Part shown: positions 1-35,584 of the stretch, piece by piece
How the letters are laid out: each line of letters begins with the position of its first letter
Numbering within the stretch: position 1 is the stretch's first letter
Source: Acidimicrobiia bacterium
GTDB taxonomy: Bacteria; Actinomycetota; Acidimicrobiia; Acidimicrobiales; SZUA-35
DNA: 35,584 nucleotides
Assembly: GCA_029861725.1 (NCBI GenBank)
Contig: JAOTYQ010000003.1
Coordinates: 1 to 35,584 of the forward strand
Reading direction: 5' to 3'
Made by a program: the position numbers and the translations under genes
Notes under the pieces: generated by a model
Databases searched by the model: none
The model's input: the letters and a program-made list of their open reading frames with translations, nothing else
What the model was told of the DNA's origin: nothing

Positions 1-23
1 CGGCTATCCTGGGCCGTTCCTTC

Positions 24-98
<75 letters not shown>

Positions 99-100
99 GT

Positions 101-121
101 GTGACGTGCGGAGCACGTCAC
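101..121 (+). terminator. Hairpin right after the tRNA (putative terminator or processing stem)
   Basis: Perfect 9-bp inverted repeat GTGACGTGC-gga-GCACGTCAC, with no U-tract. Confidence 0.5.
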
Positions 122-124
122 CCC

Positions 125-148
125 GAGTTCCGCCTTCGGCGGAACGTC
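125..148. repeat. REP-like palindromic element, copy 1
   Basis: GAGTTCCGCC-TTC-GGCGGAACGTC forms an 8-bp stem and is 21/24 identical to 13202-13225. Confidence 0.5.
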
Positions 149-280
149 GTCCGGCGTCGCGCTCGTCCGGGTTTGAGAATGCTTGGGCATGCTCCATGGC
201 AACCCTCCGGGTTCCTTGGGTTCGGCGTCGCCGTCGGTGTCGAAGATGGTTGAACCGGTGGCGTGGCAGACTGTGAGGCC

Positions 281-1789
281 ATGGCCACCAGCGCCCCCAA
301 CGTCTTGGTGATCACTTCCGACGAGCACAACAAGTTCGTGCTCGGGTGCGCCGGCGACCCGCACGTCCACACCCCGAACCTCGACGCGCTCGCCGCCCGG
401 GGCACCCGGTTCGACGCCGCGTACACGAACAACCCGATCTGCATGCCTGCCCGGGCCACGCTGGCCACCGGTCGCTACGGCCACCGGCTCGGCACGGTCG
501 ACAACGGCTCACCCTACGTCGGGACCGAAGCCGACAGTTGGGGTCACCGGCTCGGTTCACAAGGGTTCCAGGTGCCGACGTTCGGCAAGCTCCACTTCGA
601 TCCCGAGGGCGACAGCGGGTACGACGCTCGGCTCCCCCTCCAAGCCAAGCGGGGCTACGGCGGGGCGCTCCTCGGCTGGGCCCGGGGCGCCGCTCCCGCC
701 AGCGACGTGCTCCGCCGCCACGTCGAAGCGGCCGACACCGGCGAGTTCGAGTACACCCCCTACGACCGCTACACCGCCGGGTCGGCCTCGACGTGGCTCG
801 TCGAGGAGGCGAGCCGCACGACACCGTGGGTCGCCTATGTGTCCTTTGCCTACCCCCACTACCCGTTCCGAGTGCCCCAGGAGTATGTTGCGCCTCTCGA
901 CCCGGACGCGATCCCGCTCCCACCGCACTGGCGCTCACCGGACTGGCCCGATCACCACGAGATCGCCTTCCGGCGAAGCCAGATGGGGTTCGCCGAGCGC
1001 CCGCTGTCGGAGGCCGAGCTCCGCCACGCCCGCTGGGTTTACTACGGCATGGTCGCGTTCCTCGACCACCAGGTCGGCCGGGTCCTCGAGGCCCTCGCCG
1101 GGTCGGGGATGGCCGACGATACGATCGTGGTCTACTCGTCCGACCACGGCGACATGCTCGGCGACAAGGGCCTCTTCATGAAGAGCGTCATGTACGAAGG
1201 CGCTGCCGGTGTGCCGCTGATAGTGGCCGGCCCGGGCGTTCCCGAAGGAGCGGTGCGCTCGACGCCGGTATCGCTCGCCGACGTCTATCCCACCGTGGTC
1301 GCGGCCGTCGGGGGCGAGCTGACCGAGGCCGACGCCGATCTCCCGGGTCGCTCGCTTCTCGCTCTCGCCGCAGCCGACGATCCCGATCGGGCCGTCTTCA
1401 GCGAGTACCACGGCCCGCTGTCGATCGGGGCCAGCTACCTGATCCGCCGGGGCCCCTGGAAGTACGTCCGCTACCAAGACCCGAAAAGTGAGCCGCAGCT
1501 GTTCGATCTCGGTGCCGACCCTCACGAAGGGGCCGATCTCGGCACGAGTCCCGACCGCGAGCCGATCCGAGCCGATCTCGACGCCGAGCTCCGCCGGATC
1601 CTCGATCCCGACGAGGTCGACGAGCGCATCCGGGCCCAGCAGACCGCTGCGCTCGACGCGGCCGGTGGCCTCCAGCCACTGATCGACGCCGCCAAGCGGA
1701 CGGCCGCCAAAGGCCCCTACGGCACGATCCGGGCCGGGTACACGATCCCCCCGTCGGAGATCCTCGAGATGATCGGGGCTCGGCGATGA
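281..1789 (+). CDS. Formylglycine-dependent sulfatase (choline-sulfatase-like)
   Basis: PNVLVITSDEH, CMPAR (CxPxR) motif, GKLH, PHYP, SDHGDMLG and VPLIVAGP. ATG at 281 is preferred over GTG 263. Confidence 0.9.
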   Translation: MATSAPNVLVITSDEHNKFVLGCAGDPHVHTPNLDALAARGTRFDAAYTNNPICMPARATLATGRYGHRLGTVDNGSPYVGTEADSWGHRLGSQGFQVPTFGKLHFDPEGDSGYDARLPLQAKRGYGGALLGWARGAAPASDVLRRHVEAADTGEFEYTPYDRYTAGSASTWLVEEASRTTPWVAYVSFAYPHYPFRVPQEYVAPLDPDAIPLPPHWRSPDWPDHHEIAFRRSQMGFAERPLSEAELRHARWVYYGMVAFLDHQVGRVLEALAGSGMADDTIVVYSSDHGDMLGDKGLFMKSVMYEGAAGVPLIVAGPGVPEGAVRSTPVSLADVYPTVVAAVGGELTEADADLPGRSLLALAAADDPDRAVFSEYHGPLSIGASYLIRRGPWKYVRYQDPKSEPQLFDLGADPHEGADLGTSPDREPIRADLDAELRRILDPDEVDERIRAQQTAALDAAGGLQPLIDAAKRTAAKGPYGTIRAGYTIPPSEILEMIGARR

Positions 1790-1848
1790 CCCGGCCCCTC
1801 GTGCCTACCGCGATCGTCACCCGACCGACCTGACCCAGGAGGCCCGCC

Positions 1849-2958
1849 ATGACAGCAAACGACCCGGTCACCGCCCGAGTGGCGGTGCTGCCGAAGGATC
1901 CCGGACCGTTGAGAATCGAGGAGGTCGAGCTCCCGGCGCCGACCGGCCACCAGATACTGGTCAAGGAGTTCGCCAGCGGCATCTGCCATAGCCAACTGCA
2001 TCAGATGCACAATCCCCGTTCCACCCCGATGGTGATCGGCCACGAGGCGACAGGGGAGGTGCTGGCGGTGGGCTCCGAGGTCGACCACGTTGGACCCGGG
2101 GATCGGGTTTTGCTCACCTTCCAGCCCCGGAACCTGCGTCACACCGATCGCATGCCGGCGGCGGCCGGCGTCGACCTGGCCGACGGGACGCGGGCCGAGT
2201 CGCCCCAGATCTTCACCTGGGCGACCCACACCGTGGCCGACGATCAGTATGTGATCCCCCTCGGCGACGACACCCCGACCGACGTGACCGCCATCGTCGG
2301 GTGCGCCGTCCTCACCGGCGCCGGCGCGGTCCTCCGAGCGGCGGCGGTCGAGGAAGGGCAGAGCGTGGCGATCTGGGGCGTCGGCGGGGTCGGCCTCAAC
2401 GCGGTCGCCGCCGCCCGCAAGGTCGGGGCCGATCCGATCATCGCGGTCGACGTCGACGACATGAAGCTCGAGTTGGCCCGCCGCTTCGGCGCCAGCCACC
2501 TCGTAAACGCCAAGGAGGTCGACCCGGTCGACACCGTTCGCCAGCTCACGCCCGGACCACCCCATGCCCACGGCTTCCGGGGTCTCCCGATCGCCGGGGT
2601 CGACGCTGCGTTCGACGTCGTCGCCACGCCCGAGACCTTCCTCCAGGCGTTCCGATCGACGAGGAGCAGCCAAAACACGATCCGAGCGGGCGGGACGACG
2701 GTAGTCGTCGGCGTGCCTCAGGGCGACCTGACGCTGCCGGGAGCCGAGATGCTCGTCAACGAGCGCCAGATCCGGGGCACGATCGGCGGCACGTCGGTCC
2801 CCGAGGACGACATCCCCACGTTCCTCGATTGGTACCGACACGGCGAGCTCGATCTCGACGCCCTCGTCACCTCCCGGGTCGCCCTCGACGAGATCAACGA
2901 GGCGACCAAGCTGCTGGAAGACGGCAAGGTCCTCGGTCGGACGATCATCGAGTTCTGA
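1849..2958 (+). CDS. Zinc-dependent alcohol dehydrogenase (MDR family)
   Basis: ICHSQ, GHE, GCAV and GVGGVG Rossmann motif. AGGAGG RBS. The 4-Cys structural-zinc lobe is absent. Confidence 0.9.
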   Translation: MTANDPVTARVAVLPKDPGPLRIEEVELPAPTGHQILVKEFASGICHSQLHQMHNPRSTPMVIGHEATGEVLAVGSEVDHVGPGDRVLLTFQPRNLRHTDRMPAAAGVDLADGTRAESPQIFTWATHTVADDQYVIPLGDDTPTDVTAIVGCAVLTGAGAVLRAAAVEEGQSVAIWGVGGVGLNAVAAARKVGADPIIAVDVDDMKLELARRFGASHLVNAKEVDPVDTVRQLTPGPPHAHGFRGLPIAGVDAAFDVVATPETFLQAFRSTRSSQNTIRAGGTTVVVGVPQGDLTLPGAEMLVNERQIRGTIGGTSVPEDDIPTFLDWYRHGELDLDALVTSRVALDEINEATKLLEDGKVLGRTIIEF

Positions 2959-2959
2959 C

Positions 2960-3344
2960 TTCACCCATCTCGGCGCACCCGTCGACGTGAACGACATCGA
3001 CGACTCGACCTTTGCCGAGATCCATCGAGCGTTTCTCGATCGCGGCGTCGTCTTCTTCCGTCACCAGGAGCTGACCCCCGAGCAGCAGATCGCGTTCGCC
3101 TCCCGGTTCGGGACGCCGGTTCCTCGTTGCGTTGCTCGGCGAGGACGTCGGGCACGGCCGGGCCATCGTCGATCACCTCGAAGCCCTCGTCGCCCGGCCC
3201 GAGGTCCAGTGCCGGTGGCGATGGGAGGTCGGCTCGGTCGCCGTCTGGGACAACCGGCGGCTCCAGCACTACGCAGTCAACGACTACTACCCGAACCGGC
3301 GGGTGATGGATCGGGTGACGATCGCTGGCGACAAACCGTACTGA
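2960..3344 (+). pseudogene. TauD/TfdA-family Fe(II)/2-oxoglutarate dioxygenase remnant (internal deletion plus frameshift)
   Basis: N-terminal TauD-like segment (HLGA..VDV..IHRAFLDRGVVFFRHQELTPEQQIAFASRFG) in one frame and C-terminal segment (RPEVQCRWRWEVGSVAVWDNRRLQHYAVNDY..RRVMDRVTIAGDKPY) in another. The central part with the HxD motif is missing. Confidence 0.85.
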
Positions 3345-3360
3345 CCCCGGGATGCGGTGC

Positions 3361-3909
3361 TCAGGCGAGCGGCGCCTCGCCGAAGAGGACCCCGAAGCGC
3401 ACGCACCAGATCTCCGCCGTGCTGAACACCGAGAGATCGACGTCGGGCGGGATCTCGTAGTTCTGATTGCCGATGTTGCCCTTCAGGTCGCCGAGGTCGA
3501 CGAAATCGCCGTTCTCGGCCCGGAGGTAGACGTTGAGATCGGGACCGTTGTTCGATTCGAAGTTCTCGAACCGCAGGAACCGCTGCTCGGTACCGTCGTT
3601 GAGCACCAGGGCGTCGCCGGTCACGGTGTACCGGGAGACTCCACTGAAGCTGCCGCTGAGCTGCGTGACGATCTCGCCTTCCATCGTCTCGTCGTTCGCC
3701 TCCGTCGGCGCTGCGGCTGCCGCCTCCTCCATGGCCGCCTCGAACTCGTCCGACTGCTCGCTGCTGGCGAACACGGGGCCAGCCTCGTCGACCTCGTCGT
3801 CGATGAACGCGGACTGGATCCCGAAGAATCCGAAGGCGAGCCAGGCCAGGAAGGCGACCACCAGGCCTCCGGCCGCCCCGATCAGTACGAGCTTGTAGGG
3901 CGATTGCAT
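3361..3909 (-). CDS. DM13-domain membrane-anchored protein
   Basis: N-terminal TM helix, then NGPDLNVYL, DLGDLKGNIGNQNYEIP and IWCVRFGVLFG, typical of DM13. Confidence 0.88.
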   Translation of the reverse strand: MQSPYKLVLIGAAGGLVVAFLAWLAFGFFGIQSAFIDDEVDEAGPVFASSEQSDEFEAAMEEAAAAAPTEANDETMEGEIVTQLSGSFSGVSRYTVTGDALVLNDGTEQRFLRFENFESNNGPDLNVYLRAENGDFVDLGDLKGNIGNQNYEIPPDVDLSVFSTAEIWCVRFGVLFGEAPLA

Positions 3910-3918
3910 GCCGAAACC

Positions 3919-4743
3919 CTAGGGTGTCCGGCCTTGGCTCGCGCGTCGTCTCCGGTCAGGACCCGCGGACGACGGATGGAGGAACCTCCTCAAGAGATCG
4001 GTGAACTCGGCCGGCCGCTCCAGGTTGACGAGGTGCCCGCTACCGACCACGACCTCGAGAGTCGCGCCGGGGATCAGTTGCTGGAGTCGCTCCACCGCTC
4101 GGACCGGAGCGGTCGCGTCGGCGTCGGCCGCGATGCACAATGTCGCGGCGTCGATGGCGCCGACCCGGTGGCGGGCATCCCAGGCGACGAGGGCGTGCAG
4201 CGCCTGCCGATAGGCATCGGCCGAGATCTGCGACATCGAGGCGACGGCCGCCGCCCGGACCGTGGCCGAGGCCGTGCCGGCGACGAGGCCGTCGACCACG
4301 ATCGGCGCTATATCCGCTGGGGTGCGGCCCTGATCGAGGGGACGGAGCCGGGCGGCGAGGAACTCGACGTTGAACGTGCTGCCCGGCTTGCCGAACGCTG
4401 CAGTAGTGGCAACCAGCACGAGCCGGTCGACCCGCTCCGGAGCGCTGAGGGCCAGCTCCTGGGCGACGTAACCGCCGAGCGAGTGCCCGACGACGTGGGC
4501 CCTGTCCGCTCCCAGCGCGGTCAGGAGGTCGGCTGCGGCGCCGGCCAGGGTCTCGATCGTCATCTCGGGCAGCCGGGCCGATGGGCCATAGCCCGGCATC
4601 GTCCACGCCACGCACCGCCGATCGGCGGCGAGCGCGTCGAGCTGCGGGCGCCACGACTCGGCCGAACCTCCGAGCCCGTGCAGGAACAGCACCGGTGTCC
4701 CCGGTCCCCCGGTGTCGTGGACGTGAACTCCGTCGGGGGTCAT
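3919..4743 (-). CDS. Alpha/beta-fold hydrolase
   Basis: FLHGLGG oxyanion motif, GHSLGG nucleophile elbow, C-terminal GHLVNLE. ATGA overlap with the upstream gene at 4740-4743. Confidence 0.88.
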   Translation of the reverse strand: MTPDGVHVHDTGGPGTPVLFLHGLGGSAESWRPQLDALAADRRCVAWTMPGYGPSARLPEMTIETLAGAAADLLTALGADRAHVVGHSLGGYVAQELALSAPERVDRLVLVATTAAFGKPGSTFNVEFLAARLRPLDQGRTPADIAPIVVDGLVAGTASATVRAAAVASMSQISADAYRQALHALVAWDARHRVGAIDAATLCIAADADATAPVRAVERLQQLIPGATLEVVVGSGHLVNLERPAEFTDLLRRFLHPSSAGPDRRRRASQGRTP

Positions 4744-5786
4744 GCAAGCTCGCCCTGCAGCACCCCTTCGCTCACGACGGCGACACCGTCGAGCTCGACG
4801 GTGCAGCGCCGCATCGGCAAGTCGAAGTGGCCGAGCGTGTGCCGTCCGGCGACCTCGTTCGCTCCGGTCGAGTAGAGGAAGTTGCCGCTGAAGGCCCGCA
4901 GCTCGGTCCCGTTGACCTGGGACCTGTCGTACATGGTGAGCGCATCCCACCGGGCGGCGGGGTTCATGCCCCAGCCGACGTGGGAGACGGCGTAGGCGTC
5001 GAGATCGTCCCACGCCTCGAAGTAGCTGCTCATCAGCGCGGCGTCGAGACCGTCACCTTCGATGTCGGTGATGTAGTCGTCGACGACCGTCAACCGGATC
5101 GGCGATTCGAGGTATCGCTTGAACGTCAGGTTCACATCGCCGGCGTCGAGCACGAGGGTGCCGTTGACCGAACCGGCGGCCGGGAAGCAGAGGCAGAGCC
5201 CGCCGGGCCAGTGGGCGATCGTCCCTGGCCGGGAGGTGTAGCCCCAGCTCGACCCGGCCGGAGCGTTGGCAACGTCGATCGTCAGGTCGGTGCCACCAGG
5301 CGACGTCACCGTCATCGTCTCGGCCGACCGGAGGAGCTTCGTGCCGGCCTTGACCTTGGCCTCGAGCGCCGGGTCGGGGACGAGTCGCTCCAACAGCTCG
5401 GGATGCTCGTTCGACACCATCAGCACCCTGGCGCCCTCTCCCAGGATCGCCGGCAGCTCGGGGGCGTGGAGGAGGCCCTCGACGGTGCAGTCGGCGACGA
5501 CCACCGACGACGCCAAGGCCTTGACGACCGGTTCGAGCCCGCCGATGGCGTCGGACGCCCCGGTCGAGCGGACGGGCACCGCCACGGTCTGGGCCGGGGT
5601 CGGGACGATGACGTGGAAGACCTTGGCCCCGAGCCGCTGCAAGGCGAGATCGCTTAGCTGCACGTTGACGGCACGGCTCTGGCTCTCCGACAAAACGGCG
5701 CACACGTCACCGGGTTCCACCCCGCACAGCTCGAACGTGGCGGCGAACGCCTCGATCCACTTCGACTCGATCTGTTCAACGAGCAT
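4740..5786 (-). CDS. Peptidase M29-like / 2,5-dihydroxypyridine 5,6-dioxygenase (NicX)-like metalloenzyme
   Basis: VTSPGGTDL, HWPGG, NGTLVL..GD, SHVGWGMNP, ELRAFSGNFLYSTGAN and HFDLP, which resemble the NicX/M29 family. Confidence 0.75.
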   Translation of the reverse strand: MLVEQIESKWIEAFAATFELCGVEPGDVCAVLSESQSRAVNVQLSDLALQRLGAKVFHVIVPTPAQTVAVPVRSTGASDAIGGLEPVVKALASSVVVADCTVEGLLHAPELPAILGEGARVLMVSNEHPELLERLVPDPALEAKVKAGTKLLRSAETMTVTSPGGTDLTIDVANAPAGSSWGYTSRPGTIAHWPGGLCLCFPAAGSVNGTLVLDAGDVNLTFKRYLESPIRLTVVDDYITDIEGDGLDAALMSSYFEAWDDLDAYAVSHVGWGMNPAARWDALTMYDRSQVNGTELRAFSGNFLYSTGANEVAGRHTLGHFDLPMRRCTVELDGVAVVSEGVLQGELA

Positions 5787-5862
5787 CGGCTTGGGTCCTT
5801 TCGAGCTGTGGCTTCTGGGAGCGGCCGGGCGTGGGGTCGACGGGTTGCAGAGCGGAAGGTGA

Positions 5863-6855
5863 TCAGCGGGTGGCTTCGGTCAGCTCGAACGCCCTCGCTG
5901 CGGTCTCCAGCGCCTCGGTCAGATCTCGCCCGAGGTCGAGGTCGGACGCTGCGAGCACCGCGTCGAGTTGGTCGGGCCGGCTGGCACCGATTATGGGGGA
6001 GGTGATGTCGGGCTGGTGCAACACCCAGGCCACCGCCAGCGTCGTCAACGGGGTGCCGGCGTCCTCGGCCACCGCTTTGAGCGCCTCGACCGCCTCGAAC
6101 TCGTCGTCGTGCCAGTAGCGGTCCTGGTACCGGCTGGCGGCCGTGCCGAGCGTGAAGCGGGTGCCCTCGGTCGGGGTCGTAGCTCGCTGGTGCTTGCCGG
6201 TCAGCAGTCCACCGGCCAGCGGATTGTAGGGGATGACGGCGAGGTGCTCGGCCCGGCACAGAGGGAGCAGCTCGCGCTCGATCGCCCGGTACAGGAGGTT
6301 GTAGCGGGGCTGGACCGAGACGAACTTGACCCGCCGCTCCAGCTCGGAGATCCCGAGGCTAAGGGCGATCCGCCAAGCCGCCCAGTTGCTGACGCCGACG
6401 TAGCGCACCTTGCCCGCCGTCACCAGGTCGTCGAGGGCCCGGATCGTCTCGTCGAGCGGGGTGTTCGGGTCGTCGGCGTGGAGCTGGTAGAGGTCGATGT
6501 GGTCGGTGTCGAGCCGCCGCAGGCTGGCCTCGCACGCCTCGACGAGGTGCTTGCGTGAGTTGCCCCGATCCCATCGACGGGTCGACATCGGGGCGTTGGC
6601 CTTGGTGGCGAGGATGACCTCCTCGCGCCGGCCGGCCAACCACCGACCGACGATCTCCTCGGTCCGGCCCGCGGTCGCGCGGTCACCGCCGAGTGGGTAG
6701 GCGTCGGCGGTGTCGAAGAAGGTGATGCCTCGCTCGTAGGCCCGGTCCATGATCGCCCGGCTCGTGTCCTCGTCGCACTGGAGGCCGAACGTCATCGTGC
6801 CGAGGCACAGCTGCGAGACCGGCATGCCGGTCCCACCGAGTTGAACGTGGTGCAC
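5863..6855 (-). CDS. Aldo/keto reductase
   Basis: LCLGTMTFG, FFDTADAY, ILATK, SLRRLDTDHIDLYQLH, GKVRYVGVSN, PYNPLAGGLLTGK, PIIGAS. Confidence 0.95.
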   Translation of the reverse strand: MHHVQLGGTGMPVSQLCLGTMTFGLQCDEDTSRAIMDRAYERGITFFDTADAYPLGGDRATAGRTEEIVGRWLAGRREEVILATKANAPMSTRRWDRGNSRKHLVEACEASLRRLDTDHIDLYQLHADDPNTPLDETIRALDDLVTAGKVRYVGVSNWAAWRIALSLGISELERRVKFVSVQPRYNLLYRAIERELLPLCRAEHLAVIPYNPLAGGLLTGKHQRATTPTEGTRFTLGTAASRYQDRYWHDDEFEAVEALKAVAEDAGTPLTTLAVAWVLHQPDITSPIIGASRPDQLDAVLAASDLDLGRDLTEALETAARAFELTEATR

Positions 6856-6892
6856 GGCCCGAATCTAGTCGTCCCGCTGGCGACCGGCGAAG

Positions 6893-6909
6893 TTTCCACT
6901 TAGTGGTAA
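6893..6909. promoter_or_regulatory. Putative IclR-family operator
   Basis: Imperfect 17-bp palindrome TTTCCACT-T-AGTGGTAA in the divergent AKR/IclR intergenic region. A -10-like TAGGAT lies at 6933-6938. Confidence 0.55.
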
Positions 6910-6946
6910 TCAGGGCCTTCTTCCGGTTGAAGTAGGATGGGCGACG

Positions 6947-7723
6947 ATGACGGTTGCCTCGGTCAGTCGGGCGTTCCAGCTGCTGCGAGCGGTACCGGCC
7001 AGCGACGGCACCTTGAGTGGATTGGCCCGCTCGACCGGGCTGCCGGTGGCGACCGTCGCCCGCCTGATGGGCACCCTCGAGCAGTCGGGGGCGGTGCTGC
7101 GGACCGACAAGGTGTACCGGATCGGCCCCACGGTTATCGAGCTGGCGACCAACGAGCCGGCCGCCTACGACCTCCTCGCCGTGGCCAACGGGTACCTCGG
7201 GGTGCTGGCGGCCGAGACCGACGAGACCGCCGGCATCGTCCAGGCCGTCGGCGACGACCATGTGCATCTGGGCCAGGTGGCCACCGAGCACGATGTGGCC
7301 GTGCGGGATTGGACCGGGGAGCGGGTGGCCGCTCACTCGGGCTGCATCGGCTTCGTCATGATGGCTCACTGGCCAGCGGCCGAGGTCGACCGCTACCTGG
7401 CCGGCGAGTTGCCGGCGTTCTCGCCGAACACGGTGACCGACCCCGACCAGATAAGGGACCGGCTCGCCGAGGTCCGCCGAATCGGCTGGCTGTGGACCAC
7501 CGGCGAGTTCGCGCCCGACGTCACCGCCGTCGCCGCCCCGGTGCTCGACCGAAGCGGGTTCTCCGTTGGCGCCCTCCATGTCCACGGCCCGGCCTACCGG
7601 TTCCCCGGCGAGGGACGACGTCGCGACACGATCGGCCGCTCGGTCCAGGCCGCAGCTTGGGCGATCAGCGAGACGATCGGCTGGCGGGCCGGCGCAACCG
7701 ACGAGAGGGGCGCCGATGGTTAG
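6947..7723 (+). CDS. IclR-family transcriptional regulator
   Basis: SVSRAFQLL..LARSTGLPVATVARLMGTL HTH, then C-terminal LAEVRRIGW..GE..VTAVAAPV..GALHVHGP. Confidence 0.93.
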   Translation: MTVASVSRAFQLLRAVPASDGTLSGLARSTGLPVATVARLMGTLEQSGAVLRTDKVYRIGPTVIELATNEPAAYDLLAVANGYLGVLAAETDETAGIVQAVGDDHVHLGQVATEHDVAVRDWTGERVAAHSGCIGFVMMAHWPAAEVDRYLAGELPAFSPNTVTDPDQIRDRLAEVRRIGWLWTTGEFAPDVTAVAAPVLDRSGFSVGALHVHGPAYRFPGEGRRRDTIGRSVQAAAWAISETIGWRAGATDERGADG

Positions 7724-9245
7724 GCGAGGTCGCCGGTCCCGCGACGCCCCCGAGGCGCCGCGCCCGACCGACCAGCCACCGTTCCGCCTCCACCGCCGAC
7801 CCTTCGAGCCGACCCGGGCCGTCTCCGACGACGAGCTCGAAGCGATCCACGACGCATCGCTCGCCGTCCTACGGAACGTTGGCATCGACGTGCTCGACCC
7901 CGACGCTCGCCGGTTGCTCGTCGAGGCAGGAGCCGAGAGCGACGACCAGGTCCGGATCCGGTTCGATCCGGACCTGGTCGTCGACCAGGTGGCTCGGGCG
8001 CCGAGCGAGTTCACCCTCCATGCCCGCAACCCGGCCCACGACGTGACGGTCGGCGGTGATCACGTCGTGTTCAGCGCCGTGGCCAGCCCACCCAACGTGT
8101 CGGACGAGCCGGGCGGTCGCCGCCAGGGCAACCGGGTCGACTTCCAGAACCTCGTGCGCTTGTCGCACCATCTGAGCGCCGTGCAGGTCCACGGTGGCTA
8201 TCCGGTAGAGCCGGCCGACCTCCACCCGTCCGTCCGCCACCTCCACGCCACCTACGATCTGCTCACTCTCAGCGACAAGGTCGTGAACGCCTACAGCCTC
8301 GGCGCCGCCCGCAATCGCGACTGCCTGGAGATGGTCCGCATCGCCCGCGCGCTCGATGACGCCACCGTCGACGGGGAGCCGTCGATCTTCACGATCATCA
8401 ACACCTCGTCGCCGCTGCGGCTCGACGGGCCGATGTGCCAGGGCATCGTCGAGTTCGCCCGACGCAACCAGGTGTCGGTCATCACCCCGTTCACCCTCGC
8501 CGGGGCGATGGCCCCGGTGACCATCGCCGGCGCGGTCACCCAGCAGAACGCCGAGGCCCTGGCCGGGATCGTGCTGGCCCAGGTGGCCCGACCCGGAGCA
8601 CCGGTCGTCTACGGCGGGTTCACGTCGAACGTCGACATGCGATCAGGCTCCCCGGCGTTCGGTACCCCGGAGTTCATGCAATCGGCGCTGATCGGTGGTC
8701 AGCTGGCCCGCCGCTACGGCCTCCCCTACCGCTCGTCGAACGTGAACGCCGCCAACGCGATCGATGCTCAGGCTGGCTACGAGTCTGTGTTCTCCCTCTG
8801 GGGGGCGGTGATGGGTGGCGCCAACCTCGTCTTCCATGGCGCGGGGTGGATGGAGGGCGGCCTCCGAGCCTCGTTCGAGAAGATGGTGCTCGACGCCGAT
8901 CTGTTGCACATGGTCGCCGCATTCCTCCAGCCCATCGTCGTCGACGACGCCACGTTGGCCCTCGACGCCATCGCCGAGGTAGGTCCCGGCGGCCACTTCT
9001 TCGGTGCCCAACACACCCAGGACCGCTACCGGACGGCCTTCCACACCCCAATGATCTCCGACTGGCGGAACTACGAGTCGTGGCTGGAGGCCGGGTCGCC
9101 CACCGCCCGCGATCGGGCGATCGAGCTGTACCCGGCATTGCTGGCCGAGTACGAGCAGCCGCCCTTCGACGACGACGCGCTGGCCGAGCTCGAGGACTTC
9201 GTCGCTCGCCGTGTTGCCGAAGGTGGCGTGGCCACGGACTATTGA
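7716..9245 (+). CDS. Trimethylamine methyltransferase (MttB) superfamily protein, non-pyrrolysine (glycine-betaine methyltransferase-like)
   Basis: IINTSSPLRLD, TPFTLAGAMAPVTIAGA, FTSNVDMRSGSPAFGTPE, DAQAGYE, GWMEGGL, EVGPGGHFFG. No in-frame UAG. ATG 7716 overlaps the end of iclR. Confidence 0.92.
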   Translation: MVRRGRRSRDAPEAPRPTDQPPFRLHRRPFEPTRAVSDDELEAIHDASLAVLRNVGIDVLDPDARRLLVEAGAESDDQVRIRFDPDLVVDQVARAPSEFTLHARNPAHDVTVGGDHVVFSAVASPPNVSDEPGGRRQGNRVDFQNLVRLSHHLSAVQVHGGYPVEPADLHPSVRHLHATYDLLTLSDKVVNAYSLGAARNRDCLEMVRIARALDDATVDGEPSIFTIINTSSPLRLDGPMCQGIVEFARRNQVSVITPFTLAGAMAPVTIAGAVTQQNAEALAGIVLAQVARPGAPVVYGGFTSNVDMRSGSPAFGTPEFMQSALIGGQLARRYGLPYRSSNVNAANAIDAQAGYESVFSLWGAVMGGANLVFHGAGWMEGGLRASFEKMVLDADLLHMVAAFLQPIVVDDATLALDAIAEVGPGGHFFGAQHTQDRYRTAFHTPMISDWRNYESWLEAGSPTARDRAIELYPALLAEYEQPPFDDDALAELEDFVARRVAEGGVATDY

Positions 9246-9270
9246 GCATCGCGACGAGGGGATCGGCCAC

Positions 9271-11832
9271 GTGAGCACCGACGAAGCCAGTACGCACGGA
9301 GATCAGACGACTCAGGTCGTCGTGATCGGCGGCGGTGTCGTCGGTTGCTCGGTCCTGTACCACCTCACGAAGAACGGGTGGACCGATGCGATCCTGCTGG
9401 AGCGGACCGAGCTGACCGCCGGCTCCACCTGGCACTCGGCCGGCGGGATGCACACGCTGAACGGCGACCCCAACGTCGCCAAGCTCCAGCAGTACACGAT
9501 CGAGCTGTATCAGGAGATCGAGGAGCTGTCCGGGCGGGACTGCGGCATCCACCTCACGGGCGGCATCATGCTGGCGGACACTCCGGAGCGGATGGACTGG
9601 CTGCGGATGGCCCATGCTCGCGGCCGCTATCTCGGCATGGAGACCGAGCTGATCTCGGTGGCCGAGGCCAAGCGGCTCATGCCGCTGCTCGAGGAGCAGT
9701 ACTTCGTCGGGGCGATGTTCGACCGGCACGAGGGCCACGTCGACCCGTCGGGGGTGACCAACGCCTATGCGCAGGCCGCCCGCGACAACGGGGCCAGTGT
9801 GCTCCGCAACTCGTGGGCCCGTTCGCTGCGTCGCCGTTCCGACGGTCGTTGGCTGGTCGAGGTCTTCGACACGACGACAGGCGAGCTGACGGGAAGGATC
9901 GCCTGCGAGCACGTGGTCAACGCTGGCGGGCTGTGGGCCCGCGAGGTGGGCCGCATGGCTGGCCTCGAGCTGCCGGTGCTGGCGATGGAGCACATGTACC
10001 TTCTCACCGACGAGATCCCCGCCATCGCCGAGTACAACGAGGCCCACGGCGAGGTCCTGCACTGCATCGACTTCGGTGGTGAGATCTACATGCGGCAGGA
10101 GGGCAACGGCCTCCTGCTCGGCACCTATGAGCGCGAGGGGCAGCCGTGGTCGCCGGAGGAGACCCCGTGGGATTTCGGGATGCGGCTCCTCACCCCCGAC
10201 CTCGACCGGATCGCCGAGTCGCTCGACGTCGGCTTCAGGCACTTCCCGATCTTCGCCGAGGCCGGGATCAAGCAGGTCATCAACGGGCCGTTCACCTTCT
10301 CGCCCGACGGGAACCCGCTCCTCGGCCCGATCCGGGGCCTCCCTGGGTTCTGGAGCGCCTGTGCGGTGATGGCCGGGCTGTCCCAGGGCGGTGGGGTGGG
10401 CCTTGCCCTGGCCAACTGGATGACCGACGGCGACCCGGGGTTCGACATCTGGGGCATGGACGTGGCCCGGTTCGGCGACTGGGCCACGCTCGGGTACACG
10501 AACGCCAAGGTCCGGGAGAACTACTCCCGCCGGTTCCGCATCCAGTACCCGAACGAGGTCCTCCCCGCCGCCCGCCCGCTGCAGACCTCGCCGCTCTACG
10601 ACCGGCTGGTCGCCGAGAACGCCGTGTGGGGTGACGCGTTCGGTCTGGAGAGCGCTCTGTGGTACCAGCGACCCGGCCTCGACCCGGTCGAGGATGTGAC
10701 CTTCGGCCGGTCCAACGCCTGGGGCCCGGTCGGTGAGGAGGTCCGGGCGGTCCGCTCCGGCGTGGGCCTGATCGAGACGACCGGGTTCTCGAAGTTCCTG
10801 TTCGAGGGACCCGGGGCTCGGGCCCTGCTCGACCGCCTCATCACCAATCGAGTCCCGAAGCCGGGTCGGATTGCCTTGGCCCCTATGACCAACGAGGCCG
10901 GTCGCCTGGTCGGCGATCTCACCGTCGCTTGCCTCCGTCCCACGCCGGGCCTGGCCGAAGGCCCGCTCGCCACCCTCACCGGTGGGGCTACCCAGAACGT
11001 CGGCACCGAGGAGCAATTCGTCGTGTTCGGCTCCGGCATCGCCGAGCGTTACTACGAGCGCTGGTTCGATCGCCATCTCCCTCTCGACGGCTCAGTCCGC
11101 TACGCGACCCTCGGATTCCAGACCTGCGGCTTGTTGATCGCCGGCCCCCGCTCACGGGAGCTGCTGGCCCGCCTCACCCGGACCGACGTCTCGGCCGACG
11201 CGTTCCGGTTCCTCGACTTCACGACCCTCGACGTAGGGCTGAGCAGGCTGTGGTGCGGGCGGATCTCCTACACCGGCGATCTCGGCTACGAGCTGTGGAT
11301 GCCGGCCAGCCACCAGCGCGCCGTCTACGAATCGCTCCGGGAGGCGGGCGAGGACCTCGGGCTCACGCTGTTCGGGCTCGGGGCGCTCGACTCGCTCCGG
11401 CTCGACAAGGGCTTCGGCTCCTGGGCCCGAGAGTACCGACCGATCTACGACCCCTACGAAGCCGGCCTCGACCGGTTCGTCAAGCTGGACACCGACTTCA
11501 TCGGCCGTGACGCGCTCGCGTCGATCGCCGATCGGGGTCCGGAGCGCAGGTTGCTGACCTGGACCGTAGAGACCGGATCCGGGACCGACGACGATCCGGC
11601 GGTCGACGTGATCGGCGATGAGCCGATCTGGCACGACGGCCGGGTGGTTGGCTGGGTGACCTCCGGCGGGTACGCCCATCACAGCGATTGCTCCGTGGCC
11701 CTGGGCTACGTGCCCGCCGCACTGGAGGATGCCGACGAGGGCTTCGAGATCGAGATCGTCGGCATGAGGCGACCGGCCAAACCGGTCCGAGGTTGTCTCT
11801 GGGATCCCGACGGCAGGCGCATGAGAGGCTGA
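9271..11832 (+). CDS. GcvT-family FAD/folate-dependent oxidoreductase (dimethylglycine dehydrogenase-like)
   Basis: IGGGVVG, ELTAGSTWHSAG (covalent-flavin His region), NGPFTFSPDGNP, RISYTGDLGYE, SLRLDKG, VTSGGY. GTG start at 9271. Confidence 0.92.
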   Translation: MSTDEASTHGDQTTQVVVIGGGVVGCSVLYHLTKNGWTDAILLERTELTAGSTWHSAGGMHTLNGDPNVAKLQQYTIELYQEIEELSGRDCGIHLTGGIMLADTPERMDWLRMAHARGRYLGMETELISVAEAKRLMPLLEEQYFVGAMFDRHEGHVDPSGVTNAYAQAARDNGASVLRNSWARSLRRRSDGRWLVEVFDTTTGELTGRIACEHVVNAGGLWAREVGRMAGLELPVLAMEHMYLLTDEIPAIAEYNEAHGEVLHCIDFGGEIYMRQEGNGLLLGTYEREGQPWSPEETPWDFGMRLLTPDLDRIAESLDVGFRHFPIFAEAGIKQVINGPFTFSPDGNPLLGPIRGLPGFWSACAVMAGLSQGGGVGLALANWMTDGDPGFDIWGMDVARFGDWATLGYTNAKVRENYSRRFRIQYPNEVLPAARPLQTSPLYDRLVAENAVWGDAFGLESALWYQRPGLDPVEDVTFGRSNAWGPVGEEVRAVRSGVGLIETTGFSKFLFEGPGARALLDRLITNRVPKPGRIALAPMTNEAGRLVGDLTVACLRPTPGLAEGPLATLTGGATQNVGTEEQFVVFGSGIAERYYERWFDRHLPLDGSVRYATLGFQTCGLLIAGPRSRELLARLTRTDVSADAFRFLDFTTLDVGLSRLWCGRISYTGDLGYELWMPASHQRAVYESLREAGEDLGLTLFGLGALDSLRLDKGFGSWAREYRPIYDPYEAGLDRFVKLDTDFIGRDALASIADRGPERRLLTWTVETGSGTDDDPAVDVIGDEPIWHDGRVVGWVTSGGYAHHSDCSVALGYVPAALEDADEGFEIEIVGMRRPAKPVRGCLWDPDGRRMRG

Positions 11833-11838
11833 TCGACG

Positions 11839-13173
11839 ATGACCGAAGGCTATGACGCCGTGATCATCGGAGCCGGGGTGATCGGCAGCGCACTCGGCTA
11901 CGAACTGGCCCGCCACGGCCGGCGCACGCTGAACGTCGACAAGCTGCCGGCCGCCGGCTACGGCTCGACCAGCAACAGCTGCGCCATCGTCAGGTTCAGC
12001 TATTCGACCCGCGACGGCGTCGCCATGTCGTGGGAGGGTCAGCACTACTGGGCCAACTGGCGGGACTACCTCGGCGGCGACGTCGACGAGCGGGGCCTGG
12101 CCGAGTTCATCCAGTGCGGGACGGCCCTGATCAAGAAGCCCGAGGGCGGGCACCACGAGAGGGTCATCCCGCTCCTCGACGAGCTGGACATCCCCTACGA
12201 GGACTGGAGCCGCGACGAGCTGGTCGAGCGGTTCCCGATGTTCGACCCGTCGGTCTTCGGTCCGCCGAAGCGACCCGACGACGGCGCGTTCTGGGCCGAG
12301 CCGACCCAGCAGCTGCTCGGCGCCGTCTGGACCCCCGATGCCGGCTACGTCAACGACCCCCAGCTGTCGGCTCACAACCTCCAGCGGGCGGCCGAGGCCC
12401 ACGGCGCCGAGTTCCGGTTCTCGACCGAGGTGGTGACCATCCACAGCGAGCCGCACGCCGTCCACCGGTCGGGCCGCCGGGTGACCGGCGTCGAGCTCGC
12501 CGACGGCGGTTCGGCGACCGCACCGATCGTGGTCAACGTCGCCGGACCCCACAGCGGGGTGATCAACAGGATGGCCGGCTTGGAGGGGACGATGCGGATC
12601 CAGACCCGGCCCCTGCGCCATGAGGTCCACCATGTCGCCTCACCCCCGGGCGTCGCCTACGGCTCGACCGGGTGCCACGTGCAGGACGGCGACACGGGCA
12701 TCTACTTCCGGCCCGAGTCCGGCGACAACATCCTGATCGGGTCCGAGGATCCCGACTGTGACCCGAGGGAGTGGATCGACGATCCCGACGACTTCGATCG
12801 GGAGATCACCCAGGCCCAGTGGGAGGCCCAGGTGCTCCGGCTGGCGCGGCGGATGCCTGACCTCGGGGTGCCGTCCCAGAAGCGGGGCATCGTCGATTTG
12901 TACGACGTGGCCGACGACTGGATCCCGATCTACGACCGCACCGATCTCGGCGGTTTCTACGTGGCCATCGGCACCAGCGGCAACCAGTACAAGAACGCCG
13001 GGGTCGCCGCTGACTGCCTGCGGGAGCTGATCGACGCCGTCGAGGCTGGCCACGACCATGACGCCGAGCCGCTCGTCGTCACCGGTCGTTATACGGGCCT
13101 CGCCATCGACCTCGGGGCGTTCAGCCGCAACCGCGACGTCAACCCCGACTCCAGCTTCTCCGTCAACGGCTAG
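11839..13173 (+). CDS. FAD-dependent oxidoreductase (DAO / sarcosine oxidase-like)
   Basis: IIGAGVIG, GYGSTSNSCAIVR, VVNVAGPHS, LYDVADDWIPIYD, GTSGNQYK. Confidence 0.88.
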   Translation: MTEGYDAVIIGAGVIGSALGYELARHGRRTLNVDKLPAAGYGSTSNSCAIVRFSYSTRDGVAMSWEGQHYWANWRDYLGGDVDERGLAEFIQCGTALIKKPEGGHHERVIPLLDELDIPYEDWSRDELVERFPMFDPSVFGPPKRPDDGAFWAEPTQQLLGAVWTPDAGYVNDPQLSAHNLQRAAEAHGAEFRFSTEVVTIHSEPHAVHRSGRRVTGVELADGGSATAPIVVNVAGPHSGVINRMAGLEGTMRIQTRPLRHEVHHVASPPGVAYGSTGCHVQDGDTGIYFRPESGDNILIGSEDPDCDPREWIDDPDDFDREITQAQWEAQVLRLARRMPDLGVPSQKRGIVDLYDVADDWIPIYDRTDLGGFYVAIGTSGNQYKNAGVAADCLRELIDAVEAGHDHDAEPLVVTGRYTGLAIDLGAFSRNRDVNPDSSFSVNG

Positions 13174-13201
13174 CGTGCAGCGGGCCCGCGTTCGCCGCCT
13201 G

Positions 13202-13225
13202 GAGTTCGGCCTGCGGCCGAACGTC
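13202..13225. repeat. REP-like palindromic element, copy 2 / bidirectional terminator candidate
   Basis: GAGTTCGGCC-TGC-GGCCGAACGTC forms a perfect 8-bp stem between convergent genes. Confidence 0.55.
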
Positions 13226-13238
13226 CCCGAACGTAGGG

Positions 13239-13664
13239 TCAGGTGACGGTGACGGTCAGCTGGTCGCTCGCGGTCGCTGAGCCGTCGGTGACCTCGAGCT
13301 CGATGACCCAGGCCCCGGTGTCGGCCACCACCATCTCGCTCTCGAGGGTGAACGCGCACTCGGTGATCGACTGACGCAGGACCTTGCCCGTGTCGTCGGC
13401 CATGTCGGGCGGGGCTTCGACGATCGTCCATGTGTACGACAGCGAGTCCCCCGACGAGTCACACCCGTCGAACTGTGGCGCTTCCCCAACGGTCACGGAG
13501 AAGTCCTCACCGGCGTCGGCCGAGACACCCGAGTCCCCACACCCGGCGACGACGAGCGCAGCGACGCAAGTCGCCAGCGCCAGTCCCCGCTGTTTGGCCT
13601 GCGGCGTTGCCTGCAGTCGGATCGAGCCCACGACCAAGCCCCTCTCTTCTCGGCCCCACGACAC
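13239..13664 (-). CDS. Small lipoprotein with a PKD/Ig-like domain
   Basis: Lipobox LVVAG-C, then ADAGED..V.VGE..QFDG..S..LSYTW and ELEVTDG..ASDQLTVTV, a PKD-like pattern. Start uncertain. Confidence 0.7.
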   Translation of the reverse strand: MSWGREERGLVVGSIRLQATPQAKQRGLALATCVAALVVAGCGDSGVSADAGEDFSVTVGEAPQFDGCDSSGDSLSYTWTIVEAPPDMADDTGKVLRQSITECAFTLESEMVVADTGAWVIELEVTDGSATASDQLTVTVT

Positions 13665-13683
13665 GGAGACAAGTATCGCGTAG

Positions 13684-14745
13684 TCAGCCGACCCCGTTGG
13701 GGCGAACGAGTATCTTCACGTGCTCCTCAGGGTTGGCGAGCTGGGCGAACGCGTCGGGCACGTCGTCGAGGCCGACGTTGGCGGTGATCAGCTTCGAGCC
13801 GTCGATCCGGCCCTCGGCCAGGTGGTGGAGCGACGTCGCGAACTCCTCGGCCGTCCAGCCCAGCACGAAGCGGATCGACAGGTTCTTCATGATCCCCATC
13901 ATCGGGCGGAACCGGTCGTGCTCCATGCACACGCCGACGACGAGCAGCTCGCTGCCGGCCGGGGTGCCGGTCATCGCCATCTCGATCATGCCCGGCACGC
14001 CGACCGCCTCGAAGACGACCGGTGGCACATCGCCGGGCTCATGTTCCGACCAGGCCTGGACAGTAGCGTCGAACCCCTCCTGGCGGGTCGCCGCCTGCCC
14101 GGGGTCGACGACGACGTGGGCTCCGAGGTCGGCCGCCAGCGCTCGGCGGCGGGGGGAGAGGTCGGCGGCCACGATCGGCTCGATCCCGGCGATCGTGAGC
14201 GAGGCGATGACCGACAGGCCGACCGGGCCGGCCCCGATCACGATGGCGGCCCGGCCCGGTTCGACGCTCGACTGGTTGACGGCGTTGAGGCCGACGGCCA
14301 TTGGCTCGGTCAGAGCCGCCACAGCCGGGTCGAGGCCGTTCGGCACCGGGAGCAGCGCACCCGGGTCGAGCAGCATCCGCTCGCAGTAGCCGCCCGGGTA
14401 GATGTTGTCGTAGCCGGGGATCACCCGGCCGCGGTCGGTGGTCAGCGAAGGCATCGCCGCCATGGCCGTCCCGGCGGCGATACCATCGACGCCCGCTCCG
14501 GACTCGAGCACGCGGACCGACACCTCGTGGCCCATCACGAGGTCCTTCGCCGGGTCGAAGTCGAACACCGGGCTGCCGGCGTCGGCCGCGACCTGCACCA
14601 TCTGGTCTGCGTGGTCGACCGTGTGGAGGTCGCTGCCGCAGATCCCGCAGGCGATCGTCTCGACCAGCACCTGCCCGGGGCCCGGGCTCACCTCGGCGAC
14701 ATCGTCGACCACCATCGTCCCGTTCCGGAGTATCGCTGCTCGCAT
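13684..14745 (-). CDS. Zinc-binding dehydrogenase (threonine/sorbitol DH-like MDR)
   Basis: CGICGSDLH, MGHE, LTEPMAVG, GAGPVG, KILVRP. The true start is MRAAILR at 14745. Confidence 0.92.
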   Translation of the reverse strand: MRAAILRNGTMVVDDVAEVSPGPGQVLVETIACGICGSDLHTVDHADQMVQVAADAGSPVFDFDPAKDLVMGHEVSVRVLESGAGVDGIAAGTAMAAMPSLTTDRGRVIPGYDNIYPGGYCERMLLDPGALLPVPNGLDPAVAALTEPMAVGLNAVNQSSVEPGRAAIVIGAGPVGLSVIASLTIAGIEPIVAADLSPRRRALAADLGAHVVVDPGQAATRQEGFDATVQAWSEHEPGDVPPVVFEAVGVPGMIEMAMTGTPAGSELLVVGVCMEHDRFRPMMGIMKNLSIRFVLGWTAEEFATSLHHLAEGRIDGSKLITANVGLDDVPDAFAQLANPEEHVKILVRPNGVG

Positions 14746-14895
14746 GACTGCGACAGTACCGCGCCGATGCCGCATCGCACCGGCCCGGTGGGGCGACCGG
14801 CGACGGCCAGCCGATCCGAGGATGCGGCGGCTCCTGTGTCCGTGACAACATGCGAGGGTTGCCGCGACGCGCGGCCGAGGAGTGAGGAGATCGAG

Positions 14896-16041
14896 ATGAG
14901 CGGACCGCTCGAAGGTGTGAAGGTGATCGAGCTGGCCGGCATCGGACCGGGGCCGATGTGTGCCATGTTGCTGTCTGACCTCGGGGCCGAGGTGGTGCGG
15001 GTCGATCGTCCGGCCCCAGTCGACCTCGGGATCGACCGGGGCCGCAAGTTCAACGTGCTCAACCGAGGCCGTCGCTCGATCGCCGTCGATCTCAAGAGCC
15101 CCGAAGGGGTCGAGGTGGTGCTCGGGCTCGTCGAGCAGGCCGATGCCCTGATCGAGGGGTTCCGGCCCGGCGTGACCGAACGGCTCGGCCTGGGCCCCGA
15201 CGTGTGCCTCGCCCGCAACCCGAAGCTGGTCTACGGCCGCATGACCGGCTGGGGTCAGGACGGCCCGCTGGCCCACGCCGCCGGCCACGACATCAACTAC
15301 ATCGCGCTCACCGGTGTGCTCGACGCCATCGGTGTCGAGGGCGGGCCGCCGGTGCCGCCGCTCAACCTCGTCGGCGACTTCGGTGGCGGTGCGCTCTATC
15401 TCGCACTCGGCGTGTGCGCCGGCATCATCGAGGCCCGCCAGTCGGGTGAGGGCCAGGTGATCGATGCTGCGATGGTCGACGGCGCGGCATCGTTGCTGAG
15501 CGCGGTCTACGGCATCCACGGGTCGGGCGGGTGGAAAGAGGAGCGGGGCACCAACGTGCTCGACACCGGTGCCCACTTCTACGGCACGTACGAGTGCAGT
15601 GATGGGAAGTGGATCTCGATCGGGTCGATCGAGGGCAAGTTCCACGCCGAGCTGCTGGAGAAGCTCGGGCTCACCGCCGACGACATCCCCGACCGGATGG
15701 ACCGCGACCGGTGGAGGGAGCACAAGGTCCGCCTCACTGAGCTCTTCCTGTCGAAGACCCGGGACGAGTGGTGCGAGATCATGGAGGGCACCGACATCTG
15801 CTTCGCACCGGTGCTGTCGATGTCGGAGGCTCCGGAGCACCCCCACAACGTGAAACGCGGCACGTTCGTCGAGCTCGACGGCGTCGTCCAACCCGGGCCG
15901 GCCCCGCGGTTCAGCCGCACCCCGAGCGAGATCCAGGGCCCGGTGCCCGACCCCGGCGAGCACACCGACGCCATCCTGAGCGACTGGGGCTGGTCCGGTA
16001 GCGACATCGCTTCGTTGCGCGAGGCCGGCGCCTTCGGCTGA
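14896..16041 (+). CDS. CaiB/BaiF family, alpha-methylacyl-CoA racemase-like
   Basis: MSGPLEGVKVIELAGIGPGP, EGFRPGVTERLGLGP, AGHDINY, NLVGDFGGG, PAPRFSRTP. GAGGAG RBS. Confidence 0.92.
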   Translation: MSGPLEGVKVIELAGIGPGPMCAMLLSDLGAEVVRVDRPAPVDLGIDRGRKFNVLNRGRRSIAVDLKSPEGVEVVLGLVEQADALIEGFRPGVTERLGLGPDVCLARNPKLVYGRMTGWGQDGPLAHAAGHDINYIALTGVLDAIGVEGGPPVPPLNLVGDFGGGALYLALGVCAGIIEARQSGEGQVIDAAMVDGAASLLSAVYGIHGSGGWKEERGTNVLDTGAHFYGTYECSDGKWISIGSIEGKFHAELLEKLGLTADDIPDRMDRDRWREHKVRLTELFLSKTRDEWCEIMEGTDICFAPVLSMSEAPEHPHNVKRGTFVELDGVVQPGPAPRFSRTPSEIQGPVPDPGEHTDAILSDWGWSGSDIASLREAGAFG

Positions 16042-16139
16042 GGCGACCAGAACCCGGCGAAATTGCGGAGTTGACAGCACGACAGGCGGTTATCTCACGC
16101 AAGAACGGTGGGGGCGCCCTCGCTCGGCGGCGGGGTCGG

Positions 16140-16169
16140 GGGTTAGTGTCGACGATGTCGACACAACCC
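16140..16169. promoter_or_regulatory. Inverted repeat just upstream of the acyl-CoA dehydrogenase RBS
   Basis: GGGTT-a-GTGTCGAC-gat-GTCGACAC-AACCC overlaps a -10-like TAGTGT and abuts GAGGAG. Confidence 0.4.
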
Positions 16170-16183
16170 GAGGAGCGCCTGCC

Positions 16184-17494
16184 ATGGCTTGGGATTTCGA
16201 GACCGAACCGGAGTTCGAGGAGAAGCTGGAGTGGATGCGCCAGCTCCTCGTCGAGGAGATCTACCCGTTGGAGGGGCTGCCGCCGGAGATCCAGCGCGAC
16301 CGCGACAAGATCGACGAGATAACCGCCCCGCTCAAGGAGCAGGTGAAGACCCAAGGCCTGTGGGCCACCCATCTCCCTCCCGAGCTGGGGGGACTCGGCT
16401 TCGGCCAGGTGAAGCTCGGCCTGATGAACGAGATCCTGGGCAAGTCGTCGTTCGCTCCCCGGATCTTCGGGGTCAACGCACCCGATACCGGCAACGCCGA
16501 GCTGCTGGCGGTCGGCGCCACCGACGAGCAGAAGGAGAAGTGGATGCAGCCGTTGCTCGACGGCAAGATTCGCAGCGCCTTCTCGATGACCGAGCCCGAC
16601 ACCGCCGGCTCCGATCCGAAGCTCCTGAAGACCAACGCCGTTCGCGACGGCGATGAGTGGGTGATCAACGGCCGCAAGTGGTTCACGTCCAACGGCTCGG
16701 TGGCCGACATCCTGATCTCGATGGTGGTCACCAATCCCGACGTCCATCCGTACCAGGGATCGTCGATGTTCGTCGTGCCAACCGACGCCGCCGGGCTCAA
16801 CATCGTGCGCGACGTGCCGGTCATGTCGCACCCGGATCATCAGACCGGCGAGCCGGGCGGGCACTCCGAGGTCGTGTACGACAACGTCCGCATCCCGCAT
16901 GCCAACCTCGTCGGGGGTGACGCCGGCGTCGGCCAGGGGTTCGTCCTCGCCCAGAAGCGGCTCGGTCCCGGACGGATCCACCACGCGATGCGGTGGCTCG
17001 GTCAGTCCCGTCGAGCGTTCGACATGATGTGCGAGCGGGCGGTGAGCCGGTACACCCATGGCAGCTATCTGGCCGAGAAGCAGATGATCCAGGACTGGGT
17101 CGCCGAGTCCGAGGCCGAGATGCGGGCCGCCCGGCTCCTCACGCTGCAGGCGGCATGGCACATGGACAAGCACGGGGCTTCCGCCTCCCGGATGGAGATC
17201 GCCATCATCAAGTGGTGGGGGGCGAAGGTGCTCTACAACGTGATCGACCGGGCGATCCAGGTGCACGGCGCGCTCGGCTTCTCGACCGATCTGCCGTTGG
17301 AGTCGATGTATCGCGCCGCCAGGGCGGCGAGGATCTACGACGGTCCCGACGAGGTCCACAAGGTGACCGTCGCCCGGAAGATCCTGAAGGGGTACGACGC
17401 CGTCGAGGTGCCGAGCGAGCACTACACGCGGAAGCAGGCGGCGGCCCAGGAGAAGTTCGCCGAGTACCTCGACCTGGCCACTGCCAATCTGTGA
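16184..17494 (+). CDS. Acyl-CoA dehydrogenase (FadE2/ACAD10-11-like)
   Basis: NAPDTGNAE, SAFSMTEPD.AGSD, INGRKWFTS, AQKRLGPGRIHHAMR, AIQVHGALG, RIYDGPDEVH. Confidence 0.95.
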   Translation: MAWDFETEPEFEEKLEWMRQLLVEEIYPLEGLPPEIQRDRDKIDEITAPLKEQVKTQGLWATHLPPELGGLGFGQVKLGLMNEILGKSSFAPRIFGVNAPDTGNAELLAVGATDEQKEKWMQPLLDGKIRSAFSMTEPDTAGSDPKLLKTNAVRDGDEWVINGRKWFTSNGSVADILISMVVTNPDVHPYQGSSMFVVPTDAAGLNIVRDVPVMSHPDHQTGEPGGHSEVVYDNVRIPHANLVGGDAGVGQGFVLAQKRLGPGRIHHAMRWLGQSRRAFDMMCERAVSRYTHGSYLAEKQMIQDWVAESEAEMRAARLLTLQAAWHMDKHGASASRMEIAIIKWWGAKVLYNVIDRAIQVHGALGFSTDLPLESMYRAARAARIYDGPDEVHKVTVARKILKGYDAVEVPSEHYTRKQAAAQEKFAEYLDLATANL

Positions 17495-18393
17495 CCGGCC
17501 CGCCCGCGGCCAGGACCAACCCGATCGGCTTCATCGGGCTCGGCGTCATGGGCGAGCCGATGTGCCGCAACCTGCTGGCCAAGGGTCGGTGGCCGGTCGT
17601 CGTCCACGACGTCCGACCCGAGCCGGTCGAGCGGTTGGCTGCCGCCGGTGCCACCCCCGCCCGTTCGGTGGCCGACGTCGTCGCCGCCGCCGACGTGATC
17701 GCGTTGAGCCTGCCCGGCGGACCGGAGCTCGAAGCGGTCGTCGCCGGCGACGGTGGCGTCCTCACTGCGCTCCGCGGCGGCCAGCTCGTCGTCGATCACT
17801 CGACCGCTCCGCCGTTGCTCACCAAGGACTTGGCCGAACGGTGCCGAGCGGTCGGCGCTGACTACTGCGACGCACCGATCGCCCGGACTCGCCAGGCCGC
17901 CCACGACGGCACCTTGAGCATCATGGTCGGGGGCACCTCCGAGTCGTTCGAGCGTCTAGGCCCGATCCTGGCGACGATGGCCACCGACGTCATCCATTGC
18001 GGCGATGTCGGGTCGGGCCAGGTGACCAAGATCCTCAACAACATGATGTTGTTCCAGAACGTTCGGGCGATCGCCGAGGCCCATGCGATCGCCACCGGTC
18101 TGCTCGACACGATCGACCTGGACCTCGACCGGGTCTTCGCGGCCATCGCCGGGGCTAGCGGTGGCAGCTTCGCCCTCCGGAACCACGGGATGACGGCGAT
18201 GTTCCGCGACTCCTATCCGACCGAGTCCTTCTCGACGACCTACGCCCTCAAGGACTTGGGCTATGCCCTCGATCTGGCCAGTGAGGTCGGGGTGGACGCC
18301 GTCGGGGCCGTGACCGTCGGCGAGCTGCTGCGGGCCGCCCGTGACGCCGGCTACACCGACGAGTACTGGCCGGTTCTGCGGCGACTGCTCTGA
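17491..18393 (+). CDS. NAD(P)-dependent beta-hydroxyacid dehydrogenase (3-hydroxyisobutyrate DH family)
   Basis: GFIGLGVMG, VDHST, DAPI, LSIMVGG, GSGQVTKILNN, KDL. GTGA overlap with the upstream gene. Confidence 0.9.
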   Translation: MTGPPAARTNPIGFIGLGVMGEPMCRNLLAKGRWPVVVHDVRPEPVERLAAAGATPARSVADVVAAADVIALSLPGGPELEAVVAGDGGVLTALRGGQLVVDHSTAPPLLTKDLAERCRAVGADYCDAPIARTRQAAHDGTLSIMVGGTSESFERLGPILATMATDVIHCGDVGSGQVTKILNNMMLFQNVRAIAEAHAIATGLLDTIDLDLDRVFAAIAGASGGSFALRNHGMTAMFRDSYPTESFSTTYALKDLGYALDLASEVGVDAVGAVTVGELLRAARDAGYTDEYWPVLRRLL

Positions 18394-18409
18394 CCGACCG
18401 CGCTACCCC

Positions 18410-19255
18410 TCACGGCGGCGTCGGCTCGAGGTCGAGGCGGGCGGCGATCCCCTCGAGGCCGGGACGGGCCGGGGGATAGCGGTCGAACACCCGGGGGTCG
18501 TGGCCGGGGACGACGTACTCGGGCGACGAGGCCAGCTCGAAGCATCGGCGGTGACCCTCGAGCATGTCACCGAGGTGGTACACGATCGGGAACGGGCGCC
18601 CGCTGCGCATGTTCTCGTAGTAGTGACTGGCATCCGAGGCTAGGACCACCCACCCGATCGCGGTCGACACCCGCACGACCTGGAGGCCCTCGGTGTGGCC
18701 GCCGACGAGGTGCACCGAGATGCCGGGCGCCAGGTCGGTGTCGCCATCGTGAAAGACCACCCTTCCACCATGAACGAGATGCACGAGATCGGCGATGTGG
18801 TCGGCGGTGTAGGCGTGCCCGATCGCCGGCTGAGCCATGTGGCGGCCGGTGGCGTAGCTCATCTCGTCGTCCTGGAGATGGAACCGGGCCGCCGGGAACT
18901 GGGCGAACCCGCCGACATGGTCGTAGTGCAAGTGGGTCAGGATCACGTCGTCGACCTTGGTCGCAGCCACATCGACCGACGCCAACGCATCGGCGACCGA
19001 GCGGACCAAGGTCCGGCTGCGACGCTCGGCGTCGAGGGTGTCGAAGCCGGTGTCGACCACCCAGGTCGCGTCGGGGCCGACGATCGCCCACACGAAGTAG
19101 TCCATGTCCATCGGCTCGTCGTGGGGATCGCCGCCGAGGAAGTGCTCCGGTCGGCGGGCCGATCGCTCGGCGTACTTCAGAGCGTAGATCTCGTGCCGCG
19201 GAAGGTGGTCGGCCGGCGGCTCGACCGGACCGGAGGTTACCGTCGTCGGGGCCAT
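18410..19255 (-). CDS. Metallo-beta-lactamase-fold hydrolase (N-acyl homoserine lactonase family)
   Basis: VVDTG, THLHYDHVGG (HxHxDH), GGHTEG, LASDA, VPGHDP. Confidence 0.9.
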   Translation of the reverse strand: MAPTTVTSGPVEPPADHLPRHEIYALKYAERSARRPEHFLGGDPHDEPMDMDYFVWAIVGPDATWVVDTGFDTLDAERRSRTLVRSVADALASVDVAATKVDDVILTHLHYDHVGGFAQFPAARFHLQDDEMSYATGRHMAQPAIGHAYTADHIADLVHLVHGGRVVFHDGDTDLAPGISVHLVGGHTEGLQVVRVSTAIGWVVLASDASHYYENMRSGRPFPIVYHLGDMLEGHRRCFELASSPEYVVPGHDPRVFDRYPPARPGLEGIAARLDLEPTPP

Positions 19256-19346
19256 GGGCCCGCGACGTTACTCCCCGATGGCTCGGGGCCCGGCAATCTG
19301 TTCCCGGAATCGCACCGCTGCCCGGCGGGGGAATACCGTTGGACCC

Positions 19347-20606
19347 ATGCAACCGACCTATCCACCGGAGACCGAGCAGTACCGGGAGAAGATCAACGCC
19401 TTCCTGGACGAGCACCTGCCGAGTAGCTGGCAGGGCATCGGCGCACTCGAAGACGCCCAGCGGGCGCGCTTCCAGGGCGAGTGGCGGGAAATCCTGCGCG
19501 ACAACAAGCTGCTGGCCCCGAACTGGCCGGCCGAGTACGGCGGCGGTGGGCTCACCCACCTGGAACAGGTCGTGCTCAACGAGGAGTTCGCCAAGCGGGG
19601 CGTCCCCACCTCTGGGAGCAACGACGGGTTCAGTATCGGCATGGTCGGCAACACGATCCTGGCCTGGGGCAGCGAAGAGCAGAAGCAGCACTTCATCCCC
19701 CGGATCCTCTCCGGCGAGGACGTGTGGTGCCAGGGCTACTCCGAGCCGAACGCTGGCTCCGATCTGGCCAACCTCGGCTGCAAGGCCGAGCTCGACGGCG
19801 ACCAGTGGATCGTCAACGGCCAGAAGATCTGGACCTCGAGCGGCCAGACGGCGAACATGATCTTCGTTCTGGCCCGCACGGACCCCGACGTGCCGAAGCA
19901 CAAGGGGATCTCGTTTCTGCTGATGTCGGTCGACCAGCCGGGCGTCGAGATGCGGCCGATCACCAATATCGCCCGCCACGACCACTTCAACGAGGTGTTC
20001 TTCACCGACGCCACCTGTCCCAAGGACAACGTCCTCGGTGGGCTGAACAACGGCTGGGCGGTCGGCAACACGCTCCTCGGCTACGAGCGCGGCGTCGGCG
20101 CGACTACCACGGCACTGTCGTTCGGCGCCGAGTACGAGCTGTTCGTCGACATGGCCCGCAAGCACGGCAAGCTCGGCGACCCGCTCGTCCGCCAGGACAT
20201 CGCCCGGTTCTACACCACCGTTCAGATCATGAAGTACCGGGGCATGCAGGCCCTGACCCGGTTCCTCGCCGGGCAACAGCCAGGCCCGGAGTCGTCGATC
20301 GGCAAGCTGTTCTGGAGTCACCACCACCATCGGATCACCGAAGCGGCAATGAACATGATGGGGGCCGATGCCATGGTCGGCCTCGGCGAGGAGACCCGCT
20401 CCGGTATCGGGGCCCCGGCGATCGGGATCGAGAACACCCCGGCCAACTGGATGAGCAGCTTCCTGGTCGCCCGCCCCGGGACGATCTACGCCGGAACGTC
20501 CGAGGTGCAGCGCAACATCATCGGCGAGCGGGTCCTCGGCCTGCCGAAGGAGCCACGGGCCGACGGGGGCTCCTGGAAGGAGTCTCAGGCGGCGTACAAG
20601 TCCTGA
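19347..20606 (+). CDS. Acyl-CoA dehydrogenase
   Basis: WPAEYGG, WCQGYSEPNAGSDLA, NGQKIWTS, HKGISFLL, FNEVFF, TIYAGTSEVQRNIIGERVLGLP. Confidence 0.95.
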   Translation: MQPTYPPETEQYREKINAFLDEHLPSSWQGIGALEDAQRARFQGEWREILRDNKLLAPNWPAEYGGGGLTHLEQVVLNEEFAKRGVPTSGSNDGFSIGMVGNTILAWGSEEQKQHFIPRILSGEDVWCQGYSEPNAGSDLANLGCKAELDGDQWIVNGQKIWTSSGQTANMIFVLARTDPDVPKHKGISFLLMSVDQPGVEMRPITNIARHDHFNEVFFTDATCPKDNVLGGLNNGWAVGNTLLGYERGVGATTTALSFGAEYELFVDMARKHGKLGDPLVRQDIARFYTTVQIMKYRGMQALTRFLAGQQPGPESSIGKLFWSHHHHRITEAAMNMMGADAMVGLGEETRSGIGAPAIGIENTPANWMSSFLVARPGTIYAGTSEVQRNIIGERVLGLPKEPRADGGSWKESQAAYKS

Positions 20607-20621
20607 GCACCGCCAGAACGC

Positions 20622-22166
20622 TCAGTCGTCAGCCGATTGCGGCGGGGCGGGCTCCAGCTGGGCGAGATCGTGGGCGGGCAGCTCGTTCGGGTCGACGTCG
20701 GTGAACACCTCGACCGGGCCGAGATCGAGCGCCGAGTTGTCGCCATCGAGCGTCCCACCGGCCAGGAGGATCTTGCGCAGCTCGTTCGAGGTGAAGGCCA
20801 CGTAGACCATCGTTCGCACGTCGCGATCGGAGATCGGTCCCTCGGTCGAGAGGATCCCCTGATCGATCAGCGACGTGATCACCTCGAGCTCTCCAGACCG
20901 AATCGCGGCTTCGATCTCCTCGCCGTCGTCGCGGCTGAACCTGAGGTCGATGATGCGAGCACCCGCGTAGGAGGCCGCGACAAGACCGACCGCCGCCTCT
21001 GCCTCGGCCCGGTCTGCTGGCAGCGCCGCGGCCGATGCAACCGGGGCCTGATCGGCCGCCATTGTCGAGACGGGTGTGGCCGCCGCGGTGTCGACGGGCC
21101 CGGACGTGCCCGCTGCTGGTGCCGGGGCGGATGCGCTGCTGCCCGGCCGGTCGCCGGCCGTGTCGATGGAGTCGACGCGGTCCGTGGTGTCGCTGCCAGC
21201 GTTGGCGCCAGCCGCCGAGCCGCTGACAAGGCCGGCGAGAGGCTGCTGCAGCTCGCCTTCGATCGGCAGCGGCGCAACACCGCGCAAGGCGAACGCCGAG
21301 CTGCCGGCGGTAGCGTCGGTGCCAACGAAGACCGGCTGACGGTGGCCGTTCACGGCCAACGCCGGCTGCTCGTCGAGTTTCCGCTCGGCCTGTTTGGTGA
21401 AGATGGCGACGAGGCCGTCGATTTCGGCTTCGTCGCTGCGCTGCTCCATGTCGGTCTCGGCCACCGCTTGACCGTCGGGGGTCAGAGGCCACTGACCGAC
21501 TTCGAGCGCGTCCTGGCTGTACGGGCTCTCGACCATGCCGAGCGGTGGAACCGCATGCAGGCCTCGACCCGAGTCTCCGGCGGCTTCGAGGGTCACCCCA
21601 GAGGGGGCGGCCACGGCATCGGAGCCCTCGTCGGCCTCGAGGCTCACGAGCGTGCCGGCATCGGTGCCCGTTGCGGAAAGCTCCCGACCGTCGACCAGGT
21701 CACCGCCCTCGACCCCGTCCTCGTCGGAGCCGTCTGGCTCGTCGGCTGATCGCTCGGCGAGTGCAACCGTGCTCGCCTGGGCGGCCCGCTCATGCTCCTG
21801 GCGAGACTCGTCGGACCCCTCGGACCCGGGCTCCCATTGCCGGTCGTCGAGGGACGCTGTGGTCGCCGACCGCTTGCCGGTCACCGTCGCCATGAACGCC
21901 GCCGTGCTGTTCGGCGGGGGAGGCTCGGTCGTGATCGCTCGCGCCGATCCTCCCGCCGTGGCTCGGGTGGTCGAGTTGGCGACCGCTGTGTCGTCGGCTT
22001 GGAGGCGCAGATCGCTGATCACGTAGAGGCCGAGGGCCGCCACGATGATCGCCGTGAGGAATCTCACGATGAGCTGCTCACCGCTCGTCAGTGCGCCGGC
22101 GAGGATCAAGCCAAGCGCTCCAAGGGCAATCAGAAGGAATACTCCAGAAACAATACGCTTCGTCAT
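20622..22166 (-). CDS. Hypothetical membrane protein (two N-terminal TM helices, long low-complexity linker, C-terminal globular segment)
   Basis: Long ORF with GGAGG RBS before ATG 22166. Hydrophobic N-terminus and acidic/Ala-rich middle. No family recognised. Confidence 0.75.
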   Translation of the reverse strand: MTKRIVSGVFLLIALGALGLILAGALTSGEQLIVRFLTAIIVAALGLYVISDLRLQADDTAVANSTTRATAGGSARAITTEPPPPNSTAAFMATVTGKRSATTASLDDRQWEPGSEGSDESRQEHERAAQASTVALAERSADEPDGSDEDGVEGGDLVDGRELSATGTDAGTLVSLEADEGSDAVAAPSGVTLEAAGDSGRGLHAVPPLGMVESPYSQDALEVGQWPLTPDGQAVAETDMEQRSDEAEIDGLVAIFTKQAERKLDEQPALAVNGHRQPVFVGTDATAGSSAFALRGVAPLPIEGELQQPLAGLVSGSAAGANAGSDTTDRVDSIDTAGDRPGSSASAPAPAAGTSGPVDTAAATPVSTMAADQAPVASAAALPADRAEAEAAVGLVAASYAGARIIDLRFSRDDGEEIEAAIRSGELEVITSLIDQGILSTEGPISDRDVRTMVYVAFTSNELRKILLAGGTLDGDNSALDLGPVEVFTDVDPNELPAHDLAQLEPAPPQSADD

Positions 22167-22256
22167 TGCGGTGGCCTCCATCCTCAAAACAATAGATGGA
22201 ATTTGGCGAATGCGCATCCCCGGTTATTTAGCCTATTTGGACATCCTTGTTGAGGC

Positions 22257-22793
22257 TTATGCGTCCAAGACAGTTTTTTGGCTGGGATCGGCCACGATCG
22301 GCGGCTCCGTTGACCAGGGAAAATTTATCCAGAAGTCGGTCCTCTTCCAGACGAAGTCGCATTTTACCAGGCTGTGTGATTTTTCATACAGCACCGCGGT
22401 CATGCTTTCGGCCACGACATCTTGGCAGAATTCATGGACAACTTTGAGGGTATGACCAGTGTCTGCGACATCGTCGACGACCAATATGCGTGCATCTGCT
22501 AGGTCAAGCTTGTCCAAATATGGAGGAAGCATCACCGGCACGTCGAGCCGTTCGCCAACACCCGTGTAGAACTCGAGGTTCATGACGTACAGATTCTTCA
22601 CCGAGAGCGCGTAACCGAGCGACCCGGCTGCGAACAGCCCACCCCGAGCGATCGCCAGGATGATGTCCGGCTGGAATCCGCTGGCGGCAATGGTTCTCGC
22701 CAGCTCGCGCACCGCCCTGCCATAGGTGGGCCAATCCAGCGTCTCGCGCGCCTCGAGCGGGCTGCCTGCCGGTTCCCCGGGGGAGTCGGTCAC
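22257..22793 (-). CDS. Type I phosphoribosyltransferase (purine/xanthine PRT-like)
   Basis: AIARGG, PRPP-binding ILVVDDVADTGHTL, WINFPW. Confidence 0.92.
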   Translation of the reverse strand: MTDSPGEPAGSPLEARETLDWPTYGRAVRELARTIAASGFQPDIILAIARGGLFAAGSLGYALSVKNLYVMNLEFYTGVGERLDVPVMLPPYLDKLDLADARILVVDDVADTGHTLKVVHEFCQDVVAESMTAVLYEKSHSLVKCDFVWKRTDFWINFPWSTEPPIVADPSQKTVLDA

Positions 22794-22796
22794 CTC

Positions 22797-23060
22797 TTAC
22801 TCCTCTCGGCTCACCGGTTCGGGACCGGTGCTGACCTGAAGGCTGACCCGCGATGCACCGTTCGACAACGCGGCGTCGACAACCGCCCGGGCGATGTCGG
22901 CGATGTTGCTCGTCTTGGCCGTGACCGTGGTTCCGAACGGCCCCACGTCGACGTCGATGGCGGTGCCGCGGGCGGCATCGATCGACGCAGTGACGTGCGG
23001 GCCGGGCTTGGCTGGCACGAACGGCTCGACCGTGAACTCGAGAACGGCTCGGTCGGTCAT
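22797..23060 (-). CDS. Small ferredoxin-fold protein (thiamine-binding/YkoF-like)
   Basis: LEFTVEPF..HV..DVGPFGTTV..GASRVSLQV. ATGA overlap with the upstream HTH gene. Confidence 0.65.
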   Translation of the reverse strand: MTDRAVLEFTVEPFVPAKPGPHVTASIDAARGTAIDVDVGPFGTTVTAKTSNIADIARAVVDAALSNGASRVSLQVSTGPEPVSREE

Positions 23061-23518
23061 GGCTGTCTCCCTTCGGACGGCGGATCAGGGGGCGGCGCGG
23101 GTGGCCGGTCGGGAAGCGCTCGCGTCGAGGCGTTCAGATAGTTGTAGACGGTGAACCGGCTGACCTGGAGGCGATCGGCGATGTCCTCGACCGCTCGTCG
23201 CAGGTTGAAGGCGCCGAGCTCCTCGAGCCGGCGGACCGCCTCCTGCTTGCCCGCTCGATTCAGTTCGTTGATCGGTCGCCCCAGCTCGCGTTCGACGGTG
23301 GTGACGAGCCGGTCGAGGGCTCCGTCGAGCCCGACCGATCGGTAGCCCCCGATGATCCGACCCTCCCATTCGAGCGCGATGTCACTGTCGGTGACCTCCT
23401 CGGGACCGACCAACGTGCCACCGAGAGCGGCGGCCAGGGGTTTGATCATCTCCAGCGCGGGATGCACGAATTCCGACCCTAGTTCCCTCCGAGGGTTCTC
23501 TCCTGGCCGAATTGCCAT
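23057..23518 (-). CDS. HTH-domain transcriptional regulator (YheO/DauR-type C-terminal HTH)
   Basis: KQEAVRRLEELGAFNLRRAVEDIADRLQVSRFTVYNYL. Confidence 0.85.
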   Translation of the reverse strand: MAIRPGENPRRELGSEFVHPALEMIKPLAAALGGTLVGPEEVTDSDIALEWEGRIIGGYRSVGLDGALDRLVTTVERELGRPINELNRAGKQEAVRRLEELGAFNLRRAVEDIADRLQVSRFTVYNYLNASTRALPDRPPAPPPDPPSEGRQP

Positions 23519-23606
23519 TACAGTCCGATGTCGACCTCATGTCGTTCCTTGTTGGAGGGGTAGCCAGCGGGAACAGCGGCCAGTCAGAGCACCCAGGCGG
23601 AGTCAC

Positions 23607-24860
23607 GTGCACATCCGAACGCGTCGTAGCGGTCCAGAGCCACGCCCTCGGCCGCCGTTCGCGCCCATCGTCATCGTTGCGGTCACGTTGCTGGGCGCGT
23701 CCGCGTTCCCGTCGCAAGCCGACACGAGCACCTCGACGCCCGTCACGCCACCGACCACCGAGGGCTCGACCACCACCGCAGCCGAGACGGCAACGACCGC
23801 GCCCGGCTCGGCGATCACGCTGAGTGCCGAGGAGCGCGCGCAGCGGGCCACCGCTGCCGGCAACCTCAACGCGGCCCGAGCGGCGGACTCCGAGATCGCC
23901 GCCGCGCTGCAGAACATCAACGAGGCGGCGCAGGCCACCCAGTCGAAGATCGATCGCGCCGAGAGTCGTCTCGAGGTCGCCTTGAGCACACTGGAGACGG
24001 CCTCTGCCGAGCTGGCCGAGTCCGACGAGGAGCAGGCAGCGATCGAGGAGCAGCTCCGGTCGAAGGCCGTCGAGGGCTTCAAATCCGGCGCCGACGATTC
24101 GGGAGTGTTCTTCACCGACCGGAGCATGAACCAGACGCTCCGCCAGACGCAGCTCCTCCAGCAGGCCAACGCCTCCACGGCCGAGCTGCTCGAGGATCTG
24201 CGGGCCCTCCTCGAGGATCGCCGTGTCGCCCAGGCCGAGGCAGAGCAAGCCGCCTTCGATGCCGAGCGACTCGAGGAGGAGCTGACCGCCGAGCTCGAGA
24301 TCCTGCGGGAGCAGGAGGGGGTGCAGCTCGGGCTCCGGGCCGAGGCCCAGGCCAGGATCGCCCGATGGGAGAGCGAGCTGACGGCCTATGCCGCCGAGGA
24401 CGCAGCGATCCAGCGGCTGATCGCCGAGGGCAGCTCGGCGCCCGCCGTCGCCCCCCAGCCCCGCGAGCCGTCGGTCCTCGGCTACCAGTGGCCGGTGATC
24501 GGTCGGGTGACGAGCGGCTTCGGTTACCGCATCCACCCGATCTACGGCACGAGGAAGCTCCACTCCGGGGTCGACGTCGGCGCCGCCCGCGGTACACCGA
24601 TCTCCTCCACCTTTGCCGGGGTCGTGATCTACACCGGCTGGCGCGGCGGGTACGGCAATACGGTCATCGTCGACCACGGCGGGGGTCTCACCAGCCTGTA
24701 TGCCCACATGAGCGAGATCGGGGTCTCCAACGGGGCGGCTGTCGAGCGGGGCGACGTCGTGGGGTTCGTCGGGGCGACCGGCACCGCGACGGGCAACCAC
24801 CTCCACTTCGAGATCCGGTTCAACGGAACAGCGACCGACCCGGCCCCCTACCTCCCCTGA
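23607..24860 (+). CDS. Secreted coiled-coil M23 peptidase (EnvC/murein DD-endopeptidase-like)
   Basis: Signal peptide, long coiled coil, WPV.G.VTSGFGYRIHP, HSGVD (HxxxD), GYGN, YAHM, HLHFE (HxH). GTG 23607 has a GGAG RBS. Confidence 0.92.
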   Translation: MHIRTRRSGPEPRPRPPFAPIVIVAVTLLGASAFPSQADTSTSTPVTPPTTEGSTTTAAETATTAPGSAITLSAEERAQRATAAGNLNAARAADSEIAAALQNINEAAQATQSKIDRAESRLEVALSTLETASAELAESDEEQAAIEEQLRSKAVEGFKSGADDSGVFFTDRSMNQTLRQTQLLQQANASTAELLEDLRALLEDRRVAQAEAEQAAFDAERLEEELTAELEILREQEGVQLGLRAEAQARIARWESELTAYAAEDAAIQRLIAEGSSAPAVAPQPREPSVLGYQWPVIGRVTSGFGYRIHPIYGTRKLHSGVDVGAARGTPISSTFAGVVIYTGWRGGYGNTVIVDHGGGLTSLYAHMSEIGVSNGAAVERGDVVGFVGATGTATGNHLHFEIRFNGTATDPAPYLP

Positions 24861-24921
24861 CGTCGACGGCTCGTTCCTCGGATCGGGGGCCGTCCGGTCG
24901 AGGGCCTTCTCGGAGCCGTTC

Positions 24922-26538
24922 TCAGGCGGCGGTGACCGTGATCTGGTGCCAGCCGGTGGCTCCGCTCGGAGCCGGAGGCGCGAGCTCGGAGGTCTGGGTG
25001 TAGCCGCTGGCATCGGTCGCCCTGACCCTGATCAGGTGGCGGCCTTCGGTCGCCGTCCACCGCAGCACCCACTGCCGCCAGGCATTCGTTCCGAGCGACT
25101 CGCCCAGCTCGGCTTCCTGCCACTCGTCGTCATCGATCTGGACCTCGATCCGCTCGATGCCGATGTGGGGAGCCCATGCCACCCCCGCGATCGGCACCTC
25201 CGCCCCAGCGGTGACGGGCGTGCCGGTGCGGGGGGTGTCGATCCTCGACTGCGTCTTGACGGGTCCCAGCTTCGACCAGCCGCGGGGTATCCAGTAGCCG
25301 TCGAAGTCCTCCAGCGTTGTCAGCTCGATCTCCGAGACCCACTTGGTAGCCGACACGTAGCCATAGAGGCCCGACACGACCAGCCGGGCCGGGAATCCGT
25401 GACGGAGCGGAAGCGGCTCGTCGTTCATGGCGATCGCCACCATCGAGGTCCGGCCGTCGTAGGCCACCTCGGTCGGAAACCCGCAGCTCCATCCGTCCAC
25501 CGAACGGCTGGCGATCTGTGTCGCCCCTGGTCGGATGCCGGCCTCCTCGAGCAGCTCGGTCAGGGGGACGCCCTGCCACACGGCATTGCCAACGAGCTGG
25601 CCGCCGACCTCGTTCGACACGCACGACAACGTCACCGGCTCGACCATCGTCGCCCGATCGAGGAGCTCCTGATAGGAGTAGCTGATCTCGTTGTCGACCA
25701 TCCCCTTGATCCTGAGCTCCCAGTTCGCCGGGTTCACCTGCGGTGTGAGCACCGCGGTGTCGATCAGGTAGAACTGATCGTTGGGAACGATGAGGGGAGT
25801 GATCCCGGGCGTCGACGCGACGTCGGTCGTCCCGGCTGCGCTGATCTGGGCGCTGAGCTCGCTCTCGGCCAGCCTCGAGTCGAGACGCACCGCGTCGCGG
25901 GCGTCGGTGGCCGAGGATCGGGCCCTGATCACGTTGGCCCCGGCTGTGGCGATCGCGGCCGACGCCCCGACCGCCCCGGCGAGGTTGAAGAAGCCCCGCC
26001 GGGTGAGTGCGGGGTCGGTCGGGGACTCGGTGACGACCGCTTCGTCGGCGTCGCCGTGCTCGGGAGCTGTCACCGTCGCCTGCGGTACCGCCCGTCGCAT
26101 CAGCGCGGCAAGCGCGGCGATGCCCGCGATCACGGCCGCCGCCGTGACGGGGATGGCGGCGCCCCACCCGCCTTGGGCGTCGGTGGCGATGGCGAGCAGG
26201 CCGATCAGCCCGAACGCGCCGATCCCCACGACCCCGGGCAGGAGGCGGCGGCGGGATGCAACCCCGAGGCCGATCGCAGCGGCGAGGGAGACGATGATCG
26301 TGCCCAGCACGAGCGCCGGCTTGTCGGCGAGGCCGAACACCGCCTTGCCGAAGTCGACGAACCAGGTCGGTGCGTTGTCGATGACCCGGTTGGCGACGGC
26401 GACGACCGGGCCCGGGCGTGGGGCCGCCAGTGCGCCGGCGAGCTCACCGATGCTGAGCGCGGCGGCCCCGGCCAGGAGCCCGGCGACACCGGCCCTGAAA
26501 GTGCTCGGCACGGGCCGTTCCGTCTCGGCGGCCGTCAT
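24922..26538 (-). CDS. Membrane-bound molybdopterin-dependent oxidoreductase (sulfite oxidase family)
   Basis: Several N-terminal TM helices, internal TRRGFF twin-arginine-like motif, FYLIDTA, TLSCVSNEVGG (Mo-ligand Cys), PLRHGFPARLVVSGLYGYVSATKW, C-terminal dimerisation domain. Confidence 0.92.
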   Translation of the reverse strand: MTAAETERPVPSTFRAGVAGLLAGAAALSIGELAGALAAPRPGPVVAVANRVIDNAPTWFVDFGKAVFGLADKPALVLGTIIVSLAAAIGLGVASRRRLLPGVVGIGAFGLIGLLAIATDAQGGWGAAIPVTAAAVIAGIAALAALMRRAVPQATVTAPEHGDADEAVVTESPTDPALTRRGFFNLAGAVGASAAIATAGANVIRARSSATDARDAVRLDSRLAESELSAQISAAGTTDVASTPGITPLIVPNDQFYLIDTAVLTPQVNPANWELRIKGMVDNEISYSYQELLDRATMVEPVTLSCVSNEVGGQLVGNAVWQGVPLTELLEEAGIRPGATQIASRSVDGWSCGFPTEVAYDGRTSMVAIAMNDEPLPLRHGFPARLVVSGLYGYVSATKWVSEIELTTLEDFDGYWIPRGWSKLGPVKTQSRIDTPRTGTPVTAGAEVPIAGVAWAPHIGIERIEVQIDDDEWQEAELGESLGTNAWRQWVLRWTATEGRHLIRVRATDASGYTQTSELAPPAPSGATGWHQITVTAA

Positions 26539-26761
26539 CGATGCTCCGCACGGCACGAAACGCCTGGCCCCGGTCGTGCTGCCCTCTGCGGTCCGTACTT
26601 CGGTTTCATCTGCACTGTCTCTCCCCGGGGCTCGGTTTGCGAGATCGGCCCCCGTTCAGCTGTGCAACCATTTTGTCGGCTGTCGCCATCCCGGTCGGCA
26701 CCGACCGTCGTTGGTTTCACCACATGTTCAGATCTCTGGCGGACCGGCGGTCTCGTCCGCG

Positions 26762-26787
26762 GATACCTTGACCGATACGTTGACCGA
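26762..26787 (+). promoter_or_regulatory. Tandem direct repeat upstream of the selenoprotein gene
   Basis: GATACCTTGACC-GATACGTTGACC-GA with a 12-bp period, about 50 nt before ATG 26838. Confidence 0.45.
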
Positions 26788-26837
26788 AGGCGTGCTCGCG
26801 GGGAATGCGCGGTCAGCCGTACCGGTTAGGGAACGCT

Positions 26838-27506
26838 ATGCCCCCAATCCTACGCCCCGGACGACGCCGGAGCCTCGTCGTCGTCCTGGTGGTCCTGGCG
26901 GTGATCGCCAGCGCCTGCGGCGAATCGTCGAGCGATACCGCTACCGCTGCCCCCGCTTCCGTCGACGACGAAGCCACCGCCCCGGCCCGGGCCGAGAGCT
27001 CGACGACGACCGGCCGATCGACCGCCGTTGAGCCCGACGATGGTGGCGAGGGCGGAGATGATGCGGTCGCGAGCGAGTCCGACCCCGGCGAGAACCTCTT
27101 CCCCGACGTCGATGTCGTCAACGTGGCCGATGGCGCCACGATCAACCTGGCCGGCGAGCTCGGCGGTGGCGATCTCCCCGTTCTGCTCTGGTTCTGGGCG
27201 CCCCATTGACCCTTCTGCCGGGCCGAGGGCCCGGCCGTCGAGCAGTTCGCTCAGCAGCACGGTGACAAAGTCCGGGTCGTCGGCATGGGCGCCCAGGACA
27301 GCCTCGATCAGGCCGTCGAGTTCGTGGCCACCACCGGTGTCGAGACCCCGCTGATGCTCTGGGACACCGGCTTCGACTCCTGGATCTATTACGGGGTCAA
27401 CGGCCAGCCGATCGCGATCCTCGTCGACGCCGATGGCAACCCGCTGCAGGGATGGAGGGGCCCGTTCGATGTCGACGAGGTGCTTCGGCTCGCCGCCGAG
27501 GTGTGA
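26838..27506 (+). CDS. Selenocysteine-containing thioredoxin-fold lipoprotein (TlpA/DsbE/ResA-like, UxxC), 222 aa with UGA read as Sec
   Basis: Lipobox IASA-C. PVLLWFWAPH-TGA(27207-27209)-PFCRAEGPAV continues in frame into VRVVGMG..YYGVNGQPIAILVDADG (cis-Pro region). The TGA sits at the first Cys of CxxC, and a SECIS-like hairpin follows. Confidence 0.87.
27217..27235 (+). promoter_or_regulatory. Putative bacterial SECIS element
   Basis: Perfect stem GCCGGGCC/GGCCCGGC with a GAG loop. The stem starts 8 nt after the UGA and the loop G is 16 nt downstream. Confidence 0.72.
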
Positions 27507-27632
27507 ACGACGCCGACTTGCACGCCCCGCCAACGCGGTCGTCCCGGACCCGGCCGGTAGGGGTGGAGATCCCCGAGTAGAGGGCGTAGTCTGCTGCGGC
27601 CGGCGTCCCCGAGCGTTCCAAGGGAGATCCTC

Positions 27633-27827
27633 ATGAAAGTCGTGGTCGATTTCGATCTTTGCGAGAGCAACGCCGTGTGCATGGGCATCGCCCCGGAGGT
27701 GTTCGAGGTGCGGGACGACGACTTCCTGTACATCCTCGACGAGCACCCTCCGCCCGAGCTCCACGACAAGGTGCGGGAGGCGGCCGAGCGCTGCCCGAAG
27801 CAGGCGATCAAGCTAGAGGACGACTGA
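27633..27827 (+). CDS. Ferredoxin ([3Fe-4S]-type, actinobacterial)
   Basis: VDFDLCESNAVCMGIAPEVF...CPKQAI (CxxNxxC...CP). AAGGGAG RBS. Confidence 0.93.
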   Translation: MKVVVDFDLCESNAVCMGIAPEVFEVRDDDFLYILDEHPPPELHDKVREAAERCPKQAIKLEDD

Positions 27828-27863
27828 GCGGCCGGCTCCACACCGAGCCGGCACGCCCCTCCG

Positions 27864-29114
27864 ATGCAACGAGTAGCCGTCATCGGTGCGTCGCTTGCTG
27901 GGCTGCACGCCGTCCAGGCGCTGCGCCGTGGTGACTACGACGGGCATATCGTCCTCGTCGGCGCGGAGCCGCACTACCCGTACGACAGGCCACCGCTATC
28001 GAAGAGCGTGCTCACCGACGACAGCGTCGACGAGTCCCGGCTGCGGCTCCGGCCGGCGGCCGATCCCGACGCGCTCGGGGTCGAGTGGCGGCTCGGCTCG
28101 ACCGCGGTGGGCGTCGACTCGCTCCCGACCGGCGACGGTCCGGCCCGGATCCGGCTCGACGACGGCCGCGGCAAGAGAGGTCCCGTCGTCGAGGCCGACG
28201 GCCTGATCATCGCCACCGGAGCCCGAGCTCGGCCCCTTCCGTCCTCCGAGGGCATCGCTGGCGTTCACCTGCTCCGCACGCTCGATGACGCTCTCGCCCT
28301 CCGAGCCGCGCTGATCTCCGAGCCCGGCCCGGTCGTCGTGATCGGCTGCGGCTTCATCGGCGCCGAAGTGGCCGCGTCGGCCCGCACCCGTGGGCTCGAC
28401 GTCACGATCGTCGAGGCCGCGCCGGCACCGCTGCTCCGGGTCCTCGACGAAGCGGCGGGGATGGCGATCGCCGACCTGCACCGAGAGCACGGCGCCGCCG
28501 TCCACCTCGGTGTGGGCGTCGAAGAGATCACCACGGCCGAAACCGCGACAGGACCGAGCGTCGAGGCCGTGCGGCTCACCGACGGGACCTCGCTCCCCGC
28601 GGCCGTCGTCGTCGTCGGCATCGGCGTCATCCCCAACACGGAATGGCTCGAGAGCTCGGGCCTGGTGATCGACGACGGTGTCGTTACCGACGAGACGTGC
28701 CTCGCCGCTCCGGGCGTGGTCGCGGTCGGCGACGTCGCTCGCTGGCCCAACCGCCGCTTCGGCGGCCGGCTCTCCCGGGTGGAGCAGTGGGACAACGCAG
28801 TCGAGATGGGGAGCTACGGTGGATCCCGGCTCCTCGCCTGGGCCACCGGCCGACCGGTCGAACCGTTCGAGCCGGTCCCGTGGTTCTGGTCGGACCAGTA
28901 TGACCGGAAGATCCAGCTGGCGGGCGTGCCGGCGCCGAACGCCGAGATCGTCCAGGGCTCGATCGCCGAGCGCCGGTTCGTACAGCTCTACACCGACGAC
29001 GACGACCTGGTCACCGGGGCGCTCTGCTGGAACCGCCCCCGTCAAGCGATCATGGCCCGCCAGCTGATCGGTCAGGGGGCGAAGACCAGCGAGATCCGGG
29101 ACGCGCTCAGCTGA
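27864..29114 (+). CDS. NAD(P)H:ferredoxin reductase (putidaredoxin reductase-like)
   Basis: GASLAG, PYDRPPLSK, IATGA, LRTLDDA, IGCGFIGAE, VGD, PWFWSDQY. Confidence 0.93.
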   Translation: MQRVAVIGASLAGLHAVQALRRGDYDGHIVLVGAEPHYPYDRPPLSKSVLTDDSVDESRLRLRPAADPDALGVEWRLGSTAVGVDSLPTGDGPARIRLDDGRGKRGPVVEADGLIIATGARARPLPSSEGIAGVHLLRTLDDALALRAALISEPGPVVVIGCGFIGAEVAASARTRGLDVTIVEAAPAPLLRVLDEAAGMAIADLHREHGAAVHLGVGVEEITTAETATGPSVEAVRLTDGTSLPAAVVVVGIGVIPNTEWLESSGLVIDDGVVTDETCLAAPGVVAVGDVARWPNRRFGGRLSRVEQWDNAVEMGSYGGSRLLAWATGRPVEPFEPVPWFWSDQYDRKIQLAGVPAPNAEIVQGSIAERRFVQLYTDDDDLVTGALCWNRPRQAIMARQLIGQGAKTSEIRDALS

Positions 29115-29133
29115 TGGCGATCGGGCAGCGCCG

Positions 29134-29679
29134 GTGAGCAGCGACCCCGATGCTGGAGGCGGGCCGACCGGAGGCGAGCTGGTCGAGGTCGTCGCTGCCG
29201 ACGGCACGGTCGTCGACGTGGTGACCCGGGGCGAGATGCGAGCGAGAAACCTCCGCCACCGTTGCACCTACGTGTCGATCGTGACGAGCGACGATCGACT
29301 CATCGTCCATCAGCGGGCCGACTGGAAAGACGTCTTCCCTTCGTACTGGGACGTCTGCTTCGGGGGGATCGCCGGCGTCGGCGAGGCATGGGAGATCGCC
29401 GCCAGGAGGGAGCTCGCCGAGGAGGCCGGGGTGGACGACGTCGCTCTCACCGAGCTCGGCTCCGTCGCCTACGACGAGGACGACGGGAGGCTCGTCGGCC
29501 GGGTCTATGTCGCACGCTTCGACGGCGCGCTGAGCTGCCCGGACGGTGAAGTGGTCGCGGTCGACTCGGTCCCGTTGGCCGACCTCGACCGGTGGCTCGC
29601 TGGCCGGTCGGTCTGCCCCGATTCGGCCCAGCTGGCCCTGCCGCTGGTGCGAGCCCACCTCGAGAGCCAGCCTTCTTAA
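29134..29679 (+). CDS. NUDIX hydrolase (YfcD/IDI-like)
   Basis: HQRADWKDVFPSYWD and Nudix box GG..GVGE....AARRELAEEAG. Confidence 0.9.
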   Translation: MSSDPDAGGGPTGGELVEVVAADGTVVDVVTRGEMRARNLRHRCTYVSIVTSDDRLIVHQRADWKDVFPSYWDVCFGGIAGVGEAWEIAARRELAEEAGVDDVALTELGSVAYDEDDGRLVGRVYVARFDGALSCPDGEVVAVDSVPLADLDRWLAGRSVCPDSAQLALPLVRAHLESQPS

Positions 29680-29691
29680 CGGCTGCTTAAC
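29675..29691 (+). promoter_or_regulatory. OmpR/PhoB-type direct-repeat box
   Basis: CTTAAC-N5-CTTAAC (11-bp period), AT-rich in a 70% GC context, upstream of an OmpR-family response regulator. Confidence 0.55.
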
Positions 29692-29721
29692 TTCTGCCGG
29701 CGGGGAAGCCTCCCGGTGCCG

Positions 29722-29788
29722 GGTGTGGTTCGGTTGAGCCGTGGCCTCCCTGTCGTGTCCACCGACTTCCCTCTCCCAACCGAACACC
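29722..29788 (+). ncRNA. Candidate structured RNA (sRNA or 5' leader)
   Basis: GTTCGGTTG (29728-29736) pairs perfectly with CAACCGAAC (29777-29785), and the stem can be extended. The enclosed region has CCTCCC and TTCCCTCTCCC tracts. Confidence 0.3.
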
Positions 29789-29836
29789 TCGTCGGCCCTC
29801 CGGCCGGATCCCTCGCCGTCTACTACGGTGACCGGC

Positions 29837-30532
29837 GTGACGTCCTTCGGGCCGCCCGACGTCCTGATCGTCGACGACGAGCCGCAGGTGCGCGAAGTCG
29901 TCGCCACCTACCTCGAGCGCGAGGGGTTCTCAGTCCGCTCGGCTGCCGACGGTCGAGAAGCCCTGGCCGAGATCGCCATGAAGCGTCCCGACGCCCTCGT
30001 CCTCGATCTGATGCTCCCCGAGGTGAACGGCCTCGAAGTGCTGCGGAAGCTCCGAGCCGGTGGTGACGAGGTGCCGGTGATCGTACTCAGCGCCCGGGGG
30101 ACCGAGCCCGACCGGGTGGCCGGGCTGGAGCTCGGAGCCGATGACTACGTTGCCAAGCCGGCCTCGCCACGCGAGATCGCAGCCCGGGTTCGAGCCGTGC
30201 TGCGCCGGTCCCGCACAACCGGCCCTCGCACACTGTCGTTCGGATCGGTCGAGGTCGACGTCGGCTCCCGCCAGGTGACCAAGGCCGGCGAGCAGGTCGA
30301 GCTCCGACCCAAGGAGTTCGACCTGCTCGTCAGGTTGGCCTCGACGCCCGGCGAGGTCATGAGCCGCCAAGACCTGCTCCGCGACGTCTGGGGCTCGAGC
30401 TCGGAGTGGCAAGACCCGGGGACGGTGACCGTGCATGTCCGCCGCCTTCGGCGAGCGATCGAGAACGACCCGGCCAACCCCGATTTCATCGTCACCGTGT
30501 ACGGCATCGGCTACCGCTTCGATGGCGACTGA
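29837..30532 (+). CDS. OmpR/PhoB-family response regulator
   Basis: VLIVDDE, LDLMLP (phospho-Asp), LSA, GADDYVAKP, winged helix LRPKEFDLL..TVTVHVRRLR..TVYGIGYRF. Start GTG 29837 or 29828. Confidence 0.95.
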   Translation: MTSFGPPDVLIVDDEPQVREVVATYLEREGFSVRSAADGREALAEIAMKRPDALVLDLMLPEVNGLEVLRKLRAGGDEVPVIVLSARGTEPDRVAGLELGADDYVAKPASPREIAARVRAVLRRSRTTGPRTLSFGSVEVDVGSRQVTKAGEQVELRPKEFDLLVRLASTPGEVMSRQDLLRDVWGSSSEWQDPGTVTVHVRRLRRAIENDPANPDFIVTVYGIGYRFDGD

Positions 30533-30570
30533 GCATCGACGGAGACCGGGCTGACCCCCATGATGGGAGG

Positions 30571-31824
30571 ATGATGTTCGACGTCGATCTGCCGACGGTG
30601 GCCATGCCGGTCATGGAGGATGGTCCCTCCGTCGTGCTGTTCGTCGCAGCCGTCGTCGCAGTGTCGCTCCTGGCCGCGGTTTCGCTGCCACCGCTGTTCC
30701 GCCGCTTGCCGCTGAAGTACGGCGTCCCGGCCCTCGCTCTGATCGGTCCGGTCCTGGCCATCGTTGGCAGCTTGATCGGGACCGGTGCCATGACGCTGTC
30801 GGGTCACGACATCTGGTACGCCCTGCTCGTCGCCTTCTGCACCGGGGCCGCGGCGATCGTGGTCGGTCTCCGCCTCGCCCGCCCGGTCGCCCGCGATCTC
30901 GACATCGTGGCCGGCGCGGTCGAAGCGGTCGCAGACGGCGACCGAGGGGCCCGTACCGGGATCGAGCGAGCCGACGAGATCGGGAAGCTGGCGTCCGCGG
31001 TCGACGAGCTGAGCCGGTCGCTGGCCAGAGCCGAGACCGAGCGGTCGGCCGCCGACGAGGAGCGCCGATCGGTCGTCAGCGCCCTCAGTCACGATCTGCG
31101 AACGCCGCTCGCATCACTGCTGGTCTCGGTCGACGCCCTCGCCGACGGCGTCGGCGACCCGGAGAACCACATCGGCGCGATGCGGGGCAATGTCCTGGCC
31201 CTCGAGCATCTCGTGGGAGACCTGTTCCTCCTCGCCCGGGCCGACTCGGGGAGCCTCGCCCTCGGGTACGAGGACCTCGACCTGGCGGAGCTGATCGATG
31301 AGGCGGTGGAAGCGGTAGAGCCGATCGCGTCGGTCAAGGGCGTGCTGGTCGAGGCCGAGCTGGCAGGACCCATACCCGTCATCGGAGACGATCGCGCCCT
31401 CGGACGGGTGTTGCGCAACCTGCTGGACAACGCGATCCGCCACTCACCCGACCAGGGTGCGGTCTCGATCCTCGATCGCTCCGAGGGCGACATCGCCCGC
31501 ATTGCGGTCCTCGACGAGGGCGGCGGGTTCCCGGAGTCGTTCGTACCCCAGGCGTTCGATCGCTTCTCCCGGGCCGACGACGCCCGTAGCCGTCACGGCG
31601 GGGCCGGGTTGGGGCTCGCCATCGCTCGCACGTTGCTCGATGCCCACGACGGAGCGATCGAGATCATCCCGGGTGCGGGGGGAGTGGTCGTGGTCGAGCT
31701 GCCGCTCGCCGTGGGGCCGGATCGGGCGGACGGCGAGCGCCAGCCGGCGTCTCGCTCGCTGGCTAGACGGCCACCAGCCACGGCCGATGGTCGGGACCGA
31801 CGGCGAGCTCGATCAGATCGGTGA
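30571..31824 (+). CDS. HAMP-domain sensor histidine kinase
   Basis: Three TM segments, HAMP (DEIGKLA), H-box SHDLRTPL, N-box NLLDNAIRH, DEGGG, FDRF, GAGLGLAI. Confidence 0.95.
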   Translation: MMFDVDLPTVAMPVMEDGPSVVLFVAAVVAVSLLAAVSLPPLFRRLPLKYGVPALALIGPVLAIVGSLIGTGAMTLSGHDIWYALLVAFCTGAAAIVVGLRLARPVARDLDIVAGAVEAVADGDRGARTGIERADEIGKLASAVDELSRSLARAETERSAADEERRSVVSALSHDLRTPLASLLVSVDALADGVGDPENHIGAMRGNVLALEHLVGDLFLLARADSGSLALGYEDLDLAELIDEAVEAVEPIASVKGVLVEAELAGPIPVIGDDRALGRVLRNLLDNAIRHSPDQGAVSILDRSEGDIARIAVLDEGGGFPESFVPQAFDRFSRADDARSRHGGAGLGLAIARTLLDAHDGAIEIIPGAGGVVVVELPLAVGPDRADGERQPASRSLARRPPATADGRDRRRARSDR

Positions 31825-32515
31825 AGGGGGCCGACGGTCCGCATCCGAGCTGGGATCGCAGCAGCGCTGCGAACGACTCGTACTGGCGGTTGGCGTCGAA
31901 CAGGTTCCCGTTGGCGAGGTGGGCCTCGACGACGATGCGATGGGCGCTCTCGCGGAGCGGGTCGATCGCCACGGCGGCCAGCGCCAACTGGATCGCCTGA
32001 GCCATGCGGCCTCGCTTCAGGGCGATCACCGCACCCTCCTCCAAGGCGCCAAGCCGGAACTGACGCAATCGCTCGCGTTCGATCGTGAGCCAGTCGTCGT
32101 ACCAGTCGGGCAGGAGGTCGGAGTCGAGGGCCTGGAACGGGAGCGCAGCGGCCACGATCGAGTCGTCGGCGGCGTCGGCCAGCTCGGCGATCCCGTGCCG
32201 GATATCGACCCAGACGTCCGGAGCAAGCCGGAGGTGGGACTTCGTGGCCACCACCAGCTCGGCTGGAACCTTGCCGAGGCGCCACAGGGCCGAGCGGAGG
32301 TTGGCCTTGGCCCGGTGCTCGTCGTTGCACGGCCACAACTGGAACGCCGTGTAAGACCGCTCAGCCCCTCGAGGAGTGAGGGCGATGAAGGCGAGGAGGC
32401 GTTGGGCGGCCGGGGTCACGTCGACGCCGGCTCCATCGATGATGAGCCCGAAGCCGCCGAGCAACCGTAGCTCGATCCGAGCGCTCTCCACTCGGTCCCG
32501 CACCTGGTTCCCCAC
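31763..32515 (-). CDS. SARP/AfsR-type regulator with BTAD domain
   Basis: LRLLGGF, RLLAFIAL, LWP, NLRSALWRL, LLPDWYDDWL..ERERLRQ, DPLRESAHR. GTG 32515 with GAGGAGG RBS. Confidence 0.88.
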   Translation of the reverse strand: MGNQVRDRVESARIELRLLGGFGLIIDGAGVDVTPAAQRLLAFIALTPRGAERSYTAFQLWPCNDEHRAKANLRSALWRLGKVPAELVVATKSHLRLAPDVWVDIRHGIAELADAADDSIVAAALPFQALDSDLLPDWYDDWLTIERERLRQFRLGALEEGAVIALKRGRMAQAIQLALAAVAIDPLRESAHRIVVEAHLANGNLFDANRQYESFAALLRSQLGCGPSAPFTDLIELAVGPDHRPWLVAV

Positions 32516-32684
32516 GTCGTCCTCCTCGTCCGCCCTCGGTAGGCCTTCGAAGTACAGAGGGAACCTCGCCAGCAGAAATACACCGAAATCGAGACCGGGA
32601 TCGGGTTGGGGATGATCCCGCGACACGGGAGCGTTGGCAGCCCGACCCGGCGAGGAGGCGACCGACGACGGTATCGTCGAATCG

Positions 32685-33755
32685 ATGGTGACGGACTCCG
32701 ACACCGAGCTGGTCCGGCAGCGGTTCACCCTCGGTCAGCAGTGGCCGACGATCGATCCGTTCCTGTTCGTCGCCCATCACGACGACGCCTACCCGGCCGG
32801 CACGAGCGATCTCGGCCCGGCAGCATCGCTGGCCGGGCGCCGCATCGGGATGGACTTCGATCTGGTCGACGGGTGGAACATGTACCACGGATCGACCGTT
32901 CCCGGGTTTCCCCAGCACCCCCACCGCGGGTTCGAGACGATCACCCACGTCCGGACCGGGGTCATCGATCACGCAGACTCGCTCGGAGCCACCGCACGAT
33001 TCGGAGGGGGCGACACGCAGTGGATGACCGCGGGGGCCGGGATCGTGCACGCCGAGATGTTCCCCCTGCTCGACCCAGACGGCCCAAACCCGCTCGAGCT
33101 GTTCCAGATCTGGCTCAACCTGCCGGCCGCCGACAAGCTCGTCGAGCCCTACTTCACGATGCTCTGGAACGAGCGGACGCCGCGCCTGCACACCGAGACG
33201 GCGCCGAAGTCGTTGGCTGAGATCACCGTCATCGCCGGCCGTTTGGCGATCACCGGTGGCGAGCCGATCGAGCCGTTGCCTCCGCCGCCCGACTCATGGG
33301 CTGCCCGTCCCGAGGCCGACGTGGCCATCTGGCACGTCACCATCACCGGCGACGGCACACTGGACCTGCCACCGGCGGCCGGTCCCGGCACCCGGCGTAC
33401 GCTCTATGTCTTCGGGGGCACGATCATGACGATCGGCTCGACCGACGGCGCCGAGGCGCCGAGCGAGCTCCCGGCCGGGACCGGGGCCGAGGTCGTCGCT
33501 GACCGCGCCCTGCGGCTCGGGGCCGAAGGCGGCACGGTCGAGGGCCTGCTGCTGCAGGGCCGACCGATCGGCGATCCGGTCGTCCAGCACGGCCCGTTCG
33601 TGATGAACGACCGGGCCGGAATCGTCCAGGCGTTCGACGACTACCAGCGGACCGGCTTCGGCGGCTGGCCATGGCCCAGCGACGATCCGGTACATGATCG
33701 GGCCGCTGGACGTTTCGCTCGCCACGCCGACGGGCGCCTGGAGCGGATGGGCTGA
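32685..33755 (+). CDS. Pirin-family protein
   Basis: DPFLF, PGFPQHPHRGFETIT, DHADSLG, QWMTAGAGIVHAE, FQIWLNLP, HGPFVMN. Confidence 0.95.
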   Translation: MVTDSDTELVRQRFTLGQQWPTIDPFLFVAHHDDAYPAGTSDLGPAASLAGRRIGMDFDLVDGWNMYHGSTVPGFPQHPHRGFETITHVRTGVIDHADSLGATARFGGGDTQWMTAGAGIVHAEMFPLLDPDGPNPLELFQIWLNLPAADKLVEPYFTMLWNERTPRLHTETAPKSLAEITVIAGRLAITGGEPIEPLPPPPDSWAARPEADVAIWHVTITGDGTLDLPPAAGPGTRRTLYVFGGTIMTIGSTDGAEAPSELPAGTGAEVVADRALRLGAEGGTVEGLLLQGRPIGDPVVQHGPFVMNDRAGIVQAFDDYQRTGFGGWPWPSDDPVHDRAAGRFARHADGRLERMG

Positions 33756-33783
33756 GCCGGCTCCTCATGCGTGCTCACGCCGG

Positions 33784-35064
33784 TCACGTGACGACGCCGC
33801 GACGGCGCAGGTCGCCGATGACCGAGCCGAGGCCGATCTCGGCGAGTACCTCATCGGTGTGCTGGCCGAAGGTCGGCGAGGGGCCGGCGATCCGGGTCGG
33901 GGTCCGCTCCATCAGGAACGGCATCCCGACGGTGCGATAGCTACCGAAGACCGGGTGCTCGAGATCGGTCACGAAGCCGTTGACCTCCGCCTGCTCCTCC
34001 CTGATCGACTCGACCGGGGTGTTGTACCGGCTCGACGGCACGCCAGCCTCTCGCAAGACCTCCAACCAGTCGGCAGTGCTCCTGGAGCGGAACACCGCCT
34101 CGGCCGCGGCCACGACGGTCTGGAACCCTGGATCCTCGACGGCGCTCGGATCGCTGGGACGGGCGACACCGGTCACCTCGTGGAACTTGGCGATCAGGCC
34201 CGCGCTCAAGCCCGCAATCGCGATCAGCCCATCGCTGGTCCCGTAGTGACGGAAGTAGAGCTGGAAGGCTCCCTGCCCGGCCAGCACTCGGGTCTCGTAC
34301 AGCTCTCGCTGGCCGTCGAAGTCCACGCCGGCGGAGCGGAGGTGGCGGAGGTCCTCCTCGAACTCGGCGATCGGCTCCCGATCGACCGCATCGAAGAAGC
34401 CGACGATCGGGGTGCTCAGCCCGAACGCCGTCCCGAGCAGCGACGTGTCCACCCGCTGGCCCTCGCCGGTCAGGTCGCGGTGCCGCAGCGCGGCGACGGC
34501 GGCCAGCGCCGACACCATGCCGGTGCCGAAGTCGTTGACCGCCGGTCGGGTCGGGAGCGGGACGCCGCCGCTCGAGCGGTTCATGATGAACCCCATACCG
34601 CTGAACGCCTGGACGAGCACGTCGTACCCACCCTGCTCCGCATCCGGCCCGTCCGGGCCGAAGGCGGTGTGGACGACGTAGACGATGGAGGGGTTGCTCT
34701 CCTGCGCCGATCGATAGTCGATGCCGAACCGCTCGAGGTCGGATTGCTTGAACGCGACGAGGGCGATGTCGGCCCACCGGAACAGCCCGTCGAGCACGTC
34801 AGCCGATCCGGGAGCGTCGAGGTCGAGGGCGAGCGCCCGCTTGCCCGGGTTGATCGTGGCGTAGGCCTTGGACTCCAGCGGGCCGAGCTGAGCGAGACGA
34901 CGCATGGCGTCGCCCCCCGGCGGCTCCACCTTGACCACGTCGGCTCCCATACCGGCGAGCAGGCGCCCGCAGTAGGGGATCGCTGCGTTCTGGGCCAACT
35001 CGACGACCCTCGTGCCCGCCAGCGCACCGGTGCCGGCCTGGGGGACGGCGTCGTCAGCGGTCAC
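33784..35064 (-). CDS. CaiB/BaiF family CoA-transferase (family III)
   Basis: ALAGTRVVEL, MGADVVKVEPPGGD, NPGKR, GYDVLVQAFSG, catalytic D in VNDFGTG, GQRVDTSL, PTFGQHT. Confidence 0.92.
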   Translation of the reverse strand: MTADDAVPQAGTGALAGTRVVELAQNAAIPYCGRLLAGMGADVVKVEPPGGDAMRRLAQLGPLESKAYATINPGKRALALDLDAPGSADVLDGLFRWADIALVAFKQSDLERFGIDYRSAQESNPSIVYVVHTAFGPDGPDAEQGGYDVLVQAFSGMGFIMNRSSGGVPLPTRPAVNDFGTGMVSALAAVAALRHRDLTGEGQRVDTSLLGTAFGLSTPIVGFFDAVDREPIAEFEEDLRHLRSAGVDFDGQRELYETRVLAGQGAFQLYFRHYGTSDGLIAIAGLSAGLIAKFHEVTGVARPSDPSAVEDPGFQTVVAAAEAVFRSRSTADWLEVLREAGVPSSRYNTPVESIREEQAEVNGFVTDLEHPVFGSYRTVGMPFLMERTPTRIAGPSPTFGQHTDEVLAEIGLGSVIGDLRRRGVVT

Positions 35065-35516
35065 GCCAGGCGGGCCTTGACGAGATCGGCCACCGCCCGG
35101 CCATCGGCCCGTCCAGCCACCTTCGCCGTGATCGCCTTCATCGCCTGGCCCATGTCGGCCATCGTCGACCAGCCACCCTCGACCAGGGCCTCGGTGACCA
35201 GCGCGTCGAGCTCCTCGGCGGTGAGCGCAGCCGGCAGGTAGGCCTCCAGCACCTGCTTCTCGGCTCGCTCATCAGCGGCTCGATCCTCACGCCCGGCTTC
35301 GTCGAACGCCTCGGCCGCCTCGACCCGTCGCTTGACCTGGGCGGCGATGACCTTCTGGACCTCGTCGTCGGACAGGGTCTTCGCCTCCGGTCCGGCCACC
35401 TCAGCCTCCTGGACGGCGGCGATGACCGACCTCAACGAGCGCAGCGTGAGCTGATCCTTGGCCTTCATGGCCGCGGTCATGTCCTGGCGGATCGTGTCGA
35501 TCAACATGATGGCCAT
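35061..35516 (-). CDS. GatB/YqeY domain protein
   Basis: DMTAAMKAKD, QVKRRVEAAEAF..GR, E..VLEAYLP, DMGQAMK, GRADG. Start 35516 or 35507. Confidence 0.93.
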   Translation of the reverse strand: MAIMLIDTIRQDMTAAMKAKDQLTLRSLRSVIAAVQEAEVAGPEAKTLSDDEVQKVIAAQVKRRVEAAEAFDEAGREDRAADERAEKQVLEAYLPAALTAEELDALVTEALVEGGWSTMADMGQAMKAITAKVAGRADGRAVADLVKARLA

Positions 35517-35584
35517 TCCTAGCAGCCTCCGGCCACGGGGAGCGAGCGAGAACCACCCCCCGCCTCCCCTCTGGCGGGCGAGGC

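Follow-up and report, generated by a model that had tools for sequence, protein, structure and literature searches.

The gene at positions 26838–27506 of the analysed window (the whole 35,584-nt stretch of DNA) is very probably an intact selenoprotein gene, in which one in-frame UGA would be read as selenocysteine (Sec) by means of SelB and a SECIS element and whose product would be an exported, lipid-tethered redoxin. This view combines sequence comparison, structure modelling and the genomic context. The gene appears as two open reading frames (26805–27209 and 27285–27506) that share one frame and are separated by a lone TGA, just as the sequence-only reading of this DNA had stated. Translation with TGA as U exactly reproduced the read-through peptide proposed there (...LLWFWAPH-U-PFCRAEGPAVEQFAQQHGDKVRVVGMGAQD...YYGVNGQPIAILVDADG...). 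Numbered from the ATG at 26838, Sec is residue 124; the gene's own terminator is also a TGA (27504–27506). The start at 26838 (MPPILRPGRRRSL...) is backed by database stubs that open with MPEILR. An alternative start is the upstream ATG at 26805, from which the translation runs to 234 letters, the final letter being the terminator read as U/C. Coordinates of all features are collected in Table 1.

Table 1. Features of the candidate selenoprotein gene and its divergent neighbour (window coordinates)
Feature	Position	Strand	Description
Molybdopterin oxidoreductase, membrane-anchored	24922..26556	-	sulfite-oxidase family, divergent neighbour; Pfam Oxidored_molyb 6e-40
Complete selenoprotein gene (predicted)	26838..27506	+	221 residues + stop, 222 codons; same layout in orthologs of 29 other genomes
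Lipoprotein-type signal peptide (predicted)	26838..26918	+	basic n-region RPGRRR, hydrophobic core, lipobox I-A-S-A-C; read from sequence
Low-complexity linker	26919..27080	+	Ser/Thr/Ala/Asp/Glu-rich, from translation; joins the predicted lipid-anchored Cys to the catalytic domain
TlpA/DsbE/DsbF-type thioredoxin-fold domain	27081..27503	+	141 aa; Pfam, PDB search, AlphaFold2, Foldseek
UGA, predicted Sec codon	27207..27209	+	opens U-P-F-C redox motif; active site H-U-P-F-C
Helix 1, probable spacer	27217..27235	+	8-bp G+C-rich hairpin, loop GAG, 7 nt past UGA
Helix 2, candidate SelB-binding SECIS hairpin	27237..27255	+	7-position stem, loop AGUUC 27244-27248

The domain behind the linker was identified by several searches. 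The Pfam families Redoxin (3.7e-8) and AhpC-TSA (1.7e-7) were each matched over their cut-offs; bit scores were 31.6 for PF00578, 33.7 for PF08534 and 26.8 for PF13905 (cut-off 27). A PDB sequence search returned DsbF (3IOS, 5.4e-16) and MPT53/DsbE (1LU4, 7.4e-10). The AlphaFold2 model of the domain reached a pLDDT of 96.0 and a pTM of 0.91, and its leading Foldseek matches were 3IOS (TM 0.79/0.83), 1LU4 (0.75/0.79), ResA and CcmG. With this model quality and DsbF as the best structural match, the complete TlpA/DsbE-like fold that had been claimed for the read-through product is borne out. The same holds for the claim that the TGA takes the place of the nucleophilic Cys: in the alignment its column coincides with the first Cys of CPTC in Mycobacterium tuberculosis DsbF and of CPFC in DsbE. 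In the model this residue (U/C, domain residue 43) follows a strand (34–39) and sits at the N-terminal end of a helix (44–60). Eight columns of the domain are invariant, five of them downstream of the TGA (C46, G68, F81, W101 and G119), and a near-invariant Q109-P110 is aligned with the QQP of DsbF (cis-Pro loop). Model and alignment together show both hallmarks of a thioredoxin fold: a redox motif where helix 1 begins, and the cis-Pro loop. The NCBIfam equivalog models for CcmG/DsbE, ResA and TlpA all scored far under their cut-offs (bits vs cut-off: TIGR00385 (DsbE) 44.9 vs 123.15, NF011941 40.7 vs 359, NF002854 (ResA) 32.8 vs 170, NF047696 (TlpA) 27.1 vs 230), for which reason the protein is not filed under any of these equivalogs.

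The TGA is conserved to an extent that excludes chance: it occupies one and the same alignment column in all 30 orthologous loci, which come from 30 genomes and have domain identities of 46–74%. Conservation is unbroken across the codon with invariant residues on both flanks, so that relatives keep the TGA together with a downstream half that is conserved and not decaying. In family f1, matches at E ≤ 1e-28 were found in 31 of 36 other genomes, with exactly one TGA in each best match, and sampling 200 other genomes across the class gave 20 matches, 18 of them with TGA. Among the best loci of species representatives TGA was found in 78 of 80 (one TGC, one unresolved), a set that overlaps the earlier 29 genomes and shares kinship and is thus not independent. 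Some species representatives with matches bear the label Ilumatobacter. Homologs with Cys at this codon exist as well (P0002 with WAPHCPIC, P0009 with WAPWCTIC, L116, L131, L132 and L133), and the homolog search suggested by the sequence-only reading accordingly returned both forms. A metagenome contig of independent origin (X3) spans positions 27038–27211 including the TGA with zero differences; the codon is thus TGA, not TGC or TGT, in independent data too. Read-level cover consisted of short Logan contigs from four sediment metagenome runs, with parts of the stretch left without cover. A second Logan contig stops one base short of the TGA. A search for RNA runs containing the stretch listed none.

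The source genome is a sediment Acidimicrobiales MAG (Actinomycetota) with 87% completeness and 7.4% contamination. The Sec machinery, proposed earlier as a check, is present in it: tRNA-Sec (68.8 bits with the Rfam model; anticodon tca according to ARAGORN) and, by profile search, selA (400 bits), selB (282 bits, adjoining selA on contig C201) and selD (367 bits) all scored over curated cut-offs. The selD gene itself contains an in-frame TGA and would thus be Sec-containing. Machinery contigs have a G+C content of 0.689 and 0.693 compared to 0.691 in the window, and the tRNA-Sec lies on a 2.3-kb contig with a G+C content of 0.649. Taken alone, the Rfam tRNA-Sec model is not fully specific, since five of 14 control genomes also gave scores over its cut-off. 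Both tRNA-Sec and selA were found in five of five well-assembled relatives, one of which is a single-contig genome. Three relatives without a TGA homolog among the best 150 matches were also without tRNA-Sec and selA, and within the same 150 matches listed, Cys versions were the sole versions in relatives devoid of these two genes.

Two hairpins follow the UGA within the coding sequence. Helix 1 is probably a spacer element: over 30 orthologs 74.6% of the cells are paired and double changes occur at five of the eight pairs, with a register that slips in some sequences. As it is partly retained in the Cys form L132, helix 1 may partly mirror the R-A-E-G-P codons. In helix 2 the G-U of the loop lies at +39/+40, numbered from the U of UGA. 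Here 92.9% are paired in 30 orthologs, the loop reads AGUU[C/U/A], and pair 39–53 covaries (C-G in 18, U-A in 10 and G-C in one); the covariation score was matched by none of 500 shuffles. All 78 Sec forms have 5–7 of the seven pairs vs 2–4 in the four Cys forms examined. A stem that is kept with the TGA and lost in four of four Cys forms makes helix 2 a plausible SECIS candidate at the sequence level. In the window itself helix 2 contains one C.A mismatch (27239/27253), owing to which it falls short of the at least five consecutive pairs of a strict rule. Across the source genome a hairpin with a G-U early in the loop was found after 12 of 18 candidate Sec codons vs 213 of 2433 ordinary TGA stops. 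The fold of a single 70-nt sequence was no more stable than that of shuffles (z = -0.94), a measure that is uninformative in a coding region of 69% G+C. An Rfam scan of 26700–27700 at E ≤ 10 yielded four sub-threshold sRNA matches and matched no family, Rfam being without a usable bacterial SECIS model for such an element. The selD gene of the same genome shows a matching two-hairpin layout (loop GGUCG, G-U at +37/+38). Compared with the genome's fdhA (loop GGUCU, G-U at +23/+24), the G-U loop of the redoxin gene is located ∼16 nt further downstream of the UGA. The SECIS of E. coli fdhF bears G23/U24 at this site. Like elements of the fdhF type, helix 2 is a hairpin that lies inside the coding region shortly after the UGA and carries G-U in its apical loop; unlike them, the redoxin and selD loops sit behind a separate 19-nt hairpin and no single continuous stem is formed. 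Conservation of the apical-loop G in bacterial SECIS elements is noted in a figure legend of PMC2398784.

At the N-terminus the lipobox I-A-S-A-C, which had been read from the sequence before, is present with its Cys codon at 26916–26918 (Cys27). Its pattern, searched by regular expression only, recurs in 29 of 30 orthologous loci, the exception being cut by a contig end. A twin-arginine-like pattern, loosely defined, was found in just 10 of the 29 lipobox loci; thus there is no conserved Tat signal, and we disfavour the Tat route of export. The Ser/Thr/Asp-rich linker of the earlier description was likewise located (Table 1). Among orthologs, 55 to 142 residues separate the lipobox Cys from Sec, a spread in keeping with a flexible tether. 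From the signal peptide and lipobox we infer that the predicted lipoprotein would be exported and lipidated.

Several other explanations for the in-frame TGA were weighed. A nonsense mutation in an ordinary CxxC redoxin gene, i.e. a pseudogene, would agree with the fact that gene callers split the gene and that relatives appear in protein databases as 'hypothetical' stubs of 128–142 aa without a Pfam domain. However, such a mutation would have hit exactly the catalytic Cys position and would be shared by all 30 orthologs down to 46% domain identity, the conserved columns of the downstream half would have survived it, and TGA forms are found together with the Sec machinery; we therefore regard a pseudogene as extremely improbable. 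It is also very unlikely that the TGA is a true terminator and the short lipoprotein stub the functional product, either alone or along with a C-terminal fragment translated separately from the ATG present at 27285. TGA is an ordinary stop with which 2433 long ORFs of the source genome end, and some truncated product is likely in any case, as Sec decoding is never fully efficient. But the stub would stop one residue short of the active site, and the two database stubs with such an ending both stop at ...WFWAPH; the C-terminal fragment would miss strands and helix 1 of the fold. The entire domain is one folding unit in the high-scoring model (pLDDT 96), neither half alone is a thioredoxin fold, and conservation does not break at the codon.

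The frame would equally be open under any code in which TGA has a sense, and Trp, Gly or Cys might be inserted via a changed code or by near-cognate read-through. Yet the gene itself and thousands of ORFs terminate in TGA, the genome possesses a dedicated tRNA-Sec along with selA, selB and selD, and the best 150 matches list no TGA forms where tRNA-Sec and selA are missing. As the conserved downstream hairpin moreover tracks the TGA, insertion of a standard amino acid is hardly conceivable, and Sec is by far the preferred reading of this codon.

With Sec at residue 124, the following mechanism can be proposed. The UGA would be decoded by tRNA-Sec and SelB under the guidance of the mRNA structure just downstream, i.e. 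the spacer hairpin and then the hairpin with G-U in its 5-nt loop. The product would leave the cytoplasm by the general secretion pathway and be lipid-modified on Cys27, and the flexible linker would keep the domain tethered at the outside of the cytoplasmic membrane. At this site the DsbE/DsbF/TlpA-type thioredoxin domain would perform selenol/thiol-disulfide exchange with Sec124 as the attacking nucleophile, and Cys127 would resolve the mixed Se-S intermediate, leaving an internal selenenylsulfide. Sec would speed up the exchange and help the enzyme to withstand irreversible over-oxidation where the compartment is oxidising.

Regarding the redox direction, we slightly favour a reductase, which CcdA, a membrane electron carrier, would recycle. 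This preference derives from ccdA being adjacent and on the same strand in eight more distant Sec-form loci. An oxidase that makes disulfides in exported proteins, like M. tuberculosis DsbE/DsbF, seems rather unlikely, even though DsbF and MPT53/DsbE are the nearest solved relatives in both sequence and fold, the nearest one carries the name 'disulfide bond forming protein', and the redoxin shares with DsbF/DsbE a C-[RQN]-[AG]-E-[AG]-P segment after CxxC. The oxidase would also suit the lack of ccdA next to the gene in the window and in 29 close orthologs. On the other hand, ResA and CcmG, which are reductases, and the pneumococcal lipoprotein Etrx match the fold just as closely, and the source genome does encode CcdA (contig C742). 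This CcdA appears to sit beside a different, Cys-type TlpA-like gene. Joining contig C370, which carries a Sec paralog at its end, to C742 was rejected since the two have no overlap; C742 overlaps contig C468 by 15 nt.

The divergently oriented molybdopterin oxidoreductase gene adjoins the redoxin gene in 23 of 29 orthologous loci, and none was found within ∼3 kb in three distant Sec loci and two Cys loci. Because adjacency is missing in these five distant loci (0/5, against 23/29 close ones), we treat it as synteny and dropped the idea of an obligate partnership; the neighbour is a syntenic marker, possibly one with co-regulation.

That standard annotation misses the gene, as the sequence-only reading had anticipated, is evident from gene callers that split it and from databases that list short stubs. 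For at least 90 species representatives there is either no entry for it or a short stub labelled 'hypothetical protein'. Owing to these records the redox capacity of the cell envelope is described incompletely for this actinobacterial class, which is widespread in sediments and the sea, and many annotations would be mended together by a curated model such as a Sec-flagged NCBIfam HMM. The case is a well-controlled example of a selenoprotein overlooked by standard annotation. Since the family is nearly all Sec and includes natural Cys revertants without the hairpin, it offers a ready comparative system for asking what makes Sec preferable to Cys outside the cytoplasm, where conditions are oxidising, and in what way a SECIS limits the protein sequence encoded by the same nucleotides. 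With some hesitation we put forward a wider picture, in which Acidimicrobiia might possess Sec-dominant, surface-tethered lipoprotein redoxins, often as several paralogs per genome. Their SECIS could be a lineage-specific two-part element (spacer hairpin and SelB hairpin, G-U ∼16 nt beyond that of fdhA) inside the active-site helix, where it would fix the segment C-R-A-E-G-P-x-V-E-Q-F-A. These redoxins could form part of a selenoproteome of at least 18 candidates in sediment actinobacteria, an extracellular selenium redox system that may be fed by CcdA.

Among known proteins, DsbF (3IOS) and DsbE/MPT53 (1LU4) share with the redoxin an LWFWAP-x-[C/U]-P-x-C-x-x-E-x-P segment, the Q-P cis-proline loop and export in an actinobacterium, which is predicted here; M. 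tuberculosis DsbF is annotated as a lipoprotein. The redoxin differs from both in having Sec for their Cys and His for their Trp ahead of the active site, in a domain identity of only 28–34%, and in the long acidic/hydroxylated linker present only here. ResA (Bacillus subtilis), CcmG/DsbE, TlpA (Bradyrhizobium) and Etrx (Streptococcus pneumoniae) resemble it in fold (Foldseek E 1e-11 to 1e-9). With the CcdA-dependent reductases it shares membrane tethering, again as predicted, and the link to ccdA through the eight distant Sec orthologs. It is set apart from ResA, CcmG/DsbE and TlpA by its NCBIfam scores below cut-off and by the lack of cytochrome c maturation genes near the gene in the window.

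According to the relevant passages, catalogues of selenoproteins have included UxxC thioredoxin-fold and TlpA-like members since 2005 (PMC13188914, PMC1088965, PMC9312934), Actinobacteria were described in 2006 as one of three selenoprotein-rich phyla (PMC1794560), and selenoproteins exposed outside the cell had been proposed earlier. In the light of these passages, the earlier statement that an extracytoplasmic Sec redoxin in an actinobacterium is unusual was too strong. Compared by description, as far as the passages of PMC13188914, PMC1088965, PMC9312934 and PMC1794560 go, the catalogued UxxC families and our protein have in common the TlpA-like/thioredoxin fold, the Sec/Cys pairs and their origin in bioinformatic prediction. 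The passages of PMC13188914, PMC1794560 and PMC1088965 make no mention of a lipoprotein, signal peptide or periplasm, and the portions of published accounts on UxxC/TlpA-like selenoproteins considered here do not name Acidimicrobiia. When set against the description of the 'Thiol-disulfide isomerase-like' family from the Sargasso Sea (Thioredoxin_8/cd02966), the redoxin has the UxxC motif and scores just under the PF13905 cut-off (26.8 vs 27). The enzyme type is thus known; newer are the predicted lipoprotein anchoring, the class-wide dominance of Sec and a SelB-type loop further downstream of the UGA.

The redoxin locus holds a real selenoprotein gene that has been mis-annotated; in its essentials, the sequence-only reading was correct. 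According to the ORF listing and the sequence, ORFs 26805–27209 and 27285–27506 lie in the same frame with a lone TGA (27207–27209) between them; translated with TGA as U they yield an uninterrupted peptide, ...GGGDLPVLLWFWAPH-U-PFCRAEGPAVEQFAQQHGDKVRVVGMGAQD..., which bears out the claim of one gene cut by a single TGA. Our read-through query (P0001) begins at the upstream ATG 26805 and has an extra last letter for the final stop. Translation more likely starts at ATG 26838 (MPPILRPGRRRSL...), which is also used by the database stubs of relatives; the protein then comprises 221 residues, the lipobox Cys being residue 27 and Sec residue 124. Close relatives are entered in the protein collection as stubs of 128–142 aa without Pfam domains, one of them titled 'hypothetical protein [Acidimicrobiales bacterium]'. 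A sequencing error at the TGA was excluded by ortholog conservation and by an independent metagenome contig without differences across the codon.

Coordinates of the features discussed (positions without contig name refer to the window)
Feature	Position	Strand	Remark
Redoxin (Sec) gene	26838–27506	+	in-frame TGA 27207–27209
Redoxin gene terminator	27504–27506	+	second TGA
Helix 1	27217–27235	+	8-bp stem, loop GAG
Helix 2	27237–27255	+	hairpin with loop AGUUC
Molybdopterin oxidoreductase, sulfite-oxidase family, 544 aa	24922–26556	-	divergent from Sec gene
Small 4Fe-4S single-cluster ferredoxin and FAD-dependent ferredoxin reductase	27633–29114	+	directly downstream
selD, itself a selenoprotein gene (GAG-U-GCK)	C907:10693–11610	-	own in-frame TGA
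Only CcdA homolog found in genome	C742:4–741		starts at contig edge
Sec-containing DsbF-like paralog	C370:13552–14124	+	
Sec-containing DsbF-like paralog	C567:1542–1862	-	
Candidates outside window	C52(-)2161, C69(-)5581, C146(+)1377, C471(+)370, C505(+)701, C139(+)18834, C139(+)19745		
Further candidates outside window	C200(+)9447, C368(-)3147, C549(+)5294, C729(+)2196, C328(-)6829, C626(-)6220, C625(+)1752		

When 60 related genomes were searched in six frames, the best match in the 29 genomes then examined was strong and had exactly one TGA. With the window included, the TGA falls at query position 135 in 30/30 loci, where it is part of the motif W-[FW]-x-P-[HLF]-U-x-x-C. After it come 94–100 conserved residues per locus (218 in one); the synteny of neighbouring genes supports orthology. 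Of the 36 other genomes of family f1, 31 gave matches at E ≤ 1e-28, each best match with 1 TGA. An even class-wide sample of 200 other genomes contained 15 with matches at E ≤ 1e-25: 18 of 20 matches carried one TGA and two, both from one genome, none. All species representatives together supplied 80 best loci, of which 78 have TGA, 1 has TGC and 1 could not be resolved by pattern. Because the ortholog sets share members and the genomes are relatives of one another, these counts measure breadth and not independent events. Homologs with a Cys codon at this site (P0002, P0009, L116, L131, L132 and L133) complete the Sec/Cys pairs. P0002 (WAPH-C-PIC) is 41% identical to the redoxin and has a lipobox. 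The Acidimicrobiia-type gene also occurs in MAGs labelled Phenylobacterium sp. (L097) and Gammaproteobacteria bacterium (L094); with contigs of just 2.8 and 11 kb, mis-binning seems likelier than transfer.

The genome, a MAG that is 87% complete and 7.4% contaminated, encodes all the machinery whose presence had been proposed as a check: tRNA-Sec (68.8 bits; ARAGORN call tRNA-SeC, anticodon tca), selA (400 bits) and selB (282 bits) as neighbours on contig C201, and selD (367 bits), with its own in-frame TGA at the classic site. G+C is 0.689 for the selA/selB contig, 0.693 for the selD contig and 0.691 for the window. tRNA-Sec and selA were present in 5/5 well-assembled relatives, one of them single-contig. 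Since the Rfam tRNA-Sec model also exceeded its cut-off in 5/14 control genomes, we used it only jointly with ARAGORN and selA. As a natural control, two related genomes (G004, G023) have TGA-bearing homologs plus both tRNA-Sec and selA; in three others (G017, G030, G044) no TGA-bearing homolog was listed among the best 150 matches, and tRNA-Sec and selA were both absent.

Two adjacent hairpins follow the TGA, and in the 30-sequence alignment this structure outscores 500/500 shuffles and every slid register. Helix 2 is 92.9% paired; its pair 39–53 is C-G in 18, U-A in 10 and G-C in 1 of the sequences. At this pair, a Val codon varies in its wobble base together with a Gln/Arg codon further downstream, a pattern that protein constraint would not yield. 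In helix 1 the paired fraction is 74.6% and 5 pairs have changed on both sides, but the register slips. Each of the 78 Sec forms in the set of 80 loci retains 5–7 of 7 helix-2 pairs, and the Sec-form loop is AGUUC, AGUUU, AGUUA or GGUUC (74 loci tallied); in the four Cys forms 2, 4, 3 and 2 pairs remain, and the encoded V-E-Q-F-A peptide is missing. The E. coli SECIS follows a G23/U24 rule, and bSECISearch works with a set distance window. G-U at +23/+24 was found in fdhA, 2/3 UGSC genes and the rhodanese-like gene of this genome, whereas in the redoxin gene and selD it lies ∼16 nt further on, beyond helix 1; selD shares this two-hairpin layout, its loop being GGUCG at +36 to +40. By our inference, SelB would bind helix 2, and helix 1 would serve as a spacer. 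Among 18 candidate Sec codons of the genome, 12 are followed by a stem of ≥5 bp whose loop has G-U at positions 1–2 or 2–3, compared with 213/2433 ordinary TGA stops and 211/2433 coding positions. The redoxin gene of the window is among the 6/18 misses owing to a C·A mismatch at 27239/27253, a pair broken in only 1/30 aligned orthologs. One figure legend in PMC2398784 notes a conserved G in the apical loop.

The redoxin matches Pfam Redoxin (3.7e-8) and AhpC-TSA (1.7e-7), both over cut-off, with weaker thioredoxin-type matches. Among solved structures the best sequence match is M. tuberculosis DsbF (3IOS, 5.4e-16), then MPT53/DsbE (1LU4, 7.4e-10): LWFWAP-W-C-PTC of DsbF aligns with LWFWAP-H-U-PFC, and the Q-P cis-proline loops align as well. 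From a 32-sequence alignment, AlphaFold2 modelled the 141-residue domain with a mean pLDDT of 96.0 and pTM of 0.91; the model places the U/C position between strand 34–39 and helix 44–60. Foldseek ranked DsbF first (TM 0.79/0.83), then DsbE, ResA, CcmG and Etrx2, the last a pneumococcal surface lipoprotein. No NCBIfam model reached its cut-off, and the DsbE, ResA and TlpA scores were far under theirs; we therefore assign the redoxin to the broad TlpA/DsbE-like fold class, as originally read, outside those curated families. At its N-terminus, a basic n-region precedes a hydrophobic core and a lipobox; by regex, this pattern recurs in 29/30 loci (the sole miss is cut by a contig end), in agreement with the lipoprotein signal peptide predicted earlier. 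The window gene has a twin-arginine-like pattern (RRRSLVV), but just 10 of the 29 loci have one; judged from these patterns, the general secretion pathway with subsequent lipidation is therefore a likelier export route than Tat. The linker varies in length across loci, leaving 55–142 residues between lipobox Cys and Sec.

The analyses show the redoxin's fold, active-site geometry and Sec position; it probably performs thiol/selenol-disulfide exchange outside the membrane, and we lean slightly towards a reductase. That its closest solved relatives are DsbF and DsbE would fit an oxidase, which we consider less likely. In favour of a reductase, a distant Sec ortholog directly follows a same-strand DsbD_TM/CcdA gene (PF02683, 31.8 bits; cut-off 27.1), and a same-strand CcdA homolog adjoins 7 further Sec loci and, weakly, one Cys form. 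The genome itself encodes CcdA on C742, apparently beside a Cys-type TlpA-like gene: the end of C468 (- strand), with such a gene (FFASW-C-APC), shares 15 nt with the beginning of C742, which suggests a classic resA-ccdA pair broken by assembly. The molybdopterin oxidoreductase, whose N-terminal part is a membrane region of several helices and whose catalytic domain is preceded by an internal twin-arginine-like motif (TRRGFFNLAG), adjoins the redoxin gene in 23/29 close orthologous loci; because it does so in none of the 5 distant loci checked, we do not claim a partnership. Ferredoxin and ferredoxin reductase, a pair that usually serves P450-type oxygenases, are each downstream in 19/29 loci.

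A GC3-based scan for in-frame TGA gave 89 candidates, of which 15 were taken by eye on redox motif or paralogy. Together with selD and two paralogs they suggest a large putative selenoproteome of 18 candidates, including three DsbF-like genes, in a MAG with the contamination stated. Candidate types are FdhA (NRT-U-HAPS), Prx (TTG-U-T), three UGSC proteins, two CxxU AhpD-like proteins, four paralogs with xP[VLT]-U-PxC, a TlpA-like (WASW-U-GC), a Prx-like (U-PPC) and a rhodanese-like protein (Y-U-ASGGR). The C370 paralog is 33% identical overall, with a near-identical nucleotide stretch for U-STCRAEGPAVEQFARQ and both hairpins; active site and SECIS seem to act as a conserved cassette. Downstream of the C567 paralog (U-TSC) the structure differs.

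In the passages found in selenoprotein-family papers (PMC13188914, PMC1794560, PMC1088965) lipoprotein, periplasm and signal peptide are not mentioned, and the entries listed by a full-text search for Acidimicrobiia and selenocysteine do not describe this redoxin family. An isomerase-like family was introduced from the Sargasso Sea with 4 sequences (PMC1088965) and filed under PF13905 (PMC9312934), and Actinobacteria are named as rich in selenoproteins (PMC1794560). A 2022 preprint treats selenoproteins facing the extracellular milieu, in a system with lipoproteins among its members. According to a 2026 preprint, Actinomarina, of the same class, has Sec machinery and ∼5 predicted selenoproteins in each genome. 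This kind of selenoprotein is already known; set against the published families by description only, the redoxin is notable for its lipoprotein tether, for its near-exclusive Sec state class-wide with the hairpin lost in Cys revertants, and for its displaced two-hairpin SECIS.

Follow-up and report, generated by a model that had tools for sequence, protein, structure and literature searches.

A selenocysteine codon followed by two tandem hairpins in a DsbE/DsbF-like gene of an Acidimicrobiales genome: a probable two-module SECIS element

A DsbE/DsbF-like gene with an in-frame selenocysteine codon

The stretch of DNA analysed (35,584 nt, hereafter the window) is part of an Acidimicrobiales MAG of 921 contigs, which is 87% complete and has a GC content of 68%. 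Within the window, translation of a TGA as selenocysteine (Sec, U) fuses the open reading frame 26805–27209 to the frame ending at 27506, and the resulting protein has the motif context W-A-P-H-U-P-F-C (Table 1). The start of the gene is uncertain, being either the ATG at 26805 or an ATG located 33 nt downstream, and the N-terminus contains a candidate lipoprotein signal (…VLAVIASAC…). The protein matched the Pfam families Redoxin (PF08534, E = 3.7e-8, 33.7 bits with a cut-off of 26.6) and AhpC-TSA (E = 1.7e-7, 31.6 bits with a cut-off of 26), while the NCBIfam models DsbE, ResA and TlpA gave partial matches that were all under their cut-offs, and we therefore assign it to the family and to none of these named orthologs. 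The nearest solved chains were DsbF (3IOS, 1.6e-16) and Mpt53/DsbE (1LU4), with U-P-F-C aligned with the C-P-T-C of the actinobacterial DsbF. The matches place the predicted protein within the Redoxin family, with a thioredoxin fold whose first helix opens with a CxxC-type motif.

The TGA in this motif is a genuine Sec codon, which replaces the first Cys codon of CxxC in an exported, lipoprotein-like enzyme. The same codon was TGA in the best homologs from 24/24 same-family genomes, and a class-wide search detected a close homolog in 24 of 301 genomes, with TGA present in 27 of the 30 places listed and in none of the other three. A scan of species-representative genomes also retrieved Cys orthologs (W-A-P-H-C-P-x-C) from Paraconexibacter, Sporichthyaceae, Microthrixaceae and others, in which the codon is aligned with Cys. 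A preliminary description of the locus, made from the window sequence, had read the UGA as Sec, and this was confirmed by the alignment with Cys and by the presence of selA, selB, selD and tRNA-Sec in the MAG.

Selenocysteine machinery and selenoprotein genes of the MAG

The selA and selB genes are both located on contig C201 and scored above the curated cut-offs, the gene for tRNA-Sec is on contig C779, and selD has itself an in-frame TGA, at G-A-G-U-G-C-K. The SelB protein contains a SelB-wing_3 domain and shows C-terminal homology to the solved SECIS-binding domain of SelB (1WSU, 3.6e-12). The sole other strong SelB-like match (contig C795, 198 bits) was considered as a possible second SelB reading another hairpin, and turned out to be EF-Tu.

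A scan based on GC3 gave 287 in-frame TGA candidates, from which 26 were chosen by their redox motif and supplemented with selD and one paralog. A Pfam family was matched by 24 of the 27 candidate proteins scanned, a number that includes one candidate (on contig C799) that was later dropped. The families comprised FdhA, two Prx, three CMD/AhpD-like, six GRDB-like, DUF3179 and four UGSC proteins, as well as further redoxins, a glutaredoxin, a rhodanese and SelD. The dropped candidate, with the motif D-U-S-C and found on contigs C799 and C807, was removed from the selenoprotein set because its sole Pfam match (Rieske) stops before the TGA, and the candidate TGA at 20604–20606 was treated as an ordinary stop, since it ends the ORF 19254–20606 and an ORF in the same frame begins 30 nt later. 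There are at least 26 selenoprotein genes besides the window gene, and with at least 27 such genes at 87% completeness the MAG is rich in selenoproteins for an actinobacterium. The selenoprotein families predicted in the available sections of a 2026 review include thiol:disulfide interchange, Prx-like (UxxC), UGSC, DUF3179 and rhodanese proteins (PMC13188914). In one genome of the same family (G017, 95% complete), no match to SelD was obtained, and the homologs of the window protein there all have Cys.

A hairpin of at least 6 bp with GU in the loop follows the UGA in 22 of the 27 selenoprotein genes (including the window gene), versus 11.4% of 5000 Cys-codon controls. The GU loops of the genome are GGUCU (FdhA), GGUCG, CGUGA, GUG and GUC triloops, GUU and AGUU, and mostly start at nt 21–29, counted from the U of the UGA, with the FdhA loop GGUCU containing G22-G23-U24. 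In the UGSC genes, the lone hairpin is a stem of 8–9 bp with a GUG or GUC triloop, while the paralogs of subfamily B (W-A-P-W-U) have a bulged hairpin with a GGUC loop near nt 30 and no other hairpin between it and the UGA. Distal GU loops (nt 36–38) were found in only three genes, selD, a paralog on contig C370 and the window gene, and these are exactly the three genes that have an intervening triloop hairpin of 8–10 bp. This comparison with the other UGA genes, which the preliminary description had proposed, speaks against its suggestion of a lineage-specific SECIS variant with a GAG loop.

Two hairpins downstream of the UGA codon

The window contains two consecutive hairpins directly 3′ of the UGA, both located within the coding sequence (Table 1). 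The first of these (hairpin 1) had been singled out in the preliminary description, and the spacer, the perfect 8-bp stem and the position of the loop G (27225) as the 16th base after the UGA were all as described there. Its loop is separated from the UGA by 15 nt and starts at nt 19, and RNAfold predicted the 8-bp stem and 3-nt loop, with an ensemble pair probability of 0.99 when the 57 nt following the UGA were folded. The second hairpin (hairpin 2) is weak in the window, with a C·A mismatch (27239/27253) leaving four contiguous base pairs, and a folding energy of -5.2 kcal/mol when folded alone. The preliminary description ended at 27240 and thereby missed hairpin 2.

Table 1. Coordinates of the selenocysteine codon, the hairpins and the gene in which they are located
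Feature	Position	Strand	Remarks
Sec-containing DsbE/DsbF/TlpA-like thiol-disulfide oxidoreductase gene	26805..27506	+	233 aa with TGA = U
UGA Sec codon, at the start of the U-P-F-C (UxxC) redox motif	27207..27209	+	TGA in homologs, Cys alignment, Sec machinery
Spacer between UGA and hairpin 1, CCCTTCT, 7 nt	27210..27216	+	Sequence
Hairpin 1, GCCGGGCC-GAG-GGCCCGGC, 8 bp, codons C-R-A-E-G-P-A	27217..27235	+	-17.0 kcal/mol alone; GCCGGGCC 27217–27224, GAG 27225–27227, GGCCCGGC 27228–27235
Hairpin 2, GUCGAGC-AGUUC-GCUCAGC, codons V-E-Q-F-A-Q-Q	27237..27255	+	Conservation, covariation; proposed SelB-binding SECIS
Hairpin 2, core	27240..27252		
Hairpin 2, loop AGUUC	27244..27248		34 nt from UGA; loop nt 38

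We collected 123 homolog contexts, and after leaving out 12 that were duplicates or shorter than 120 nt, the remaining 111 were grouped solely according to which codon occupies the Sec position and to their tblastn E-value (close if ≤1e-25). This gave 65 Sec-close, 18 Cys-close, 18 Sec-far and seven Cys-far sequences and three others, among which is L032, as its blast alignment missed the frame; counts of homologs overstate independence throughout, because the sequences are related to one another. The 65 Sec-close sequences form a gapless alignment of 60 columns (alignment A1), and the test based on synonymous recoding excluded four sequences of subfamily B in which another in-frame TGA is present (UxxU).

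Hairpin 2 has 6–7 bp in the relatives of the window gene, mostly as GUYGAGC-AGUUY-GCUCRAC over the codons V-E-Q-F-A-(Q/R), and all 65 Sec-close sequences have an NGUUN loop (AGUUU in 31, AGUUC in 28, GGUUC in four, and AGUUG and AGUUA in one each). Pairing was found in 92.3% of the cells of this stem (columns 31–37 with 43–49), versus 30–39% when the partners were slid. Both sides have changed in five of the seven pairs, and the observed values were reached in 0/500 shuffles. Pair 33–47 is CG in 38 sequences, UA in 24, GC in two and CA in one, the last being the window itself, and joins a synonymous site of the Val codon to a Gln/Arg replacement. The Ala codon is GCU in 62/65 sequences, although GCU represents only 8% of the Ala codons in the genome, and hairpin 2 was the sole consensus structure returned by RNAalifold for the 65 sequences. 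The hairpin 2 region had a median MFE of -10.8 kcal/mol in the Sec-close sequences, with a mean of about -6.5 for the synonymous recodings and p ≤ 0.05 in 46/65, versus a median of -4.75 in the Cys-close sequences and p ≤ 0.05 in 0/25 Cys sequences; the hairpin 2 of the window itself gave p = 0.27. Likewise, the region reached -8 kcal/mol or below in 61/65 Sec homologs, versus 3/18 Cys-close and 1/7 Cys-far sequences. Judged from these alignments, hairpin 2 is the predicted Sec-specific and sequence-specific element of the locus.

The comparative data also show the same tandem layout in selD, a gene unrelated to the window gene. The first hairpin of selD, for example AGCUCGCC-CCC-GGCGAGCU, begins 7 nt after the UGA and has at least 6 bp in 21 of 26 unique Sec forms, with CCC, CCG or CCU as the loop, while the second, for example GGCGCA-GGUCG-UGCGCC, has a GU loop and at least 6 bp in 25/26 Sec forms. 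In the selD alignment (A2), 88.5% of the cells are paired in hairpin 1 and 99.4% in hairpin 2, which displays three covarying pairs and an invariant G37 and U38 in its loop, and is also the hairpin picked by RNAalifold. None of the four Cys forms of selD has hairpin 2, and three of the four have some stem at the position of hairpin 1.

Candidate SelB-binding site

Bacterial SECIS elements are poorly defined outside a few model genes. In E. coli fdhF, G23 and U24 in the loop of the SECIS are recognised by SelB, and complexes of the SelB C-terminal domain with SECIS RNA have been solved (PDB entries 1WSU, 2PJP and 2UWM). The system described here resembles that of fdhF in the homologous winged-helix C-terminus of SelB, in the GGUCU loop of FdhA and in the invariant GU of hairpin 2; the layout is different, as the distance from the UGA to the GU loop is some 16 nt longer in the window gene than in FdhA, with a 19-nt hairpin filling the gap.

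In the bSECIS model used by bSECISearch, as given in the available sections of the 2026 review, the element is a stem-loop in the coding sequence 3′ of the Sec-UGA with a loop of 3–9 nt, an upper stem of 4–16 bp, a G in the first two loop positions that is mostly followed by G or U, an apical loop that is 16–37 nt away from the UGA, and an MFE of -7.5 kcal/mol or lower (PMC13188914). The context agrees with this model, with both structures found directly 3′ of an in-frame UGA that is aligned with Cys, in a genome with selA, selB, selD and tRNA-Sec, and so do the sizes of the loops and stems (3 nt and 8 bp for hairpin 1, and 5 nt and four contiguous bp for hairpin 2 in the window). The loop of hairpin 2 starts with A-G-U, as in the model, and is at an accepted distance from the UGA, but a separate hairpin intervenes after the UGA; hairpin 1 differs from the model in having G-A instead of G-G or G-U, a minimal agreement, and its distance of 15 nt is borderline. 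The energy limit is passed by hairpin 1 and not by the window copy of hairpin 2, although the median of the hairpin 2 region in the 65 relatives is well below it. Presence with UGA and loss with Cys, as the model expects, was found for both hairpins in the window family and for hairpin 2 of selD, and less so for hairpin 1 of selD (21/26 Sec forms vs 3/4 Cys forms). A scan of 26500–28000 with Rfam (E ≤ 10) detected no SECIS family among five weak matches. According to the same review, in the sections available, a subset of bacterial SECIS elements fail the consensus model, and distinct classes are probable (PMC13188914).

We propose that the UGA is followed by a two-module SECIS, in which hairpin 2 would bind SelB and hairpin 1 would be an accessory helix, and give this reading a probability of roughly 0.6. 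SelB most likely reads hairpin 2, and for that reason hairpin 1, the stem that had been flagged in the preliminary description, looks like a conserved helper. Some observations are at odds with this reading, as the loop of hairpin 1 (nt 19) is nearer to the usual nt 21–29 of the genome than that of hairpin 2 (nt 38), the window copy of hairpin 2 at -5.2 kcal/mol is above the limit of -7.5 while hairpin 1 has -17.0, and neither hairpin of the window is significantly more stable than its synonymous recodings (p = 0.125 and 0.27). In addition, a stem at the site of hairpin 1 is present in three of the four Cys forms of selD and in two Cys homologs of the window protein (L067 and L036).

The first two of these observations would be explained if hairpin 1 were itself the SelB-binding SECIS, with its G-first triloop as a lineage variant and hairpin 2 as a separate conserved or stabilising element, which we consider unlikely. 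Hairpin 1 conforms to the bSECIS model at a minimal level through its size, its first loop base and its energy, if not quite through its distance from the UGA, which is at the edge of the 16–37 nt range, and the UGSC genes do have triloop stems of 8–9 bp as their only hairpin, but GU was found in the hairpin 1 loop of only one (AGUC) of the 50 Sec homologs with at least 6 bp. The loops of these 50 sequences are not conserved (GAG in 17, GGC and AGC in seven each, and 13 other loops including UGA and AGUC), and the equivalent hairpin of selD has a loop of C residues followed by C, G or U. The register of the stem also shifts between subgroups, with a paired column sum (i+j) of 40 in the group of the window and 44 in the group with CGUCGGGA-GGC-UCCCGACG, and RNAalifold did not recover the stem from the alignment of 65 sequences, which we attribute to these shifts. 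Finally, hairpin 1 is absent from the Sec paralogs of subfamily B (at least 6 bp in 3/18 Sec-far sequences). The preliminary description had called hairpin 1 SECIS-like and proposed its GAG loop as a lineage-specific variant: it does lie in the SECIS region and is linked to Sec, but the sequence-specific element is hairpin 2, and the proposed role of the GAG loop is contradicted by the variable loop, by the CCC of selD and by the GU loops in the other SECIS elements of the genome. We also considered a pseudoknot in which the hairpin 1 loop would pair with the 3′ arm of hairpin 2, and dropped it because this loop is not conserved.

Hairpin 1 as a conserved helix

Folding energy alone proves nothing about hairpin 1 in a genome with 68% GC, since a 76-nt region containing it was not more stable than its dinucleotide shuffles (z = 0.10, with 103/200 shuffles at least as stable). 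Furthermore, 12.5% of 200 synonymous recodings of its seven codons were equally stable, and on this conservative null the hairpin 1 of the window is therefore not significant by itself. The decisive evidence on hairpin 1 is comparative. Its base rate was determined for the same 27-nt stretch following 6000 in-frame Cys codons, sampled from 9057 in confident ORFs of the same genome, where a Watson-Crick stem of at least 8 bp was present in 0.25% (1.9% with G-U allowed), and a stem of at least 6 bp, with G-U allowed, in 16%. The caution in the preliminary description that GC-rich DNA forms hairpins easily applies to the energy of the region; by the base rate, a perfect 8-bp stem at this position exceeds chance.

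Since the register shift defeats column alignment, with either fixed register pairing only 57.9% of the cells, hairpin 1 was scored sequence by sequence. At least six contiguous base pairs were found in 50/65 Sec-close sequences, versus 3/18 Cys-close, 1/7 Cys-far and 3/18 Sec-far sequences, and at least five in 63/65 Sec-close sequences. The four Cys homologs out of 25 with the stem correspond to the background frequency. The 50 Sec-close stems start at nt 8–15 (with the U of the UGA as 1, and modes of 11 and 13) and represent 37 distinct sequence versions, such as the register-shifted one mentioned above. Another version, CAGGCGC-GAA-GCGCCUG (L022), has the rare codon AGG paired with the rare codon CCU, and the stem was kept with different peptides, as GUCGCGC-UGA-GCGCGAC in L080 (C-R-A-E-R-D-E) and GUCGCUC-AGUC-GAGCGAC in L081 (C-V-A-Q-S-S-D). 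The region had a median MFE of -13.4 kcal/mol in the Sec-close sequences, with a mean of about -8.5 for the recodings and p ≤ 0.05 in 22/65, versus a median of -5.4 in the Cys-close sequences and p ≤ 0.05 in 0/25 Cys sequences. The comparison of UGA and Cys homologs suggested in the preliminary description was thus informative, with 50/65 versus 4/25 sequences carrying the stem and compensatory changes among its versions, and the equal presence in Cys homologs that had been named as evidence against a SECIS function is not seen in the window family, although it is approached by the Cys forms of selD. The pattern in these sequences shows that hairpin 1 is conserved as a helix, with compensatory changes, while its sequence and loop vary freely.

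The same data bear on the view that hairpin 1 arises incidentally from the GC-rich codons of a palindrome-prone peptide, C-R-A-E-G-P (CGG GCC GAG GGC CCG), without an RNA function, which would leave hairpin 2 as the sole SECIS. The synonymous recodings and the z-score given above for the window, and the stems in the Cys forms of selD, are compatible with this view, as are the similar stems formed by the Cys homologs L067 and L130 with R-G-E-A-P (L036 is another Cys homolog with a stem at this position), but a by-product of the peptide would not be expected to survive the loss of the peptide motif in L080 and L081, the shifts in register and the divergence into 37 versions, nor to be maintained by a pair of rare codons or to differ in stability between Sec and Cys homologs. 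We consider it rather improbable, and somewhat more so than SelB binding by hairpin 1. Least probable of all, and in our opinion very doubtful, is that the two hairpins, which lie 0–1 nt apart throughout the 65 homologs as well as in selD and are conserved together, stack coaxially, with SelB or the ribosome needing both and neither being sufficient alone, as the other SECIS elements of the genome are single hairpins.

A proposed two-module model and its relation to known systems

In the proposed two-module reading, the UGA would be decoded as Sec in an exported DsbE/DsbF-like UxxC oxidoreductase through a recoding signal consisting of the two tandem hairpins within the coding sequence. SelB would recognise hairpin 2 via the G-U in the apical loop of this hairpin, in the same way as the bacterial SECIS elements characterised so far. 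As its stem begins 7–9 nt after the UGA, hairpin 1 would sit at the mRNA entrance of the ribosome with the UGA in the A site, and we infer two possible roles for it. It may fold away 19 nt and bring hairpin 2 within the reach of SelB, in which case the distance from the UGA to the base of hairpin 2 would be similar to that in the FdhA (12 nt) and UGSC (11 nt) genes. Alternatively, it may be a pause or helper stem that keeps the ribosome on the UGA, similar to the eukaryotic Sec redefinition element (SRE). A strict spacer role is disfavoured by the GGUC loop of subfamily B, which is found at about nt 30 without an intervening hairpin, and by the published model, which in the sections available permits distances of 16–37 nt (PMC13188914).

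For eukaryotes, the original work on the SRE is reportedly that of Howard et al. in 2005. The SRE is a stem-loop adjacent to the UGA that aids recoding, according to the available parts of a later study (Mariotti et al. 2015, PMC4561486). Hairpin 1 is like the SRE in being a stable stem a few nt after the UGA, without conserved sequence and beside a separate factor-binding SECIS, and differs in that the SRE is eukaryotic and its SECIS is in the 3′ UTR. We know of no established bacterial SRE, and the resemblance is therefore put forward as a conjecture about function and not as membership.

A tandem arrangement has been noted for SelD of Clostridiales (Mariotti et al. 2015, PMC4561486, supplementary file 9, in the part of it available), where 'stem2 appears to be located downstream of stem1' and the model is matched by stem2 on its own. 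This is the same layout as found here in selD and the DsbE/F-like gene, but that case is from another phylum, is restricted to SelD, and is a prediction that was compared neither with Cys forms nor with another gene family. We found nothing further on tandem or bipartite bacterial SECIS elements in the literature searched, which included part of the supplement of that study. Tentatively, Acidimicrobiia, and perhaps SelD of Clostridiales, may use a distinct two-module class of SECIS, in which a distal GU-loop hairpin would bind SelB, while a proximal stem of any sequence, starting 7–9 nt after the UGA, is either a counterpart of the SRE or a foldable spacer. Such a class would have evolved more than once, in two or more gene families that are unrelated to each other. 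For Actinomarina, which belongs to another order of the Acidimicrobiia, the available part of a 2026 preprint describes Sec machinery and a Sec-containing SelD, with no SECIS found by Rfam models.

The locus provides a clean natural data set, with 65 UGA versus 25 Cys homologs and selD as a second family of the same layout, and in the tandem the likely SelB site, a hairpin conserved in sequence, is distinct from the hairpin adjoining the UGA, which is conserved in structure only. If the proximal stem aids recoding, selenoprotein finders that search for a single hairpin would misplace the SECIS, as happened in the preliminary description, expression in other hosts would require both modules, and a pre-eukaryotic origin of helper stems adjacent to UGA would become testable.

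The window protein shares the redoxin fold, the Sec at the first Cys and the lipoprotein-like N-terminus with the predicted UxxC selenoprotein families and with DsbF (3IOS) and DsbE (Mpt53, 1LU4), and differs from these UxxC families in belonging to an Acidimicrobiia subfamily with W-A-P-H-U-x-x-C and a SECIS layout of its own. The sister subfamily with W-A-P-W-U has a single bulged hairpin, unlike the tandem of the window gene.

Tandem hairpins in selD and the single SECIS of the sister subfamily

The tandem hairpin layout of the DsbE/DsbF-like UxxC lipoprotein gene was also found in selD of the same genome (L163/L165, contig C907 of G000), where the UGA is followed after 7 nt by a stem of 8 bp capped by a CCC loop and then by a hairpin with a GGUCG loop, and this arrangement was kept across 26 Sec forms of selD in relatives. 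Unlike the window gene, members of the sister subfamily W-A-P-W-U-x-x-C (L098/L164, contig C567 of G000; L039, L040 and L082-L102) have only one SECIS, a hairpin over the codons for P-A-V-A that has a bulge in its stem (about 8 bp) and a GGUC loop beginning near nt 30, counted from the U of the UGA. Four homologs of this subfamily (L088, L089, L092 and L093) have two in-frame TGAs, one per redox position (W-U-P-F/H-U-R), and this double TGA is a UxxU motif.

Hairpin variants in the window gene and in Cys homologs

Hairpin 2 of the window gene, with the AGUUC loop, contains a C·A mismatch (positions 27239 and 27253) that was seen only in the window among the 65 close homologs with UGA at the Sec position. 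The window has GUC for Val and CAG for Gln, whereas relatives combine GUC with CGN, or CAR with GUU. The mismatch may have arisen recently, or it may be a variant of the assembly. Two Cys homologs retain a stem at the position of hairpin 1, the hairpin just 3′ of the UGA: L067 (G217, contig C3) has CAGGGGU-GAG-GCCCCUG, built with rare AGG and CCU codons, and L036 (G017, contig C3) has GCUGAG-GUUC-CUCAGU. Both stems may be remnants of a former Sec form, or may have arisen by chance.

Selenoprotein genes of the genome

The Acidimicrobiales MAG G000 is selenoprotein-rich, with at least 27 Sec genes including the window gene, a lower bound because the whole-genome scan for in-frame TGA demanded 40 codons on either side of the TGA. 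These genes (contigs C52, C69, C119, C136, C139, C146, C185, C189, C200, C206, C214, C315, C328, C368, C370, C471, C505, C549, C567, C625, C626, C670, C714, C729 and C907) include FdhA, Sec-SelD, Prx, Grx, rhodanese and DUF3179, as well as eight GRDB-like U-P-x-C proteins, four UGSC proteins and four AhpD-like CxxU proteins.

Within the window, the TGA at 20604-20606 was considered as a further Sec codon candidate, with open frames of high GC3 upstream and downstream, and appears to be an ordinary stop between two same-frame genes.

Features of the window around the Sec gene and the TGA at 20604-20606
Feature	Position	Strand	Remark
tRNA-Ala (CGC)	24-98		left end of window
ORF ending with the TGA	19254-20606		450 aa
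ORF past the TGA	from 20637		same frame as 19254-20606
Putative membrane-anchored molybdopterin (sulfite-oxidase-type) oxidoreductase	24922-26556	-	neighbour of Sec gene, opposite strand; resemblance by eye
Putative small ferredoxin-like ORF	27633-27827	+	downstream of Sec gene
Putative ferredoxin-reductase-like ORF	27864-29114	+	downstream of Sec gene, next after ferredoxin-like ORF
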